Source of the DNA: Edaphobacter aggregans
GTDB taxonomy: Bacteria; Acidobacteriota; Terriglobia; Terriglobales; Acidobacteriaceae
Reading direction: 5' to 3'
Assembly: GCF_003945235.1 (NCBI RefSeq)
Contig: NZ_RSDW01000001.1
Span: 4,620,001-4,652,000, forward strand
DNA: 32,000 nt
Part shown: in pieces, positions 1 to 32,000 of the stretch
How the letters are laid out: each line of letters begins with the position of its first letter
Position numbering within the stretch: position 1 is the stretch's first letter
Made by a program: the position numbers and the translations under genes
Notes under the pieces: model-generated
The model's database searches: none
What the model was told of the DNA's origin: nothing
The model's input: the letters and a program-made list of their open reading frames with translations, nothing else

Positions 1-421
1 CGGAGGAGCGGGCCTCAGGTAATCCTGTGGACGGCGGCATCATGTTGAGTTCGCCGGAGCTGGCGATGGGCAGGGGCTCGGCTTCGAACTCGGGCTGCCG
101 CATGTGCGGGTGGACTTCAAGGTCTTCGGCGGGAATCGACGAAGCGGCGGCTGACTCGGTGTTTGCGATGGTGTTTTCGGCTCCGTCCGTGATGGCTGGG
201 GTGACGGGAGCGGCGGCCTCCATGGCGGCGATCTTCTTTTGCTGCTCGGCCTGTTCGGCCATGCGGAGCTCGTCTTCCATCTGCATGCGGAACTCGTTGG
301 AGGCACGACGGAACTCGCCCATGAGTTTGCCCAGTTGACGCGCGAGTTCGGGCAACTTCTTCGGACCGAAGAGGAGGAGGGCGAGAATAAATATTACGGC
401 GCTATCGCCGAGGCTCGGCAT
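1..421 (-). CDS. Twin-arginine translocase TatA/TatB-family protein; the C-terminal end runs off the window edge
   Basis: Absent from the ORF track because the frame is open to position 1. My translation from ATG (421-419) reads MPSLGDSAVIFILALLLFGPKKLPELARQLGKLMGEFRRASNEFRMQMEDELRMAEQAEQQKK... A short N-terminal TM helix, the FGPKKLPEL hinge and an amphipathic helix are the TatA/B hallmark. More than 140 codons with an acidic/Ala-rich tail suggests TatB-like length. Confidence 0.8.
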   Translation of the reverse strand, partial: MPSLGDSAVIFILALLLFGPKKLPELARQLGKLMGEFRRASNEFRMQMEDELRMAEQAEQQKKIAAMEAAAPVTPAITDGAENTIANTESAAASSIPAEDLEVHPHMRQPEFEAEPLPIASSGELNMMPPSTGLPEARSS

Positions 422-608
422 ACTTGTATCCCATCATAAATGGCTTACGCTCCAACTGAACAGATCGGATGTTGCTGGTTGACGTTGTTGTAAAATCAAT
501 GAGGTAGAGCTGCAGCACTGATGCACGGTAACAGGACGAAAAGATGCACCTTCTGGGGGCGGCTCGTCGTCCAATGAGTTAGAAGCGGCAGAAATGGCCG
601 CAGGTAAG

Positions 609-736
609 GGTTGCAACATCCCCGTGGATTGGGTGACAAGTCACAGCGAATCCACTGCAACCGCGCAGTTCATGCTTTCAACATCCCCGTTTCAGAGGCG
701 CAAGGCATTTGCCAACGACCTTATGAGACTGAAGGC
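609..736 (+). promoter_or_regulatory. Class I NAD+ riboswitch (nadA motif), two tandem domains, SD-sequestering
   Basis: Domain 1: P1 GGTTGC 609-614 / GCAACC 657-662, bulge A+ACATCCCC 615-623, P1a GTGGATT 624-630 / AATCCAC 649-655, lone T656. Domain 2 has the same architecture: P1 GCTTTC 674-679 / GAAGGC 731-736, bulge A+ACATCCCC 680-688, P1a GTTTCA 689-694 / TGAGAC 724-729, lone T730. ACANCCCC is the conserved bulge of the nadA motif. The element lies directly upstream of nadA. Confidence 0.8.
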
Positions 737-744
737 GGAGTATT

Positions 745-1884
745 TTGATCGGTTTACTAGATGAGGTCACGGCAACGGCCGTGGAGACTGTTGCAGATTC
801 GTGTTCCCTCGATAACTACCTGGCCCAGCCGGACCACACCATGGATGCCCGCATCGCAGCCGCTCGCGAGATCCTTGGCAAGGATGTTGTGCTGCTTGGC
901 CACCACTATCAACGCGATGAGGTCATTCGGTTTGCCGACTACACCGGCGACAGCTACAAGCTGAGCAAAGTCGCCTGCGAGACGGACTCGAAGTACATGA
1001 TCTTCTGCGGCGTGCACTTTATGGCCGAGACCGCCGATGTACTCGCTAAACCATGGCAGCAAGTGATTTTGCCGGACCTAAATGCTGGCTGCTCGATGGC
1101 CGACATGGCTGAGATAGGCCAGGTCGAGGACTGCTGGGACTCGCTGGAACGCGCAGGGCTGACTGGCGATCTAATCCCGCTGACTTATATGAACTCCGCC
1201 GCTGCTATTAAGGCGTTCTGCGGCGAGCGCGGCGGGCTGGTCTGCACCTCGTCGAACGCTCGCGGAGCCTTCGAGTGGGCCTTTGCGCGTGCGGGGAAGA
1301 TTCTCTTTCTCCCCGACCAGCACCTCGGGCGCAATACCGCCTTTGCCATGGGCATTCCGCTGAACGAGATGGTTGTTTGGGATCCGTACCAGATCAACGG
1401 GGGCGTGAGTCCGGATCGCTTGAAGGCCGCAAAGGTCATTCTGTGGAAGGGGCATTGCTCGGTGCATCAGCGTTTTCTGCCTGAGCACGTCGACCGCGTC
1501 CGCGCCAACTATCCGGGGATGCAGGTGATCGTGCATCCGGAGTGCCGCTGGGAGGTCTGCCAGAAGGCTGACGCCATCGGCTCGACCGAGCGCATCATCG
1601 AGGTAATTGAGAAGGCTCCGGAAGGTTCAAGCTTTGCCGTCGGCACCGAGATTCATCTGGTCAATCGGATGGCGAAGCGGTTCGCTCCGCTGGGCAAGAA
1701 AGTTATCACGCTCGACGACGCTGGATGCCTGTGCACGACGATGTATCGCATTTCGCCACAACACCTTGCGTGGGCGCTCGAAAATCTGGTCGAAAACAGG
1801 GTTGTGAATCGCATCCATGTGGACGATGATGTGAAGCACTGGGCGAAGGTGGCCCTCGATCGCATGCTGGAGATACGGGTGTGA
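745..1884 (+). CDS. nadA: Quinolinate synthase NadA
   Basis: The 379-aa ORF carries the NadA hallmarks LLGHHYQRDEV, GVHFMAETADVL, CSMADM, VHPEC and GCLCTTMYRI. The TTG start at 745 lies 9 nt after the GAAGG of riboswitch P1. An alternative ATG at 841 would remove about 30 N-terminal residues that long-form NadA proteins usually have. Confidence 0.93.
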   Translation: MIGLLDEVTATAVETVADSCSLDNYLAQPDHTMDARIAAAREILGKDVVLLGHHYQRDEVIRFADYTGDSYKLSKVACETDSKYMIFCGVHFMAETADVLAKPWQQVILPDLNAGCSMADMAEIGQVEDCWDSLERAGLTGDLIPLTYMNSAAAIKAFCGERGGLVCTSSNARGAFEWAFARAGKILFLPDQHLGRNTAFAMGIPLNEMVVWDPYQINGGVSPDRLKAAKVILWKGHCSVHQRFLPEHVDRVRANYPGMQVIVHPECRWEVCQKADAIGSTERIIEVIEKAPEGSSFAVGTEIHLVNRMAKRFAPLGKKVITLDDAGCLCTTMYRISPQHLAWALENLVENRVVNRIHVDDDVKHWAKVALDRMLEIRV

Positions 1885-2318
1885 GCAAGACGTTTACCTT
1901 GAACGAGGCGCAGACGCTGCTGCCTGTGGTGGAAGCATTGTTGCGTAAGGGGCAGGCGGCTGGCGGGCGCGCAGGCGAACTCGACTCAGAGATGCAGGAG
2001 CTTAGCCAGCGGATATTCCTCTTCGGGGGAACGCACGTGAACGTCGTCGTCGCCGCCCGCCGCAAGGCCGAGTACGACAAGTCCGTGCAGGAAGCCAAAG
2101 ATACCCTGGCCGAAATTGAAGCTATCGGAGTGCAAATAAAGGACTTCGAACAAGGCCTGCTGGACTTCCCCTGTCTCCTTGAGGGCAAAACGGTGCTGTT
2201 GTGCTGGAAACTGGGCGAAAAGGAGATCGGCTTCTGGCATGCACCGGAGGATGGCTTCGCCGGGCGCAAGCCGCTGGACTCCCGCTTTGGCAAGACGGAA
2301 CGGGAGCGGCTGAACTAG
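1881..2318 (+). CDS. DUF2203-like small conserved protein, start overlapping the nadA stop
   Basis: 145-aa ORF. The GTG at 1881 overlaps the nadA TGA (1882-1884). MSKTFTLNEAQTLLPVVE...GLLDFPCLLEGKTVLLCWKLGEKEIGFWHAPEDGFAGRKPL matches my memory of the DUF2203 family pattern. The product name is from memory only. Confidence 0.65.
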   Translation: MSKTFTLNEAQTLLPVVEALLRKGQAAGGRAGELDSEMQELSQRIFLFGGTHVNVVVAARRKAEYDKSVQEAKDTLAEIEAIGVQIKDFEQGLLDFPCLLEGKTVLLCWKLGEKEIGFWHAPEDGFAGRKPLDSRFGKTERERLN

Positions 2319-2355
2319 GTTGATCGTGGCCACTTCTGAGCCGAGAATAGCTTGT

Positions 2356-2388
2356 GGATAACTAGATTTATCAAACGATAATTCCTAT
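2356..2388 (+). promoter_or_regulatory. Fur-box-like inverted repeats upstream of the Fur-family gene (candidate auto-operator)
   Basis: GATAA-N6-TTATC at 2356-2371 and GATA-N5-TATC at 2376-2388, in the AT-rich stretch 30-60 nt upstream of the start at 2415. GATAA/TTATC arms are typical of Fur-family operators. Confidence 0.45.
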
Positions 2389-2414
2389 CAAACTTTCGGC
2401 TATACTTTTCACCA

Positions 2415-2846
2415 GTGGTGAATGAGTCCAAGTCGTTTCGTGAGATCTGCCAGGAGAACGGTATCGCCGTGACCCACCAGCGGCAGGTGCTCTACGAAGT
2501 GATGAAGTCGATGCATGGCCATCCGAGCCCGGAAGAGGTCTATGCGCGGGTGAAGAAGAAAGTTCCGGCCATCTCGCTGGCGACCGTCTACAAAAATATT
2601 CATTTGTTTGTGGAGAGCGGCGTCTTTCGCAAGATGAGCATGCATCACGGCTCTGTGCGCGTTGAGATGAACGATGAGCCGCATCACCACATGGTCTGTT
2701 CCAAATGCAGCGCGATTACCGATATAGGCGAGAAAGAGCTTGGCCTGGTTCCCAAACGCAACCGATTGGCCGATGGATTTCTTGTCGAGCGATACTCCGT
2801 TGATGTCATAGGTGTGTGTGCGAAGTGTCAGATGGCTTCAACCTGA
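2415..2846 (+). CDS. Fur-family metalloregulator, probably PerR-type peroxide sensor
   Basis: 143 aa with an N-terminal wHTH (THQRQVLYEVM...ISLATVYKNIHLF), an HHH motif and two CxxC pairs (CSKC, CAKC). The position immediately upstream of ahpC-ahpD suggests a PerR role. Confidence 0.85.
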   Translation: MVNESKSFREICQENGIAVTHQRQVLYEVMKSMHGHPSPEEVYARVKKKVPAISLATVYKNIHLFVESGVFRKMSMHHGSVRVEMNDEPHHHMVCSKCSAITDIGEKELGLVPKRNRLADGFLVERYSVDVIGVCAKCQMAST

Positions 2847-2879
2847 AAACTCGCATGCAGGATACGGATCAACCGCTTC

Positions 2880-3112
2880 TATAGCCGCCGCCATACGATA
2901 AGGTCGGATGATGTCGTGATGTAAGTCTAGTTATCGCGACTAAGTCAATTTATTTAATTTCAAACTATGCTATATGGCCTATGAATAAAGGCTATTTCTC
3001 TTTTCATGAGTAGTTAAAGCGTGCTAGAATTAGAGATGTAACTTAAATTGATTTTATTCGTTTTCTAGTGCCTGACTAACTGCATTCCATCTCACTAAAG
3101 GGAGCTATCTTC
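2880..3112 (+). promoter_or_regulatory. AT-rich ahpC control region (promoter plus candidate regulator site)
   Basis: A ~230-bp strongly AT-rich intergenic region in a GC-rich genome. CTAGTTATC at 2927-2935 is the reverse complement of the GATAACTAG present in the box at 2356-2364. There is a possible extended -10 TGcTAGAAT (TAGAAT 3025-3030). The SD AAGGGAG lies 8 nt before the ATG at 3113. Confidence 0.35.
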
Positions 3113-3652
3113 ATGTTGCAAATTGGCGAAAAATTTCCTAACTACAGCGTTACTGCCACTATCTCTACCGACAAGGACGAGGCCAAGGCATTCACCACCA
3201 TCACTGAAGAGTCCTATCCTGGTAAGTGGAAGGTGTACTTCTTCTGGCCCAAGGACTTTACCTTCGTCTGTCCGACCGAGATCGCTGCCTTCGGCAAATT
3301 GAACAGTGAGTTCACCGATCGCGACTGCCAGATCCTCGGCGGCAGCACCGACAACGAGTACGTCCACGCAGCATGGCGCACGCATCACGCAGACCTCAAG
3401 GACCTGCCCTTCCCCATGCTGTCGGACATCAAGCACGATCTCTGCGGACAGCTCGGCATCCTTGATGAGAAGGCGGGCGTTGCCCAGCGCGCTACGTTCA
3501 TCGTCGATCCGGATAACATCATCCGCTTCATCTATGTCACTGATCTGTCTGTAGGTCGCAACCCGCAGGAGGTTCTGCGCGTGCTCGATGCGCTGCAGAC
3601 CGACGAACTCTGCCCCTGCAACTGGCAAAAAGGCGAAGCGACCCTGGCATAG
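3113..3652 (+). CDS. ahpC: Peroxiredoxin AhpC (AhpD-dependent, mycobacterial type)
   Basis: 179 aa with the peroxidatic motif FTFVCPTE and a C-terminal LQTDELCPCNWQKGE, like M. tuberculosis AhpC (Cys-x-Cys). It is followed by ahpD and no ahpF. Confidence 0.95.
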   Translation: MLQIGEKFPNYSVTATISTDKDEAKAFTTITEESYPGKWKVYFFWPKDFTFVCPTEIAAFGKLNSEFTDRDCQILGGSTDNEYVHAAWRTHHADLKDLPFPMLSDIKHDLCGQLGILDEKAGVAQRATFIVDPDNIIRFIYVTDLSVGRNPQEVLRVLDALQTDELCPCNWQKGEATLA

Positions 3653-3663
3653 TTTCCTCTGCG

Positions 3664-3699
3664 AAGGGCGTGGCTGCTCTGGCGGCTGCGCCCTTTTTT
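3664..3699 (+). terminator. Intrinsic terminator/attenuator hairpin between ahpC and ahpD
   Basis: AAGGGCGTGGCTGC (3664-3677), loop TCTG, GCGGCTGCGCCCTT (3682-3695; three G-U pairs), running into a T6 tract (3694-3699). Confidence 0.6.
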
Positions 3700-3738
3700 C
3701 ATACACGGTTTTTGAATGACGAAAGGATGAACTTCGAG

Positions 3739-4287
3739 ATGGCATTGGAAGAGCTAATCGGCGGTCTGCCCGCTTACGCAAAGGATCTGAAGCTGAACTA
3801 CTCCTCGCTGGTGAAGCAGAATACTGAGCTGACGAAGCAGCAACTCTGGGGAACGGTTGTCTCCGCTGCAATTGCCACGCGCAATCCAGAGTTGACGGCA
3901 GCAGTTATCGCAGAGTCCGAGGCGAACGGTCTCAATGCTGGTGCGCTCGATGCTGCTAAGGCCGCTGCGGCAATCATGGGGATGAACAATGTCTACTATC
4001 GTTTTCATCACCTGACATCGAACGAGAAGTACGCGACGTTGCCGGCGCGGTTGCGCATGAACGCGCTGCGCGGACACTCAGTAGAGCACGTGGACTTCGA
4101 GTTGTGGTGTCTGGCGGTGAGCGCGGTAAACGCCTGCGGTAAGTGTGTCGATTCGCACGAGCAGGTGCTACGGCAGAAGGGCGCGACTGAAGAGCTGATC
4201 AACGCAGCGATTCGCGTGACCTCGGTGATTCACGCCATCGGCGTTGTGTTGGACTCGGAAAAAGCTTCGCCAACTCCGGCGGCGTAA
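3739..4287 (+). CDS. ahpD: Alkylhydroperoxidase AhpD
   Basis: MALEELIGGLPAYAKDLKLNY... aligns from residue 1 with my memory of M. tuberculosis AhpD ([20 protein letters not shown]). The active-site motif is CGKCVDSHE. The ORF-track start at 3670 lies inside the terminator hairpin. ATG 3727 is an alternative start. GAAAGGA lies 11 nt upstream of ATG 3739. Confidence 0.9.
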   Translation: MALEELIGGLPAYAKDLKLNYSSLVKQNTELTKQQLWGTVVSAAIATRNPELTAAVIAESEANGLNAGALDAAKAAAAIMGMNNVYYRFHHLTSNEKYATLPARLRMNALRGHSVEHVDFELWCLAVSAVNACGKCVDSHEQVLRQKGATEELINAAIRVTSVIHAIGVVLDSEKASPTPAA

Positions 4288-4310
4288 ATCGATTATTTGC
4301 AGCAAAAGGA

Positions 4311-4336
4311 AAAGCGCGGATTGCAGTCCGCGCTTT
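4311..4336. terminator. Bidirectional terminator hairpin between convergent ahpD and the M28 peptidase gene
   Basis: Perfect 10-bp stem AAAGCGCGGA / TCCGCGCTTT with loop TTGCAG, and T-rich flanks on both strands. Confidence 0.6.
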
Positions 4337-4337
4337 C

Positions 4338-5444
4338 TTATTTGGGTTGAGTTTTACCAGGCTGATTAGGATTCGCCGGCGCTGCACCGGGCGATCCTTG
4401 TTCCGGCTTCTTGCCGGGATTCCACTCCGGCTTCCACTTCGTATCGGCGAGCCAGCGCACAGGCTCGACCATCGAAGCGATTGCCTTGGCCATGTGTGCG
4501 AAGTCGATAGTGCGGATCTCGTCGGAGGGCTGATGGTAGTCAGTATGCAGCCCGAAGCTGGAGACGGTGTGAGCGATGATCCCCTGGCGTGCGAGCGCAT
4601 AGTTGTCCGAGCGCTGGAAGAACTGCTCTTTTGGGTGAGGATCGTTGACCAGGTGAGCGCCGTGCTTCGCCAACTCAGGGCCAAGGTCGGAGCGGTCGAA
4701 GCCGGTGAGCCACAGAGTCCCGGCGGGAACAGCGGGGTCAGGCCGGCCGATCATCTCAAACTCGAGGTTGGCGACGATGCTGCTCAGCGGTACCGGTGGG
4801 TGCTGAAGAAACGCTCGGTTACCGAAGCCGCCGATCTCCTCCGAGCCGAAGAGCGCGAAGACGATGGTGCGGTGAGGGCGCTGGCCGGTGGTGAGAAGAC
4901 GCGCGAGGGCGAGCACCGCAGTCGTGCCGGATGCGTCGTCATCCGCGCCGTTGTAGATCGTGTCGCCGTTAACGGCAGGGCCGATGCCAAGATGGTCCAG
5001 GTGGGCAGTCAGCAGGACCACCTCGTTTGGCAACGTAGTGCCGCGCAAGATGCCGATGGCATTCCACGTCTCCTTGCGCGGAGTGTCTTCATACTTGGAG
5101 ATCCGCTGCTGCAACCGCTGTGGCATGGGGCTGGGCAGGGACGCCTTCTGCAGGAAGGTGCCGTCGTCGCCGCCGGGTTCGAGGCCGAGTGACTGAAACT
5201 GCGCGGCAGCGAAGAGTGCGGCGATATGCTCGTCTCGTGTCGCCGAACCTCGGCCATGAAGCTCATCGCTGGCGAGAAAGTTCATGTCGGCACGAACCTC
5301 GCGTTCCAAAGCGGTCTGGGACGATGCCGTTTTTGAGCCGGAGGAGTCGAACGAGTGAGTCTCAGAGTGCAGCGTCTGCGTAAATAGCAGGGAACAGGCG
5401 AACGCGGAGACCGCGAAGGAATGTAGAGGTCTGAATGCAGGCAT
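4338..5444 (-). CDS. Secreted M28-family metallopeptidase (aminopeptidase)
   Basis: 368 aa with an N-terminal signal-like segment and the M28 metal-ligand motifs HLDHLG, GADDDASGTTAVLALARLL and FGSEEIGGFG. Confidence 0.85.
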   Translation of the reverse strand: MPAFRPLHSFAVSAFACSLLFTQTLHSETHSFDSSGSKTASSQTALEREVRADMNFLASDELHGRGSATRDEHIAALFAAAQFQSLGLEPGGDDGTFLQKASLPSPMPQRLQQRISKYEDTPRKETWNAIGILRGTTLPNEVVLLTAHLDHLGIGPAVNGDTIYNGADDDASGTTAVLALARLLTTGQRPHRTIVFALFGSEEIGGFGNRAFLQHPPVPLSSIVANLEFEMIGRPDPAVPAGTLWLTGFDRSDLGPELAKHGAHLVNDPHPKEQFFQRSDNYALARQGIIAHTVSSFGLHTDYHQPSDEIRTIDFAHMAKAIASMVEPVRWLADTKWKPEWNPGKKPEQGSPGAAPANPNQPGKTQPK

Positions 5445-5526
5445 TGCGGAAATTATACGAGACTCGCAATGAATTTTTACCGAACTCTGCTGGCAACGAC
5501 GAAGCTCAGAATGAGAGGATGAAGGT

Positions 5527-6669
5527 ATGACATCAGGGGCTCAAGGCATGCGGCTGAGTGTGTGGTTGATGATGGCCGCAACGCTGGCTCTGACAGGCTG
5601 CGGGGACTTCTTCCGTCCTGAGCCCAATAACGGTGGCGGCGGGGGTGGCGGCGGCAATACCGGGAATAGCGCCTATGTCATCAACGCGTCGGCGAACACC
5701 CTCGCTGGATTCACGGTCGGAACGGGAACGTTGACCTCCGTCCCAAGCTCCCCGCTGGCGCTGGGGTACTCGCCGGCTGCCGCGGTGACGATGCCTGACA
5801 ACACCTTCCTGTACGTTGTGGGTCCGGGCGCGATTTACGTCTACGCGATCAACACGGACGGATCGCTGACAGCTCCGAGCAGGGGAGCCCAGGTTGCGCT
5901 CGTAAACGTGTCCGCAATCGACATCTCGCCTGATGGAAATTGGCTCTTCGCGCTCGATCTGGCGACGAATGTAGTCGACCAGTTCAGTATCAACCGATCG
6001 ACGGGTGCGTTGAGCGCGGTTGCCGCGACTCCCTACACGGTAACCAGTGGGACGGTACTGCCCAAAGCGATACGTGTCGCGCCCAACGGCGCGCTGGTGT
6101 TCGCTGCGCTGGGTACAGGTGGCGACGTCGTCTTTACCTTCAATACGACGAGCGGAGTGTTGGCGCTCAGCCAGACGCTCCCGCCTGTCTCAACGACTAC
6201 CAGCGACAACGCATTTGCCATCGATAGCACCACGGCCTTCCTCTACATCGCCCGCAGCGGGACGGGTGGAGGCGTGGCGCTCTATACCATCGGTGCGGGG
6301 GGGCAGTTGAATTCGGTCTCAGGATCGCCGTTTGCGGCAGGGAACCGGCCAATCTCATTGATCATCGATAAGACGGGGGATTTCCTCTATGCGGCCAACC
6401 AGGTAGACGGGACGATCTCCGGCTACGCAATCGGAACCGGAGGTGTGCTGTCTGAGTTGAACGGTTCACCCTACGCAAGCGGCGCGCAGGTCGGCTCGCT
6501 CGGGGAGGATAATACCGGGAAATACATCCTGGCGTCGGCCTTCGGTGGATCACCCGATCTGTCCATGTACGGTTTTGACGCCGCTATCCCCGGCAAGCTC
6601 AGCCTGGTGACGAGCGCCGCAACAGGCACTTCCCCGACGGGCGCTATTGGCGTCGCAATGACTCACTAA
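5527..6669 (+). CDS. Lipoprotein with a 7-bladed beta-propeller (lactonase-like fold)
   Basis: Signal peptide with lipobox LALTGC, a Gly8 linker (NNGGGGGGGGNTGN), then seven repeats of the pattern hydrophobic strand + x(V/I)xx(F/Y)x(I/V)xxxxGxL, typical of PF10282-like propellers. The SD GAGGATGAAGG precedes the ATG. Confidence 0.7.
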   Translation: MTSGAQGMRLSVWLMMAATLALTGCGDFFRPEPNNGGGGGGGGNTGNSAYVINASANTLAGFTVGTGTLTSVPSSPLALGYSPAAAVTMPDNTFLYVVGPGAIYVYAINTDGSLTAPSRGAQVALVNVSAIDISPDGNWLFALDLATNVVDQFSINRSTGALSAVAATPYTVTSGTVLPKAIRVAPNGALVFAALGTGGDVVFTFNTTSGVLALSQTLPPVSTTTSDNAFAIDSTTAFLYIARSGTGGGVALYTIGAGGQLNSVSGSPFAAGNRPISLIIDKTGDFLYAANQVDGTISGYAIGTGGVLSELNGSPYASGAQVGSLGEDNTGKYILASAFGGSPDLSMYGFDAAIPGKLSLVTSAATGTSPTGAIGVAMTH

Positions 6670-6683
6670 CAACCACCGTACAG

Positions 6684-8021
6684 GTGCCTGCTCAGATTCC
6701 CGGCCCATGGCGCTATGTCCGGGAACGCTACCTGTCACGCCGTTTCCTCGTAGTATTGAACGTAGAGCGCATTTACGGGCGGCGGAGTTTTACGGTTATC
6801 TTTTCTTTTCTGCGACAAATCGGTTCACGGCAAAATCTATCGAGGCTTGCCTGTGCAGTGGCGATCTCAACGGCCTTGCTTGCTGGCGGCTGCTCCCGGT
6901 TCCGTCCCAAGCCTCCTGCCCAATATGTCTACGTCACGGCGAAACAGACATTTCTGCGCGACCGTGTAGCTGCAGTCTCCAATCGGACCGGTACCGTCGG
7001 AAACGGTGACAAGCTGCAAGTGCTCGAGCACGGACGCCGATTCCTCCGTGTGCAGACCGAGAAGGGCGAGCAGGGTTGGATCGATGAGAAGGCTGTCGCC
7101 ACGCAGGAGATCTTCGATCAGTTCGAAGCTCTGAAGGAAGAGCACAAGGCCGATCCGACCGTAGCTTCTGCCGTCGTGCGTGATGAGGTCTACATGCACT
7201 CCAAGCCTGGCCGCGACACCGAGCGCTTCTATCGTCTGTCGGAGGGGGAGAAGCTGAAGCTACTTGCCCGTGCCACGCTACCCAAGCCCATCCCTCCCGG
7301 GACACGTCCCGTTAAACCTGTGGCTCCTGCTCCAGCCGCAGCTGCCAACGCTGCACCGAAGGCTGTCGCACCCGCGACTCCCGTCGAGGAACCTCCGGCG
7401 ATGGAAGACTGGTGGCTGGTGCGCGACTCTAAGGGTGATACGGGTTGGCTGCTCAGCCGCATGATGGACGTCGATGCGCCCGACGCTCTGACGCGCTACT
7501 CCGAGGGTCAACGCATGGTCGGGGCCTACATCCTCACGACGGTCAACGATCCCGAGGCCGAGCAGGAGAACAAGGACATCCCCGTCTACGTCACCGTTCT
7601 AAGTCCCTACAAGGCCGGTCTGCCCTACGACTTCGACCAGGTGCGTGTCTTCACGTGGAACGTCAAGAAGCATCGCTACGAGACCGGCTTCCGCGAACAC
7701 AACATCGAGGGCTACCTGCCGGTCGATGTAAAGATGGCGAAGGATCCGTACGGCAAGTCCCCTACGGCCGCAACGCCTGCTCCGACATTCACCTACAGGG
7801 TGCTCTCCGACGAGGCCGGGCCGGTGATTCCCGATCCCGTGACCGGAGCCATCGTGCCAGGCAAGACCGTCGAGAAGACATACCGGTTGGAAGGAAATCT
7901 CGTCCGCCGGATTCTTCCGCCGGGCACGCAAGCACCGGGCGAAGCCCACGTGGAACCAGTCAGCGAAAAGAAGAAAGCCGCAAAGGCCGCCAAAGAGGCG
8001 AAGGGCAAGAAAAAGCACTAA
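6684..8021 (+). CDS. SH3b-domain lipoprotein with Pro/Ala linker and Lys-rich C-terminal tail; start uncertain
   Basis: Lipobox LLAGGC about 70 codons into the ORF. SH3b-like segments are GDKLQVLEHGRRFLRVQTEKGEQGWIDEKAV and WWLVRDSKGDTGWLLSRMM. The tail is EKKKAAKAAKEAKGKKKH. There is no in-frame ATG before the lipobox, so the true start is probably a GTG/TTG downstream of 6684. Confidence 0.65.
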   Translation: MPAQIPGPWRYVRERYLSRRFLVVLNVERIYGRRSFTVIFSFLRQIGSRQNLSRLACAVAISTALLAGGCSRFRPKPPAQYVYVTAKQTFLRDRVAAVSNRTGTVGNGDKLQVLEHGRRFLRVQTEKGEQGWIDEKAVATQEIFDQFEALKEEHKADPTVASAVVRDEVYMHSKPGRDTERFYRLSEGEKLKLLARATLPKPIPPGTRPVKPVAPAPAAAANAAPKAVAPATPVEEPPAMEDWWLVRDSKGDTGWLLSRMMDVDAPDALTRYSEGQRMVGAYILTTVNDPEAEQENKDIPVYVTVLSPYKAGLPYDFDQVRVFTWNVKKHRYETGFREHNIEGYLPVDVKMAKDPYGKSPTAATPAPTFTYRVLSDEAGPVIPDPVTGAIVPGKTVEKTYRLEGNLVRRILPPGTQAPGEAHVEPVSEKKKAAKAAKEAKGKKKH

Positions 8022-8051
8022 CCTCACTACCCAACGCTCACCACTCAGCTC

Positions 8052-9251
8052 TTATTTGTAGAACGATGCAATCGCATCGACGACCGTCTGTTGCTCGTCG
8101 TCGCGTAGTTCCGGATACATCGGCAGCGCCAGCACCTCAACTGCTGCAGCTTCGCTCGCCGGGAAGTCGCCCGCCTTGTAACCAAGACTGGCGAGGCTGG
8201 TCTGCAGATGCAGGGGAACGGGATAGTAGATCTCGCTGCCAATCTTCCGCTCCGTAAGGTACTGACGAAGCGCATCCCGGCCGGGAGCACGAATGACGTA
8301 CTGGTGGAAGACATGTCCGGCACGTGGGTCGGTAATGGGGAGCACAATACCCTCTGCGGTGCTTGATGCGACAAGACCAGCGACGCGGAAGAGCTCATCG
8401 TAGCGTGCAGCATGGTCACGGCGCTGCTGATTCCATTCCGGCAGATAGCGCAGCTTAACCTCAAGAATGGCGGCCTGCAGGGAATCAAGCCGTGAGTTCC
8501 ATCCGACCTCTTCGTGGTAGTAGCGCTGGCGCATGCCGTGAGCGCGCAAAACCCGCGCATGATCGTCGAACTCGGCCAATGGAGTTGTGAGCAGGCCTGC
8601 ATCTCCAAACGCGCTGAGATTTTTGGTGGGATAGAAACTAAATGCGGCCAGATCGCCCAGCGCGCCAGCGTAAATGCCGTCCCAGGTGGCTCCAAAGGCC
8701 TGCGCCGCGTCTTCAATTAGCAAAAGTCCATGCCGCTGCTTCAGGGCTGTAAAGGCATCCCAGTCAGCGCACTGGCCGTAGAGATGGACGGGCATGACCG
8801 CCTTTACCTTCGAGCGGGTGTGAGTGCGTAGAACCCCTTCCACTGCATCAGCGGACAAGTTGAAGGTGGCAGGGTCGATATCGGCCAGCAGCGGCTGCGC
8901 CCCGCAGCGCAGGATGGCGCTGACCGTCGCGAAAAAGCTGAAAGGAGTGGTGATAACAGCGTCACCGGGGCCAATGTTGGCCGCTGCCATGGCCAGCCAG
9001 AGGGCATCCGTACCGCTGGCGCAGCCGACGCCATGAGGAACTCCGCAAGCCCTTGCGGCTGCCTTTTCAAAGCTTTCTACCTGGGGTCCAAGGATGAATC
9101 GCTGCGAATCGCAGACATTTTCGATGGCTTCCAAAATTTCTTTCCGGATCCCAGCGAACTGTCGGGCGAAATCCAGCATCTGAACGGGTTGCGAGTTCTC
9201 TGGCACATCTGTCATGGTATATCGCTGTTCGGTCGGATGACGTTGCGTCAT
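8052..9251 (-). CDS. DegT/DnrJ/EryC1/StrS-family PLP-dependent aminotransferase
   Basis: 399 aa with family motifs FILGPQVESFE, GCASGTDALWLA and FSFYPTKNLSAFGDAG (PLP lysine). Confidence 0.88.
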   Translation of the reverse strand: MTQRHPTEQRYTMTDVPENSQPVQMLDFARQFAGIRKEILEAIENVCDSQRFILGPQVESFEKAAARACGVPHGVGCASGTDALWLAMAAANIGPGDAVITTPFSFFATVSAILRCGAQPLLADIDPATFNLSADAVEGVLRTHTRSKVKAVMPVHLYGQCADWDAFTALKQRHGLLLIEDAAQAFGATWDGIYAGALGDLAAFSFYPTKNLSAFGDAGLLTTPLAEFDDHARVLRAHGMRQRYYHEEVGWNSRLDSLQAAILEVKLRYLPEWNQQRRDHAARYDELFRVAGLVASSTAEGIVLPITDPRAGHVFHQYVIRAPGRDALRQYLTERKIGSEIYYPVPLHLQTSLASLGYKAGDFPASEAAAVEVLALPMYPELRDDEQQTVVDAIASFYK

Positions 9252-9315
9252 TCGGCTTTGGGGCCTCGTCTAATCGTAATAGGGTGACCATCGTTGTTCC
9301 TGACGGACACGTTGG

Positions 9316-9344
9316 TTGAAAATTGTGATGGATGCTCGTATTGT
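9316..9344 (+). promoter_or_regulatory. Candidate sigma70-type promoter for hfq
   Basis: TTGAAA (9316-9321), a 17-nt spacer, then TATTGT (9339-9344), about 110 nt upstream of the hfq ATG. Pattern match only. Confidence 0.3.
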
Positions 9345-9455
9345 TTACGTCTTGGCTCCTGACAGTGCGGCACTTGGAACCTGGACTCGCTGAGTCGATG
9401 CAATACGGCGGGACATTTACGTAAAAGGATTTTTCAACAAAAGGAGATCGGCACC

Positions 9456-9785
9456 ATGGAATCAAAGCCGGCACAGAACATTCAGGACACCTTTCTCAAT
9501 ACAGTGCGGAAAGATAAGAGTCCAATTACGATCTACCTCGTTAGCGGCGTCAAGCTTACGGGCAAGATTCGTTCCTTCGATAAGTACTCTGTGCTGTTAG
9601 AAAACAACAGCCAGGAGCAGCTGATCTTCAAACATGCCATCTCGACGGTTGTTAGCGGACGTGCGGCAGCTCATCCCGGCTCTCCTGAGGCCAGAGTTGA
9701 AGCGCGGGTCCCCGGTACACATCCTGTTGCCGCAGCAGCTCCAGTGCCTGCGCAGCCGGAACCCACCGGAACACAAGGCCGCTAA
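9456..9785 (+). CDS. hfq: RNA chaperone Hfq
   Basis: [56 protein letters not shown] contains the Sm1/Sm2 motifs. There is a Pro/Ala-rich C-terminal extension. The SD AAGGAG precedes the ATG. Confidence 0.97.
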
Positions 9786-9830
9786 CCGGGTGAAGGCCGC
9801 GTGTACGGTGGAAGCCGTTAGCTGGATGAA

Positions 9831-11348
9831 ATGACCATCAACCGCGTGAAGCCAGTGGTGAAGCGGAGCCTCGTTGACGCGCAGGCCGCTGCAACCGCAG
9901 CTCAGGACGACAGCTTCCATCCAGCCAGACACAACGCCGAGCAGGCCGTCCTGGTCGCGGTAGAGTTCACCGGTCATCGACGAAAGCCGACCTCTGCGGC
10001 GAGTCTCGCCCGCAAAGCAGCCGCCGTCACGACCGGAGCGGTCGACCTCGACATGCATCTCGACCAGAATCCCGATGAGCCCGCACCCCCGCAGCGAACA
10101 CCCGAACCGGACCACGCCGATCTTGACTTCGAGGCATCGCTCGCCGAGTTCGAAGAGCTGGCCCGCAGCGCCGGCGCCGAGGTCGCAGCCACCCTCATCC
10201 AGAAAAGAGCGAAGCCTGACCCGGCAACGCTGGTAGGCGGCGGCAAACTCGAGGAGATACAAGGCGTCGTAGGATCGACCAACGCCGACCTCGTCCTCTT
10301 CGACCACGACCTCACCCCGTCGCAACTGCGCAATCTCGAAGGCAAGCTGCCCTGCCGTGTCATCGACCGGACACAACTCATCCTCGACATCTTCGCCCGC
10401 CACGCCCGCACCCGCGAGGGTCAGCTTCAGGTCGAGCTCGCCCAGCTCGAATACCAGCTCCCCCGTCTGGCAGGCCGAGGCAAGGCCATGAGCCAACTCG
10501 GCGGCGGCATCGGCACCCGAGGCCCCGGCGAAACCCAGCTCGAGACCGACCGCCGCAAGATCAACCTCCGCATCGACCATGTCAAAGAGCAGCTCGAGTC
10601 TGTGCGCCGCATCCGTCGCCAGCAGCGCCAACGCCGCGAAGCCGTCCCCGTGCCAGTCGTGGCGCTCGTTGGCTACACCAACGCGGGCAAAAGCACCCTC
10701 TTCAATGCCCTCACTGAAGCCGGCGTGCTCGAATCCTCCCGGATGTTCGCCACGCTTGACCCCAAGCTGAGCCAGTTGCAGCTCCCGTCACGTCGCAAAG
10801 TTTTGCTCTCCGACACCGTAGGTTTCATCCGCAACCTGCCCCATACGCTCGTGACCAGCTTCCGCGCCACGCTCGAAGAGGTCGAACGAGCCGAGCTCCT
10901 CCTCCACGTCCGCGACGCCTCAAGCCCCATGGTTGACGAGCAGAAGCTCCAGGTCGAGCGCGTTCTGGGCGAACTCGAAGTCACCGGCAAACCCGTCATC
11001 GAAGTCCTCAACAAAGTCGACCTGCTGGCGCCCGAAGAGAGAGCAATTCTGGCTGCGACCGAAGGCCCGCGAAGGGTTGCAGTCTCTGGGCTCAAGAAGT
11101 TGGGTTTGCAGGAGTTGCTGGCGGCGATCGACGCCGCTCTCGTGGCCGATCCGCTGATCGAGATGAACTTCCGTCTACCTCAGTCCGAGGGAGCCGTCAT
11201 GGCCGCACTCGAGGCCGGAGCCATCGTCGAAGGCAAGCGCTTCGAAGGTAACCTGGCCTATATGACTGCACGCGGGCCAGCCTCGCTCCTCAACCGTTAT
11301 CGGAGGTTCCGCGAAAACCCTAAAAATGCTCTCAAGGAGGGCCACTAA
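9831..11348 (+). CDS. hflX: GTPase HflX
   Basis: 505 aa with an HflX N-domain, then G motifs [20 protein letters not shown] and NKVD. Classic hfq-hflX synteny. About 55 residues of low complexity separate AVLVAVEF from [16 protein letters not shown]. Confidence 0.93.
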
Positions 11349-11570
11349 GCCACACATTCACGGCCCAAAACTCACCGCTTAACTAGCATAGGCCGCCTGA
11401 TGGGGAGCGGAGGTGGTGTCCCCGATCACGCGACCTATGTGACCCAGAAAATAGGGTCCGGGTGGTATCTATCAGTTTAGTCCTTTGGTAACGGAAATCA
11501 AAGAGCCAGTGTGCTAAAAAATGCATGTCCGAAGATCGCTCGATTTGCGCGATTATCGAATGAATAAGGT

Positions 11571-11600
11571 TTGACACTCCCGCAAACGCTTTGCTAAAAC
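11571..11600 (+). promoter_or_regulatory. Candidate promoter of the ATP synthase operon
   Basis: TTGACA (11571-11576), an 18-nt spacer, then TAAAAC (11595-11600), preceded by an AT-rich stretch and about 110 nt upstream of the first atp gene. Pattern match only. Confidence 0.3.
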
Positions 11601-11709
11601 TAGATGTACCGCAAACTTTACGACTGGCCTCACCTCGCGTTTCGAATGTACAAAATAGCTGTGCGGAACAGCTGACAGGACTCCTGAGCGGCCGCGGCCG
11701 ACCCCCTTC

Positions 11710-12177
11710 ATGGATCAGATACTGAATCAACTCGGTGGACTTGTGCTCGGCTCTGTGCCGACCATGATTCTTTTCATCTTGCTTGTCATCGCCTACGGCT
11801 TCCTGGTTCGCCGTCCCCTTGAGCGCATTCTCTCCGAGCGTCATGCCCGCACCGCGGGAGCTATGGAACAGGCGCGCGGCGCAATTGCATCAGCCGAGGC
11901 TGAAACCGGCGCGTACGAAGATAAACTCCGCGCCGCTCGCGCCGAGATCTACGCCGCCCGCGAGAAGTTGCTCAAGCAGTGGAACGCCGAGCGCGACGCC
12001 GCACTCGAGCAGGTTCGCAACTCCACGAAAGAGCGTGTTCTCACTGCGCGTCTGGATATCGAACGGAGCGTTTCCGACGCACGCAATCAGATCGAAGGCC
12101 AGAGCGACGAACTGAGCGCCCGCATCCTCAACGCAGTCCTCCCAGCCGGCGTCGTCGCCACGGAGGTTGCACAGTGA
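11710..12177 (+). CDS. F-type ATP synthase Fo subunit b' (second b-type stalk subunit)
   Basis: 155 aa with a single N-terminal TM (VPTMILFILLVIAYGFLV), then RRPLERILSERH and a long Ala/Glu/Arg coiled coil. It immediately precedes atpF. No obvious SD. Confidence 0.8.
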   Translation: MDQILNQLGGLVLGSVPTMILFILLVIAYGFLVRRPLERILSERHARTAGAMEQARGAIASAEAETGAYEDKLRAARAEIYAAREKLLKQWNAERDAALEQVRNSTKERVLTARLDIERSVSDARNQIEGQSDELSARILNAVLPAGVVATEVAQ

Positions 12178-12905
12178 ATCTCTCCCCTATGAAAAAGTTC
12201 TTTGCCGGTCTTGCGCTGGCGACTATTTTGTTTGCTCCAGCCTGCCGCGTCCACGCGCAGGAACCCGGCGCCCCTGTCGTGGAGTCGGATAACGGCAGCA
12301 AGACTACCCCCGAGGCGCAGTCGCACGAGAAGAATAAGCAGGAAGAAGACGAGAACGATGCCTATCGTAAGTCGCCAACGGTAAAGGCTCTCGGCGCGAA
12401 GCTCGGCCTCAACCCGGATCAGGCCGCTACCACCTTCACCATTCTGAACTTCGTTGTGCTAGTCGGGTTGGTCGGCTGGTTCTTGCTGAAGACCCTCCCC
12501 AAGACCTTCCGCAATCGCAACACCGCAATCCAGAAGCATCTCGTCGAAGCCCGCACCGCGACCGAAGAAGCCAACGTCCGCCTGACCAGTGTGGAAGCCC
12601 GCCTGAGCAAGCTGGACGAGCAGATCGCTGCCCTCCGCGCGCAGTCTGAGAAAGACGCCGCTAACGACGAGCAGCGCATCAAGGCCAGCGTCGAAGAGGA
12701 GAAGCAAAAGATCCTCGCCGCGGCTGAGCAGGAGATTTCCGCCGCCTCCACCAACGCGCAGCGCCAGCTCCAGCAGTACGCCGCGAACCTCGCCATCGAG
12801 CAGGCTGCCCGCAAGCTGGTGGTCACGGCTGAGACCGACCGCCTCCTCGTGCAGGACTTCGCCCGCCGTCTCACTGGCAACGACGCCAAGGAAGGACACA
12901 ACTAA
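12174..12905 (+). CDS. atpF: F-type ATP synthase Fo subunit b with an N-terminal signal-peptide-like extension
   Basis: The GTG at 12174 overlaps the b' TGA and has GGAGG 7 nt upstream. ATG 12189 is an alternative start. The b core is FTILNFVVLVGLVGWFLLKTLPKTFRNRNTAIQKHLVEA plus a coiled coil. The ORF-track start at 11979 is an artefactual upstream extension into b'. Confidence 0.85.
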   Translation: MNLSPMKKFFAGLALATILFAPACRVHAQEPGAPVVESDNGSKTTPEAQSHEKNKQEEDENDAYRKSPTVKALGAKLGLNPDQAATTFTILNFVVLVGLVGWFLLKTLPKTFRNRNTAIQKHLVEARTATEEANVRLTSVEARLSKLDEQIAALRAQSEKDAANDEQRIKASVEEEKQKILAAAEQEISAASTNAQRQLQQYAANLAIEQAARKLVVTAETDRLLVQDFARRLTGNDAKEGHN

Positions 12906-13444
12906 TGTCAGTCCTCGCGCTCCGTTACGCTCACGCCTTCGCCTCGGTCGTCGCATCGAGCAAGCTCGACACCAACGCCGTCCAGCAGCAGCTCAACGAC
13001 TTCAACGATACCCTCGCCGAGAGCAACGCACTGCGTGAAGTTCTGGCGAACCCGGCGATCCCGGCCCCCGAGAAGCTCAAAGTCCTCGACGCCATAGCCG
13101 CTCGCGTCAACATGATTCCTCAGGTTCGGAACTTCCTGGCCGTCATCATGGATCACCACCGCCTGGCCGAGCTAAACGAGATCATCGCGGAGTATCATGC
13201 AGTGGCGGACGAGCAATCCGGCGTAGCCGAAGCCGAGATCACCAGCGCTCACCCTCTGAACGATCAGGACCGCGTCGAGCTGGAGTCGCAAGTCGCGAAG
13301 CTGGCCGGCGGACGCGTTCGCACCACCTATCGCCAGGACGCAAGCCTGTTGGGCGGTGCCGTTGTCCGCATCGGATCGACTGTATACGACGGCTCGATTC
13401 GCGCCCAGTTGCAGCAGTTGAAGCAGAAGCTAGTCAGTGCATAA
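12905..13444 (+). CDS. atpH: F-type ATP synthase subunit delta (OSCP)
   Basis: 179 aa. The start overlaps the atpF stop (TAATG). The OSCP-like sequence ends ...LLGGAVVRIGSTVYDGSIRAQLQQLKQKL. Operon position agrees. Confidence 0.92.
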   Translation: MSVLALRYAHAFASVVASSKLDTNAVQQQLNDFNDTLAESNALREVLANPAIPAPEKLKVLDAIAARVNMIPQVRNFLAVIMDHHRLAELNEIIAEYHAVADEQSGVAEAEITSAHPLNDQDRVELESQVAKLAGGRVRTTYRQDASLLGGAVVRIGSTVYDGSIRAQLQQLKQKLVSA

Positions 13445-13499
13445 AGTTTTCGTTCGCGAGCAATCGCGCTGAATTTCAAGATTGAAACGAATCGAGTAG

Positions 13500-15056
<1,557 letters not shown>

Positions 15057-15059
15057 ACC

Positions 15060-17624
<2,565 letters not shown>

Positions 17625-17636
17625 CGTTTTGTTGAG

Positions 17637-17692
17637 GGCACGGCTTTAGCCGTGCCGTAAGAAGCAAGTATGAAAAGGGGGCTTTAGCCCCT
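17637..17692 (+). repeat. Two adjacent hairpins sharing the core GGCTTTAGCC (REP-like), between atpD and atpC
   Basis: GGCACGGC-TTTA-GCCGTGCC (17637-17656) and GGGGGC-TTTA-GCCCCT (17677-17692). The second abuts the atpC SD GAGG (17693-17696). Confidence 0.7.
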
Positions 17693-17701
17693 GAGGTTCT
17701 G

Positions 17702-18133
17702 ATGGCAGACACACCACAATCCGGCCTGCTCACCGTCCGCCTCGTCACCCCGGACCGCGTCCTCGTAGACGCGACCGCCGAGGCAGTCGAGCTGCCGTCC
17801 ATGTCGGGATATCTGGAGGCACTCTACGGCCACGCACCCCTGCTCGCTGAGCTGGGAGCAGGCGAAGTTCGTCTCCACGGCGGCACCTCCGGCGACCAGA
17901 AGTTCTTCGTCGCCTGGGGCTTCGTCGAAGTCCTCCCCGAGCGAGTAACCATTCTCGCCGAAACCGCTCTCCACCCCAACGAGATCGACGTAGCCGAGGC
18001 ACGTCAGGAACTCGCAGAAGGCGAGAAGCTCTGGAACGAGGCAGGCGACGACGGCGAAAAGTACGACGAAGCCAACGCAGTCACCCGCCAGGCCGAAGAA
18101 AAGATTGCCTCAGCCGAAGGCAAAAGCACCTAA
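17702..18133 (+). CDS. atpC: F-type ATP synthase subunit epsilon
   Basis: 143 aa with an epsilon-like beta-sandwich N-domain (LTVRLVTPDRVLVD...GFVEVLPERVTILAE) and a helical C-terminus. Last gene of the operon. Confidence 0.93.
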   Translation: MADTPQSGLLTVRLVTPDRVLVDATAEAVELPSMSGYLEALYGHAPLLAELGAGEVRLHGGTSGDQKFFVAWGFVEVLPERVTILAETALHPNEIDVAEARQELAEGEKLWNEAGDDGEKYDEANAVTRQAEEKIASAEGKST

Positions 18134-18158
18134 GTTTTTTATGTCGGATACGACAGGG

Positions 18159-18186
18159 CCGCCTCGAACGAGGCGGTTTTCTTTTT
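18159..18186 (+). terminator. Intrinsic terminator of the atp operon
   Basis: CCGCCTCG / CGAGGCGG stem (18159-18176) followed by TTTTCTTTTT. Confidence 0.8.
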
Positions 18187-18199
18187 GCCTTTTCCGTTG

Positions 18200-18335
18200 T
18201 TTTCATCATCGCCCACGAAGAGAATCAGCCGCTCTTGTCGTTGCTTTTCTTGCTTGTCATCCCCGAAGGGGATCTGCTTCTTTTGTTGCTGCTGCTATTG
18301 CTCGTCATTCTGAGCGGAGCGAAGAACCCCCGCAT
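18200..18335 (+). repeat. Three tandem degenerate ~50-bp intergenic repeat units (acidobacterial-style)
   Basis: The cores are CATCATCGCCCACGAAGAGAATC (18204-18226), GTCATCCCCGAAGGGGATC (18256-18274) and GTCATTCTGAGCGGAGCGAAGAACCCC (18304-18330). They are spaced 52 and 48 nt apart and separated by T/G-rich GTTGCTG-type spacers. No credible ORF overlaps them. Confidence 0.65.
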
Positions 18336-18527
18336 TTTGTCCCGTAGGCCACAAATTTCTAAAGGGACAGCCTAAACGTTTTCCACAGATTTATTTCCAA
18401 AACGTGGCAGGTTTTCAGCGAGCGAAAATGTGCAGCCTACAAACCACACTATCCAGACTTTGCACCGCTTATTGACCACAAAAAGCACACTTCTATGACG
18501 CGTTCATTCCAAAACCCCCTCAAAAAC

Positions 18528-18566
18528 ACCAGCAAAAACAACAAAACCCCGGATCGCTCCGGGGTT
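18528..18566 (-). terminator. Intrinsic terminator of the aroD-aroE gene
   Basis: AACCCCGGA / TCCGGGGTT stem (18545-18566) with loop TCGC. On the minus strand it is followed by TTTGTTGTTTTTG. Confidence 0.75.
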
Positions 18567-18600
18567 CCTGCCGTCAGAAAAAAAGCGTGCAAATTAAGAA

Positions 18601-20235
18601 CTAAGAAGCCTTCTTCGCCTTAGCCGCAGTCCCCGATTTAGGCGAAGAAGCAGGCTTGGCAGCAGGCGCAGGAGCCTCAGCAGCAGCGGCCTCAGCAGCC
18701 TGCCGCAGTGCGTGAATGACCACGCGAAGCATCTCCTCCTCCGGAGCCGGCTTGCCCGTCCATATCTCGAACTGACGCGCCCCCTGCTGCACAAACATCT
18801 CAACTCCCGTAATGATAGGAATGCTCTGCTGGCGCGCCAACCGCAGCAACGGCGTCTCCACAGGGTTGTAAACCAGATCGAACACCAGCTTCGTATTCAG
18901 GTCTTTAGCTTCAAGCAGTTGCGCGCCCTTCTGCCCAGCCATCCCGATCGGCGTAGCGTTGATGATCACGTCAAACGGAGTCTTAGCCAACGCCTCCTTT
19001 TTGATGGTCTTCGATCCCGATTGCTTAGCCAGCTTCTGCGCGGTCTCAGCCGTACGGTTCAAGATGAAGACATCCGCACCCTTGTCCCTCAAGCCAAACA
19101 CAGCAGCCCGTGCGGCTCCGCCAGCGCCCAGCACCAGCGCCTTGGCTCCACGCAATGACATGCGCTTCTCCAGGGGTCCGACGATGCCGGCAACATCCGT
19201 ATTGAAGCCGTACAGCTTGCCATCCTGAGCGCGCAGCACGGTATTGGACGCGCCAATCTTGGCTGAAAGAGGATCGGTCTTCTCAAGGTGCGACATGATT
19301 TCCTGCTTGTGCGGCATCGTCACGCTAAGCCCTTGGATGGGAATCTCGTGCACCAGCTTGAGCAGATCAGTGACCTTGTGCGATTGCAGTGCCAGATACA
19401 CAGCATTGACCGTCTCTCGACGAAACGCCGTGTTCATCATGACAGGCGACAGCGAGCTCTTGATGGGATTTCCAGCAACTCCGTAGACCTTGGTAGCCGC
19501 ATCAACCTGATCGACTCGGTACGTCTCAATCAGGGTGCGAGCAGCAATCTGTCCCGGCCCAGTCTCTTCGCCAGGGGTAGCAGCCGCAAAGGTAAAGGCA
19601 CTCCCAGCACGCAGACCGAGCACACGCGAGATGATACCGGCGTCTCCCATGCAGATGCCAATGATGTTCGAGTTGTCCGTCATGCGCTCAAGAAAACGAA
19701 TGAGCGTGACATTATCGGTCAGCGACTTCGCCGTAGGAACGATCTTGACGAAATCAGGCTGGAACGGCGCAATCCGCTGATAAATACCGTCAAGATCCTT
19801 GGTAGCGTTGAAGTCGTGATGACTAATGATGAGGGCAATACCCGTGTCGCGCAGCTTCTGTAACTCGCCCTTTTTCAGAGCTTCGGCGGACTCAAGTTCC
19901 AGATCGACAATATGAAAGCCGGCACCGGCAGCCTTCGAAAGAATTTCCATCTCAGCGGCTACGTTACCGGAAAATTTTCCGCCGTTGGCTGCACGTCGGC
20001 AGGTCGCAATTGCGGTTGCTGCGGTGTTGTCTTCGAAGAAGTGCTTGAGTTTTGGAAGGGCGAGAAGGGGCTTCTCGAGGTAGTCGAGTCGGAACTCGAG
20101 AAAGGGCGTTTCTTTGACTACGGCGCTCGCTTTTTCGAGCATCTCGGCAGCAGTTGTGCCAATGATGGCGACGCAAACTTTACCGATGCGGGAACGGATA
20201 AATTGTGGGGCTACGCTGGGCACATTCGCTCTCAT
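18601..20235 (-). CDS. aroDE: Bifunctional type I 3-dehydroquinate dehydratase / shikimate dehydrogenase (AroD-AroE fusion) with a Lys/Ala/Pro-rich tail
   Basis: 544 aa. The N-half is type I DHQase-like (VCVAIIGTTAAEMLEKA...LEFRLDYL...IISHHDF). The C-half is AroE (YGVAGNPIKSSLSPVMMNTAF, LSVTMPHKQ, NTD, LGAGGAARA). The tail is AAEAAAAEAPAPAAKPASSPKSGTAAKAKKAS. Confidence 0.9.
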   Translation of the reverse strand: MRANVPSVAPQFIRSRIGKVCVAIIGTTAAEMLEKASAVVKETPFLEFRLDYLEKPLLALPKLKHFFEDNTAATAIATCRRAANGGKFSGNVAAEMEILSKAAGAGFHIVDLELESAEALKKGELQKLRDTGIALIISHHDFNATKDLDGIYQRIAPFQPDFVKIVPTAKSLTDNVTLIRFLERMTDNSNIIGICMGDAGIISRVLGLRAGSAFTFAAATPGEETGPGQIAARTLIETYRVDQVDAATKVYGVAGNPIKSSLSPVMMNTAFRRETVNAVYLALQSHKVTDLLKLVHEIPIQGLSVTMPHKQEIMSHLEKTDPLSAKIGASNTVLRAQDGKLYGFNTDVAGIVGPLEKRMSLRGAKALVLGAGGAARAAVFGLRDKGADVFILNRTAETAQKLAKQSGSKTIKKEALAKTPFDVIINATPIGMAGQKGAQLLEAKDLNTKLVFDLVYNPVETPLLRLARQQSIPIITGVEMFVQQGARQFEIWTGKPAPEEEMLRVVIHALRQAAEAAAAEAPAPAAKPASSPKSGTAAKAKKAS

Positions 20236-20438
20236 GTCTACAATCGCGGTATCTTACAGATCCGCGAGTCAGGATGCAAATTTTTGTTGAAACAAAAGGT
20301 ACTTAGCAGTACTTCAAAATTGCGGGTGCCCGTTTCCTGGTTACTCAGGGACACCTGATTGTAGACGTAATGCGTGGGGAAAAGTCACTTATTTATGGCA
20401 GAAAATGGGGCGATTTTCGGCTTTAGAATGAGGGGATT

Positions 20439-21317
20439 ATGGAATGGGTTGCAGAGGCAGGTGTAGAGATCGTCCGGGTGGCTGGGTGGGAGCGAAATGA
20501 GTGGCTACGGCATGGGTTTAGTACGCGGTCGGGGGGCGTATCTACGGTGTATTCAGCGGGTTCTGGCGAATTTAATTTGGGGTGGACGAAAGAGGACGAT
20601 CCGGCTTGTGTCAGGGAGAATCGTGGGCGTTTTCTGCGGTTAGCTAGCGGTGAAATGTCTGGCAATCGTGGTATGCGGATGGTAAATGTGCGGCAGGTTC
20701 ACGGGAACCTGGTGCGAGTGATTCGGGGTGAGGATGGGGTGTTTGAGGGGAAGCTCGAGACTGCCGAAGGTAAGGCTGTGCTTGAGGGGGATGGATTGGT
20801 CACAAATCTTCCTGGTGTGATGCTGGGAGTGGGAACGGCGGATTGTGTTCCGGTGTTGGTGGTGGATGTGGAGAAGAGGGCCGTGGGGGCTTTTCATGCC
20901 GGATGGAGGGGGACGGCGGCTGGGATCGTGGGAGAGGGAATTGAAGCGATGCGGCGAGAGTATGGGGCGCGTCCGGAGGATTTGAGGGCGGCGGTAGGGC
21001 CGAGCATTGGGGCTTGTTGTTATGCGGTGGGGGAAGAGGTTCGGTCGCAGTTCAGGTCGCGGTTTGGATATGCGGACGAGTTGTTTCGGGAGGGGGCCGA
21101 CGGAGGTGAAGTGTCGAAGCTGTACGTCGATCTTTGGGAGTCGAATCGGCGGCAGTTGGTGGATGCGGGAATGAAGGCGGAGCGGATTGAGGTGGTGGGG
21201 GAATGTACGGCGTGTACGCGAGAGGCAGATGGGAGGAGACGGTACTTCTCGCATCGGGCTGAGGCAGGTCGGGCGGGGCGGATGCTGAATGTGATTGGGG
21301 TGGCAGATCGGGAGTGA
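20439..21317 (+). CDS. pgeF: Peptidoglycan editing factor PgeF (YfiH/DUF152, laccase-domain protein)
   Basis: 292 aa with HGFSTRSGGVS, VRQVHG, DGLVT, GTADCVPVL, FHAGWRGT, GPSIGACCY and CTAC...FSHR. Confidence 0.88.
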   Translation: MEWVAEAGVEIVRVAGWERNEWLRHGFSTRSGGVSTVYSAGSGEFNLGWTKEDDPACVRENRGRFLRLASGEMSGNRGMRMVNVRQVHGNLVRVIRGEDGVFEGKLETAEGKAVLEGDGLVTNLPGVMLGVGTADCVPVLVVDVEKRAVGAFHAGWRGTAAGIVGEGIEAMRREYGARPEDLRAAVGPSIGACCYAVGEEVRSQFRSRFGYADELFREGADGGEVSKLYVDLWESNRRQLVDAGMKAERIEVVGECTACTREADGRRRYFSHRAEAGRAGRMLNVIGVADRE

Positions 21318-21454
21318 GAGATCTAAAAGCTGGTTGTCATGGTCTAAATTGTTTCTAACAAAGGCCAGCCGCTTCTAGTAACGCCAGTTTACCGATCAAA
21401 TTGCCTTAGATCAATCATATTCGCCACTTGTTCCCCCGTTCTAAACCTTTCCGA

Positions 21455-21485
21455 TTGACTTAAACTTCTCCGGTTAGTCTATAAT
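21455..21485 (+). promoter_or_regulatory. Near-consensus sigma70 promoter driving the wHTH ORF (and possibly the tRNA)
   Basis: TTGACT (21455-21460), a 19-nt spacer (slightly long), then a perfect TATAAT (21480-21485). The SD AGGAG lies 9 nt before the ATG at 21506. Confidence 0.5.
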
Positions 21486-21505
21486 GAACTCAGGAGTTAT
21501 ACGTT

Positions 21506-21919
21506 ATGGATACAGCTAATCTGGAACAGGTGAGAACCGTTTCTAACTTGGCTAACAAAATCATCGCAAAACAGACCGAACTGGAGGCTTTGCTTGCGAG
21601 GTGGAGAGAACTATTTCCGGATACTTCTCCTTTAGAACAAGCCGCGGCCGAATCGCTACCAGAACAGCCGTCGGGTTCCCTTGATGAGCTGATAGTTACT
21701 CATTTAGAGCGGAATCCAGATCGAGAGTTCAACGTAGCTGCTCTCATGCAAGAGTTAAAGGTTCCTTCGGTTAGTTTCGGGACCCAGTTGAGCAAGCTTA
21801 CCCTTCAAGGCAGGATTATTCGCACAGGGAGAGGACTATATAAAGCTAAATCGGACGCGATTCGTTTCAAAAGCATTTTCGGAAACCAAGAAGAAGAGCC
21901 AACCGAAGTTGGCTCTTGA
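21506..21919 (+). CDS. Hypothetical small protein, coiled-coil N-half and putative winged-helix C-half, low GC
   Basis: 137-aa ORF with a good promoter and SD. One 60-nt row of the gene counted by hand is 45% G+C, against 60% in a flanking pgeF row. It has three TTA Leu codons (e.g. 21632-21634). The C-terminal LSKLTLQGRIIRTGRGLYKA resembles wHTH wings of the AbiEi-antitoxin N-domain type (weak, from memory). Confidence 0.6.
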   Translation: MDTANLEQVRTVSNLANKIIAKQTELEALLARWRELFPDTSPLEQAAAESLPEQPSGSLDELIVTHLERNPDREFNVAALMQELKVPSVSFGTQLSKLTLQGRIIRTGRGLYKAKSDAIRFKSIFGNQEEEPTEVGS

Positions 21920-21924
21920 TTTAT

Positions 21925-22008
21925 GGCGGCGTGGTGGAATTGGCATACACACCAGTCTTTAAAACTGGCACCTGTCCGGGTTTGTGGGTTCGAACCCCAC
22001 CGCCGCCA
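21925..22008 (+). tRNA. Class II (Leu-type) tRNA with 5'-UUA-3' in the anticodon position (ochre-suppressor configuration; one base away from tRNA-Leu(UAA))
   Basis: Hand-folded cloverleaf. Acceptor GGCGGCG / CGCCGCC plus A73. D arm GTGG-AATTGGCATA-CACA. Anticodon stem CCAGT (21952-21956) / ACTGG (21964-21968). Loop CTTTAAA (21957-21963), anticodon TTA at 21959-21961. 15-nt variable arm (ACCT/GGGT stem). T arm GTGGG-TTCGAAC-CCCAC. No encoded CCA. It starts 5 nt after the stop of the upstream ORF. Confidence 0.85.
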
Positions 22009-22020
22009 CTAACTTTAGTT

Positions 22021-22206
22021 CTACGACGTTCGGTAGACCTGACCTGGGGGTGTTCCCGCACCTTCCAGGGGGATACCAAACAAACGAGAGAAGCATGGTT
22101 AGAATGCTCACTCGCCTTTGCTGCACCGACCGGAGCGGTAACTCCGGCCTTACCGTTATGACTGGAGGTGCCGTGGGTATCCCCTGCGGTACCCCGTCAT
22201 AGACGG
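22021..22206 (+). other. Hairpin-dense GC-rich non-coding segment (candidate structured RNA, unknown class)
   Basis: Six consecutive stem-loops: CTACGA/TCG(G)TAG at 22021-22036; CCTGG-G-GGTG...CACC-tt-CCAGG at about 22043-22069; AGCAT/ATGCT at about 22092-22108; CCGGAG/CTCCGG at about 22129-22146; an 11-bp GGTGCCGTGGG/CCTGCGGTACC at about 22167-22192; and CCCGTC/GACGGG at about 22192-22206. No ORF of 60 aa or more with sensible composition. Confidence 0.25.
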
Positions 22207-22328
22207 GACCTAAACAGCATTTTAAACCTTGACATACACGTTGTCCACCATTGTCTTCAGTAAATAGTTAGTACCTTAGTGGTGTCCTCTGCTCATGGAA
22301 AAGAAATAAGGAGAAAATTCTGAATCTC

Positions 22329-22344
22329 TAGACCGACTGGTCTA
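22329..22344 (+). promoter_or_regulatory. Perfect palindrome TAGACC-GACT-GGTCTA, candidate TetR operator upstream of the SDR gene
   Basis: 16-bp inverted repeat 56 nt upstream of the SDR ATG (22400). A TetR-family gene lies downstream in the same orientation. Confidence 0.45.
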
Positions 22345-22399
22345 CTCTATTGAGGTGCGAGGCAAGAAGACCCTCGAAGATTCAGGAGGTATCACCCCG

Positions 22400-23194
22400 A
22401 TGTCAGCACTCAAAGGTACAGCTCTTATCACTGGCGCTTCCACCGGTATCGGTGCGGTCTACGCCGATCGCCTTGCTAAACGTGGTTACAATCTCATCCT
22501 CGTTGCGCGCAACGAGGAGAGACTCTCTGAAGCTGCCGCGCGATTGAAGTCTACCGGCCGGAAGATCGAGACCATTCAGGCCGACTTGACCAGGAAGGAA
22601 GATGTTGAGCGTGTGGCCGAGCGGCTGAGTACTGATCCGACGATTACTGCGCTCGTAAACAATGCGGGCCTCGGCAGTGCGGGAAAGCTTCTCGATTCGA
22701 AGATAGATGATCTCGAGTCCATGATCTATCTGAACGTCACTGCGTTGACGCGGCTTGCGCTTGCCGCTCTGCCTGGTTTTGTGACGCGTAAGAACGGCCT
22801 CCTCATCAACATTGCTTCGGTCGTTGCGCTTGCGCCCGATCTTCTGAACGGCACTTATAGCGGCACCAAGGCTTACGTGGTGAACTTTACACAAGCGCTT
22901 AAGAACGAAGTGGAAGACAAAGGCGTGACGGTGCAGGTTGTGTTGCCCGGGGCGACAGCAACACCCTTCTGGGATAAGGCCGGCCGCGCGGTGGAGGATC
23001 TGCCCAGCGAAATAGTGATGACCGCTGAGGATATGGTGGACGCTTCACTTGCGGGTCTCGACCAGCATGAGTTGATTACCATTCCATCCCTGCCTGACGT
23101 TGCAGATTGGGACAGGCTTGACGCGGCGCGCAGGGTTCTGGGACCTAATCTTTCGCGTCAGAAACCTGCGGCGCGTTATGGGATTCAGCGCTGA
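22400..23194 (+). CDS. Short-chain dehydrogenase/reductase (classical SDR)
   Basis: MSALKGTALITGASTGIG (TGxxxGxG), NNAG, and YSGTKAY (catalytic YxxxK). AGGAGG lies 9 nt upstream of ATG 22400. The ORF-track GTG at 22355 is probably an upstream over-extension. Confidence 0.9.
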   Translation: MSALKGTALITGASTGIGAVYADRLAKRGYNLILVARNEERLSEAAARLKSTGRKIETIQADLTRKEDVERVAERLSTDPTITALVNNAGLGSAGKLLDSKIDDLESMIYLNVTALTRLALAALPGFVTRKNGLLINIASVVALAPDLLNGTYSGTKAYVVNFTQALKNEVEDKGVTVQVVLPGATATPFWDKAGRAVEDLPSEIVMTAEDMVDASLAGLDQHELITIPSLPDVADWDRLDAARRVLGPNLSRQKPAARYGIQR

Positions 23195-23292
23195 TCTCAT
23201 TCCGGATGCCTTCTGCCGTTCTGGCTCTCGCAGCTGCCGCGTGGGCCAGAACGGTCCTCCAAACCAGTCAGTAAAGAGTAGCGAGGAATGTT

Positions 23293-23895
23293 ATGGCTGA
23301 GAAGTCGACGCGTGAGCATTTGATCGACGTGGGCCTTGGGCTGATGCACCAAAACGGTTACAACGCCACCGGACTGACCGACATTTTGAAGGCAGCTGAT
23401 GTGCCGAAGGGTTCTTTCTATCACCACTTCGGTAGCAAAGAGGACTTTGCCGCCGCTGTGTTGGAAAGGTATGGGATGCGCGAGAGGGAGCATACGACGG
23501 CGATCCTGAACGATACGACGATCCCTCCGTTGAAGCGCCTGCGGCTTTATTTCAGTGATCTCCTGAAGATCTATGGCCAGAAGGGACCGATTCCCGGATG
23601 CATGATGGGCCGCTTCAGCCTGGAGATCGCAGCGGAGAGTTCGCAATTGAGGAAGGGGATCAGCGCTTCGTTCGAGCACTGGCAGCACATGATCGCGACG
23701 GTCATCGAGCAGGCAGTTGCGCAAAAGGAACTCCCTGCGGATACAGATCTCGAGTCGCTGGCGGGCTTCCTGCTCAACAGCTGGGAGGGGGCGCTATTGC
23801 GTTCGCAGGCTGAAAAAAGCAACGCTCCGCTCGAAACCTTTATGGACTATGTCTTTGAACGGCTACTAACGAAGGAATCGAAGGGTAAACCCTAA
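23293..23895 (+). CDS. TetR/AcrR-family transcriptional regulator
   Basis: 200 aa with an N-terminal HTH: REHLIDVGLGLMHQNGYNATGLTDILKAADVPKGSFYHHFGSKEDF. Confidence 0.9.
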   Translation: MAEKSTREHLIDVGLGLMHQNGYNATGLTDILKAADVPKGSFYHHFGSKEDFAAAVLERYGMREREHTTAILNDTTIPPLKRLRLYFSDLLKIYGQKGPIPGCMMGRFSLEIAAESSQLRKGISASFEHWQHMIATVIEQAVAQKELPADTDLESLAGFLLNSWEGALLRSQAEKSNAPLETFMDYVFERLLTKESKGKP

Positions 23896-24000
23896 CTATC
23901 AACGCGTCGCCGACAGAGTTTGGCGGCGTATTTTTCATCACAGACGGCCGCCATATTTACGGCCGTCCAACAGACTGTGTTCCATGCAAAGGAGAGATGT

Positions 24001-24468
24001 GTGTCTACGATCAATCTTCATCAGACAAGTACCTTAACGCCTGAGCAGTATGTTGCGGGGCTCACCGACTTCGGGCCTGGCCGCTCGAAGCTTTTTGGCA
24101 ATAGTGCAGACGAGTACCTCAAGGTGCATCACCAGGGCCGTGTGGAGGCCGACGTTACGGAAGGGTCGGGCGGTATATGGGAGCGACTGCACTACGACTG
24201 GTCCGATCCGAACCATGTCGTCCTCACAACGACCGACTCCAATGTTTGGGGAGTCGCGTCGGGTTACACCTACGATTTCACGCGTCGTCCTGGCGGCACC
24301 ACCGACATTGATGTGGCCATCGTTCGAGATGGCAAGAATCTCAAGGGACGACTGCTCGGCTTCGTCCTCGGGACGATCGGCAAGGGCGTTTTGGAAAGGG
24401 CGTTTGAAAACAGCGTGAAGGCTATCGAAGCTCGGAATAGCGTGGCGAAAGAGAAACGTGCTGCATGA
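24001..24468 (+). CDS. SRPBCC-like (polyketide cyclase/START-fold) small protein
   Basis: GTG at 24001 with AAGGAGA 5 nt upstream. The ORF-track start at 23920 lacks an SD and crosses a hairpin. About 155 aa. Family assignment is from memory of similar actinobacterial 'SRPBCC family protein' sequences (GLTDFGPGRSKLF...WERLHYDW...). Confidence 0.5.
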   Translation: MSTINLHQTSTLTPEQYVAGLTDFGPGRSKLFGNSADEYLKVHHQGRVEADVTEGSGGIWERLHYDWSDPNHVVLTTTDSNVWGVASGYTYDFTRRPGGTTDIDVAIVRDGKNLKGRLLGFVLGTIGKGVLERAFENSVKAIEARNSVAKEKRAA

Positions 24469-24487
24469 GGGGCGGTACAGCGCGGTG

Positions 24488-25279
24488 CTAGTGAGCAGAG
24501 ATCTGTTTGAGGAACGCGATCAGGTTGCGACGCTCATCTGGTTTGGTGACGTGAAATTCCATGTTGTTGCCGGGGACCAGGGCGTCGGGGTCGGCTAGCC
24601 AGCGGTCGAGAGTCTCTTCGGTCCAGGTGATGTGGGCCTTTTTGAGAGCATCGGAGTAGCCGAAGTTGGGAGCGGTGCCGGAGACGCGTCCATAGATTCG
24701 GGAGAGCTGGGGGCCTTCGAGATTTCTATCGAATGAGTGGCAGCCGATACAGCGTCTCTGATAGAGGGCCCTCCCTAGATCTGCATTTGCAGGCGACCCT
24801 GTGGAGGAATTGGTGGATTCGCCACCGGCGCTGCGTGCCCAGGTTGTGAGAGTTTGTTGATCGGCATCGGTGATGCGGGCGTTCCAATGAATGAGCCGGT
24901 ACTGGAGCGGCGACATGGCGCCTGAGTGGGTTTGCTGAACGATCTTTGCGATTAGCGTTTGTTGCTGGTCGGGAGTGAGGCTGTCCCAGGATGATAGGTT
25001 CATGTGCTTGCGGCCTTCAACGATGTCGCGTTCCATAAGCCACGATGCCGGCGCAAAGTTGGAGTACCAGGGAGAATGAGTGTTTTCGGAGTGGCAGTCG
25101 GCGCATTTTTGGATGAGGAGTGTACGCGCGTTGTTTGGTACGGATGCGTGCTCCATGAGGGGAGGCCCATCTGCGGGTGCGGCATGCAGATGCGCGTCTC
25201 CAAAGGGATGGGCGTGAGCCAGCGCAAGAGAGAATGCGAAGGCTGTTGCGGCGACGAGAGAGAAGAGTGTTGGTTTCAT
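24488..25279 (-). CDS. Periplasmic di-haem c-type cytochrome (N-terminal haem-binding domain + C-terminal class I cytochrome c)
   Basis: Signal peptide (MKPTLFSLVAATAFAFSLALAHA) and two CxxCH motifs (CADCH, CIGCH). The C-terminal part resembles mitochondrial/c2-type cytochrome c (GPQLSRIYGR...GYSDALKK...TWTEETLDRWLADP...PGNNMEF). The start overlaps the upstream gene's stop (ATGA). Confidence 0.85.
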   Translation of the reverse strand: MKPTLFSLVAATAFAFSLALAHAHPFGDAHLHAAPADGPPLMEHASVPNNARTLLIQKCADCHSENTHSPWYSNFAPASWLMERDIVEGRKHMNLSSWDSLTPDQQQTLIAKIVQQTHSGAMSPLQYRLIHWNARITDADQQTLTTWARSAGGESTNSSTGSPANADLGRALYQRRCIGCHSFDRNLEGPQLSRIYGRVSGTAPNFGYSDALKKAHITWTEETLDRWLADPDALVPGNNMEFHVTKPDERRNLIAFLKQISAH

Positions 25280-26310
25280 ACGAAGTCTGCCAGAGATGAG
25301 TCGACGATGGCGAGGTGGCTCGCCCGCGAGACGAATTTGACTTTGGTGACGCCGAGGACTTTTTGCAGGTTAGCTGCGGGAACGACCATGGGGCCTGGGT
25401 TGGGAGCCTTGCCCGGAGCAGGCTGCGGGAAGGCGGTGGAGGTTGCGGTGTGAAAGGCGATGTTTCCTTCGACCTTTTGCACGATCTGGTGGATGTGTCC
25501 GTTGAGGACGGTGACGGAGCCGAAACGCTTGAGGTAGGAGAGGGCTTCGGCGCCGTCCTGTGTGCCCCATCCCCAGTCGGGGTAGACCATCCAGAGAGGG
25601 ATGTGGGCGAAGATAACGATGGGCGTGGATGCTGAGAGCGATGCAAGGTCTTGCTTGAGCCAGCTAAGCTGCTCTGCGCCTAGTTTGCCCATGGCGTCGA
25701 TCTGAAGGACGTTGTTGAGGCCGATGAAGTGGACTCCCTTGTGATTGAAGCTGTACCAGCCGTTGCCAACGGTTCCCTTGCCGAAGCGTTCGCGGTAGAG
25801 GGCGCCGTCGTCGAGGGCTGTGTCGTGTTCTCCGGGGACGTAGAAGGTTTGGCCGACCTTGGCTTCTTTGATGATTTGTTGCGCGGTGTCGAATTCGGCG
25901 GCCTTTGATGATTGCGTAATGTCGCCGGTGTGGAGCATGAAGTCTGGTGAGGATGTGTGGATGGCGTTGATCTTGTTGATGGCGAGTCTCAGGGTTCCTG
26001 CAACGTCCTGATTGGCTGCTTTGTTGAAGCCGATGTGGCTGTCGCTAATTTGGACGAAGCTAAATGAACTGGAGCTCGGCTGGGGTGCGGCGGTCTCTTT
26101 GCCGGTGGCGGCGAAGAGGCGGGAGGTGGGTACTCCACCAGCTAGCGTCCAGAGAAGGCCGGTGCCGGCCCAGGCCATGCAGCTTAGGAAGTTACGGCGG
26201 TCGATGCCATCCTCGGCGGGGGTGATGGGCTCGGTGGTTGCCGCCTCTCGGGTTGCGGCAGTGGTATCGGAAAGATGGAGTTCGGGTGCGGTGTCGTGTT
26301 TGTGGTTCAT
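25276..26310 (-). CDS. Tat-exported metallophosphoesterase (calcineurin-like)
   Basis: Twin-arginine signal DRRNFLSCMAWAGTGLLW. Metallophosphoesterase motifs ISDSHIG, HTGDIT, GEHD, GLNN, FAHIP and GHIH. Confidence 0.88.
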   Translation of the reverse strand: MNHKHDTAPELHLSDTTAATREAATTEPITPAEDGIDRRNFLSCMAWAGTGLLWTLAGGVPTSRLFAATGKETAAPQPSSSSFSFVQISDSHIGFNKAANQDVAGTLRLAINKINAIHTSSPDFMLHTGDITQSSKAAEFDTAQQIIKEAKVGQTFYVPGEHDTALDDGALYRERFGKGTVGNGWYSFNHKGVHFIGLNNVLQIDAMGKLGAEQLSWLKQDLASLSASTPIVIFAHIPLWMVYPDWGWGTQDGAEALSYLKRFGSVTVLNGHIHQIVQKVEGNIAFHTATSTAFPQPAPGKAPNPGPMVVPAANLQKVLGVTKVKFVSRASHLAIVDSSLADFV

Positions 26311-26415
26311 GTGAAATCCCTCTGCTCACGTAAACTGCAGAGCGACGGTTTTATTCACGGGCCTTGGGAATAATTTTGTACTCGTCCAGTTTTCTTCTAT
26401 GTAGGAGCGATTCCT

Positions 26416-26970
26416 GTGCCGTGGAAGAGTCTGACTCGCGAAAGCGATCGACAAAGCGATGCGTTTGAAGAGTTGGCGCTGCCGCTCTTTCCCTCGTTGT
26501 ATAACGTCGCGGTCTGGCTTACCCGCAGCCAGCCGGACGCGGAGGATTTGGTGCAGGAGACGTTCTTCAAGGCGTTGCGCGGTTTTGCGGGCTTCGAGCA
26601 AGGAACGAACTTCAAGGCATGGATCTTCCGCATCCTGAGGAATACGTATCTGACATCGAAGACAGGTCTTGCGGCGATGCGTACGGTTTATCTCGATGAG
26701 CAGGACAGCGGGCTTGAAGCGACAGTGGATTGGGATACGCCCGAGAGCAGGATGGTTGCGCTGAGCGATCAGGCTGAGGTGCGGTCGGCGATGGAGACGC
26801 TGCCGCCGGCTTTGTTGGAGGTGCTTCTGCTCTGCGATGTGGAAGAGATGAAATACAAGGATATTGCCGTGGTGCTGGAGATTCCGATCGGTACGGTCAT
26901 GTCGCGTGTTGCGCGCGCGCGTGGCGCTTTGCGTCGTGTATTGCTACAGGCCAAAGAGGGGCGCTTATGA
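26416..26970 (+). CDS. ECF (group IV) sigma-70 factor
   Basis: 184 aa with region 2 (LYNVAVWLTRSQPDAEDLVQETFFKALR...WIFRILRNTY) and region 4 (YKDIAVVLEIPIGTVMSRVARAR). AGGAG lies 8 nt upstream of the GTG. Confidence 0.92.
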   Translation: MPWKSLTRESDRQSDAFEELALPLFPSLYNVAVWLTRSQPDAEDLVQETFFKALRGFAGFEQGTNFKAWIFRILRNTYLTSKTGLAAMRTVYLDEQDSGLEATVDWDTPESRMVALSDQAEVRSAMETLPPALLEVLLLCDVEEMKYKDIAVVLEIPIGTVMSRVARARGALRRVLLQAKEGRL

Positions 26971-27731
26971 AGGAACACCTGGATGTAACGATGCTGAATG
27001 CTTTGGTGAGTGGAGAGTTATCTTCGGACGAGCGTGCGGCGGCGAGCGAACATCTTGCGGAGTGTGCATCGTGCACGGCTGGGGCGTTGTCGAGCGCAAT
27101 GCTTAAACTGGCGACGGCGAAGGCTGGCATGCGATATACGCCTTCGCCGCAGTTTTCGGAGCGGATTGCTCGTCAGAGCAGGGGATTGCATGTAGTGAGC
27201 AGGCCGCCGTCGCCACAAAGAGCGATGTTGGCTTGGGCTACTGCGGCTGTTGTTGCTATTGCGGCTCTTGTCTCGTTTGCGACGTTACATCGTGTTCAGA
27301 GGAACGAGGTCGCGACGCTGACACAGTCTGCACTTGCTACGGAAGTTGTGGACCGGCATATCGCGGCGCTCGCGACAGACAGTCCGTTCGAAGTTGTCTC
27401 ATCGGACAAGCACACGGTGAAACCATGGTTTCAGGGGAAGCTCCCGTTCAGTTTCAATCTTCCTGAGACGTTGCCTGAGGGGACGACGCTGGAAGGGGCG
27501 AATCTTACTTATCTGTATGGTCAGCCGACGGCGCAGCTTATCTATCGTGTTCGCAAGCACCGCGTGTCCATCTTCCTGATGGCGAAAAACGACGTGGCGG
27601 AGCCTCCTGCATCGGCAGCGGGTTTTCAGGTTCGGAGCTTCACGACCGATCATTTCAGGGCGTTGGCCGTCAGCGATGTGAACGCTAACGACCTGGACGC
27701 TCTGACGAAGGTCTTCAAGGAAGCGCAATGA
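26967..27731 (+). CDS. Anti-sigma factor (zf-HC2 N-domain, single TM, periplasmic sensor domain)
   Basis: ATGA overlap with the sigma gene. HLAECASC zinc-finger motif. TM AMLAWATAAVVAIAALVSFATL. About 140-aa extracytoplasmic domain. Confidence 0.85.
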   Translation: MKEHLDVTMLNALVSGELSSDERAAASEHLAECASCTAGALSSAMLKLATAKAGMRYTPSPQFSERIARQSRGLHVVSRPPSPQRAMLAWATAAVVAIAALVSFATLHRVQRNEVATLTQSALATEVVDRHIAALATDSPFEVVSSDKHTVKPWFQGKLPFSFNLPETLPEGTTLEGANLTYLYGQPTAQLIYRVRKHRVSIFLMAKNDVAEPPASAAGFQVRSFTTDHFRALAVSDVNANDLDALTKVFKEAQ

Positions 27732-27748
27732 ACGACCTGTGCGGTTGC

Positions 27749-30700
27749 CTATTCTGTGGAGGCTTCCTCCAAGTGCAGGTGATGGGCTGGTTTCTGCCGG
27801 AGTAAGAGGGGAAGGATGAAGAGGATGGCGATGATGGTGGTGATCATGCCTCCTACGACGACGCGGGCGAGGGGTTGCTGGGCCTGGGCTCCGATGCCGT
27901 TGGAAAGTGCGGCGGGGAGAAGGCCTAAGCCGGCAGCGAGGCAGGCCATGACTACGGGGCGCATCTCGTCGACGCAGCCGTGTTCGAGGCCGGTGCCGTC
28001 GATGCTTTCGCGTTGGGCTCGGCGGACTCCGGACATGAAGACGACGCAGCCTAGGGTCGCTACGCCGATGAGAGAGGTGAAGCCGACGGCAGCGGAGATG
28101 CTGAAGGGTGTGCGGGTGAGGAAGAGTGAGACGGCTCCGCCAACGGCTGCAAAGGGCAGTGTGGCGACGACGATGAAGGCGTCCTTCCACGTGCTGAACT
28201 GCATGTAGAGAAGGATGACGATGATGGCCAGTGAGATGGGGATGATGACGGCGAGGCGAGCCTGTTCTTTACGGAGGGAGTCGAACTCTCCCGCCCATGT
28301 GTAGTTGTAGCCGGTGGGGAGAGGGACTTGCTGCTTGAGTTTGGCTTGCAGCTCGGTGATGGTGGTGGCCAGGTCGCGACCGCGCACGGAGAACTTGATG
28401 GGGATGTAGCGGCGTCCGCCTTCGCGATAGATCATGAAGCTGCCTTCGCGGATGGAGACGTCGGCGATTTGGCCGAGGGGAATGCGGCCTCCGTCAGCGG
28501 TGGGGACGAGGATGGCGCGGATGGCTTCGGGGGTGCTGCGGTTGGCTTCGGGGTAGCGTACGGTGAGGTCGAAGCGGCGGTCTCCCTGGATGACCTGGGA
28601 GATGGGGGCACCGCCGATTGCGGCCTGAACGGCGGCGTTGATGTCACCGGCGAGGATGCCGAAGCGGGCGGCTTTGGCGCGGTCGATCTGGATGACGAGT
28701 GAGGGTTGGCCTCCGACTTTGAAGACGCCTACGTCGGCGACGCCGGGGACTGACTTCATGACTTGCTCGATCTTGTCGGAGAGGCTGGTGAGGGTGTCGA
28801 AGTCGTCGCCGAAGAGCTTGAGGGAGTTTTCGCCTTTGACGCCGGACATGGCTTCTTCGACGTTGTCCTGGATGTTCTGGGAGAAGTTGAGTTCGATGCC
28901 GGGGAAGCGGGAGAGGCGGCGGTTCATCTCGTCGATGAGTTGCGGCTTGGTGAGGCCGGCGCGCCATTCTTCCTGCGGCTTAAGAGCGACGGAGACTTCG
29001 ATGTTGTTGAACGTAGAGACGTCGGTGCCGTCGTCGGGGCGGCCCATTTGCGAGACTGTTTGGGTGACCTCGGGGGATTGGGCGATGACGGCGCGGATCT
29101 GGTTGGCTAGGTTGGCAGAGGTGTCGAAGGAGATGTCCTGCGGGAGGGTGGCGCGAATCCAGAGGTTGCCTTCTTCGAGGGGAGGCATGAACTCGCCGCC
29201 GACGAGGACGAAGCAGAGGACTCCGAGGGCTAGCATCGCGGCTGCACCGATCCAGACGATGGACGTGTAGCGAAGGGCGTGGTGAAGGAGGTACTGGTAG
29301 CGATTGCGGAGGCCTCGGCTGAGCCAGGTGTAGCCGTCGCCGACCTTTTGCTCGGTGGGCGCGGTGACGTAGCCGAGGACGGGGGCGAAGATGAGGGCGA
29401 AGAGGAGTGCTCCGAGGAGAGCGAATCCATAGGTGACGGACATCGGGGAGAAGATTTGTCCGGCGACGCCCTGCATGGTGAAGAGGGGGATGAAGGCGAT
29501 GAGGATGATGGCGGTGGAGAAGAGAACCGGACGTGCGGCGTCGGTGACGCCTTCGACGATGAGGTCGCCGGTTTCTTCACCGGGGACTCGGCGGGAGAGC
29601 TTTCGGTAGATGCTTTCGAGGACGATGATGGAGGAGTCGACGAGGATGCCGAAGTCGATGGCACCGATGGAGATGAGGTTGGCGGAGCGGCCTGTCAGCA
29701 CCATCATGCCGAAGGCGAAGAGGACAGCGAAGGGAATCGTGACTGCTGCGATGAAGGTGATACGGAGGTCGCCGAGCATCGACAGAAGTACGAGCGTGAC
29801 GAGGATGAGGCCGGTGATGATGACTTCGCGGACGGTGTGGGTGGTGCGATTGATGAGCGTCGTGCGGTCATAGATGGTGCTGATGTGCATGCCCGGGGGA
29901 AGGAGGCTGCCGGTGTTGAGGCTGGCGATCTTTTCCTTGAGGGCTTTGAGGGCGGGGAGAGATTTTTCTTCCTTCTGGAGGAGGACGATGCCGAGGACGA
30001 TGTCGTCCTGCTTGTCGCGGCCTACCTGGCCGAGGCGTGGCTGGAAGCCTTCGGTGACTGTGGCGATGTCGCGAACGGTGATGGGCGTGCCGTTCTTTTC
30101 GGCGACGACGATGGAGCCGATGTCGTCGGTGTTATGGACCTGTCCGAGGGCGCGGACGTTGACATTTTGATTGCCTAGCTGGAGGTAGTTGCCGCCGGCG
30201 TTGGCGTTGGAGGACTGGATGGCGTTGAGGACCTGCGGGAGGGTGACGCCGTAGCTGATGAGCTTGTTGGGGTCGGTCTCTACCTGATACTGGCGAGTGG
30301 TGCCGCCGAAGGTGGTGATGTCGATGATGCCGGGGACTTGCTTGAGTTCCCGGCGGACGAGCCAGTCCTGGGTGGCCTTGATCTCGTTGAGGGTGTAGCC
30401 GGGGCCGACGAGTTGGTAACGATAGATTTCGCCGATCGGCGACCACGGTGAGAGTTGCGGCTGGAGGTTGTTGGGCAGGCTCAGGGTCTGGAGGCGATTG
30501 AGGACCTCTTGACGGTCGCGGAAGTAGTCGCTGTCGAAGCTGAAGTAGAGCTTGACGTCGGAGAGGCCGAAGATGGAGATGGAACGAACCTGATCGAGGT
30601 GTGGGGTGCCGTTGAGCGTGGTTTCGACGGGCACGGTGACTTGTTGCTCCATCTCTTCGGCGGACCATGAGGGATTCTGGGTGATGATTTCGACGAGCGG

Positions 30701-30829
30701 TGGCGAGGGGTCGGGGTAGGCTTCGATGTCGAGGCGCGTGAGGGCGAATGCGCCGATTGCGAGCATGACGGCGAAGATGATCAGGACGATGGCGCGGTAG
30801 CGGATGAAGAGGCGAATGAGTGATTGCAC
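27749..30829 (-). CDS. Heavy-metal-efflux type RND transporter permease (CzcA/CusA family)
   Basis: 1026 aa with 12-TM RND architecture. TM4 AIDFGILVDSSIIVLES matches the CzcA-like D..D..E proton-relay pattern. GTG start. Confidence 0.93.
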   Translation of the reverse strand: MQSLIRLFIRYRAIVLIIFAVMLAIGAFALTRLDIEAYPDPSPPLVEIITQNPSWSAEEMEQQVTVPVETTLNGTPHLDQVRSISIFGLSDVKLYFSFDSDYFRDRQEVLNRLQTLSLPNNLQPQLSPWSPIGEIYRYQLVGPGYTLNEIKATQDWLVRRELKQVPGIIDITTFGGTTRQYQVETDPNKLISYGVTLPQVLNAIQSSNANAGGNYLQLGNQNVNVRALGQVHNTDDIGSIVVAEKNGTPITVRDIATVTEGFQPRLGQVGRDKQDDIVLGIVLLQKEEKSLPALKALKEKIASLNTGSLLPPGMHISTIYDRTTLINRTTHTVREVIITGLILVTLVLLSMLGDLRITFIAAVTIPFAVLFAFGMMVLTGRSANLISIGAIDFGILVDSSIIVLESIYRKLSRRVPGEETGDLIVEGVTDAARPVLFSTAIILIAFIPLFTMQGVAGQIFSPMSVTYGFALLGALLFALIFAPVLGYVTAPTEQKVGDGYTWLSRGLRNRYQYLLHHALRYTSIVWIGAAAMLALGVLCFVLVGGEFMPPLEEGNLWIRATLPQDISFDTSANLANQIRAVIAQSPEVTQTVSQMGRPDDGTDVSTFNNIEVSVALKPQEEWRAGLTKPQLIDEMNRRLSRFPGIELNFSQNIQDNVEEAMSGVKGENSLKLFGDDFDTLTSLSDKIEQVMKSVPGVADVGVFKVGGQPSLVIQIDRAKAARFGILAGDINAAVQAAIGGAPISQVIQGDRRFDLTVRYPEANRSTPEAIRAILVPTADGGRIPLGQIADVSIREGSFMIYREGGRRYIPIKFSVRGRDLATTITELQAKLKQQVPLPTGYNYTWAGEFDSLRKEQARLAVIIPISLAIIVILLYMQFSTWKDAFIVVATLPFAAVGGAVSLFLTRTPFSISAAVGFTSLIGVATLGCVVFMSGVRRAQRESIDGTGLEHGCVDEMRPVVMACLAAGLGLLPAALSNGIGAQAQQPLARVVVGGMITTIIAILFILPLLLRQKPAHHLHLEEASTE

Positions 30830-30831
30830 GC

Positions 30832-31947
30832 TTATTCTCCGCTGGTGGGACGGAGAAGAGCTCCGCCAACTGTGACGACCTTCTCGCCGTCGTTTAGACC
30901 GGTGAGGATTTCGATGTTTCTTACGCCGCCTGAGTCGAAGGTGCGTCCGATGGTGACGGTGCGCTGATCGAACTTGCCGGAGGCGTTAGGGATGAAGACG
31001 AAGGTTCGGTCGCCCTCGTGGAGCACGGCTGTTGCGGGCAGGATGACGGCGTTCCTGACTGCTCCAGGGATGCGGATGGTGGCGAACATGTCGGTTTTGA
31101 GTGTGTGCCTTGGGTTGGGCAGGACGACGCGCAGCTTGAGAGTGCGGGTGGTGGGATCGAGCGCATCACCAATGTTGTCGATGTGGCCGGTGAGTTTGAG
31201 GTCGGGGAAGGCGTTGATACGAATCTCAACCTGGCGGCCCGGCTTGACGGAGGACAGATCGCGCTCGAAGGCGTCTCCCAGGATCCAGACGGTGTCGATG
31301 TTTGCGATGGTGGCGATGGCGTTGGCGTTGTCGAGAGAGCGCTGCATCTCGCCGGCGGCGGAGCCGATGTCGAGGACGACGCCGGAGATGGGGGAGCGGA
31401 GGTAGACTTCGTCGGAGACGCCGTCTTCTGCGAAGCCTAGTTCATGGATGCGCTGACGGGCGCGTTCCAGTTCGGAGTGCGCGGCCTGCGCTGTCGCCTC
31501 AAGTTCGTAGTAATCGGCCTGCGAGAGGACGTCGTGCTGGAGGAGGAGTTTGCCGCGGGTGAGTGCGCGATCGGCGCGGATGACTTCTATTTTGGCTTTC
31601 TCGAAGTCGGAGCGAGCGGCGGCGATGTCGCTGCTTTGAAGCTGCGCGATGACGTCACCTTTCTTGACCTCCTGACCGGGCAGGACGCGGAGGCCGAGCA
31701 TGCGTCCGCTGAGGGGAGGAAAGATGTGGACAACCTTTGAGGGGTCGGCGGAGACACGGGCAGGGACTTCGAGGTAGTCGGTGCTCTGCTGGACGTGGGC
31801 GATGGAAGTCTCGACGCCGACGTTGGAGGGCTGATTTTCGACTGCAGGCGGAGGCGTGGACTTGCACGCTGTGAGCGGCGCGACGATGAGCGAGAGCAGA
31901 AGGAGGGATTCAGTTCGTGGCACGAATGTTTTCATGAGCGCTTTCAT
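30832..31947 (-). CDS. RND efflux periplasmic adaptor (membrane fusion protein, CzcB/CusB-like), lipoprotein
   Basis: MKALMKTFVPRTESLLLLSLIVAPLTACKS has a signal peptide and lipobox, which favours ATG 31947 (or 31935) over the ORF-track start at 31998. It has the lipoyl/barrel-sandwich hybrid and beta-barrel pattern of the MFP family. Its stop lies 2 nt before the RND start. Confidence 0.88.
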   Translation of the reverse strand: MKALMKTFVPRTESLLLLSLIVAPLTACKSTPPPAVENQPSNVGVETSIAHVQQSTDYLEVPARVSADPSKVVHIFPPLSGRMLGLRVLPGQEVKKGDVIAQLQSSDIAAARSDFEKAKIEVIRADRALTRGKLLLQHDVLSQADYYELEATAQAAHSELERARQRIHELGFAEDGVSDEVYLRSPISGVVLDIGSAAGEMQRSLDNANAIATIANIDTVWILGDAFERDLSSVKPGRQVEIRINAFPDLKLTGHIDNIGDALDPTTRTLKLRVVLPNPRHTLKTDMFATIRIPGAVRNAVILPATAVLHEGDRTFVFIPNASGKFDQRTVTIGRTFDSGGVRNIEILTGLNDGEKVVTVGGALLRPTSGE

Positions 31948-32000
31948 GGGATGATGTCCGTCGCGGTGGCGAAGCTGAGTTGATGGATAGCGAGCCATAC

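Follow-up and report, generated by a model that had tools for sequence, protein, structure and literature searches.

A 32,000-nucleotide stretch of the Edaphobacter aggregans genome, which as a whole we call the window, contains a tRNA gene (21925..22008, + strand) that, by its anticodon, is a genuine natural suppressor. It encodes a class II, leucine-type tRNA with the anticodon UUA and without an encoded CCA, as indicated by ARAGORN, by Rfam, and by the cloverleaf of its family. Judging from the sequences of the gene and its relatives, we think it probable, if only just, that this tRNA is a regulated, mobile-element-borne suppressor that inserts leucine at ochre codons. In free-living bacteria with the standard code, such natural suppressors of nonsense codons are, to our knowledge, rare and mostly unexplained.

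ARAGORN called a single tRNA in the window (21925-22009, + strand) and labelled it "tRNA-Stop, anticodon tta". Against Rfam RF00005, 21925-22008 scores 58.2 bits (the gathering score is 29) with a full-length match to model positions 1-71, which places it in the tRNA family. In the Rfam alignment, a 5-bp anticodon stem (CCAGU/ACUGG) encloses the loop CUUUAAA. The loop reads C32-U33-UUA-A37-A38, with the anticodon U34-U35-A36 at 21959..21961 (+ strand) and position 35 at 21960. The first-pass annotation of this DNA had read a Leu-type tRNA with UUA at positions 34-36 and the T at 21960 as position 35; the ARAGORN and covariance-model checks both agree. The cloverleaf is of the canonical 7/5 type, with 7 bp in the acceptor stem, 3 bp in the D stem, and 5 bp each in the anticodon and T stems. 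All four stems are perfectly paired, the variable region is 15 nt, and the discriminator is A73. With a stop-complementary anticodon in a 7-nt loop, U33, and a purine at position 37, the tRNA has the structure of an ochre suppressor. We also considered the 8/4 or 9/3 folds of allo-tRNAs, but U8 lies opposite C65, with which it cannot pair, and Rfam aligns the RNA as 7/5, so we rejected these folds.

The body of the tRNA is that of a bacterial tRNA-Leu: it has a long variable arm, A73, and a Leu-type D arm with the corresponding placement of G18G19. But the anticodon is neither NAG nor YAA, so by decoding it is not a leucine isoacceptor. The 15-nt string GGAATTGGCATACAC from its D arm is very common in species-representative genomes (at least 120 carriers, with E. 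aggregans absent among the matches listed), and among the matches listed, 116 of 120 tRNAs with this string have a Leu anticodon. The string is also invariant in our alignment A2, and the annotated phage tRNAs among the BLAST matches listed are all tRNA-Leu. The T stem is identical to that of canonical Leu(UAA) tRNAs, and A36-A37-A38 and C32/A38 agree with the canonical Leu(UAA) loop. This loop is the context that MiaA acts on, and it aids the decoding of codons that start with U. The anticodon plays no part in recognition by LeuRS, and the window tRNA, with its Leu-type body, should therefore be charged with leucine. Tyr or Ser identity seems inconsistent with the D arm and with the annotated relatives listed, all of which are Leu-type. 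Still, U35, A36, and A73 are also determinants for TyrRS, so the inserted amino acid is uncertain and some charging with tyrosine is possible.

UUA is preserved in 13 distinct Leu-type relatives (64–93% identical) from metagenomes and metagenome-assembled genomes. The closest is a metagenomic tRNA in locus L125, which is 92.9% identical to the window tRNA. The loop CUUUAAA is also found in L076, L125, L127/L129, L133, L135-L140, L145, L146, L148/L149, and L150, and the loop CCUUAAA is found in L141-L143 and L144. The acceptor and anticodon stems of the UUA relatives covary by compensatory substitutions; across the family, the cloverleaf is 99.5% paired, with compensatory changes at 12 of 20 pairs. 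As judged from these alignments, the UUA anticodon is under selection across the family, and the tertiary fold seems to be under selection as well: in three members, G18G19 was lost together with a change of the T loop from UUCGA to UGCGA, which gives an altered elbow. Other members of the family have sense anticodons (UGA, CGA, UUC, UUG, UUU, AUC, or GUC), so reading a stop codon is not the only selected state.

The gene lies within an accessory segment of about 1 kb (21320..22306, no strand) that holds the whole module and that appears, from its GC content, codon usage, and absence from relatives, to have been acquired horizontally. GC content is 0.48–0.51 in the segment and about 0.6 in its flanks, and the tRNA starts 5 nt past the TGA of ORF137 (21506-21919), which bears out an earlier remark that the tRNA sits in a low-GC islet just after an ORF ending in TGA. 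The GC3 of ORF137 is 0.44, as compared to 0.6–0.84 for host genes. We compared the orthologous locus in three close relatives (87%, 80%, and 78% nucleotide identity), as had been suggested, and all three are without the module: homology begins only at 22307-22318, and ORF137, the tRNA, and a small ORF downstream of the tRNA are absent. Only the right border of the segment is fixed, at 22307. On the other side, beyond an SDR gene, synteny differs in every relative, so the empty site cannot be reconstructed there and the position of the left edge is approximate. The SDR gene and a Cu-oxidase_4 (PgeF-type) gene are the neighbors of the module. We found no terminal inverted or direct repeats of at least 14 nt around the module and no phage genes in the window. 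As judged from these comparisons, the window tRNA is an accessory, horizontally acquired gene that is distinct from the housekeeping tRNA-Leu(UAA).

The first-pass annotation had described the gene as one base away from tRNA-Leu(UAA). That description does not hold. The nearest of the canonical tRNA-Leu(UAA) sequences that we retrieved are only 75–81% identical to the window tRNA, the 31-39 pair is U31-A39 instead of A31-U39, and the variable arm is longer in the window tRNA. It is true that UUA and UAA are one substitution apart, and the four explanations offered earlier included an error in sequencing and a very recent change of A to T at 21960 in the housekeeping gene. But UUA recurs in independent assemblies, down to 64% identity and with compensatory changes in the stems, the 31-39 pair and variable arm differ, and the locus is accessory, so we consider this explanation to be effectively refuted.

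The host is not adapted to suppression. In a rough gene call, the 30 stop codons in the window are 14 TAA, 10 TGA, and 6 TAG, which is close to an earlier count of 15 TAA out of 30, and TAA (about 47%) is the most common. For the window genes that end with TAA, the median distance to the next in-frame stop is 51 codons; there are no back-up stops. We agree with the first-pass annotation that an efficient constitutive suppressor would be costly, and the expression of the tRNA must be restrained because so many window genes end in TAA without a back-up.

The protein encoded upstream of the tRNA is a candidate for this role. ORF137 (EDE15_3890; 21506..21919, + strand; stop codon TGA) has an identical match among the hypothetical proteins of Edaphobacter aggregans and is predicted to contain a coiled coil or long helix, a disordered linker, and a C-terminal winged helix-turn-helix. 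In the AlphaFold model (pLDDT 76.6), the helix spans residues 3-36 and the winged helix-turn-helix spans residues 59-114. The best structural matches for this model are MarR/IclR-type regulators, all weak (E of 4e-3 or worse). The match of ORF137 to AbiEi_4 is also weak (19.6 bits, below the 25-bit cut-off), and four of eight members of the ORF137 family match AbiEi_4, with a best E value of 3.6e-7. ORF137 is probably the transcription regulator of the module. We did not identify an operator for ORF137. For the winged-helix protein of the related cassettes, the palindrome CAGCGAGCGCTCGCTG is a candidate binding site. The winged-helix gene ends with TGA in 11 of 12 modules; this stop codon is not readable by a UUA anticodon.

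The other elements of the module are best seen by comparison to the closest module, L001/L002, which is 76% identical, is in another genomic context, and lies beside an IS1595-type transposase. We read from the sequence a putative, promoter-like site, TTGACT-19 nt-TATAAT (21455..21485, + strand), followed by an AGGAG Shine-Dalgarno sequence (21492-21496, + strand). Our scan for consensus promoters missed this site because it allowed only spacers of 16–18 nt. Both hexamers and the 19-nt spacing are kept in L001/L002 despite divergent flanks. At the extreme 3' end of ORF137, and 7 nt upstream of the tRNA, a stem-loop scan found a 10-bp hairpin, AAGAGCCAAC-CGAA-GTTGGCTCTT (21894..21917, + strand; the scan reported the opposite strand). 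This stretch is 100% identical in L001/L002, as compared to about 72% nucleotide identity for the rest of the ORF, and could be an attenuator or an RNA-processing site. Downstream of the tRNA, a small ORF of 35 codons (MVRMLTRLCCTDRSGNSGLTVMTGGAVGIPCGTPS; 22095..22202, + strand; stop codon TAG) is conserved in L001/L002 with 82% protein identity. Because the counterparts differ by an in-frame 9-nt indel and by mostly synonymous changes (such as Arg AGA → CGT), the small ORF appears to be under coding selection. Its TAG is embedded in a 6-bp hairpin that we read from the sequence, CCCGUC-AUA-GACGGG (22193..22207, + strand), and the core of this hairpin (CCGTCATAGACGG) is kept in L001/L002. We rejected a readthrough fusion of the small ORF, since conservation between the window and L001 does not extend past the TAG.

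The ORF137 family comprises 453 proteins. For nine further members, we fetched the genomic context, and all nine have a Leu-type tRNA 90–250 nt downstream (with anticodon UUA in eight and UUU in one). Judging by these neighborhoods, the linkage between the tRNA and the winged-helix protein is strong. In L125, a near-identical tRNA(UUA) directly abuts a related winged-helix gene, so the compact layout of the window module is a recurrent type. Many related cassettes are larger, with a hairpin, an allo-tRNA-like (tRNA-Sec/allo-like) tRNA known as tRNA1, the Leu-type tRNA(UUA), and an IS1-like transposase, in that order; the window has just the one tRNA. The IS-type cassettes also have an upstream ORF of 96–99 amino acids. 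What the first-pass annotation missed is that, as these loci indicate, the tRNA is part of an anticodon-variable family with ties to both a winged-helix protein and IS1-like transposons. One relative adjoins a LeuRS gene, possibly by chance.

The window module could instead be the decaying remnant of a fuller transposon cassette, silent or nearly so and with no present function in E. aggregans. The transposase, tRNA1, the 96–99-amino-acid ORF, and a leader that we describe below are all missing from the window module, which, as mentioned above, has no terminal repeats, and silence would explain why a TAA-rich genome tolerates the gene. But a remnant would not be expected to have four perfectly paired tRNA stems, an ORF137 and a small ORF that are intact and under purifying selection relative to L001/L002, and a conserved promoter and pre-tRNA hairpin, or to share its layout with L125. 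We think that decay is quite improbable.

Could the suppressor serve a gene that contains in-frame TAA codons? Phage-encoded suppressor tRNAs are a known device, and the mobile-element origin of the module would fit a recoded mobile element or phage in which TAA encodes leucine. However, there are no phage genes in the window or at the related loci, and a scan of 2.9 million viral contigs found no tRNAs with a Leu body and a non-Leu anticodon. We also considered that the suppressor might serve the linked transposase, but the four IS1-like genes that we translated are all uninterrupted. (They end with TGA in L135, L141, and L144, and with TAA in L129, whose 3' end diverges.) There are no in-frame TAA codons in the associated transposases or winged-helix genes, and the only one that we found is in the leader of the cassettes. 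A role in recoding thus seems very unlikely. As for the neighbors, a 189-amino-acid ORF in L135 has a release-factor-like match (baeRF_family6, E = 0.0096), which we treated as spurious because the ORF has no counterpart in the window and is not homologous to the ORF that occupies its position in L141.

In the leader, ATG, one or two codons, and TAA run in frame into IRGPP. This arrangement is found in all nine of the cassettes that we aligned (L136, L142, L144, L145, L146, L147, L148, L150, and L127). The variation within IRGPP is entirely synonymous (ATT/ATC/ATA, CGA/AGA/AGG, GGA/GGG, and CCA/CCC), and neither an added codon nor a 6-nt insertion breaks the frame. Of the known arrest motifs, RGPP, which is resistant to EF-P, is the strongest (PMC12992588). 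The leader is indirect evidence that points to the decoding of UAA in this family. Because the window module has no leader, tRNA1, or transposase, the best sign of decoding in vivo is from distant cousins only: the tRNAs of the leader-bearing cassettes are 64–73% identical, and their proteins are 12–19% identical, to their counterparts in the window. RGPP occurs once across the six frames of the 32-kb window, and there are no RGPP-type motifs in the window module or in its nearest relatives.

We also considered that the RNA might be tRNA-shaped without having a role in decoding. Instead, it might help to process or stabilize the operon transcript as a signal, or be a decoy or antitoxin for an enzyme that targets tRNAs, or a charged or tagged substrate that is not delivered to the ribosome. 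AbiE and MenT toxins act on the acceptor ends of tRNAs, and the partner protein resembles the winged helix of the antitoxin AbiEi. In L001/L002, the tRNA's slot is occupied by a 69-nt tmRNA-like minihelix (acceptor and T arms) without an anticodon arm, so decoding is dispensable for the persistence of that module; in L145, a minihelix replaces tRNA1. The three family members with a changed D-loop/T-loop elbow would also fit a non-decoding RNA. Furthermore, the allo-like tRNA1 of the polycistrons of irregular tRNAs from Acidobacteria is described as being charged in Escherichia coli but not used in translation (Mukai et al., PMC5389517). However, conservation of the anticodon loop would be needless in a processing signal or a decoy, yet UUA is kept across relatives of 64–93% identity, and the body of the window tRNA matches a working tRNA-Leu in every arm. 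The TAA-IRGPP leader of the related cassettes makes sense only if UAA is translated. Also, the window module contains no gene for an AbiEii/MenT-type nucleotidyltransferase or another toxin, and none of the ten flanking ORFs has an AbiEii (DUF1814) domain. Overall, we consider a non-decoding role to be unlikely.

Instead, we favor a suppressor that is kept in check. We propose that the tRNA is co-transcribed with ORF137, a small dimeric winged-helix protein, from one promoter. ORF137 would probably repress this operon and keep the tRNA scarce, since the host ends about half of its genes in TAA without back-up stops. Once leucylated, the tRNA would insert leucine at UAA and, to a lesser degree, at UAG. 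The window module would be a stripped-down member of a soil-bacterial family; in the fuller versions, the protein-tRNA pair travels with the allo-tRNA-like tRNA and the IS1-like transposase, and the leader Met-X-UAA-X-Ile-Arg-Gly-Pro-Pro would arrest ribosomes only upon readthrough of the UAA. As to the purpose of the module, our best guess is that it serves the mobile element as a conditional, self-limiting device for readthrough or toxicity. Of the four options offered in the first-pass annotation, our results agree with two, namely the one that invokes a mobile element (with the tRNA as its relic or part) and the one that invokes limited or conditional readthrough.

We also have a broader and more tentative idea, which we suspect is somewhat more apt to be wrong than right: soil bacteria may exchange a tRNA(UUA) suppression cassette that has a dedicated winged-helix repressor, IS1-like mobility, and the leader as a gauge of its activity. 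Readthrough of the UAA in a two-codon mini-ORF would steer the ribosome into RGPP shortly before it reaches the tRNA genes. In E. aggregans, we would be looking at a minimal variant that causes conditional, potentially toxic, proteome-wide readthrough of UAA. With sense anticodons (UGA, UUC, UUG, UUU, AUC, and others), the relatives would be versions of the device that insert leucine at Ser, Glu, Gln, Lys, or Asp codons instead. The cassette might be used to maintain the element or in conflicts with phages or rival elements.

If these proposals are correct, then stop-codon readthrough (or, for the relatives with sense anticodons, leucine mistranslation) is not accidental but a trait that moves between genomes along with the elements. 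As a sensor, the UAA-then-RGPP leader would be of a new kind: instead of protein export or a metabolite, it would report how active a tRNA is. It also allows a direct test of whether these tRNAs are active in vivo. In addition, the family offers natural ochre-suppressor scaffolds that hosts tolerate, along with a candidate regulator, for engineering the genetic code. And annotators should be cautious, as genes in Acidobacteria that are labelled "tRNA-Stop" or "pseudo" may be real.

How does this family compare to known systems? The leucine-inserting suppressor supP/Su6 of E. coli (leuX, a tRNA-Leu with anticodon CUA) works because LeuRS ignores the anticodon. Like the window tRNA, it has a leucine body and an anticodon that is altered to match a stop codon, but it is a mutant form, selected in the laboratory, of a housekeeping gene and recognizes amber codons, while the window tRNA is natural, conserved, accessory, mobile, and ochre-type. 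The suppressor tRNAs of recoded phages are also encoded by mobile elements and also have stop-complementary anticodons, but those phages contain many in-frame recoded stops, usually TAG or TGA, whereas our family is linked to no phage and no recoded gene. AbiEi represses its own expression, and the toxins of AbiE systems act on tRNAs. The partner protein of our family has a winged helix that resembles AbiEi_4 (with the window protein's match being below the Pfam cut-off), but AbiEi has an N-terminal winged helix and a C-terminal neutralizing domain, whereas ORF137 has an N-terminal coiled coil and a C-terminal winged helix; and AbiE systems include a gene for the nucleotidyltransferase AbiEii, unlike the window module.

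The leader is reminiscent of the RAPP/RGPP arrest peptides SecM, ApdA, and ApdP, in which the motif is also near a downstream hairpin (PMC12992588, PMC10951233). In the cassettes, however, an in-frame UAA separates RGPP from a preceding mini-ORF of 2–3 codons, the chain would be only about 9 residues long, and the genes downstream encode tRNAs instead of a protein; the window module has no such leader. Another parallel is tRNA-ProX, which, along with ProRSx, causes deliberate mistranslation in Streptomyces and Kitasatospora (reviewed in PMC11415595). These are also natural tRNAs from soil bacteria that combine one identity with foreign anticodons, but they have a dedicated synthetase paralog and read sense codons, while our family has no linked synthetase and mainly reads stop codons, as judged by its anticodons.

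The closest known systems are the polycistrons of irregular tRNAs (tRNA0/1/2) and the allo-tRNAs that Mukai et al. described from Acidobacteria (2017, NAR; PMC5389517). As described there, these share with our family the phylum, the habitat, the mismatch between anticodon and identity (including UUA anticodons), and the association with transposable elements and with toxin-antitoxin-like genes. The allo-tRNAs are Ser-type with an 8/4 or 9/3 fold (a 12-bp acceptor branch), whereas the window tRNA is Leu-type with the canonical 7/5 fold, and the main text of that paper does not mention leucine identity, a winged-helix partner, an IS1-like transposase, or a UAA-RGPP leader. Going by the descriptions in the text, our family probably overlaps with the irregular-tRNA polycistrons of Acidobacteria.

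Across the whole 32 kb, ARAGORN calls one tRNA (21925–22009(+)), which it labels tRNA-Stop with anticodon tta, not TAA. The Rfam tRNA model gives it 58.2 bits (gathering score, 29). Because the Rfam alignment closes the loop CUUUAAA with a stem of 5 bp (CCAGU/ACUGG), positions 21959–21961 are U34-U35-A36, which is the anticodon that the first-pass annotation had read. The 15-nt variable region and A73 noted there are also present, within a canonical 7/5 cloverleaf; CCA is not encoded at the 3' end. As with tRNAs in general, the free-energy fold (z = −1.45) is uninformative by itself. The tRNA lies in the lowest-GC portion of the window, behind a single promoter-like site and 5 nt after the TGA stop of a winged-helix gene (ORF137, 21506–21919(+)); the GC profile and coordinates agree with the low-GC islet described earlier.

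The body of the tRNA is of the leucine type, as had been claimed. We scanned species-representative genomes for its D-arm string, GGAATTGGCATACAC, with the anticodon left free, and found at least 120 loci. Among the matches listed, the anticodon is UAA in 80, CAA in 20, UAG in 11, CAG in 5, and non-leucine in 4; because leucine anticodons predominate among these, we consider this D arm a hallmark of bacterial tRNA-Leu. Phage tRNAs with an annotation are tRNA-Leu in every case among the BLAST matches listed, and the T stem (GUGGG/CCCAC) is common to the window's tRNA and canonical Leu(UAA) tRNAs. Leucyl-tRNA synthetase (LeuRS) recognizes its tRNAs by A73 and the D-arm/elbow architecture, not by the anticodon, as demonstrated by supP, a leucine-inserting amber suppressor. 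From its sequence, the tRNA is expected to be leucylated.

The first-pass annotation placed this gene one base from canonical tRNA-Leu(UAA) and listed a sequencing error and a very recent mutation among its options. Identity to the nearest canonical Leu(UAA) tRNAs is no higher than 81% (Eggerthella) and 75% (Sulfotelmatobacter, an acidobacterium). Relatives turned up among the four exceptions listed in the D-arm scan: an Acidobacteriaceae MAG (L105) whose tRNA has UGA but shares its acceptor and T arms with the window's, an alphaproteobacterial MAG (L076) with UUA, and two others with AGA (L091) and AUC (L045). A metagenome scan that required a base other than A at position 35 gave 12 contigs with 11 distinct tRNAs (L127 and L129 are the same), all with Leu-type bodies. 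Their anticodons are UUA (L125, L133, L127, L129), UGA (L124, L130, L131), CGA (L134), UUC (L123), UUG (L126), GUG (L128), and GUC (L132). The tRNA of L125 is 92.9% identical to the window's, with the same anticodon stem, while L133 retains UUA within a compensated stem (GUGGU/ACCAC). Most of the tRNAs with non-leucine anticodons, including the window's, have U31-A39 instead of the canonical A31-U39, and a longer variable arm. In an alignment of 19 sequences, the cloverleaf is 99.5% paired, with compensatory changes at 12 of 20 pairs, far more than in shuffled and slid controls. With 13 distinct relatives that carry UUA besides the window, error or recent mutation is effectively excluded as its origin.

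In L105 (2006–2600(-)) and L124 (212–1000), the Leu-type tRNA with the serine anticodon UGA, identical to the window's in its acceptor and T arms, is preceded by another ORF, of 163 amino acids and without a Pfam match, and is followed by a Shine-Dalgarno sequence and a 9-codon ORF (MCPSSCVKA) with two TCT serine codons. On L128, an AT-rich, phage-like contig, a class II Leu-shaped tRNA with GUG (541–626) has C73 and G at −1; both are identity marks of histidine, here on a body of the leucine type.

The segment that carries the conserved, structurally intact tRNA(UUA) is foreign. ORF137 is identical to the hypothetical protein EDE15_3890 of Edaphobacter aggregans, and its GC3 is 0.44, versus 0.6–0.84 for surrounding genes. 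(Nearby, at 20500–21000, GC skew reaches +0.50 in a Cu-oxidase_4 (PgeF-type) gene, far above same-strand neighbors.) The SDR gene downstream led us to the orthologous locus of three relatives: a metagenomic contig with 87% nucleotide identity, Edaphobacter flagellatus, and a third relative with 80%. The alignments begin only at 22307–22318, and none of the three has ORF137, any tRNA, or the small ORF that lies 3' of the tRNA in the window (22095–22202(+)). We looked for terminal repeats around the segment and found none. In the stretch that the relatives keep, a near-perfect palindrome (TAGACC-GACT-GGTCTA, 22327–22345) lies 5' of the SDR/TetR gene pair and is probably a TetR operator.

ORF137 has one close homolog (P0002, 76% identity), whose surroundings are different and include an adjacent IS1595-type transposase. 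The promoter-like TTGACT-19-TATAAT and ORF137 itself are conserved in both copies, and a 10-bp hairpin at the end of ORF137 is perfectly conserved. The small ORF (35–38 codons) is kept in both, and the in-frame indel and synonymous changes argue for coding selection. In this second copy (L001, 10424–10492; likewise in L002), however, the place of the tRNA is taken by a tmRNA-like acceptor/T minihelix of 69 nt (GGGGGUAG...UCCACCA), which has G3:U70 and encodes its CCA. ARAGORN makes no call on it, and it matches the Rfam tmRNA model at the two ends only, with 35.5 bits (gathering score, 47). More acceptor/T-arm minihelix-like sequences lie beside Leu-type tRNA(UUA) in L125 (~960–990) and L145 (~4525–4565), the latter in the position of the allo-tRNA-like tRNA (tRNA1) of fuller cassettes (gaugacgg-ugguu-guggguucgaaacccac-ccgucaccc). 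Judged by sequence, minihelices are recurrent in tRNA(UUA) modules. We also considered that the window's tRNA might be a tRNA-like RNA without a decoding role; these minihelix variants, and an altered elbow in three family members, favor that alternative.

The winged-helix gene is the regular partner of these tRNAs. Many of those with non-leucine anticodons are preceded by a protein of 137–201 amino acids built like ORF137, with a helix at the N terminus, then a low-complexity linker, and a winged helix at the C terminus. Four of eight family members have an AbiEi_4 match in Pfam (E of 3.6e-7 at best); ORF137, at 19.6 bits, is under the cutoff. Its AlphaFold model (pLDDT 76.6) has a helix (3–36), disorder (37–58), and a wHTH (59–114), and its closest structural neighbors are MarR/IclR-type DNA-binding domains, all weak (E of 4e-3 or worse). 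Profile searches found 41 family proteins in a 90%-clustered database and 453 cluster representatives (E of 1e-3 or better) among 1.84 billion. For all nine further members whose context we fetched, a Leu-type tRNA lies 90–250 nt 3', with anticodon UUA in eight and UUU in one (L147); in L141–L143 and L144, the loop reads CCUUAAA and position 33 is C. Overall, winged-helix-linked Leu-type tRNAs have UUA in 10 cases, counting the window, versus five others (UGA, UUC, UUG, AUC, UUU). In 11 of 12 modules, the stop codon of the winged-helix gene is TGA, as would fit protection from the module's tRNA, although many of the genes are relatives of each other. In L147, a leucyl-tRNA synthetase gene (226–2655(-)) lies ~850 nt 5' of the cassette, which may be a chance insertion beside a housekeeping leuS.

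Most of these nine further cassettes are fuller than the window's. Upstream of the Leu-type tRNA are a long hairpin with seven covarying pairs and an irregular tRNA (acceptor GUGACGG, C73, anticodon UGU/GUU/GGU), whose nearest Rfam model is tRNA-Sec (44.6 bits; gathering score, 47). Downstream is a promoter with the palindrome CAGCGAGCGCTCGCTG, repeated upstream of the operon, and then an intact IS1-like DDE transposase. The palindrome AACAGCGAGCGCTCGCT occurs at 3583–3599 and 4807–4823 of L135 and at 3570–3583 and 4773–4786 of L141. The first site of each pair lies 5' of the operon of a 96–99-aa ORF, winged-helix gene, and tRNA, and the second is inside the promoter of the IS1-like transposase, flanked by its −35 and −10. 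The shared palindrome suggests that one repressor controls both the operon and the transposase.

In the nine IS-type cassettes that we aligned over this stretch (L136, L142, L144, L145, L146, L147, L148, L150, L127), a mini-ORF starts no more than a few bases downstream of the winged-helix stop. In 9/9, it reads ATG, one or two codons, and TAA, after which the unchanged frame reads X-Ile-Arg-Gly-Pro-Pro; the stop is TAA without exception. An example is at 4436–4540 of L136, between the winged-helix gene and the tRNAs, with the long covarying hairpin next. The variable sites of IRGPP are all synonymous (ATT/ATC/ATA, CGA/AGA/AGG, GGA/GGG, CCA/CCC), flanking codons vary freely, and the frame survives a 6-nt insertion (L150) and an extra codon (L147). 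Because its offset from the winged-helix stop varies, we take the leader to be an independent translation unit. RGPP is reported to be the most robust arrest motif, resistant to EF-P and tolerant of varied upstream sequence, and the most avoided tetrapeptide of bacterial proteomes (PMC12992588); it occurs once in the six frames of the window. By its layout, the leader resembles an arrest peptide that would sense UAA readthrough. In the simplest reading, arrest at RGPP would occur only if the co-encoded tRNA(UUA) reads UAA, and the arrested ribosome would stand 6–30 nt from the hairpin ahead of the tRNA genes. The actinobacterial loci L123, L126, and L045 (UUC, UUG, AUC) have ~190–200 nt between winged-helix gene and tRNA and another kind of leader, a GC-rich hairpin with a conserved CCUUAGGCAAG in the loop, where an ORF in L123 and L126 reads ...R-G-G-P-stop(TAG). 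The UAA-RGPP leader was not found in the window's module or its nearest relatives. The transposase and tRNA1 are missing from the window as well, and all three absences would fit a decaying remnant.

We propose that ORF137 and the tRNA would be co-transcribed and the tRNA freed by RNase P, 3'-end processing, and CCA addition. It would be charged by LeuRS, its A36-A37-A38 context would make it a MiaA substrate, and it would insert leucine at UAA and, via U34 wobble, at UAG. ORF137 would repress the promoter, and its terminal hairpin would restrict read-through into the tRNA. Efficient suppression would be costly, as the first-pass annotation had argued from 15 TAA stops in 30 genes. Our approximate call of 30 genes gives 14, including most of the ATP synthase operon, with a median of 51 codons to the next in-frame stop (364 and 490 for two ATP synthase genes). 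Since the genome is unbuffered against ochre suppression, the tRNA must be kept scarce or conditional, or else do harm once induced. (Elsewhere in the window, the quinolinate synthase gene NadA, 745–1884, has two tandem nadA riboswitch matches immediately 5' of it, at 609–662 with 62.7 bits and at 674–736 with 43.8 bits; the gathering score is 37.5.) The tRNA might also be a helper for a recoded element, but we looked for recoded genes among the associated transposase and winged-helix genes and found none. With low confidence, we favor a device in the service of the element that causes readthrough or toxicity conditionally and limits itself. Our reasons are the linkage to transposons, the regulator's likeness to AbiEi, and the toxicity that Mukai et al. 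observed when mis-decoding allo-tRNAs were induced in E. coli (PMC5389517).

Limited searches of the accessible literature did not find a canonical 7/5 leucine-type family with UUA dominant, an obligatory winged-helix partner of such tRNAs, their carriage by IS1-like transposons, or the UAA-RGPP leader. Deliberate mistranslators such as tRNA-ProX are already recorded (PMC11415595), as are suppressor-like natural tRNAs on acidobacterial mobile DNA (PMC5389517; reviewed in PMC7609411). Mukai et al. describe "polycistrons of allo-tRNA-like and other irregular tRNAs" in acidobacterial metatranscriptomes, and propose that these may be nonsense or missense suppressors tied to toxin-antitoxin systems (PMC5389517). 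Going by that description, the related cassettes, with their hairpin, irregular tRNA, Leu-type tRNA, and transposase, match these polycistrons.
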